Notes under the pieces: model-generated
Told to the model about the DNA's origin: nothing
The model's input: only the letters and a program-made list of their open reading frames with translations
The model's database searches: none
In this document: positions 1-32,000 of the stretch, piece by piece
How the letters are laid out: every line of letters begins with the position of its first letter
Position numbering within the stretch: the first letter of the stretch is position 1
Program-made: the position numbers and the translations under genes
DNA from: Pseudothioglobus sp. nBUS_23
GTDB lineage: Bacteria; Pseudomonadota; Gammaproteobacteria; PS1; Pseudothioglobaceae
NCBI RefSeq assembly: GCF_051201565.1
Contig: NZ_CP179200.1
Coordinates: 210,001 to 242,000 of the forward strand
Length of the DNA stretch: 32,000 bases
Direction of reading: 5' to 3'

Positions 1-747
1 TTTATTAATTGGAGACAGGCTTATATAATCCAAAAACATTTTTTCGGCATGCTTTACTTCTTCTAAATTGTGTGTTGAAGCTCCAATAAGCTTTTCCTCA
101 GAAAGCTCTTTGGGAGAAAAATTCAAAAGCTCTTGAGTTGTTAGATGCCAACCATCACATGGCTCTCTAAAATTCATTTGGGGCATATTTAAAATAAGCT
201 TCACACCATTTAACTGACATAATTGATTAAATTTTTCAATGTACTGCTTATCAAGTTGAAGCTTACTTCTGAGTTGAATCATTTTTTTGCCATCAGCAAT
301 ATGCTGCGAGCATTGCTCAAGAATTGAGTCAGTATTATGATTTTCTGGAGTTATCCAATAACAATCTGGAAGAGATATTTTTTTAATAATTTTCCACATT
401 GTTGGTAGAAGCTTAAAGTTCATAAAGTTATCAATATTGCACCAAGAGTATTCTTGTCCCTCTTCACCAGAAGGAATTCCAGAGTACTCCTCAATCATAT
501 ATACCGAGAGATTAATTGTCTTTTCAGGATATTGCTGATGAATTGTCTGAGTCAGGCCGCACTTGATAACTTTGATGCCTGTTTCCTCAAATAGCTCACG
601 CTTAAGTGCGTCATGATGACTCTCATTGCTTTCTACCTTACCCCCAGGAAGCTCCCAAAAGTCAGGCATAAACTGATTTTTTTGACGCTTAGCAATAAAA
701 ATATCGCCTGATTCATTTCGTATTATTCCGACTACAACTTCAATCAT
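1..747 (-). CDS. Nudix hydrolase (MutT-like) domain fused to a ThiE/TenI-like domain; 3' end runs off the window
   Basis: Absent from the ORF track because no stop codon lies inside the window. Manual minus-strand translation from the ATG (complement of 745-747) gives MIEVVVGIIRNESGDIFIAKRQKNQFMPDFWELPGGKVESNESHHDALKRELFEETGI..., which contains a complete Nudix box (G-x5-E-x7-RE-U-x-EE-x-G-U). The frame stays open for all 249 codons down to position 1. The distal part (...LIGASTHNLEEVKHAEKMFLDYISLSPI) resembles the thiamine-phosphate synthase fold. MutT/ThiE-like fusions of this kind are known in Pseudomonas-type genomes. Confidence 0.8.
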   Translation of the reverse strand, partial: MIEVVVGIIRNESGDIFIAKRQKNQFMPDFWELPGGKVESNESHHDALKRELFEETGIKVIKCGLTQTIHQQYPEKTINLSVYMIEEYSGIPSGEEGQEYSWCNIDNFMNFKLLPTMWKIIKKISLPDCYWITPENHNTDSILEQCSQHIADGKKMIQLRSKLQLDKQYIEKFNQLCQLNGVKLILNMPQMNFREPCDGWHLTTQELLNFSPKELSEEKLIGASTHNLEEVKHAEKMFLDYISLSPINK

Positions 748-770
748 TTTTTTCTAGATTTCATATTAGC

Positions 771-799
771 TTGATATATTTTATAGATATCTTTACATT
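771..799 (+). promoter_or_regulatory. Candidate sigma70 promoter for gshA
   Basis: TTGATA (771-776), a 17-nt spacer and TACATT (794-799) lie in the 108-bp divergent intergenic region about 57 nt upstream of the gshA GTG. This is motif spotting only. Confidence 0.3.
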
Positions 800-855
800 A
801 TCTCTGTCATGATGAGACAAGGTAAAATAACTATTTTAATGTTAGAGATTAGAAA

Positions 856-2418
856 GTGAGTCTTCAGGAAAAAATTAATTCACTACATCCATTTAAAGAT
901 AGTTTAGGTGAAAATCTAATTGGAATAGAAAAGGAAGGGCTTCGCGTTGCCAAAGATGGCACAATTGCACAGACGCCTCATCCAACTAGTTTTGGTTCAG
1001 CGTTGACCCATCCAGAAATTACCACTGACTTTAGTGAGGCATTGGTTGAAATAGTGACGCGTCCCATAAAGGGCGCCACTAATGTCATCGATGAGCTGTC
1101 TAAAATTAACCACTTCATCAATCACCATCTAGAAAATAATGAGCGTTTTTGGCCCGCAAGTATGCCTTGCATATTAAGAGGTAAAACTAATATTCCTATA
1201 GCTTATTATGGTGAGTCCAATCTTGGAAAAATGAAGACAGTTTATCGCCGAGGCTTAGCAAATCGTTACGGTAGCGTTATGCAAGCTATAGCCGGTATTC
1301 ACTTCAACTATTCTTTCTCACTGGAATTTTGGGAGTCTTACCAAAAAACCATTGCATCTGAGAGCAAATTAGATTCTAAAAGATTTATGAGTCGCCACTA
1401 CATGGCGCTCACACGAAATGTATTAAGATATGGCTGGCTGGTGACTTATTTATTTGGCGCCTCAGCTACAGTTTGTAAATCTTTTATGCAAGACTATCAT
1501 GAACACAACTTAGAAGAATTTGATGACAATACCCTTTACCTTCCGTATGCAACGTCTCTAAGAATGGGTGATATTGGTTATCAAAACTCTCAGGAAGACA
1601 AAAAAGGGGTAAAGGCAAACTACAATAGTTTGCGTCATTATATATATAGTCTCAGAGCTGCAATGCAAACCAATTGTGATTCTTGTGAAGCTATTGGTGT
1701 AAAAAAAGATGGAGAGTATCTTCAGCTCAATACTAACATTCTTCAGATTGCTAATGAATACTACTCCTCAGTTAGACCCAAGCCAATAATGAATGGTAGT
1801 GATAGACCTCTTGGCGCACTCTTAAAAGGTGGCGTTGGTTATGTAGAATTAAGATCGCTTGATGTGAACCCCTTAATTAAAGACGGCATAAATGCAGAAC
1901 AGGTCCAGTTTCTAGAATCATTTATGTTGTTTTGCCTGTTAGAGGACTCACCTGTTGTTTCTACTGAGCAGATATATGAAATAGATATAAATGCTAACTT
2001 AGTAGCTCACAGGGGTAGGGAGCCTAATCTCAAATTGAAGTATAACGGCGAAGAGGTATCTTTAAAGAATTGGGGCCAGTCTATCCTCAATAAAATTGCT
2101 GAGTGTTCAGCTCTTCTCAGTGATGCGCATGTTGACTCGGTAAATCAAATTTCGAATAGAATTAAAAATCCTGACCTCACTCCATCAGCGCAAATGCTTA
2201 ATGAGATGAAGCATGAAGAAAAAGGATTTTTTGAATATACGGATCAGTTCAGTCATAAATATCAAAAACTCTATCAAAACATGAAGATTAATGATGGTTA
2301 CTTTTCTGAGTTAGACAAACTCAGAACACTATCATTTGAAAAGCAAAGAGAGATAGAGTCAGATGACAAGGTAAGTTTTGATCAATTCTTAGAAGAATAC
2401 TTTTCAAGTGACATTTAA
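856..2418 (+). CDS. gshA: Glutamate--cysteine ligase (gamma-glutamylcysteine synthetase)
   Basis: The 520-aa ORF has a GTG start and is collinear with E. coli GshA (518 aa) over its full length. Shared blocks include GSALTHPEITTDFSEAL, YRRGLANRYG, YLFGAS, LPYATSLRMGDIGY and VELRSLDVNP. Confidence 0.93.
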   Translation: MSLQEKINSLHPFKDSLGENLIGIEKEGLRVAKDGTIAQTPHPTSFGSALTHPEITTDFSEALVEIVTRPIKGATNVIDELSKINHFINHHLENNERFWPASMPCILRGKTNIPIAYYGESNLGKMKTVYRRGLANRYGSVMQAIAGIHFNYSFSLEFWESYQKTIASESKLDSKRFMSRHYMALTRNVLRYGWLVTYLFGASATVCKSFMQDYHEHNLEEFDDNTLYLPYATSLRMGDIGYQNSQEDKKGVKANYNSLRHYIYSLRAAMQTNCDSCEAIGVKKDGEYLQLNTNILQIANEYYSSVRPKPIMNGSDRPLGALLKGGVGYVELRSLDVNPLIKDGINAEQVQFLESFMLFCLLEDSPVVSTEQIYEIDINANLVAHRGREPNLKLKYNGEEVSLKNWGQSILNKIAECSALLSDAHVDSVNQISNRIKNPDLTPSAQMLNEMKHEEKGFFEYTDQFSHKYQKLYQNMKINDGYFSELDKLRTLSFEKQREIESDDKVSFDQFLEEYFSSDI

Positions 2419-3751
2419 AGTAGAGACAATCTGTGCTATCGCCTCTGCAATAGGACAGAGTGGTATAGGTATTGTTAGAGTTTCGGGCCCACTTGCCAAA
2501 TCTATCTCCAAGATAATACTTAAAACAGATTTAAATCCAAGATATGCATACTATGGAGCTTTTTATGATGCTAAAAGTATTGTTATTGATCAAGGTGTAG
2601 CTATTTTTTTTCCAGGGCCAAACTCTTACACAGGTGAGGATATTGTTGAGTTTCAGGGGCATGGTGGCGCCAGTGTTTTAAGAAAAATCCTTGAGATAAT
2701 ACTTGACTTAGATGTTCGACTTGCTGAACCTGGAGAGTTCAGTAAAAGAGCATTCTTGAATGGCAAAATGGATCTAGTGCAAGCCGAGGCCGTCCAAGAT
2801 TTAATTCAGTCAAGCTCTGAAGAGTCTGCATTAAGTGCAGTCAGATCATTAACAGGAGAGTTTTCGGAAAGAATAAATAAAATACTTTCTGAATTAGTAT
2901 CATTGAGAGTGTTTATTGAAGCCACCATCGATTTTTCTGATGAGGAAATTGATTTTTTAGAATCCCATGAGGTATCGAATAAACTTCATAATCTTAAGCA
3001 GAAGCTTTTAGACATTCACAAAACAGCAACTCAAGGCGCTATTCTTAGAGATGGTATTCATGTAGCAATTGCCGGTAAACCTAATGCAGGTAAATCAAGC
3101 TTGCTCAATATGTTAACAAAGCAGTCTAGTGCCATAGTCACCGATATTGCTGGAACAACAAGGGACGTTCTCAAAGAAACTATTCATTTAGATGGGATGC
3201 CGGTTCACATAATTGATACAGCTGGACTTCATAATAGTGATGATGTAATAGAACAAGAGGGCATCCGAAGGGCACATAATGAAATTAATAATGCTGATGT
3301 CATATTGCTAGTTTACGACTCTACTGATTCTGAGTTAGATTTAGGCATCTTGCCTGATTCAGTTAAAAATAAACCAAAAATAATTGTTAGAAATAAAATT
3401 GATCTAGTTGACCAACAGCCATCTATGAAGAACATAGGTAACAACCTGGAGGTTTCTATCTCTGCAAAAAATGGAGATGGGATAGATTCAGTTCGAGCTG
3501 CACTCGCGCAGCTTGCAGGACATAATTCGAGCATCGAGGGTGTGTTTGTAGCTAGAAAAAGACACCTTGATGCAATAGATGAAACGCTTGAATTTATCAA
3601 TAATGCCATAGGTCAACTAAATGCAGGATCTAGTGAGCTTGTGGCAGAAGATCTTCGTCTGGCCGGATCAAAGCTTGGCCGAATTACAGGTGAATTTTCA
3701 TCGGATGATCTTTTAGGAGAAATCTTCTCTTCATTCTGTATAGGGAAATAG
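2408..3751 (+). CDS. mnmE: tRNA modification GTPase MnmE (TrmE)
   Basis: The 447-aa ORF has the N-terminal GIGIVRVSG motif, G-domain motifs GKPNAGKSSL, DTAG and NKID, and the family-typical C-terminal CIGK. Its GTG start overlaps the gshA stop by 11 nt. Confidence 0.95.
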   Translation: MTFKVETICAIASAIGQSGIGIVRVSGPLAKSISKIILKTDLNPRYAYYGAFYDAKSIVIDQGVAIFFPGPNSYTGEDIVEFQGHGGASVLRKILEIILDLDVRLAEPGEFSKRAFLNGKMDLVQAEAVQDLIQSSSEESALSAVRSLTGEFSERINKILSELVSLRVFIEATIDFSDEEIDFLESHEVSNKLHNLKQKLLDIHKTATQGAILRDGIHVAIAGKPNAGKSSLLNMLTKQSSAIVTDIAGTTRDVLKETIHLDGMPVHIIDTAGLHNSDDVIEQEGIRRAHNEINNADVILLVYDSTDSELDLGILPDSVKNKPKIIVRNKIDLVDQQPSMKNIGNNLEVSISAKNGDGIDSVRAALAQLAGHNSSIEGVFVARKRHLDAIDETLEFINNAIGQLNAGSSELVAEDLRLAGSKLGRITGEFSSDDLLGEIFSSFCIGK

Positions 3752-3878
3752 AGTACAATTTAGAGTTTCGAGAGAAAAAAATTAGGAATTTTTCGAGCTC
3801 TTCGCTTCTCTCTATATTGTTGATTTAAAACACTATTTTATGTAATCACTCAATCGGGTTTTTAGTGCTTTAAACTTT

Positions 3879-3938
3879 ATTTGATAAAAATTAACAATAT
3901 AGCTTGACGCTAGGATTTGAGCATGTATAATTTCCCGC
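3879..3938 (+). promoter_or_regulatory. rrn operon promoter (UP-element-like A/T tract, -35, -10, GC-rich discriminator)
   Basis: TTGACG (3904-3909), a 16-nt spacer and consensus TATAAT (3926-3931). The -10 is followed by TTCCCGC, a GC-rich discriminator like stringently controlled rrn P1 promoters. It is preceded by an A/T-rich tract (ATTTGATAAAAATTAACAATAT, 3879-3900) at the UP-element position, about 180 nt upstream of mature 16S. Confidence 0.6.
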
Positions 3939-3973
3939 TTTCACCGCACAAATCAGTCATATTTTGAGCGGTA

Positions 3974-3985
3974 GTTCTTTAACAA
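3974..3985 (+). promoter_or_regulatory. boxA-like antitermination element in the 16S leader
   Basis: GTTCTTTAACAA matches the E. coli rrn boxA consensus TGCTCTTTAACAA. A second copy sits in the 16S-23S spacer at 6012-6023. Confidence 0.55.
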
Positions 3986-3994
3986 TTTATCAAG

Positions 3995-4016
3995 CAACTT
4001 GTGTGGGCACTCGTGC
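3995..4016 (+). other. 5' arm of the 16S precursor processing stem (RNase III-type), pairing with 5664-5685
   Basis: CAACTTGTGTGGGCACTCGTGC (3995-4016) pairs at all 22 positions with GCATGAGTGTTCACACAAGTTG (5664-5685): 19 Watson-Crick and 3 G-U pairs. The helix brackets the mature 16S. Confidence 0.75.
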
Positions 4017-4117
4017 AAGAAATTGTGCAGTGCACATAAAAAACAAAAGCAGATAAGCTTTTTAAAAAATTGAACTATTGGTTATAAAATGCCAAGTGTT
4101 CTAAAAAGTCAAAGATT

Positions 4118-5657
<1,540 letters not shown>

Positions 5658-5748
5658 AGAAAAGCATGAGTGTTCACACAAGTTGTTTGATAATAATAAA
5701 GTAAGAGAAAAAAGACCAATAACCCAAAGTCAATTTTTTTGATATTAA

Positions 5749-5825
<77 letters not shown>

Positions 5826-5849
5826 ATTTCTGGGTTATTAGTTTTAATT

Positions 5850-5925
5850 GGGGCTATAGCTCAGCTGGGAGAGCGCCTGGTTTGCATCCAGGAGGTCAGC
5901 AGTTCGATCCTGCTTAGCTCCACCA
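5850..5925 (+). tRNA. tRNA-Ala (anticodon UGC)
   Basis: GGGGCTATAGCTCAGCTGGGAGAGCGCCTGGTTTGCATCCAGGAG...TAGCTCCACCA has anticodon loop TTTGCAT, the G3:U70 alanine identity pair and an encoded CCA. Confidence 0.97.
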
Positions 5926-6011
5926 TTTTTCTCAAGTGAAAACTTAAATAAGATTTAGTCATAAGTTTTATTTAAGTTTTTATACCCTTTCTGGTGCAAA
6001 CTGGACTGGGA

Positions 6012-6023
6012 GCTCTTTAACAA
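6012..6023 (+). promoter_or_regulatory. boxA-like antitermination element in the 16S-23S spacer
   Basis: GCTCTTTAACAA is a 12/12 match to the core of the E. coli boxA consensus. It occupies the position expected for spacer boxA, downstream of the spacer tRNAs. Confidence 0.6.
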
Positions 6024-6026
6024 TTT

Positions 6027-6229
6027 GGATATGAAGTAAAGTTTGTTAAATACAATACAACGTAAGGTGTATTGCATTGACACAACAATTTCAAAAAATA
6101 TGGATTCTCATTGATAGATTAATTTCTATCATTGATAAATAGAATTCACTGATTGTATCGAAAGATATAACTAGTGACTTCACAAGGTGAAATACGAAAC
6201 CATTTAACCCAGATACTTTGGGGTTATAT

Positions 6230-6236
<7 letters not shown>
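6027..6236 (+). other. 5' flank of 23S forming a long segmented processing helix with the 3' flank (9111-9189)
   Basis: Three complementary segments were found by eye. 6223-6236 pairs with 9111-9124 (14 perfect bp, including the mature termini). 6077-6088 (TTGACACAACAA) pairs with 9145-9156 (TTGTTGTGTCAA, 12 perfect bp). 6034-6044 pairs with 9174-9184 (11 bp). Confidence 0.7.
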
Positions 6237-9119
<2,883 letters not shown>

Positions 9120-9264
9120 ATAACACCCAAGATATTTGGAGATGTTGTTGTGTCAACAGGCAATATGCCTTATAAACTTTACTTTATCCATTTTGTTATA
9201 CCTCTGGTATAAAAACTTTTTAATTCATTTGAGTTAGGTTTCGACTTAGTTCAAGTAAGCAGTT

Positions 9265-9384
9265 TGCTTAGTGATAATAGCAAGTGTGACCCACCTGATC
9301 CCATCCCGAACTCAGAAGTGAAACCACTTAGCGCCGATGGTAGTGTGGGGTCTCCCCATGTGAGAGTAGGACATTGCTAGGCTT
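9265..9384 (+). rRNA. rrf: 5S ribosomal RNA
   Basis: A 120-nt sequence collinear with E. coli 5S (…CCCACCTGATCCCATCCCGAACTCAGAAGTGAAAC…GCCGATGGTAGTGTGGGGTCTCCCCATGTGAGAGTAGG…). The termini pair as helix I. Confidence 0.97.
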
Positions 9385-9392
9385 TTATTCAA

Positions 9393-9428
9393 AATACCCC
9401 GACCTTTTAAAAGGCGGGGTATTTTTTT
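9393..9428 (+). terminator. Rho-independent terminator of the rrn operon
   Basis: AATACCCCG (9393-9401) pairs with CGGGGTATT (9415-9423), giving 9 bp including 5 G-C pairs plus 2 inner bp. The stem runs into a 7-T tract (9422-9428) immediately after 5S. Confidence 0.85.
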
Positions 9429-9487
9429 ATCTAAACTAATTCAAGTAAAATCAAGCTTCTTAAAAAGAATTTAATTTCAAAGCATTC

Positions 9488-10438
9488 ATGATGAATACAG
9501 TAGAAGTAATAAATATTGCTGAAGGGATTGATGTTGTTGATTCCGGATACTACAGTCAAGACTTTGCAGCAATATATCTTCTGAGGCAGAACAGCAAGGT
9601 TGCCATTATTGAAACAGGAACCAATTATAGCGTTCCTGTTGTAGAGAATGCCCTAATGAAGAGCGGCCTCACTCTTTTAGATGTCTCTTATGTAGTTCCA
9701 ACCCATGTCCATCTTGATCATGCGGGCGGTGCTGGTGAGCTGATGCGGCAATGTGTAAATGCCAGATTAGTAGTTCACCCGAGAGGCGCACGTCATTTGA
9801 TTGACCCAAGTAAACTCGTTGCGGGCGCTACGGCTGTCTATGGAGAAGAGAAATTCAAGGAATATTATGGTGAAATTATTCCAATAGATGCCAATAGAGT
9901 TACTGAGGCAGATGATAACTTTATTTTAGATTTTGATGGAAGAGAACTCAGATTTATTGATACGCCTGGACACGCGAAACATCATTTTTGCATCTGGGAC
10001 AAGACAACGAAGACTATGTTTACAGGCGATACGTTTGGCATCTCATATCGCGACCTTGACCATCAAGATGATGTCTATATCTTGCCGAGCACAAGCCCTG
10101 TCCAGTTTGATCCTGAGGCCCTTGCTAAAAGCATCAATCGAATCATGGATTTTAAGCCAGAGCGCGTCTGCTTAACCCATTTTTCAGCCATTAAACCTAC
10201 CAAGAAAGTTGTCAATAAATTAATAGAAAGTATCCACTTTGTAAGCGATTTAGCAATCAAGCATGCAGACAAAAATGATGCAGAATCAATCATTTATAAT
10301 AATATGATGGATTATTTTCTTAAAGGACTGAATGAGATTGGGTTTCACAATAATGATGTTGCAAGAGACAGATTAAGTCTTGACGTTCAAATTAATACTC
10401 AAGGCCTCATTTACTGGCAGAAAAATAGACAAGGATAA
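9488..10438 (+). CDS. MBL-fold metallo-hydrolase (substrate unknown)
   Basis: The 316-aa ORF carries the metallo-beta-lactamase signature HVHLDHAGG (H-x-H-x-D-H) plus a downstream TPGH and a distal His. No more specific family can be assigned by eye. Confidence 0.8.
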   Translation: MMNTVEVINIAEGIDVVDSGYYSQDFAAIYLLRQNSKVAIIETGTNYSVPVVENALMKSGLTLLDVSYVVPTHVHLDHAGGAGELMRQCVNARLVVHPRGARHLIDPSKLVAGATAVYGEEKFKEYYGEIIPIDANRVTEADDNFILDFDGRELRFIDTPGHAKHHFCIWDKTTKTMFTGDTFGISYRDLDHQDDVYILPSTSPVQFDPEALAKSINRIMDFKPERVCLTHFSAIKPTKKVVNKLIESIHFVSDLAIKHADKNDAESIIYNNMMDYFLKGLNEIGFHNNDVARDRLSLDVQINTQGLIYWQKNRQG

Positions 10439-10502
10439 GACTTGAATTTAAACCTTTAATGAACAAATAGATATAATATAAGTCGGCGTTAGTAACTTAA
10501 AT

Positions 10503-13199
10503 ATGAAGAATCTATTACTTTATCTCAATGGGTATTTTGCAAGGGTACCTGGCCAACTTATTCCATATCGCAAAATAGTTCTCATACTTGCTTTGCTATC
10601 AACCATTTTTATGGGTTTTGGCGCCTCTCGTTTTGTACTAGATACATCATTTGATGTCTGGTTTAGTGAGTCCGACCCTGCAATCGAGGCTTTGGATGAG
10701 TTCCGGGATCAATTTGGAAGTGATGACGGTCTCTTCATTGTTTATGAAGCTAAAGACGGTGATGTCTTCTCAAATAAATCGCTTACTTTAATCGCAGAGA
10801 TCACAGAGACTCTAGATAATTATGAGCAAATCAGTGATGATGTATGGCTTAACCAGTATGGCTTAACTCCAGATATTGTTGAATCACTATCGCACATCAA
10901 GCGCGTTCAATCTTTATCAAACATTAGAATTCAGAAAAATGATGACGATGTTTTAAGTTCGCCCCGCTTAGTGCCTAAAAATATTCCAAGTGATGTCAGT
11001 AAGCTCAATGCCATTAGTTCTGAGGCAGACGATCAGCCTTCTCTTGAGCTATTTATGTTTTCTAAGGATCATCGCTATGGGGCAATCTCTATCAAAACGG
11101 ATTTTGGCGCTATTCCAGTTGTTCAAGAGTCTAGTGATGACGTCTCTCTTTTTTCTGACGATGATTGGAGTGATGATTTTGATGCTAGCATGGATGATAG
11201 TGCTGTCATCCAAAAAATTGAATACCAGCCCGACGAGCCTGCCCTTTATATTCCATTTATGAAGGCTATAACAGCGATCACAGAGCAGCCAGAGATGACT
11301 GAGCATTTCAACTTTTATCCAATTGGTAACTCTGCAATGATCTCTTTAGCTATGGACACTCTTATCCAGGCTGCATTCTTATTGGTAGGAATGGTAGTCA
11401 TCATAAACCTCTTGCTTTGGACTTTGTTTCGCTCTGCCAGCGCGGTTGTTCTTCCTCAGCTTGCAATAGGTCTGAGTATATTGTTTGTCATTGGTGGCCT
11501 GAGTTGGTTGAACTTAGCATCAACAACTCTCATCGCTTTAACAGTAATGCTTGTTATTGCGGTAGGTGTTGCAGACTGTGTTCATGTTATGAGCTCCTAT
11601 TTGTTTTTTAGGCGAGATGGGAAGGAGCACAATGAGGCACTCTCTAAAGCTTATGGCAAGACTGGGGTTCCAATACTCCTAACAACCATTACAACAATGG
11701 CAGGTATGTCATCACTTGCTGCAATAGGCATGCCGATGTTTGTACAGTTTGGCCTTTCTTCCGCGGCAGGGGTTTTCTTTGCCTTTTTATACACAATCTA
11801 CTTGCTACCCGTTTTGTTAAATTACTGGCATCCAATGCAGATTAAAAAATCAAGTAATGAAGATACTTATAACAAAAAAGGAATTAGAGCTCTAGTCCTA
11901 TTGCTGAAATCAAAGATATTAAGTTTTTTATGTTTCTTTGCAAAACCCCTATTAAGTGCATCACAAAAAGTTGGTTTGACCTGGTTAGTGAGCGCAGAGT
12001 GGCTCCAGCCGTTATTAGACAGAATCCCAGCTTTTGTAGAGCGTTTTCGATACCTGATTGCCATCATATTTTTTGGCGGGTTTATCGTGTTTTTGTATGG
12101 CGCAACGCAAGTAAAAATAGACTCTAATCTAGTTGAACTTTATTCTGACGATGTTCCAATTGGACAGGCATATGACATTGTTGATGACAATATGATGGGG
12201 ACTGGAAACATGGTCATAGTGGTTGATACTGCTGTATCTGATGGAATCATGGATCCTGCGGTATTAAGCTCGATGGATAGACTTCAGACTAAAATCGAAG
12301 ATAGTTATAGTGATTACATTATCCGTACAAATTCCCTAGCTGACCTCGTTAAAGATACTCATGCGATTATGCAAAGTTCAGAGGAATTCAGAACTATTCC
12401 TGACAGTCAGATTGCAGTCTCCCAGCTCCTTTATCTCTTTAATAGTTCCAATCCAGAGGAGCGGAGAGCCTTAGTCAGTGATGATTTCAGTAAAAGCCAT
12501 ATTAGTGTTCAACTCAGGAATGCAGGATCAGAAGAATACAAAGATTTTTTTGATGAGATACAGAAGGATATCAATAACGAGTTTAACAAGCTTACAGCAA
12601 CCTATCCAGAACTCAAGGTTCAAATTACTGGCTCATTTGCATTGATGATGAGGCTAGCAGATGATATCAGCAAGAATCAATTTAAGAGTTTGGCGATAGC
12701 AGCAGTTGTTATCAGTTTGCTTATGATGTTGACACTTGGTTCATTGCAGGCAGGTGTAATCTCGATTGTTCCAAACCTAATTCCAGCAACATTGGCTTTT
12801 GGGTTAATGGGCCTACTTGGGATTTCGCTGGATACAGATACGCTCATGATTGCACCTTTAATTATTGGTATTGCGGTCGATGATACAATTCACTTTATTA
12901 GTCATTACAGAATGTCACTCGCTCAAAACCACAACATGAAAATCGCGCTGGTTGAAACCATAAAAGAGGTTGGTCAGGCGGTTACGTTTACTACACTCAT
13001 ACTGGGTTGTGGGTTTTTTATGTTAACCTTTAGTGACTATTTAGGATTAGCTAAAATAGGGGGCTTTGGCTCCTTAGCAATTTTTGTAGCGCTGCTATGT
13101 GACCTGTTGTTTTTCCCTGCACTGATAATGATATTCAAGCCAAAATTTGGCCAGAAAGACGTTGATGATAATTTAAACTTTATAGAGGTTTCAAAATGA
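10503..13199 (+). CDS. RND-superfamily exporter of the HpnN/MMPL (COG1033-like, sterol-sensing-domain) type
   Basis: The 898-aa ORF has the 1+5 / 1+5 TM pattern with two large periplasmic loops. It has duplicated TM4/TM10 motifs GVADCVHVMS and AVDDTIHFIS, typical of MMPL/HpnN-type lipid exporters rather than AcrB-type drug pumps. Confidence 0.85.
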   Translation: MKNLLLYLNGYFARVPGQLIPYRKIVLILALLSTIFMGFGASRFVLDTSFDVWFSESDPAIEALDEFRDQFGSDDGLFIVYEAKDGDVFSNKSLTLIAEITETLDNYEQISDDVWLNQYGLTPDIVESLSHIKRVQSLSNIRIQKNDDDVLSSPRLVPKNIPSDVSKLNAISSEADDQPSLELFMFSKDHRYGAISIKTDFGAIPVVQESSDDVSLFSDDDWSDDFDASMDDSAVIQKIEYQPDEPALYIPFMKAITAITEQPEMTEHFNFYPIGNSAMISLAMDTLIQAAFLLVGMVVIINLLLWTLFRSASAVVLPQLAIGLSILFVIGGLSWLNLASTTLIALTVMLVIAVGVADCVHVMSSYLFFRRDGKEHNEALSKAYGKTGVPILLTTITTMAGMSSLAAIGMPMFVQFGLSSAAGVFFAFLYTIYLLPVLLNYWHPMQIKKSSNEDTYNKKGIRALVLLLKSKILSFLCFFAKPLLSASQKVGLTWLVSAEWLQPLLDRIPAFVERFRYLIAIIFFGGFIVFLYGATQVKIDSNLVELYSDDVPIGQAYDIVDDNMMGTGNMVIVVDTAVSDGIMDPAVLSSMDRLQTKIEDSYSDYIIRTNSLADLVKDTHAIMQSSEEFRTIPDSQIAVSQLLYLFNSSNPEERRALVSDDFSKSHISVQLRNAGSEEYKDFFDEIQKDINNEFNKLTATYPELKVQITGSFALMMRLADDISKNQFKSLAIAAVVISLLMMLTLGSLQAGVISIVPNLIPATLAFGLMGLLGISLDTDTLMIAPLIIGIAVDDTIHFISHYRMSLAQNHNMKIALVETIKEVGQAVTFTTLILGCGFFMLTFSDYLGLAKIGGFGSLAIFVALLCDLLFFPALIMIFKPKFGQKDVDDNLNFIEVSK

Positions 13200-14110
13200 A
13201 TAAACCAGTAAGAAATGATTTGAACTTAAAACTGCTCATGTTAAGTTTCTGTGTAGCAATGTTTAGTCTTAATGTCAGTGCTGATACTGATATGAGCGCA
13301 AGAGAAATCATGGAAAGAGTTGACGAAGAGTCCAGAAAGTCAACAGACTCTGCGTTCACCAGAATGAAGTTAACGACTTGTAAATATGGCAAAAAGGATG
13401 GCAAGATTAAGTGTGCTGAAAAGCCCCGTGTTAAATTAGTCGAGAATGCACAAATCAATACTGGCGTTGATGATAAGGATACCAAGAGTGTCGCAATCAT
13501 TCTTGAGCCAGCCAGTGAGAGAGGCATTGGAATGCTCTCTTACAGCTATGATGATAGTGACAGAGATAATGAGACCTGGCTCTATTTGTCTGCGCTTGGA
13601 AAGGTGAAGAGAATAAGTGTCAGAAATAGTGATGACGAGGAGACTGAGTCGGCTAGTATTTTTGGAACTGAAATGACAACAGAAGATCAGGAGTCCGGAA
13701 AGCTCGATGACTATACCTATGAATTACTAGAGCAAGGTAAGTTTAGAGGTCGTGACGTTGCCGTCATTGAGTCGACACCAAAGCCTCATCGACTCAGTAA
13801 AAGTAGTTATGGAAAAACCCAGAGTTGGGTAGATACTGAAAGATTCATTACCTTGAAGGTTCAAATGTTTGATAAGAACTCCAATCCTATTAAAAAGCTT
13901 GAGGTAGGTAAAGTTGAAAAAATTAATGATGTTTGGATGGGTAGAAGTTTGACATTTTTTAATACTGTCAGTAACAGGCTAACCAATATGAGGCTTGAGG
14001 CTATCAATTTTGATATGGACATTAAAGAGGATTTTTTAACTCAGAGAGCCCTTACTGATCAGGCCTTCAGAGAGAAATATCTGAAAGATCTTCGCAAACA
14101 GGCCAAATAA
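13196..14110 (+). CDS. Secreted LolA-like 'outer membrane lipoprotein-sorting' family protein (PF17131-like)
   Basis: The 304-aa ORF has an N-terminal signal peptide (…AMFSLNVSA/DT). Its core, ETWLYLSALGKVKRIS…IFGTEMTTED…YTYELL…, matches my recollection of the LolA_like family signature (qWlYlPalrrvrRI…sFmGsdFtyeDl). The ATG overlaps the RND stop (ATGA). Confidence 0.65.
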   Translation: MNKPVRNDLNLKLLMLSFCVAMFSLNVSADTDMSAREIMERVDEESRKSTDSAFTRMKLTTCKYGKKDGKIKCAEKPRVKLVENAQINTGVDDKDTKSVAIILEPASERGIGMLSYSYDDSDRDNETWLYLSALGKVKRISVRNSDDEETESASIFGTEMTTEDQESGKLDDYTYELLEQGKFRGRDVAVIESTPKPHRLSKSSYGKTQSWVDTERFITLKVQMFDKNSNPIKKLEVGKVEKINDVWMGRSLTFFNTVSNRLTNMRLEAINFDMDIKEDFLTQRALTDQAFREKYLKDLRKQAK

Positions 14111-14118
14111 ATCTTAAG

Positions 14119-15390
14119 ATGTTAAATAGTGTTCTAAGACAATTAATATTTGTAATATTTGGCTTTACCTTCTTAATGAATGTCAATGCAGACGACTCAT
14201 TTTTTGATGACGACATTGCTTTTGATGAGTCTGAAGGGGATTTTGATGAGTGGTCTGATGATAGTGATATCTTTGGAGAAGAAGCTGCTATTGAAGAAAA
14301 AAGATTACCTTGGCTAGATCTTGGAGTGACTCAAAAGTGGGGTTTCAATCCTGCAAGTGATTACAGTACCACTCAAGAAAGAACAGAGTTGACTCTCGGA
14401 ACTAGTGGTAGCGTCTCTGATTCAGGTTATGGAGAGGTTGAATTAAAGGCAACCAAATACTGGCCCAGTGACAGCAATTATTCAACTGAAAAAAGTGATT
14501 TAGAGGTTGAGCAGGCTTTTTTACAGTTTAGCTTTGATGACTGGAGCACTAAGATAGGTAAATATACCATTGGCTGGGGTGAGCTCGAAGGCGGTGCAAT
14601 TGACGTTGTTAATCCTTCTGGAGGGTTGACAGATCCATCTGTGATTCCTCAGTGGTTTTTAAGCGCCACCCGCTATTTTGATCATAGTGATTTAAGTTTT
14701 TTTTACAATACGAATCCAAAAGTTTCGAAGAGTAGCCTCCTTATTCTGAAAAATGATACCTATGATGAATTTGGAATGCGATACGGAATTAGCAGTGAGG
14801 GAAGTGATATGGCATTGTATTTGGGTCAACTAGTGCCCAATGATGCGCTCATTAATCTAACTGATGGGATGGTTTATGCAACCCCTTATCAATTAATAGG
14901 TTTTGGTATGAACAAGGCTTTTGATGACTTTTTGCTTAAATTTGATATTGCCCTCAAGAACAATGTTCAGCACAATCGAACGGGACAATTTATTAAAGTA
15001 GATCGGCTTGATTGGGACTTGGCATTTGATATTCAAAACGATGATAGGCAGTGGCTTATATCTATTAATTCTCAGTATCTTTTGGATTATGCTAATGATT
15101 ATTTAACGCCTTCAATTTTAGGTGTTGGTGTAGGTGCAAAACGAAATAACATGAGCTACATGTTCAGCGTCAGTGATAATTTTGGAGACTCTGACTGGAA
15201 ATGGGGCTTATCTAATGTCATATCCTCCAATAATGACCTCAATCTCAGTTCAGCAACGCTAGATTGGGACATTAATGATCAGTGGCAAGCCTCTTTAAGT
15301 GGAACTTATATCGATGCTAAAGATAATCGTGCTTATGCCGCCCTAGATGATTATCAGAGAGTGAACCTAGAAATTAAGTATCAATATTAA
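14119..15390 (+). CDS. Putative outer-membrane beta-barrel protein with acidic N-terminal extension
   Basis: The 423-aa ORF has a signal peptide (…FLMNVNA/DD) followed by a roughly 35-aa D/E/F/W-rich stretch. After that come repeated amphipathic alternating-residue strands (WDLAFDIQ, WLISINSQYLL, MSYMFSVSD, WKWGLSNVIS, WQASLSGTYI). The C-terminus, VNLEIKYQY, ends in an aromatic residue as in OMP sorting signals. It starts 8 nt after the preceding gene. No named family recognised. Confidence 0.5.
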   Translation: MLNSVLRQLIFVIFGFTFLMNVNADDSFFDDDIAFDESEGDFDEWSDDSDIFGEEAAIEEKRLPWLDLGVTQKWGFNPASDYSTTQERTELTLGTSGSVSDSGYGEVELKATKYWPSDSNYSTEKSDLEVEQAFLQFSFDDWSTKIGKYTIGWGELEGGAIDVVNPSGGLTDPSVIPQWFLSATRYFDHSDLSFFYNTNPKVSKSSLLILKNDTYDEFGMRYGISSEGSDMALYLGQLVPNDALINLTDGMVYATPYQLIGFGMNKAFDDFLLKFDIALKNNVQHNRTGQFIKVDRLDWDLAFDIQNDDRQWLISINSQYLLDYANDYLTPSILGVGVGAKRNNMSYMFSVSDNFGDSDWKWGLSNVISSNNDLNLSSATLDWDINDQWQASLSGTYIDAKDNRAYAALDDYQRVNLEIKYQY

Positions 15391-15496
15391 GACGATTAAT
15401 TTTGAAGTGATTCAATAAAGACTGATGCCAAGCTAACAATGACCCTGCTTCGTTAGTACATAGTATAATTTACGCATATTAATTTAACTGAGTATC

Positions 15497-16792
15497 ATGC
15501 TAGAGAGTAAGCTTTTAAGAGGGAATATAGATTTTGTTGTTGAGCAACTCAAAAGACGAAATTTTTCCTTTGATGTTGACGAATTCAATGAGCTTGAAAA
15601 TCAAAGAAAAATTATCCAAGTTCAGACTCAGGAGTTACAAAATCTTCGTAATACCAAATCTAAATCTATAGGTCAGGCTAAGGCAAGTGGTAAAAATATT
15701 GAGCCACTTCTTAAAGAGGTGTCAGACCTTGGTGAAAAGCTTGATAACGCTAAGGTTGAACTCCAAGAAATTCAGTCAAAGATTAGTGATATTGCTTTAT
15801 CAATGCCCAATATACCCCATCCTTCTGTGCCTAAGGGCAATTCTGAAGATGAGAATGAGGAAGTTTCAAGTTGGCCAAAAGAGGGGCCAACACCATTTGA
15901 TTTTGAGCCTAAAGATCATGTTGATTTAGGTGAGTTACACGGAATTGATTTTGCAGCAGCAGCTAAGATTTCTGGCTCAAGGTTTGTTGTTATTACTGGG
16001 AGGCTGGCAAAGCTTCAGCGTGCTTTAACTCAGTTTATGTTGGATCATCATACTGAAAATAATAATTACAAAGAGACTTATGCACCATATTTGGTAAATT
16101 CAGATTCATTAATGGGTACAGGTCAATTACCTAAATTTGAGGCCGATTTATTTAAAACGCATCTGCACGGCGAGGAGGGCGAGGCAAGAGCTTTATATTT
16201 AATTCCTACTGCAGAAGTTCCTGTTACAAATCTTGTCCGAGATTCAATTTTGAAAGAATCTGAGCTGCCACTTAAGTTTGTTGCACATACCCCTTGCTTT
16301 AGATCAGAGGCTGGTTCTTATGGAAAAGATACGCGCGGACTAATTAGACAGCACCAGTTCGAGAAAGTTGAGCTCGTTCAAATTTCAAAACCTTCTGAAT
16401 CATACAATATTCTCGAAGAGTTGACGAATGATGCAGAAGGCATACTGAAGTTATTAGAGTTGCCCTATCGAAAAGTTACTCTCTGTACAGGTGATCTAGG
16501 CTTTTCTTCCGCAAAAACCTATGATTTGGAAGTGTGGCTTCCAGGTCAGAATGCCTATCGTGAAATTTCTTCATGCTCTTGTTTTGAATCGTTTCAAGCA
16601 AGAAGAATGCAGCTTAGATGGAAGAATCCAGAGACAAATGAGTCAGAGTTTTTGCATACTTTAAATGGCTCAGGATTAGCAGTTGGCAGAACATTGGTGG
16701 CAGTGATTGAAAACTATCAAAATGCTGATGGCAGTATTACTATACCAAAAGTCCTACAGGGCTACATGGGCGGCCTAACTAAGATAAAATAA
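15497..16792 (+). CDS. serS: Serine--tRNA ligase
   Basis: The 431-aa ORF has the N-terminal coiled-coil arm and class II motifs (…[25 protein letters not shown]…, [18 protein letters not shown]). Confidence 0.95.
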
Positions 16793-16819
16793 CCCCTTTA
16801 TTATTTTTTGGAGTGAAAG

Positions 16820-17149
16820 ATGAATCTACCACCAGAAATTTTTCTGATTGCAATGTTTGTGCTGATGTATTTTTTACTAATCAGACCACAACAAAAAAGA
16901 GCTAAAGACCATAAAAACTTATTGAAAGAATTAAAGAAGGGTGATGAAGTTGTTACTAATGGTGGCGTTATTGGAAAAATAACTGCTGTTGATGAATCTT
17001 TTGCTGAAATAGAGGTTTCTTCGGGCGTTTCTATGAAAGTTCAAAAGCAAGGTATCAATCAAAAAATGCCAAAAGGTAGTGTCAAGCCAATGACTAAGGC
17101 AACCAGTAAGTCAAAGGCTAAGACGAAAGCAATAGAAAAAGCGGAATAA
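16820..17149 (+). CDS. yajC: Preprotein translocase subunit YajC (with Lys-rich C-terminal tail)
   Basis: The 109-aa ORF has a single TM and the motif IRPQQKRAKDHKNLLKELKKGDEVVTNGGVIGKI. It sits directly upstream of secD-secF, as is canonical. Confidence 0.92.
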   Translation: MNLPPEIFLIAMFVLMYFLLIRPQQKRAKDHKNLLKELKKGDEVVTNGGVIGKITAVDESFAEIEVSSGVSMKVQKQGINQKMPKGSVKPMTKATSKSKAKTKAIEKAE

Positions 17150-17165
17150 AGGGCAAATACACCAT

Positions 17166-19013
17166 ATGAACCATTACGCAGCCTGGAAAAATCTTCTAAT
17201 TGTATTTTTCCTATTTATTTTAGGTCTATATGCATTGCCAAATCTTTATGGTTCAGATTTAGCGATTCAAATTTCTGGATCTGGTAACTATGATGTCAGT
17301 CAGAGAGACCTAGATAAAATCAATGGTACATTGTCAGATAATGGGGTGAACTTTAAATCGATTTCTCTTGAGGATAAGAATGTTTTGGTCAGATTTAATG
17401 ACTCTCAATCACAACTATCTTCCAAAGCAATTTTGAAAGACTCGCTCACAAGAAATTACGTTGTAGCTCTTAATTTAGCGCCATCAATTCCTCAGTGGCT
17501 TACAAATCTTGGTGGAAAGGCGATGTCATTAGGCCTTGATCTTAGGGGCGGTGTTCATTTCCTCTTAGAGGTTGACATGAACGCTGTCACAACAATGGCT
17601 GTTGATCGCTATTACAATGAACTTAGAGCGGCACTCAGAAAAGACAAGCTGTATAAGAAAATCCGTAAAGAAGATAATCTGCTTTTTGTTTCATTCAAAA
17701 GTGAAGCGCTCAAAAATGAGGCAAAAAAGGTCATAAAAGAGGACTTACCTGACTTGGTTATTGCTGAAGGCAGTGAGCAAGAACTTGAAATAGGACTTGA
17801 AATTTCAGCTGCTGCTCAAGCAGATGCAAAAAATGGCGCATTAAAACAAAATATTACGACGCTCAGAAATCGTGTGAATGAGTTGGGTGTTGCTGAGCCT
17901 ATCATCCAGCAACAAGGAACAGAGAGAATCGTGGTTCAATTGCCCGGAGTTCAAGATACCGCAAGAGCAAAAGAGATTTTAGGCGCCGTAGCAACTATTG
18001 AGTTTAGGTTGGTTGATGAAAAAAATGATGTCCAGACTGCAATTCAATCAGGAAAAACGCCTACAGGTTCAAAAATTTATAAGTTTAAAGATGGCAGGCC
18101 TCTCCTTTTAAAGTCTAATGTGATTACAACTGGTGAAAACATAGTTGACGCCTCTTCCAGTATGGATGAGAACAACCAGCCGAGCGTCAGCATTGTTCTC
18201 GATAGCTCTGGCGGCCGTTCTATGCTCGATACTACAAAAGAGTTCTTAGGCTATAGAATGGCGGTTGTCTTTATCGAAAACCAGGTAGAAACCGTGATGG
18301 AAGATGGCGTTGCTGTTAAGAAGCGCTCTAAGACGCAAGATATAATTAACGCTGCGACGATTCAGGGTACTTTTTCAAATCGTTTTCAAATTACAGGATT
18401 AGATAGTGCCAGAGAAGCAACAAATTTAGCGCTTCTTTTAAGGGCTGGATCTCTCTCTGCCCCAGTAGAGATTATTGAGGAGAGAACTATTGGTCCAAGT
18501 CTTGGTGCTGATAATATTCAAAAAGGGTTAATTTCTGTGCTCGTTGGTTTTGGCTTAGTGCTGATTTTTATGGCATGGCGTTACCGAGTTTTTGGGCTGG
18601 TTGCAAATTTAGCCTTGACTCTTAACTTGGTTACTATTATATCTATTTTGTCATTGATTCAAGCGACACTCACACTCCCTGGAATAGCGGGAATTGTGCT
18701 GACTGTGGGTATGGCAGTTGACGCAAACGTTTTAATTTTTGAGCGTATTAAAGAAGAGATGCGCTCCAGTAAAAATATTCAAAAAGCAATATCCTCCGGC
18801 TATGAAAAAGCCTTACTGACAATTGCAGATGCTAATATAACAACGCTCATCGCATCGATTGTGTTGTTTAGTTTTGGTACCGGCCCTATTAAGGGTTTTG
18901 CGGTCACTTTAACTATTGGCATCATCACATCAATGTTTACAGCAATCATTGTCTCAAGAGCAATTATCAATCTAATCTATGGCGGTAAAAAAGTTGAGGA
19001 GTTAGCAATATGA
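17166..19013 (+). CDS. secD: Protein translocase subunit SecD
   Basis: The 615-aa ORF has LGLDLRGGVHFLLEVD, a large periplasmic domain and a C-terminal 5-TM bundle. Confidence 0.95.
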   Translation: MNHYAAWKNLLIVFFLFILGLYALPNLYGSDLAIQISGSGNYDVSQRDLDKINGTLSDNGVNFKSISLEDKNVLVRFNDSQSQLSSKAILKDSLTRNYVVALNLAPSIPQWLTNLGGKAMSLGLDLRGGVHFLLEVDMNAVTTMAVDRYYNELRAALRKDKLYKKIRKEDNLLFVSFKSEALKNEAKKVIKEDLPDLVIAEGSEQELEIGLEISAAAQADAKNGALKQNITTLRNRVNELGVAEPIIQQQGTERIVVQLPGVQDTARAKEILGAVATIEFRLVDEKNDVQTAIQSGKTPTGSKIYKFKDGRPLLLKSNVITTGENIVDASSSMDENNQPSVSIVLDSSGGRSMLDTTKEFLGYRMAVVFIENQVETVMEDGVAVKKRSKTQDIINAATIQGTFSNRFQITGLDSAREATNLALLLRAGSLSAPVEIIEERTIGPSLGADNIQKGLISVLVGFGLVLIFMAWRYRVFGLVANLALTLNLVTIISILSLIQATLTLPGIAGIVLTVGMAVDANVLIFERIKEEMRSSKNIQKAISSGYEKALLTIADANITTLIASIVLFSFGTGPIKGFAVTLTIGIITSMFTAIIVSRAIINLIYGGKKVEELAI

Positions 19014-19936
19014 GTCTCAGATCTTTAAATATTCCTGTGATTGATTTTGTTGGTAAACGTAAGTTTGCATTGATTTTCTCTGCCATTTTGCTGATAGTTT
19101 CAATAGCCTCCTTGGGTTTGCAAGGATTAAAATTCGGCATCGACTTTACGGGCGGTACACTAATTGAGTTAGGTTATGAAAAAACTGCTGACCTAGAAAG
19201 CATAAGAACTAAACTTGCAGAAGCAGAATACAAAGGAGCCAACGTACAATATTTTGGCTCAGACACTGAGGTGCTTATTCAGTTAGAGCCACAAGCAACA
19301 TCTAGTGCAAAGTTAAGCTCATCTATTATCAGGATGCTAGGTGAAGGTATTGATGTAAGGAGAGTCGAATTTGTTGGTCCAAAGGTAGGAGAAGAGCTCA
19401 CTAATGATGGCGGGCTTGCGATGCTATATGCCCTTATAGGTATATTAATCTATGTCGCATTCAGATTCGAATATCGATTCGCCTTGGGTTCAATTGCAGC
19501 TATAGTTCATGATGTCATTATCACTCTCGGAGTTTTTTCGATTCTTCAGATTGAATTTGATTTGACAGTTCTAGCAGCTATCCTTGCAGTTATTGGTTAT
19601 TCTCTGAATGACACGATTGTTGTCTTTGATAGAATACGTGAAAACTTTTTGGCAACTCGTCATGTAGAGCCTGAGCCTATCGTCAATGAAGCCCTTAACC
19701 AGACATTATCTCGAACAATCATGACCTCACTTACGACTTTGCTCGTTCTTCTTGCTTTGTTTTATTTAGGCGGTGAAGTAATCAACAGCTTTGCTGGTGC
19801 GTTGATTGTGGGTGTTATTATTGGAACCTACTCTTCAATTTATGTTGCAAGTTCAATGATTCTTGCCCTTGGGATTTCAAAGGAGGATATGCTCCCATCT
19901 GAAAAAGAGAAAAAAGAGATTGATGCCAGGCCTTAG
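19010..19936 (+). CDS. secF: Protein translocase subunit SecF
   Basis: The 308-aa ORF has GIDFTGGT and the SecF TM bundle. Its ATG overlaps the secD stop by 4 nt. Confidence 0.95.
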   Translation: MSLRSLNIPVIDFVGKRKFALIFSAILLIVSIASLGLQGLKFGIDFTGGTLIELGYEKTADLESIRTKLAEAEYKGANVQYFGSDTEVLIQLEPQATSSAKLSSSIIRMLGEGIDVRRVEFVGPKVGEELTNDGGLAMLYALIGILIYVAFRFEYRFALGSIAAIVHDVIITLGVFSILQIEFDLTVLAAILAVIGYSLNDTIVVFDRIRENFLATRHVEPEPIVNEALNQTLSRTIMTSLTTLLVLLALFYLGGEVINSFAGALIVGVIIGTYSSIYVASSMILALGISKEDMLPSEKEKKEIDARP

Positions 19937-19945
19937 TCGGCTATA

Positions 19946-21160
19946 TTAGCTAAATTTCTCAAAAACAAGACAAGCATTAGTTCCACCGAAGCCAAAACTA
20001 TTTGAAAGTACTCGGCTCAGTTTTACATCTTTTGTTTCCATCACAATAGGCATTCCAGTGGCTTCAATGTCAAGATTTTCAATATTAACAGATTCAGCAA
20101 CAAAGTCATTTTGAAGCATTAAGAGTGAGTAGATTGACTCATTAACCCCTGCCGCTCCAAGAGCATGCCCAGACAAAGACTTAGTAGAACCTATGAGAGG
20201 TATATTATCCCCAAAAACCTCTTTTATTGCGCCAAGCTCTTTGACATCTCCAACAGGAGTTGATGTGCCGTGAGCATTAATATAATCGATGGCGCCGCTT
20301 ACACTAGCAGTTGCTATCTCCATGCATCTTTTAGCTCCTTCTCCAGAAGGTGCTACCATATCATAGCCATCCGAAGTTGCTCCATAGCCAACAAGCTCAG
20401 CAATAATTTTTGCCCCACGGGCTTGTGCATGATCTAAAGATTCAAGAACTAGAGCGCCTCCACCTCCTGAAATAACGAACCCATCTCTATCCGCATCAAA
20501 AGCGCGCGACGCCTGTGAAGGTGAATCATTGTATTTTGAAGAGAGGGCGCCCATTGCATCGAACAACATAGTTAGAGACCAATCAAGCTCTTCTCCTCCA
20601 CCTGCAAAGACTACATCTTGTTTACCCAACTGGATTTGTTCCATTGCATTTCCAATGCAGTGAGCACTGGTTGAGCAAGCAGAACTGATTGAATAGTTAA
20701 TACCTTTGATTTTAAATAGGGTAGAAAGACATGCTGAGGTTGTTGAGCCCATTGTTCTTGGAACGCGGTAAGGCCCAACTCTTTTGATGCCTCTCTCTCT
20801 TAAAATATCCGCCGACTCTACAATATTTTGATTGGAGGCTCCGCCAGAGCCCATAATGAGACCTGTTCTTTCATGAGAAATCATTTCAGGACTCAGGCCA
20901 GATTCTTTGATAGCCTCGTCTAAGGCTACAGCATTGTAAATTGCTGCATCTGCCATAAACCTGAGCATCTTACGGTCAATAATCTCGCTAGTATCAACTT
21001 CTGGAATAGAACCATGAACATGAGATCTTAGACCCATCTCCCTATATTTTTCGCTAAACGCAATTCCAGATTTTGCTGACTTAAGGGACTCTAAGACTTC
21101 TAATTTATTAGCACCAAGACTGCTAACGATGCCCATACCAGTAACTACGACTCTATTCAT
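19946..21160 (-). CDS. fabB: 3-oxoacyl-ACP synthase I (KAS I)
   Basis: The 404-aa ORF is collinear with E. coli FabB, sharing [39 protein letters not shown] and [10 protein letters not shown]. It lies directly downstream of fabA. Confidence 0.93.
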
Positions 21161-21672
21161 CAGAATGCTGAGGTATCAGTAAACAATCCAACCTTAAGGT
21201 TTGTTGCCTCATAGATAGTTTTGCCATCAACCTCCATAGTAGCATCGGCAATTCCCATATAAAGTTTTCGCGCAATAACTCTCGAAAGGCTTACGTTGTA
21301 TGTCACTTTTTTGCTTGTTGGGAGGACTTGTCCTGTGAACTTGACTTGGCCTGAACCAAGCGCACGACCCCTTCCAGGGCCACCTAGCCAGCCAAGATAA
21401 AAACCGACTAACTGCCACATAGCATCCACACCTAAGCATCCAGGCATCACCGGGTCCTCATTAAAGTGGCAATCAAAAAACCATAAATCTTTATTTATAT
21501 CGAGCTCAGCAGTCATCCCACCTTTGCCATAGTCACCACCATTCTCACTGATATTTGTTATACGATCAAACATCAGCATCGGTGGCTGAGGCAGTTGAGC
21601 ATTACCAGGACCAAACAGTTCACCCTTTCCACATTGGATTAAATCTTCATAAGAGTAGCTGTTTTGCTTCAT
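21160..21672 (-). CDS. fabA: 3-hydroxydecanoyl-ACP dehydratase/isomerase
   Basis: Strong full-length match to E. coli FabA (…[45 protein letters not shown]…[11 protein letters not shown]). I prefer the ATG at 21672 ([11 protein letters not shown]…, aligning with the E. coli N-terminus) over the track's TTG at 21684. Stop and fabB start overlap as TGATG. Confidence 0.93.
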
Positions 21673-21710
21673 AAGTCCTGTCAAATCTTTTGATGGATAA
21701 ATTTTAACAT

Positions 21711-21735
21711 AGTTGAATTGAGGCGTAATTCAACT
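21711..21735 (-). terminator. Inverted repeat immediately after the metZ stop (weak terminator or RNA hairpin candidate)
   Basis: AGTTGAATT (21711-21719) and AATTCAACT (21727-21735) form a 9-bp perfect stem with a 7-nt loop. The stem has only 2 G-C pairs and no U-tract follows on the minus strand, so terminator function is doubtful. Confidence 0.2.
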
Positions 21736-22889
21736 TAAGGCCTAATGTCATCAATGATATCTTCAATATTTTCAAGTCCGACAGAGATGCGAATCAAGCT
21801 TTCTGAAATATGTGTTTGCTCTTTTTCTTCATTTGTCAGCCTTACATGCGTTGTAGTTGATGGGTGAGTAATCGTTGTTTTAGCGTCACCCAAGTTCGCA
21901 GTAATTGAAATCATTCTCGTATTATTGATGAGTTTGAATGCCTCATTTCTACCCCCTTTGACCTCAAATGAAACAATACCTCCAAAGCCTGTCTGCTGTT
22001 TGCTAGCTATCTTATGGTGAGGATGGCTTTCTAGTCCAACATAATGAACTCTCTCAACAAAAGCTTGAGTTTCAAGCCAAAGAGCAAGTTTTAGGGCGCC
22101 CTCGCTATGGGCCTTCATTCTTAGGCTCAGAGTTTCAAGACCCTTGAGGACAACCCAGGCATTGAAAGCGCTGAGTGTGGGCCCAGTGCTTCGTGTAAAC
22201 GAACTAATTGCATCAACAATTGACGCTTTACCAGCAACCGCTCCAGCAAGGCATCTCCCTTGACCATCAATGTATTTTGTAGCTGAGTGAATCACAAGAT
22301 CAGCGCCAAGTGATAATGGCCTTTGAAGTGCAGGAGACATTACGCAGTTATCTACCGCAAGAACAATTTCATTTTTCTTTGAAATTGCAGATAGTTTTTC
22401 TATATCTACAACTTCACCCAAAGGATTGGAAGGAGTCTCTAAAAGAAATAATTTTGTATTCTTTTGAATACTTTTCTGCCATCCATCAAGATCTGGCAAA
22501 TCGACAAAGGTAACTTGAATGCCAAATTTTTCAATAATACTATTTAAAAGAACAATGGTTGTTCCGAACATACATCGAGAGGCAACCATGTGCTCGCCCG
22601 GCTTAAGTATGGTCATAATGGTTGCAAAGATGGCCGACATGCCGCTGGCTGTCGCCTGACATTTTTCAGCACCCTCGAGCGCAGCCAGTTTACCTTGAAA
22701 AGCACTTACTGTTGGGTTAGTAAATCTTGAGTAGACATTGCCTTGATTTGTCTCAAAGCGCTCAGCTGCTTGTTCAGCACTATCAAAACGATAACTGGAT
22801 GTTAAAAAAATGGCAGCAGAGTGTTCCTGCTCGCTTGAGGATTGATGACCCTCACGAACTGATTTAGTTTTAAATCCTTTATCTTCCAT
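21735..22889 (-). CDS. metZ: O-succinylhomoserine sulfhydrylase (Cys/Met-metabolism PLP enzyme)
   Basis: The 384-aa ORF carries the PLP-lysine motif HSATKYIDGQGR. Its position directly downstream of purF matches the purF-metZ linkage of Pseudomonas-type genomes. Substrate specificity (OSH versus OAH) cannot be determined by eye. Confidence 0.72.
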   Translation of the reverse strand: MEDKGFKTKSVREGHQSSSEQEHSAAIFLTSSYRFDSAEQAAERFETNQGNVYSRFTNPTVSAFQGKLAALEGAEKCQATASGMSAIFATIMTILKPGEHMVASRCMFGTTIVLLNSIIEKFGIQVTFVDLPDLDGWQKSIQKNTKLFLLETPSNPLGEVVDIEKLSAISKKNEIVLAVDNCVMSPALQRPLSLGADLVIHSATKYIDGQGRCLAGAVAGKASIVDAISSFTRSTGPTLSAFNAWVVLKGLETLSLRMKAHSEGALKLALWLETQAFVERVHYVGLESHPHHKIASKQQTGFGGIVSFEVKGGRNEAFKLINNTRMISITANLGDAKTTITHPSTTTHVRLTNEEKEQTHISESLIRISVGLENIEDIIDDIRP

Positions 22890-22900
22890 AGTTTTGTTGA

Positions 22901-24418
22901 TTAATCAGCATCATTGTAGATCAATTCAGAGCTTTCGTTGGTGATATTGCCCTCTTTAGCCTGATCAGATCTTTCTGCTGCAAGGTTATCAAGGTATGGC
23001 TTATCGATATCATTAGTTAGATAATTCCCATCAAAGCATGAGCAATCAAATGTTTTAATTGCTGGGTTGCCTTGTTGAACACTCCAAATCAAATCATCAA
23101 GGTTTTGATAAATTAATTTATCTGAACCAATTGCCTCACAAACCTCTTCAGTAGTTTTTTCATGCGCTATGAATTCGTTTTTACTTGCCATATCAATACC
23201 ATAGACATTAGGATATCGAACGGGAGGTGCAGCTGAAGCGAAAAAGACCTTCTTTGCACCTGCAGATCTAGCCATTTGAACAATTTCTTTACTCGTTGTT
23301 CCGCGCACAATTGAGTCGTCAACAAGCAGTACATTTTTATCTTTGAACTCAAGTTCAATTGCACTTAGTTTTTGACGCACTGATTTTTTTCTTTGTTTTT
23401 GCCCTGGCATGATAAATGTTCTAGCGATATAGCGATTTTTAATGAAGCCTTCTCTATACTTCACATCTAAATGGTTAGCCAATTGAAGTGCTGCTGTTCG
23501 AGAAGTATCAGGAACGGGCATCACGACATCTATTTTTTCATTCGGCCATTTTGATTTAATTTTATCGGCAAGCTTTTCGCCCATTCTTAGTCGAGACTTA
23601 TAGACCGAGATGTTATCGATAATTGAGTCAGGCCTTGCAAAATAAACAAACTCAAAAATACAGGGCGATAGCCTTGAATTTGTGTAGCACTGGTGAGAGT
23701 GAACCTGCCCATTGCGGTCTATGACAACCGCTTCACCGGGGGCTATATCCCGTGTAATTTTATATCCAAGTGCTGTCAAAGCAACGCTTTCTGAGGTCAG
23801 CATGTATTTAGTTCCCTCACTGGTTGTCCTTTCTCCAAGTATGAGAGGACGTATGCCATTAGGGTCTCTAAAGCCAAATATTCCATAACCTGGAATCATT
23901 CCGATGGCCGCATAAGCTCCCTTGACTCTTAGGTGAAGTTTGGTTACAGCTTTAAAAATATCATTCTCATTAATTCTATGCTTCTGCTCTTCGGCAATTT
24001 CACTAGCCAATATATTGAGCAGTATTTCGGAATCTGAATTAGTATTGATATGTCGCAGATCTTGTTCGAAGATTTCTTGCGCAAGTGCATTGGCATTAGT
24101 CAAATTTCCATTGTGTGCAAATGCTATTCCGTAAGGTGAGTTAACGTAAAAGGGCTGAGCTTCAGCTTCAGAAGAGCTTCCTGCAGTCGGATAGCGAATG
24201 TGGCCGATACCCATATCACCTATGAGTTTTTCCATATGCTTGGTTCTAAATACGTTTCGTACTAGGCCATTACCCTTTCGCATGAAGAATCGACCTTTGC
24301 TAGCAGTCGTGATTCCTGCGGCATCTTGTCCACGATGCTGAATAATTGTAAGTGCATCATAAATGTATAGACCTACATCTTTTTTTGTTGTTGAGAGGAT
24401 TCCAATAATTCCGCACAT
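22901..24418 (-). CDS. purF: Amidophosphoribosyltransferase
   Basis: The 505-aa ORF has the N-terminal MCGIIGI (Ntn Cys1) and the PRTase motif VLLVDDSIVRGTT. Confidence 0.96.
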   Translation of the reverse strand: MCGIIGILSTTKKDVGLYIYDALTIIQHRGQDAAGITTASKGRFFMRKGNGLVRNVFRTKHMEKLIGDMGIGHIRYPTAGSSSEAEAQPFYVNSPYGIAFAHNGNLTNANALAQEIFEQDLRHINTNSDSEILLNILASEIAEEQKHRINENDIFKAVTKLHLRVKGAYAAIGMIPGYGIFGFRDPNGIRPLILGERTTSEGTKYMLTSESVALTALGYKITRDIAPGEAVVIDRNGQVHSHQCYTNSRLSPCIFEFVYFARPDSIIDNISVYKSRLRMGEKLADKIKSKWPNEKIDVVMPVPDTSRTAALQLANHLDVKYREGFIKNRYIARTFIMPGQKQRKKSVRQKLSAIELEFKDKNVLLVDDSIVRGTTSKEIVQMARSAGAKKVFFASAAPPVRYPNVYGIDMASKNEFIAHEKTTEEVCEAIGSDKLIYQNLDDLIWSVQQGNPAIKTFDCSCFDGNYLTNDIDKPYLDNLAAERSDQAKEGNITNESSELIYNDAD

Positions 24419-24421
24419 ATT

Positions 24422-25342
24422 TTATTCCTTTAAAATTTCGCTTTCTATAAACTCTACAACAACATCACCTGGCTCCAATTCAACAAATAGCAGATGTTTT
24501 GACAAGACTGGCTTGATGTCAACAGACCAGTCCTGAAATGTTCTTAGTGCGCCAGTAGTTTCTACCCAGGCATGATTTTGAGTAACCCAAGACATGCTTT
24601 GAAGAATAAGAACGGCAATTAAGACGAACGTACCTCCTTTGAATAGACCTAATATTGCGCCAAAAAATTTATTCTTAAGTCCAACAATATTTCTTGCATT
24701 GATGAGAACATCTAAAGTACTCAGAGCTCTTAATATACCCTCATAAGCAGGCGCCATTAATGAAGGATTTTCTGTATCAATCTTAATATTAAGAATCTTT
24801 GATAGCGCTAGAAGAGCAAGCGTCAATATTGCAAAGAGCACTATAAATGAGACAAAATTTCTAAGCGATTCATTTGCTATTAATGAATCAAATGTATTGA
24901 GATCTGAAATCATGCCTAAATAGTTAAAGCTGATGGTAGCTATTAAGAGGCTGATAACAATATTTGCAAATGGGCGGTTGAGTTCATTTGGGTTTTGATT
25001 GCTTGATGAGGCGCTCGCGATTCTATACAAGCCTTTTTTAACCAACCAAATACTCAGAAATATTCCACCAAATGATAGAGCATAAATCGACTGATTGTCT
25101 GAGCTAATCCAGGAGTTTAAAAAAGTTTTCGCGAAGGTTTCGTAATACAGCCAGGCTATGACTATTGCAAAAATAACAAAAATAAAGCTGATTACCTCTT
25201 TCGCAAGGCCCTGAACAAAGCCCCTAACAACAAATACGATGAGAATTATAAGGGTAACCCAATCTGACCAAGCCAGTAAACTGATAGCACTCCAAACGTT
25301 GTTAAAAAAATTGCTCATGAGCTCCCTGATAGATAGATTCAA
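24422..25342 (-). CDS. cvpA: CvpA-family membrane protein, enlarged (306 aa versus about 160 aa typical)
   Basis: The N-terminus WSDWVTLIILIVFVVRGFVQGLAKEV… and the distal GLKNKFFGAILGLFKGGTFVLIAVLIL… align with the two ends of E. coli CvpA (…LIRGFVREAL… and …[27 protein letters not shown]…). The conserved folC-cvpA-purF position supports the call. Confidence 0.75.
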   Translation of the reverse strand: MNLSIRELMSNFFNNVWSAISLLAWSDWVTLIILIVFVVRGFVQGLAKEVISFIFVIFAIVIAWLYYETFAKTFLNSWISSDNQSIYALSFGGIFLSIWLVKKGLYRIASASSSNQNPNELNRPFANIVISLLIATISFNYLGMISDLNTFDSLIANESLRNFVSFIVLFAILTLALLALSKILNIKIDTENPSLMAPAYEGILRALSTLDVLINARNIVGLKNKFFGAILGLFKGGTFVLIAVLILQSMSWVTQNHAWVETTGALRTFQDWSVDIKPVLSKHLLFVELEPGDVVVEFIESEILKE

Positions 25343-25393
25343 TTTTACAATAGTTTCAAGGGCTTTGTAGTTATCTACCCACTCTTATAGAAA

Positions 25394-26590
25394 TTAGATT
25401 TGATCAATAATAAGGGTTGCATCAGCAATCGTATAAAAAGAGCCAAAAATCACTACTCTCTCGATGTCTTTTAGTGCTAATGACTGCTTTATAGCGTCGT
25501 TCATATCATCGCAAATTGATGTTAAGTTTGGGTTGGAAAATTTATTTTTAAGCTCTCTTGATTCAATCGCTCTCTCTGACGACAAGGGAACCAGATACCA
25601 GTGCTGGATTGACTCTGAGGCCAGGTTGACCATATCAATAATATCCTTATCGATTAGTGCTGAAAAGATAGCGACTGTTTTCATAGGCGACTCTGCTAAG
25701 GTATCTACAAGTGTTTTTACCGCAGCTGGGTTGTGAGCTACATCAAGAATAATGAGCTTGTCCCCTATCATTTTTCTTTCAAAGCGCGCTTTTATAGTTG
25801 CTGTCTTGACGCCATCAGTAATCATTTGTTCTGAGACTGGAAACTTGTCAATGAGGCTTTCAATGGCCTTGATTGCAACTGCTGCATTGAGTCTTTGATG
25901 AGCACCTTCAAGCCCTATATCACTCGGGTAGCCTTCGGAAATGAAAGTAACTGGAGTCTTGATTTCTTTGGCATACGACAGCAGGCTTTTTGGTGGATTC
26001 TGGTCCCCGCAAATGCAAGGTCTAGACGTTCTCATAATGCCCGCCTTTTCCCTGCCAATGGCCTCACGCGTGTCACCAAGATAATCAGTATGGTCGATCG
26101 CAATATTAGTGATTACGCTGACGTCACTATCGACAACGTTGACAGAGTCGAGTCTTCCTCCTAGGCCAACCTCAAGTATTGCAAGGTCGACCTTGGCCTC
26201 TGCAAAGATGATTAATGCTGCTAGCGTTGAAAATTCAAAGTAGGTGAGGGTAACGTCGTTTCGTTCTGTTTCAATGAGTTCGAACGCGTTGATGATGACT
26301 TCGTCTGAAACATCAACCCCATCTATTGCGAAGCGCTCATTGTATTTCAATAGGTGAGGAGAGGTAGAGCGACCCACCTTAAATTCAGATTGGTAATAGA
26401 TGCTATCAATAAAGGAGACAGTAGAGCCTTTGCCATTGGTTCCAGCAACCGTAATTACGCTGTAAGGGACTCCATTTGGAAATAGTCTGTCATAGACGAT
26501 TTGGACACGGTCAAGGCCAAGAACGATTGTTTCTTCCATTAGGGCTTCTTGCCAATTGAGCCAATCGTCGAGAGTGTTTTTATCTTGCAT
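25394..26590 (-). CDS. folC: Bifunctional folylpolyglutamate synthase / dihydrofolate synthase
   Basis: The 398-aa ORF has the Mur-ligase P-loop VAGTNGKGST and the motifs TSPHL and ITNIAIDHTDYLG. Confidence 0.92.
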   Translation of the reverse strand: MQDKNTLDDWLNWQEALMEETIVLGLDRVQIVYDRLFPNGVPYSVITVAGTNGKGSTVSFIDSIYYQSEFKVGRSTSPHLLKYNERFAIDGVDVSDEVIINAFELIETERNDVTLTYFEFSTLAALIIFAEAKVDLAILEVGLGGRLDSVNVVDSDVSVITNIAIDHTDYLGDTREAIGREKAGIMRTSRPCICGDQNPPKSLLSYAKEIKTPVTFISEGYPSDIGLEGAHQRLNAAVAIKAIESLIDKFPVSEQMITDGVKTATIKARFERKMIGDKLIILDVAHNPAAVKTLVDTLAESPMKTVAIFSALIDKDIIDMVNLASESIQHWYLVPLSSERAIESRELKNKFSNPNLTSICDDMNDAIKQSLALKDIERVVIFGSFYTIADATLIIDQI

Positions 26591-26623
26591 GCTAGGAACT
26601 AGATTCTATTGAAGGTATTAAGC

Positions 26624-27076
26624 TTATTTGTCTTCCCAAAACTCACCTTCAATAGTTTCATCTTTTTTGTTTTTTGTTTCAGTTGAATCTGAGCGATGAA
26701 TAAATACTGAATTTCTTGACCTAAAGACTCTCTCTGCATTCTTTTCGAGGAAGTGATTGATAAAGTAATGCCTGCTCCATGGCATCAGTCCAAGAAGTCC
26801 AAGACCGTCTGTCAAAAAGCCGGGCGTGAGCAACAGGATTCCAGAAACCAAAATTACAACTCCCTCTAGCATTTCCATCGCAGGCGTTCTTCCTTCGGCC
26901 ATGCTTTGTTGCGCTTTTGCCATAGTAGACCAGCCCTGCTGTCTCAGAAGGCTTGATCCAATAAATGCAGTAATAATGACGAGGAGTACTGTCGATAGTC
27001 CGCCAATCGCTTGACCGACACTGACCAGTACGTAGATTTCAGCAAGAGTGACTACTACAAATATAGGAAATAACAT
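26624..27076 (-). CDS. fxsA: FxsA family cytoplasmic membrane protein
   Basis: The 150-aa ORF has the N-terminus …LAEIYVLVSVGQAIGGLSTVLLVIITAFIGSSLLRQQG and the motif LLLTPGFLTDGLG, both typical of FxsA (UPF0716). Confidence 0.85.
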   Translation of the reverse strand: MLFPIFVVVTLAEIYVLVSVGQAIGGLSTVLLVIITAFIGSSLLRQQGWSTMAKAQQSMAEGRTPAMEMLEGVVILVSGILLLTPGFLTDGLGLLGLMPWSRHYFINHFLEKNAERVFRSRNSVFIHRSDSTETKNKKDETIEGEFWEDK

Positions 27077-27772
27077 TTAACCCCCCTTTTTTTTTGTAAA
27101 GATAATATCCCAAACTCCGTGACCCAATTTTTGACCTCTATTTTCAAATTTTGTAAGCGGCCTATATTCAGGCCTTTCAGAATACATATGGTCTCCAGCG
27201 CGATTTTTAAAGTGCGGGTGAGATTCAAGCGTATCCATTATCTGCTCCGCATAGTCCTCCCAGTCGGTTGCGATGTGAACCATTCCGCTATCTTGTAGTT
27301 TTCTGGATAACAGATCTAAAAAACTCTTTTGTACAATTCTACGCTTATGGTGCCTCTTTTTGTGCCAAGGATCAGGAAAAAATAGTTGGAAATTGGAAAT
27401 GCTTTTGTTGGGTATATTGTTTTCAAGAACTTCGACCGCATCCTCCTTGATGACCCTAAGATTGCTAATACTTTTCTTGCTCGCCTCGTTGATCAGTCTG
27501 CCGACCCCAGCCTCATAAACCTCAATACCCAGAAAGTTTTGGTAAGGCTGTTCTATGGCCATCTCAAGAAGGCTGTCACCATTCCCAAAACCCACCTCCA
27601 GGGTAACATTATTCTGATTCGAAAAGATTTCTTCAAAGTCCAGCGTTGAACTAGCTATGTTAATCCCGTAATCACTCCATAGCTCATTGAGTCCCAGTGA
27701 TTGCCCTTTAGAAAGTCTTCCAGAGCGCTTAACAAAACTTTGAATTTTTCGATGATGTTTTGTATCTGTCAT
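27077..27772 (-). CDS. trmB: tRNA (guanine46-N7)-methyltransferase
   Basis: The 231-aa ORF has LEVGFGNGDSL (SAM site) and FPDPWHKKRHHKRR, the hallmark TrmB motif. Its stop abuts the fxsA start. Confidence 0.93.
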   Translation of the reverse strand: MTDTKHHRKIQSFVKRSGRLSKGQSLGLNELWSDYGINIASSTLDFEEIFSNQNNVTLEVGFGNGDSLLEMAIEQPYQNFLGIEVYEAGVGRLINEASKKSISNLRVIKEDAVEVLENNIPNKSISNFQLFFPDPWHKKRHHKRRIVQKSFLDLLSRKLQDSGMVHIATDWEDYAEQIMDTLESHPHFKNRAGDHMYSERPEYRPLTKFENRGQKLGHGVWDIIFTKKKGG

Positions 27773-28542
27773 ATTCGATAATCAATAGTCAAAGGGGAGT
27801 GATCTGAGAAGCGCTCATCCTTATAAATCTCGCAGGAATGCGCAGCTCCAGCAAGGTTTGCACTGACCACCTGATAATCCAGTCTCCAACCCGTATTGTT
27901 TAACCAAGCCTGCCCTCTATTTGACCACCAGGTGTACTGAAACTCTTCTTTATTAATTTCTCTGAACGAATCGATATACCCAACCTCGTCATAAAGTATA
28001 TCCAGCCATGCCCGCTCCTCTGGAAGAAAGCCTGAGTTCTTCTGGTTAGAACGCCAATTTTTTAAATCAATTTTTTTGTGGGCGATGTTCCAGTCTCCAC
28101 AAATGATATATTTCCTTCCATCTTTCTGCAGGTCTTTTAAGTGAGGTAGAAAACGTTCATAGATAAACTCCATTTTTAGGGCTTGCCTCTCCTCTTTTGA
28201 TGAGCCAGAGGGCAGATAGATTGAGAGCACGCTGAGATCTCCAAAGTCGGCCTGTATAATTCTACCCTCCGAATTCATATCATCCCAAGGACTGAAAGAA
28301 ATCTTATCAGGCTTAGATTTACAGTAGAGGCCTGTCCCGCTATAACCTTTTCGCTCAGCGCTATGATAAAAGGTATGCATATCATCGGGATAAAAGCGCT
28401 CATCAAGCTGGTCCTCTTGCGCCTTAATCTCTTGGAGGCAGACAACGTCAGCGTTTTGTTTTTTTAGCCAATTGAAGAAGCCTTTTCTTTCAGCCGCACG
28501 AATTCCATTGACATTAATTGTTATAATTCTCATTGCATTCAT
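27769..28542 (-). CDS. xthA: Exodeoxyribonuclease III (AP endonuclease)
   Basis: The 257-aa ORF has RIITINVNGIR, CLQE, GDWNIAH and SDHSPL, the EEP-fold catalytic motifs. Its stop overlaps the trmB start (ATGA). An alternative start lies at 28533. Confidence 0.92.
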   Translation of the reverse strand: MNAMRIITINVNGIRAAERKGFFNWLKKQNADVVCLQEIKAQEDQLDERFYPDDMHTFYHSAERKGYSGTGLYCKSKPDKISFSPWDDMNSEGRIIQADFGDLSVLSIYLPSGSSKEERQALKMEFIYERFLPHLKDLQKDGRKYIICGDWNIAHKKIDLKNWRSNQKNSGFLPEERAWLDILYDEVGYIDSFREINKEEFQYTWWSNRGQAWLNNTGWRLDYQVVSANLAGAAHSCEIYKDERFSDHSPLTIDYRI

Positions 28543-28564
28543 TTTAATTGTTTAGGAATATTTG

Positions 28565-29206
28565 ATGGAACAGTATCAGAAGGATTTTGTGGACTTCACA
28601 CTCGAAACCGGCGTATTAAAGTTTGGTGAGTTTACTTTAAAGTCTGGAAGGGTGAGCCCGTATTTTTTTAACGCAGGTCTCTTCAATACTGGGAGTCATC
28701 TATCCGAACTAGGAAAATTCTACGCCCATGCGATTGTGGCAAGTAGTCTCAAGTTTGATGTCTTGTTTGGCCCTGCCTACAAGGGTATACCATTAGCATC
28801 TGCTGCCTCTATCGCGCTGAATGACCAATTCAATCAAAGCGTACCTTACAGCTTTAACCGAAAAGAGGTGAAAGATCATGGCGAGGGTGGAAGCATCGTT
28901 GGGCATCCTTTAGAGGGAGACATCCTCATCATCGATGATGTCATTACAGCCGGTACTGCGATTCGAGAGGCCCAAGATATCATTAACAATTGCGGCGCTA
29001 AAGCCAAAGGGGTTATTGTGGCGCTTGACCGTCAAGAAAAAGGCACGGGGGAGCTCTCTGCCATACAAGAGGTTGAACAGATTTTTGGAATGACAGTATT
29101 GAGCATCATCAATCTGTCACACATCATAGATTATCTTAGATCAAGCAACGACTCAAAGGTCCTAAATGATATAGAGAGCTATAGGTCTCAGTACGGAATC
29201 AGCTAA
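28565..29206 (+). CDS. pyrE: Orotate phosphoribosyltransferase
   Basis: The roughly 213-aa ORF has [17 protein letters not shown] and the PRTase motif [14 protein letters not shown] prefer the ATG at 28565 (AGGA lies 8 nt upstream) to the track's TTG at 28562. Confidence 0.94.
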
Positions 29207-29211
29207 CCTAA

Positions 29212-29652
29212 TTAAGAGTCGACTGGTTCAACAATGAAGGTCGAAGATTCGACATTAATGATTTTAACTGCCTGCCCGATGCTTAGATTTTTCCCCTTGG
29301 CGAACCAAAGCGATTTCCCTATCTGAACCTTGATAATGCCATCCTCAATGGAGCTGACCTTGCACTCCTTTCCTATAAAGGTTTTGGCTTTCTCGTGCAG
29401 TTCATCGTCAACAGTTTTAACAGGATAGTAACGTTTCGCAAGACTGGTTGAAGTTAAAGATAGGGCAACGAAAATGAGAAGCTGTATTGGCCACGAAGTA
29501 TCTGGCATAAGGTAGAAAAATATACTAACTGTAATAGCAGAGGCTCCGATCCAGAGCAGAAAGACTGCCCACAAAAAAAGCTCAAGGATGATAAGCGAAA
29601 GCCCAAGAACGAGCCAGTGCATAAAGTTTAAATTTTCAAATAGCATTTCCAT
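29212..29652 (-). CDS. NfeD-family membrane protein (YbbJ-like: TM segments plus C-terminal OB-fold)
   Basis: The 146-aa ORF has three or four N-terminal TM helices followed by …GKECKVSSIEDGIIKVQIGKSLWFAKGKNLSIGQAVKIINVESSTFIVEPV, the NfeD C-terminal beta-barrel pattern. Confidence 0.7.
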   Translation of the reverse strand: MEMLFENLNFMHWLVLGLSLIILELFLWAVFLLWIGASAITVSIFFYLMPDTSWPIQLLIFVALSLTSTSLAKRYYPVKTVDDELHEKAKTFIGKECKVSSIEDGIIKVQIGKSLWFAKGKNLSIGQAVKIINVESSTFIVEPVDS

Positions 29653-29742
29653 GGCGATAATTTTATATTCTTTCTAATCAACCATTAAATTTTTCTTTAT
29701 TTTTTCTCGAGTTTGGTACATAATGCGATTTGGAGGCTTGAT

Positions 29743-30618
29743 ATGCACGAAAATAAAGACTTAATTGACCAGTTTCATAGGGATGGTTACCTCTTCTTTG
29801 AGAACGCCATTACCAGTGAACAACTCGCATCACTAAATTCTGAGCTATCCAAGTGGGTTGAGGAGAGCAAAAAACATAAAGAGCCCTTCGGCAGAATCAT
29901 GGACGGCAGACCTCGATTTGATCTTGAGCCAAAAACACACTCACCTGAAACACCTGCGGTTAGAAGAATAACTTCCCCAGCAGAGATTTCTGATATTTGC
30001 CTGGATGTTGTCAAAGACAATAATGCACTGGATTTAGTTTCTGAAATCTTTGGTCCAAATATCACTCATTTGGGAAACAAAATAAATCTCAAGTTACCTG
30101 GTGCTGGAACTGAAGTAAAGTTCCACCAAGACTTTCCTTTTGAGCCGCATTCAAATGAGGACATTATGACGGTGCTTTATTTTTTGGATGATGTGACTCT
30201 GGATAATGGGCCATTAGAGGTCGTCCCAGGGACACATAACGGGCCACTCCACTCTCATTGGCAGAATGGTATTTTTACAGGTGCAGTGGATGACAAAGTT
30301 ATGGAGTCGAACAAGAACAAAGCTATAAAGTGCACTGGAAAGGCGGGCTCTGCTTGCCTCATGCATTCAAAGTTACTGCATGGTTCAGCGCCGAATTTAT
30401 CGGCCCATTCAAGATCTCTCTTTATTGTGACCTATAAGGCTGAGGATGCAGTAGCTCTTTCACCAAACCATCTCCCTAGTGAGCTTGTTGGAATGGTTGT
30501 TAGAGGGAAAGAAACTGGAACTGTCAGGTGTACTAGTTACAGTATTGAGTTACCAGAGTACCCTAAAGAGGTCTCTTTCTTTGGCCAACAATCAAAAAGT
30601 AAAAACATGGCAATGTAA
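29743..30618 (+). CDS. Phytanoyl-CoA dioxygenase (PhyH) family Fe(II)/2-oxoglutarate dioxygenase
   Basis: The ORF has the N-terminal F..DGY…NAI…L pattern, the facial-triad H-x-D in KFHQDFPF, PLEVVPGTH and a distal His in LLHGSAPN. I prefer the ATG at 29743 (GGAGG at 29732-29736, 6 nt upstream) over the track's TTG at 29713. Confidence 0.8.
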   Translation: MHENKDLIDQFHRDGYLFFENAITSEQLASLNSELSKWVEESKKHKEPFGRIMDGRPRFDLEPKTHSPETPAVRRITSPAEISDICLDVVKDNNALDLVSEIFGPNITHLGNKINLKLPGAGTEVKFHQDFPFEPHSNEDIMTVLYFLDDVTLDNGPLEVVPGTHNGPLHSHWQNGIFTGAVDDKVMESNKNKAIKCTGKAGSACLMHSKLLHGSAPNLSAHSRSLFIVTYKAEDAVALSPNHLPSELVGMVVRGKETGTVRCTSYSIELPEYPKEVSFFGQQSKSKNMAM

Positions 30619-30703
30619 AGCCAATCTTAACTTTTAGTACTTTATACATGAAGGGGATACAATCGACTTAATCAAAAAAATTTCTATAGTCGGCGACGAG
30701 CTG

Positions 30704-31795
30704 GTGATTGACTGGAATGATGGGAATAAAAGCTCACTCTTCAGCTACTGGCTCAGGGATAACTGCCAGATGCCTGAATCAAGAAACGAGAATAATGGCC
30801 AAAGACTCTTTAGTGTTAAAGACTTACCTGAAGATGTATCCATAGAGAAGGCTTATAAGGATGAAAACGGAGATGTTTGTATCCTATTTCAGCCTGAAAA
30901 TCACTTATCAGTCTTTACGCAAGATTGGCTACTCTCCAATTGCTATGACCTCAATGATCACTTTGATGACAGGAGCGAGAAACAAAAAATGCTCTGGCAA
31001 AAAAATAGTTTTGAGAATGGACTGCCACTAATTGACTATGATTTAATGAGCAAGGATGAGATAAAATTAAAAGCGCTTTGCTCCTTGAGAGACATAGGTT
31101 TTTTTGTTTTAATGGGTGTCCCGACAGTTGAAGGACAAGTATTAAAAGTCATCAGTGAAATGGGTTACACTCGGGAGACCAACTATGGAGCTCTGTTTGA
31201 GGTGAGAACTGAAGTCAACCCAAACAATCTTGCTTATACCAACCTAGGGCTTGGATCTCACACCGATAATCCATACCGAGACCCTGTCCCAACGGTGCAG
31301 CTGCTGCATTGTCTCGAGAGCTCTACCGAGGGCGGAGATTCAATCTTGGTTGACGGCTTTAAGGCCGCCTCAATTCTTCGTGATGAAAGCGAAGAGAGCT
31401 TTCTAACCTTGGCTAGTAACTGGATTAATTATCGATTTACTGATTCTAAAACTGATCTCCGCTCAAGGGTCCCGATGATCGAGTTAAATGACAATCATGA
31501 GATTATCAAGGTCAGATATAACAACCGATCAATCGATACAATTAATGTCCCAAAAGATAAAGTAAGGCTTTTTTATAAGGCCTACCGTCACTGGAGCGAG
31601 GTCATTGAGAGAGACGAATTGAAGATTCAATTCAAGCTTTCTGAGGGGGATTTAATGCTGTTCGATAACACTCGAGTTATGCACGCCAGAACTAAGTTTT
31701 CAAAAACTGGAAAGCGCCACCTACAAGGAGCCTATACAGATTTAGATGGACTTTACAGTCTCCTAAATACATTAGAAGATAAAAAAAATGACTGA
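30704..31795 (+). CDS. Gamma-butyrobetaine hydroxylase-like (BBOX/TmpA-like) Fe(II)/2OG dioxygenase with N-terminal DUF971-type domain; start codon uncertain
   Basis: Strong collinearity with human BBOX1 as I recall it: NLAYTNLGLGSHTDNPYRDPVPTVQLLHCLESSTEGGDSILVDGF versus NVAYTTGKLSFHTDYPALHHPPGVQLLHCIKQTVTGGDSEIVDGF. Further matches are DNTRVMHAR versus DNWRLLHGR, RHLQGAYTDLD versus RHLEGAYADWD, and N-terminal SYWLRDNC versus AVWLRDNC. The frame is open from 30638, and the conserved N-terminal strand appears to start before the first canonical start (GTG 30704). Confidence 0.85.
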   Translation: MIDWNDGNKSSLFSYWLRDNCQMPESRNENNGQRLFSVKDLPEDVSIEKAYKDENGDVCILFQPENHLSVFTQDWLLSNCYDLNDHFDDRSEKQKMLWQKNSFENGLPLIDYDLMSKDEIKLKALCSLRDIGFFVLMGVPTVEGQVLKVISEMGYTRETNYGALFEVRTEVNPNNLAYTNLGLGSHTDNPYRDPVPTVQLLHCLESSTEGGDSILVDGFKAASILRDESEESFLTLASNWINYRFTDSKTDLRSRVPMIELNDNHEIIKVRYNNRSIDTINVPKDKVRLFYKAYRHWSEVIERDELKIQFKLSEGDLMLFDNTRVMHARTKFSKTGKRHLQGAYTDLDGLYSLLNTLEDKKND

Positions 31796-32000
31796 GATTA
31801 CTTCGCAAAATGTTGTAGACCTTATTGAAGATATTTTTCTTCGGCGCGGCGCTGAATCATACCTTGGTGAACAGGTCACGATGGCACAGCACATGCTTCA
31901 AACGGCCCAATGTGCTGAAGAGGCTGGCGCTGATGGTGCTCAAATAGTGGCAGCACTTCTTCATGATATAGGTCATTACAAAAACGAAATTCCTGAGTCA
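31788..32000 (+). CDS. HD-domain protein, PhnZ/TmpB-like candidate (5' fragment; continues beyond the window)
   Basis: Not in the ORF track because it is truncated by the window edge. Manual translation from the ATG at 31788 gives MTEITSQNVVDLIEDIFLRRGAESYLGEQVTMAQHMLQTAQCAEEAGADGAQIVAALLHDIGHYKNEIPES. The pattern YLGE-x6-QH-x-LQ-x-A…AALLHDIGH (His35, then His59-Asp60) fits the N-terminal metal-ligand layout I recall for PhnZ-type HD oxygenases. The ATG overlaps the upstream stop by 8 nt (ATGACTGA). Confidence 0.6.
   Translation, partial: MTEITSQNVVDLIEDIFLRRGAESYLGEQVTMAQHMLQTAQCAEEAGADGAQIVAALLHDIGHYKNEIPES

What the first reader, a model, noticed from the sequence alone, without database searches (positions are those of the whole stretch)
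30638..32000. BBOX-like Fe/2OG hydroxylase translationally coupled to an HD-domain gene: candidate TmpA/TmpB- or PhnY/PhnZ-type oxidative C-P bond cleavage pair
Seen in sequence: a gene with clear gamma-butyrobetaine-hydroxylase family motifs (HTD…H triad, RHLQGAY) ends at 31795. An ORF starting at 31788 overlaps it by 8 nt and encodes an HD protein with the N-terminal pattern YLGE…QH.LQ.A…AALLHDIGH. Established knowledge: two characterised organophosphonate pathways pair an Fe/2OG hydroxylase with an HD-domain mixed-valent diiron oxygenase. PhnY/PhnZ acts on 2-aminoethylphosphonate. TmpA/TmpB acts on 2-(trimethylammonio)ethylphosphonate, and TmpA had been misannotated as gamma-butyrobetaine hydroxylase. 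Inference: this pair would let a streamlined marine-type gammaproteobacterium obtain phosphate, plus glycine or glycine betaine, from phosphonates without C-P lyase. Automated annotation would probably label it carnitine biosynthesis plus a generic phosphohydrolase. Substrate specificity is unknown, and the HD gene is only 71 codons deep in this window.
Basis: partly seen in the sequence, partly recalled or inferred. Interest (0 to 1): 0.72.

Follow-up and report, generated by a model that had tools for sequence, protein, structure and literature searches.

The report
TmpA/TmpB-type phosphonate-cleaving oxygenase pair
The window ends with a two-enzyme oxidative pathway, mislabelled in public databases as carnitine biosynthesis, that most likely lets a marine Thioglobus-like bacterium split the carbon-phosphorus bond of trimethyl-aminoethylphosphonate into phosphate and glycine betaine; it is a new member of a pathway described in 2019, not a new kind of system.

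Summary
A TauD/GBBH-fold Fe/2OG dioxygenase gene ends at 31795. An HD-domain ORF starts at 31788, overlaps it by 8 nt and is cut by the window end after 70 codons.

- The dioxygenase is closest to Leisingera TmpA (324 bits, 45% identity) and further from human BBOX (188 bits, 33%).
- It keeps TmpA's phosphonate ligands N187/N287/R288 ('NNRS'; BBOX has 'NNAT') and lacks BBOX's Cys3 zinc motif.
- The HD fragment is closest to TmpB. It has the YxxE loop and the first three diiron ligands. Full-length orthologs (74-89% identical) have all six.
- Of about 80 nearest genomic homologs, 41 are fused to the HD domain and 32 are adjacent to it.

Caveats:
- The orthologous HD proteins score below NCBI's TmpB cutoff (256-270 vs 300).
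- The dioxygenase also passes the old 'gamma-butyrobetaine dioxygenase' model, but so does authentic TmpA.
- There is no transporter or Pho box nearby.
- The upstream PhyH-family gene belongs to the same Pfam family as PhnY*, but it is not consistently linked to the pair.
- The dioxygenase lacks a canonical start codon before GTG 30704.

Verdict: new member of a known kind, of moderate ecological interest.

The parts
30638..31795 (+). tmpA-like Fe(II)/2-oxoglutarate dioxygenase: GBBH-like N-terminal domain plus TauD/TfdA catalytic domain. The frame is open from 30638; the first canonical start is GTG 30704; the stop is TGA 31793-95.
   Evidence: Pfam TauD 4.5e-41 and GBBH-like_N 2.5e-10. PDB: TmpA 6npb 324 bits vs hBBOX 188 bits. 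NCBIfam TmpA NF049936 423.6 against a cutoff of 400. Fe triad H31259/D31265/H31682, 2OG Arg 31715, N187/N287/R288 equivalents at 31226/31523/31526, and cage Y31184/F31196/Y31235/Y31733.
31788..32000 (+). tmpB-like HD-domain mixed-valent diiron oxygenase. Only the N-terminal 70 codons are present, because the window end cuts the gene; orthologs are 186-187 aa.
   Evidence: Pfam HD 3.2e-05. PDB: TmpB 6npa 62 bits vs PhnZ 41 bits. NCBIfam TmpB model 95.9 bits for the fragment, the best family. Y25/E28 (YxxE loop), H35, H59 and D60 are invariant in an alignment with TmpB and PhnZ. The fragment is 89% identical to the full-length L081 ortholog.
31788..31795 (+). 8-nt overlap (ATGACTGA) between the tmpA stop and the tmpB start, preceded by an A8 run at 31781-31788. 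This indicates translational coupling.
   Evidence: Read directly. The same 8-nt overlap occurs in L006 and L081, a 4-nt overlap in L002, and a true in-frame fusion in L004/L005.
29743..30618 (+). Upstream PhyH-family Fe/2OG dioxygenase gene (291 aa from ATG 29743). It is probably co-transcribed with the pair, but whether it belongs to the pathway is doubtful.
   Evidence: Pfam PhyH 3e-29. Weak matches to the ectoine-hydroxylase model (65 bits, cutoff 336) and the methylphosphonate-hydroxylase PhnY* model (31.5 bits, cutoff 500). A 22-85 nt gap to tmpA with no terminator. It is adjacent to tmpA only in Thioglobaceae loci, and 70-72% orthologs sit elsewhere without tmpAB.
29653..29742 (.). Conserved divergent intergenic region between nfeD (minus strand) and the PhyH gene. 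It is the likely promoter and RBS region for PhyH-tmpA-tmpB.
   Evidence: Blocks such as GATTTTATATTCTTTCT and TTTTTCTTTATTTTTTCT, and GGAGG just before the ATG, are conserved across loci whose proteins are only about 70% identical. No Pho-box-like site was found there.

Best explanation
The pair is an orthologous, though divergent, TmpA/TmpB system in a Thioglobaceae-like (SUP05/Arctic96BD-19 group) marine gammaproteobacterium.

Step 1 (inferred from homology and conserved active-site residues). The TmpA-like Fe(II)/2-oxoglutarate dioxygenase binds a quaternary-ammonium phosphonate, most likely 2-(trimethylammonio)ethylphosphonate. It holds the ammonium group in an aromatic cage and the phosphonate through Asn/Asn/Arg, and it hydroxylates C1.

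Step 2 (inferred). The TmpB-like HD-domain enzyme uses a mixed-valent Fe(II)/Fe(III) cofactor bound by H...HD...H...H...D and gated by the YxxE loop. It carries out a four-electron oxidation of the (R)-1-hydroxy intermediate with O2, which cleaves the C-P bond and releases phosphate and glycine betaine.

Shown by sequence: the two genes overlap by 8 nt, and in relatives they are fused, so they are made together.
For: - **Pairwise similarity, dioxygenase.** It scores 324 bits (45% identity) against L. caerulea TmpA and 188 bits (33%) against human BBOX.
- **Pairwise similarity, HD.** The window fragment is 54% identical to TmpB. Full-length orthologs score about 195 bits (51%) against TmpB and about 117 bits (42%) against PhnZ.
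- **Family models.** The dioxygenase scores 423.6 on the TmpA equivalog model, above the 400 cutoff. TmpB is the best-scoring family for both the HD fragment and the full orthologs.
- **Residues, dioxygenase.** The HxD...H triad, the 2OG Arg and the aromatic cage are kept. So are N187, N287 and R288, which PMC9296572 names as TmpA's phosphonate ligands. BBOX has Ala at the Arg position.
- **Zinc motif.** BBOX's Cys38/40/43 zinc motif is reduced to one Cys, as in TmpA, which has none.
- **Residues, HD.** Y25, E28, H35, H59 and D60 are in the window. The remaining His, His and Asp are conserved in the L081, L002, L006 and L004 orthologs.
- **Genomic linkage.** Of 79 primary TmpA-like genes from a scan of about 185,000 species genomes, 41 are fused to an HD domain and 32 have it adjacent or overlapping. 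All of them carry Arg at the R288 position (NNRS; NSRS in 5).
- **Fusion in close relatives.** The fusion is real in two Ca. Thioglobus MAGs.
- **Phylogeny.** In an NJ tree the Thioglobaceae clade has 100/100 support. The HD-linked set including TmpA separates from hBBOX and three paralogs in 79/100.
- **Downstream context.** Relatives carry a dimethylglycine-dehydrogenase-like gene and a homocysteine-S-methyltransferase gene nearby. This fits use of the glycine betaine product.
Against: - The HD gene is truncated in the window, so three of its six metal ligands are seen only in orthologs.
- Those orthologs score 256-270 bits on NCBI's TmpB model, below the 300 cutoff. Authentic TmpB scores 358.
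- The dioxygenase scores higher on TIGR02409, the 'gamma-butyrobetaine dioxygenase' model, than on the TmpA model (478 vs 424). Authentic TmpA shows the reverse (433 vs 600). The clade is therefore divergent, and its substrate could differ.
- No phosphonate or quaternary-amine transporter, regulator or Pho box lies in the window or next to the pair in relatives.
- The dioxygenase lacks a canonical start codon where its closest homologs start.
- No biochemical data exist for this clade.
Confidence: 0.8

Rival explanations
1. Same two-step chemistry, different substrate. The Thioglobaceae pair would form a separate specificity group within the TmpA/TmpB family and act on another aminoalkylphosphonate, for example a partly N-methylated 2-AEP or a longer-chain trimethylammonio-phosphonate. 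The co-transcribed PhyH-family dioxygenase might hydroxylate a second phosphonate for the same HD oxygenase.
For: - HD orthologs fall below the TmpB equivalog cutoff (256-270 vs 300). The dioxygenase has an intermediate profile: 424 on the TmpA model and 478 on TIGR02409.
- The loop after HDIGH differs from both TmpB and PhnZ.
- The upstream gene is in Pfam PhyH, the family of PhnY* (PMC3909097). It sits 22-85 nt upstream with no terminator between.
- GmPhnZ is known to accept two substrates (PMC10574752).
Against: - Every residue known to contact TMAEP in TmpA is conserved: the cage and N187/N287/R288.
- The PhyH protein matches the PhnY*-type model at only 31.5 bits against a cutoff of 500. 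It matches ectoine hydroxylase better, at 65 bits.
- PhyH is absent within 10 kb of tmpAB in all non-Thioglobaceae loci and in Ca. Thioglobus L004/L005.
- Orthologs at 70-72% identity sit between ftsK and a MORN-repeat gene with no tmpAB.
- Relatives at 39-50% identity lie in amine and amino-acid catabolic contexts.
Confidence: 0.13
2. A genuine gamma-butyrobetaine hydroxylase (carnitine formation), as public annotation says, that merely sits next to an unrelated HD phosphohydrolase.
For: - TIGR02409 score is 478.3 against a cutoff of 414.75.
- NCBI and JGI name 90% identical proteins 'gamma-butyrobetaine dioxygenase'.
- The aromatic cage for a trimethylammonium group is shared with BBOX.
Against: - Authentic TmpA also passes the TIGR02409 cutoff (433 bits), so that model does not discriminate. 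Human BBOX fails the TmpA model (294 vs 400), whereas the window protein passes it.
- An Arg replaces BBOX's Ala in the acid-binding NN(A/R) motif, and the BBOX zinc-site cysteines are missing.
- The HD partner is TmpB/PhnZ-like rather than a nucleotide hydrolase. It overlaps the dioxygenase by 8 nt and is fused to it in 41 relatives.
Confidence: 0.04
3. A decaying or poorly expressed copy. Loss of the ancestral start codon (TTT at 30641-43 where close homologs have a start) leaves an N-terminally truncated or weakly translated dioxygenase.
For: - No ATG, GTG or TTG lies in frame between the stop at 30635-37 and GTG 30704.
- P0435 and P0437 (90% identical) begin MIHEGDT..., one codon before the window's ATA 30644.
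Against: - The same TTT is found in two independent assemblies, L001 and L082.
- The rest of the frame is intact over 385 codons with all catalytic residues.
- The region upstream of 30704 shows mostly synonymous or conservative differences from L081, as expected for translated sequence.
- GTG 30704 is a usable start and is the one called in a 91% identical homolog, P0436.
Confidence: 0.03

Closest known systems
TmpA / TmpB of Leisingera caerulea (Rajakovich et al. 2019; PDB 6NPB-D, 6NPA; NCBIfam NF049936, NF049941)
   Same: - Same two folds: GBBH_N plus TauD dioxygenase, and an HD diiron oxygenase.
- Same gene order, with a tightly coupled operon.
- Same Fe and 2OG ligands, aromatic cage and phosphonate ligands N187/N287/R288.
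- Same YxxE loop and H...HD...H...H...D set, the last three ligands seen in orthologs.
- Best hits in PDB and NCBIfam.
   Different: - Only 45% (TmpA) and about 51% (TmpB) identical.
- A gammaproteobacterial (Thioglobaceae) clade whose sister is Zobellella/Oceanisphaera, not the Rhodobacterales group that holds L. caerulea TmpA.
- HD orthologs score below the TmpB curated cutoff.
- A PhyH-family gene lies upstream, and there is no LysR regulator like those next to the plasmid homologs.
PhnY* / PhnZ (HF130 metagenomic clone) and GmPhnY*/GmPhnZ1 of Gimesia maris
   Same: Same pathway logic: an Fe/2OG hydroxylation at C1 followed by HD-domain diiron oxidative C-P cleavage. The HD protein is homologous to PhnZ (about 42% identity, 117 bits).
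   Different: - The hydroxylase here has the TauD/GBBH fold, whereas PhnY* enzymes have the PhyH fold (PMC3909097).
- The HD protein scores better on TmpB than on the PhnZ-type models: 256-270 vs 199-206 (TIGR03276) and 150-157 (GmPhnZ1).
Gamma-butyrobetaine hydroxylase (BBOX1; TIGR02409)
   Same: Same overall fold, Fe triad and trimethylammonium aromatic cage. The protein passes the TIGR02409 cutoff and is so named in public records.
   Different: - 33% identity.
- NNRS instead of NNAT at the acid-binding site.
- The Zn-binding Cys38/40/43 motif is missing.
- It is coupled or fused to an HD oxygenase.
PhoF of Fonsecaea multimorphosa (fused PhnY-PhnZ; cited in PMC10574752)
   Same: A hydroxylase and an HD oxygenase in one polypeptide. 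The same solution is seen here for TmpA-TmpB in Ca. Thioglobus L004/L005 and in about 39 actinomycete loci.
   Different: In this window the two proteins are separate ORFs that overlap by 8 nt. PhoF's hydroxylase half is of the PhnY type.

Membership tests
TmpA (2-trimethylaminoethylphosphonate dioxygenase) | GBBH-like N-terminal domain plus TauD/TfdA catalytic domain, with an HxD...H iron triad and a 2OG-binding Arg | tested here: met
   Pfam PF06155 and PF02668. H31259, D31265, H31682 and R31715 align with the TmpA ligands.
TmpA (2-trimethylaminoethylphosphonate dioxygenase) | Phosphonate-binding N187, N287 and R288 (residue roles from PMC9296572) and an aromatic cage for the trimethylammonium group | tested here: met
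   The alignment pattern YFNYHDNNNRS is identical to TmpA, while hBBOX reads YWNYHDYNNAT.
TmpA (2-trimethylaminoethylphosphonate dioxygenase) | Score at or above the curated cutoff of NCBIfam equivalog NF049936 (400 bits) | tested here: met
   423.6 bits. Controls: authentic TmpA 600, hBBOX 294. The margin is small.
TmpA (2-trimethylaminoethylphosphonate dioxygenase) | Encoded next to, or fused with, a TmpB-type HD oxygenase | tested here: met
   8-nt overlap in the window. 73 of 79 nearest homologs are fused or adjacent to an HD domain.
TmpA (2-trimethylaminoethylphosphonate dioxygenase) | Hydroxylates TMAEP to (R)-OH-TMAEP | not testable with these tools
   Needs an enzyme assay.
TmpB ((R)-1-hydroxy-2-trimethylaminoethylphosphonate oxygenase) | HD-domain diiron ligand set H...HD...H...H...D | tested here: inconclusive
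   H35, H59 and D60 are present in the window. The gene is cut at codon 70. The remaining H, H and D are conserved in orthologs that are 74-89% identical over the shared 70 residues.
TmpB ((R)-1-hydroxy-2-trimethylaminoethylphosphonate oxygenase) | YxxE substrate-gating loop (Y30/E33 in TmpB, Y24/E27 in PhnZ; PMC8177086) | tested here: met
   Y25 and E28 (SYLGE) are invariant in the alignment with TmpB and PhnZ.
TmpB ((R)-1-hydroxy-2-trimethylaminoethylphosphonate oxygenase) | Score at or above the curated cutoff of NCBIfam equivalog NF049941 (300 bits) | tested here: not met
   The fragment scores 95.9 bits. Full-length orthologs score 256-270 bits. Controls: TmpB 358, Kiloniella homolog 338, PhnZ 140. 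TmpB is the best-scoring family, but the score is below the cutoff.
PhnY*/PhnZ (2-AEP oxidative pathway) | The hydroxylase is a PhyH-family enzyme orthologous to PhnY* | tested here: not met
   The coupled hydroxylase is TauD/GBBH-type. The upstream PhyH protein scores only 31.5 bits on the GmPhnY* model (cutoff 500). No HF130 PhnY* sequence could be obtained for a direct comparison.
Gamma-butyrobetaine hydroxylase (BBOX) | Carboxylate pocket N191/N292 without an Arg, and an N-terminal Zn site with Cys38/Cys40/Cys43 (my knowledge of the hBBOX structures; numbering checked against the alignment) | tested here: not met
   An Arg follows the NN motif (NNRS). Only one of the three Cys residues is present (WLRDNCQMPES vs WLRDNCPCSDC).
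Gamma-butyrobetaine hydroxylase (BBOX) | Score at or above the TIGR02409 cutoff (414.75 bits) | tested here: met
   478.3 bits. Authentic TmpA also passes at 433.4, so this feature does not separate the two families.

The most novel reading that the evidence does not exclude
The Thioglobaceae clade would be a separate specificity group of the TmpA/TmpB family. Its conserved three-gene unit PhyH-tmpA-tmpB would use two different Fe/2OG hydroxylases, one PhnY*-fold and one BBOX-fold, to feed one promiscuous HD diiron oxygenase. This would widen the range of aminophosphonates, methylated and unmethylated, that an abundant oxygen-minimum-zone bacterium can mineralise.
Probability: 0.1. Interest if true: 0.6.

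Novelty: new member of a known kind. Interest (0 to 1): 0.33.

Why it matters
TMAEP and related phosphonates are part of marine dissolved organic phosphorus. A 2023 review (PMC10574752) reports an estimate that tmpB-like genes occur in under 1% of surface-ocean bacteria.

This pair sits in the core-genome neighbourhood (trmB-xth-pyrE-nfeD) of several Thioglobaceae (SUP05/Arctic96BD-19) lineages. Close homologs are very numerous in metagenomes: more than 7,000 database clusters at E<=1e-50, many of them over 75% identical. That suggests a widespread route to phosphate plus glycine betaine in an abundant marine clade.

No paper in the searchable library links this clade to phnZ or tmpAB. Public records label the dioxygenase 'gamma-butyrobetaine dioxygenase', which would wrongly imply carnitine synthesis.

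The practical value is corrected annotation and a concrete target for assay. The chemistry itself is already known.

Tried and rejected
1. **Extending this exact contig.** An exact-sequence look-up of the 363-aa product found nothing. I used close relatives instead: L081 (TARA contig; PhyH 89%, TmpA 83% and HD 89% identical), L001, L002 and L006.
2. **Is the PhyH gene a PhnY*-type partner?**
   - I searched with HF130 PhnZ.
   - I then inspected three PhnZ-homolog contigs for an adjacent PhnY* to use as a reference. None had a PhyH neighbour, so no direct comparison was possible.
   - The only test available was the weak GmPhnY* model score.
3. **A recurring 'PhyH + 238-aa protein' pair.** This is rejected. 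The two 238-aa neighbours are unrelated to each other.
4. **Pho box upstream of the cluster.** None was found. The four 3-mismatch sites in the window all lie elsewhere and are no more than chance expects.
5. **Recent horizontal transfer.** GC content is a uniform 0.39-0.44 across the region, against a window mean of 0.41, and synteny is conserved. There is no sign of an island.
6. **The Rajakovich 2019 primary paper.** It is not held in the library. Residue roles were taken from PMC9296572 and PMC8177086.
7. **An assembly error as the cause of the missing start codon.** This is rejected, because L001 and L082 share the same frame and the same TTT.
8. **First bootstrap script.** It timed out and was redone with a faster distance routine.
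Full report
**1. What is in the sequence**

The last 2.3 kb of the window carries three same-strand genes.
- A PhyH-family gene runs from 29743 to 30618. It has an ATG start preceded by GGAGG, and its close homologs are also 291 aa.
- A frame is open from 30638 to the TGA at 31793-95.
- An ORF begins at ATG 31788 and runs off the window at 32000.

The second and third overlap by 8 nt (ATGACTGA), directly after an A8 run. Pfam assigns PhyH to the first gene. It assigns GBBH-like_N plus TauD to the second and HD to the 70-residue fragment.

**2. Identity of the dioxygenase**

- **Solved structures.** The best match is L. caerulea TmpA (6npb, 324 bits, E 8e-96). Human BBOX follows at 188 bits and DfmD at 116 bits. 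By BLASTP the protein is 45% identical to TmpA and 33% to BBOX.
- **Family models.** NCBIfam gives 423.6 bits on the TmpA equivalog (cutoff 400). It also gives 478.3 bits on TIGR02409, 'gamma-butyrobetaine dioxygenase' (cutoff 414.75).
- **Controls.** Authentic TmpA scores 600 on the TmpA model and 433 on TIGR02409. Human BBOX scores 294 and 563. TIGR02409 therefore accepts real TmpA and cannot discriminate, whereas the TmpA model rejects BBOX. The window protein passes the TmpA model, but by a small margin, so it belongs to a divergent branch.
- **Active-site residues.** PMC9296572 states that TmpA binds the phosphonate with N187, N287 and R288, while BBOX uses two Asn residues only. In an alignment of the window protein, TmpA, BBOX and 83 homologs, the window has N/N/R ('NNRS'). 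BBOX has 'NNAT'. The cage positions Y173/F177/Y190/Y358 and the Fe and 2OG ligands are conserved.
- **Zinc motif.** The BBOX Zn-site motif C38-x-C40-xx-C43 is reduced to a single Cys. Its role comes from my knowledge of the hBBOX structures, and the numbering agrees with the alignment.

**3. Identity of the HD protein**

The 70-residue fragment matches TmpB (6npa) at 62 bits and PhnZ at 41 bits. Its best NCBIfam model is TmpB (95.9 bits).

To see the rest of the protein I used relatives with conserved synteny:
- L081, a TARA contig, which is 89% identical over the 70 residues;
- L002, a Ca. Thioglobus MAG;
- L006, the complete genome of Ca. Pseudothioglobus sp. Uisw_041.

These HD proteins are 186-187 aa. 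They score about 195 bits against TmpB and about 117 bits against PhnZ. They carry the full H...HD...H...H...D set and the YxxE loop (residue roles from PMC8177086). On the NCBIfam TmpB model they score 256-270 bits. TmpB is their best family, but the scores are below the 300 cutoff. Authentic TmpB scores 358 and PhnZ 140. The HD protein is therefore TmpB-like but not a textbook equivalog.

**4. Linkage as evidence of function**

A scan of one genome for each of about 185,000 species returned 80 loci with TmpA-like genes at 42-89% identity. In my ORF analysis, 41 of these genes are single ORFs that contain both the TmpA-like and the HD domains. These are mostly from Kitasatospora and Streptomyces. 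Another 32 have the HD gene adjacent or overlapping. Of the few without one, L001 simply ends at the contig edge. Two Ca. Thioglobus MAGs, 72-73% identical to the window protein, have a genuine in-frame fusion through the linker ...LERGGSRVDEV..., read directly. Overlap, adjacency and repeated fusion make a functional pair very likely.

In an NJ tree the Thioglobaceae sequences form one clade (100/100). Its sister group is Zobellella/Oceanisphaera. The HD-linked set including TmpA separates from BBOX and three unlinked paralogs in 79/100.

**5. Surroundings**

- **Window context.** The rest of the window is housekeeping: gshA, mnmE, a complete rRNA operon at 4118-9382, an MMPL transporter, serS, secDF, fabAB, purF, folC, trmB, xth, pyrE and nfeD.
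- **What is missing.** There is no phosphonate or quaternary-amine transporter, no regulator and no Pho-box-like site by the cluster. GC content is uniform.
- **Downstream genes vary among relatives.** L081 has an inositol-catabolism cluster with a TRAP transporter. L006 has two aroQ genes and a DAO+GcvT (dimethylglycine-dehydrogenase-like) gene. L002 and L004 have a URO-D-like ORF, and L002 also has a homocysteine S-methyltransferase. The last two would fit demethylation of glycine betaine, TmpB's product. This is suggestive only, and none of it lies in the window.

**6. The upstream PhyH gene**

PhnY*, the hydroxylase of the PhnY*/PhnZ pathway, is a PhyH-family protein (PMC3909097). A PhyH gene 22-85 nt upstream of tmpA with no terminator between therefore deserved a test. 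The results argue against a firm link.
- It matches the only PhnY*-type model available at 31.5 bits (cutoff 500), and ectoine hydroxylase better at 65 bits.
- It lies next to tmpAB only in some Thioglobaceae loci. It is absent within 10 kb of tmpAB in L004/L005 and in every other taxon.
- Orthologs at 70-72% identity, as close to the window protein as the tmpA-linked copies of L002 and L006 are, lie between ftsK and a MORN-repeat gene with no tmpAB.
- Relatives at 39-50% identity lie among amine and amino-acid catabolic genes.

It is probably co-transcribed here, but its role in phosphonate use is unproven. I give that about 10-15%.

**7. Start codon**

No ATG, GTG or TTG lies in frame between the stop at 30635-37 and GTG 30704. 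Homologs at 90-92% identity begin MIHEGDTIDL..., at the codon that reads TTT in the window and also in the independent assemblies L001 and L082. Other relatives begin MKGD... or MD(K/T)IDL.... Many are called only from an internal ATG, giving 338-342 aa. Differences from L081 upstream of 30704 are mostly synonymous or conservative, which suggests the stretch is translated. In the window the start is either GTG 30704, which loses about 21 residues, or a near-cognate codon: ATA 30644, or ATC 30662 behind AAGGGG. This is unresolved.

**8. Comparison with known systems, and novelty**

The system works like TmpA/TmpB. It meets every testable defining feature of TmpA. For TmpB it meets the features visible in the fragment, and the full ligand set is seen in orthologs, but the orthologs miss the curated HMM cutoff.

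It is not PhnY*/PhnZ, because the hydroxylase fold is wrong. It is not BBOX, because of the Arg in the acid pocket, the missing Zn motif and the HD partner.

Public sources name a 90% identical Ca. Thioglobus protein 'gamma-butyrobetaine dioxygenase'. I found no paper that links SUP05/Thioglobus to this pathway.

**9. Verdict**

This is a correctly recognised new member of a known kind. Its value is ecological and for annotation rather than mechanistic. Confidence is about 0.8 for TmpA/TmpB-type function, and about 0.13 that the substrate range differs from TMAEP. Interest is 0.33.

Noticed in passing
window 30635-30706: The tmpA-like gene has no canonical start codon where its 90-92% identical homologs start (TTT at 30641-43 instead of a start codon). 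The same is true in two independent assemblies. Start positions differ among close relatives, and many are called only from an internal ATG. A near-cognate start (ATA 30644, or ATC 30662 behind AAGGGG) or GTG 30704 must be used.
   Followed up: partly
L004 9947-11656; L005 9893-11644; about 39 actinomycete loci (e.g. L008 9995-11566): In-frame TmpA-TmpB fusion proteins of about 520-570 aa occur in two Ca. Thioglobus MAGs and in many Kitasatospora and Streptomyces genomes. They parallel the fungal PhnY-PhnZ fusion PhoF.
   Followed up: partly
window 29743-30618: A PhyH-family dioxygenase of a small subfamily (103 representative clusters at E<=1e-30) lies just upstream and is probably co-transcribed. 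Orthologs at 70-72% identity occur elsewhere without tmpAB. Its substrate is unknown.
   Followed up: yes
L004 16621-17778; L005 16226-17332; L020 11528-12892: Second, unlinked TmpA/BBOX-like paralogs, 31-33% identical to the window protein. The L004 copy scores 343 bits on the TmpA model, below the cutoff. The L004/L005 copies have SPRL in place of NNRS, and L020 has TAFL. L004/L005 have no HD gene nearby, while L020 has one 157 nt away. Their function is unknown.
   Followed up: no
L002 11681-12979; L004 11634-12977 and 12979-13644: In some Ca. Thioglobus relatives, a URO-D-like (methyltransferase-like) ORF of 432-447 aa follows tmpB directly, and in L004 a ureidoglycolate-lyase-like ORF comes after it. 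This may be further processing of the methylated product.
   Followed up: no
L006 12706-15141 (-); L002 14042-14944 (-): A dimethylglycine-dehydrogenase-like gene (DAO+GcvT) and a homocysteine S-methyltransferase gene lie within 3 kb of tmpB in relatives. This is consistent with glycine betaine demethylation.
   Followed up: partly
window 4118-9382: A complete rRNA operon: 16S at 4118-5657, two tRNAs at 5749-5922, 23S at 6230-9119 and 5S at 9267-9382. It could be used to place the organism taxonomically.
   Followed up: no
window 29653-29742: The nfeD/PhyH divergent intergenic region is unusually well conserved at the DNA level across lineages whose proteins are only about 70% identical. It may hold regulatory sites. 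No Pho-box-like site was found there.
   Followed up: partly
L001 (CALKDH010000028.1): The closest genomic locus (PhyH 99% and TmpA 89% identical, with the same synteny) is labelled 'uncultured PS1 clade bacterium', an alphaproteobacterial group. All other relatives are Thioglobaceae, so the contig is probably mis-binned.
   Followed up: no
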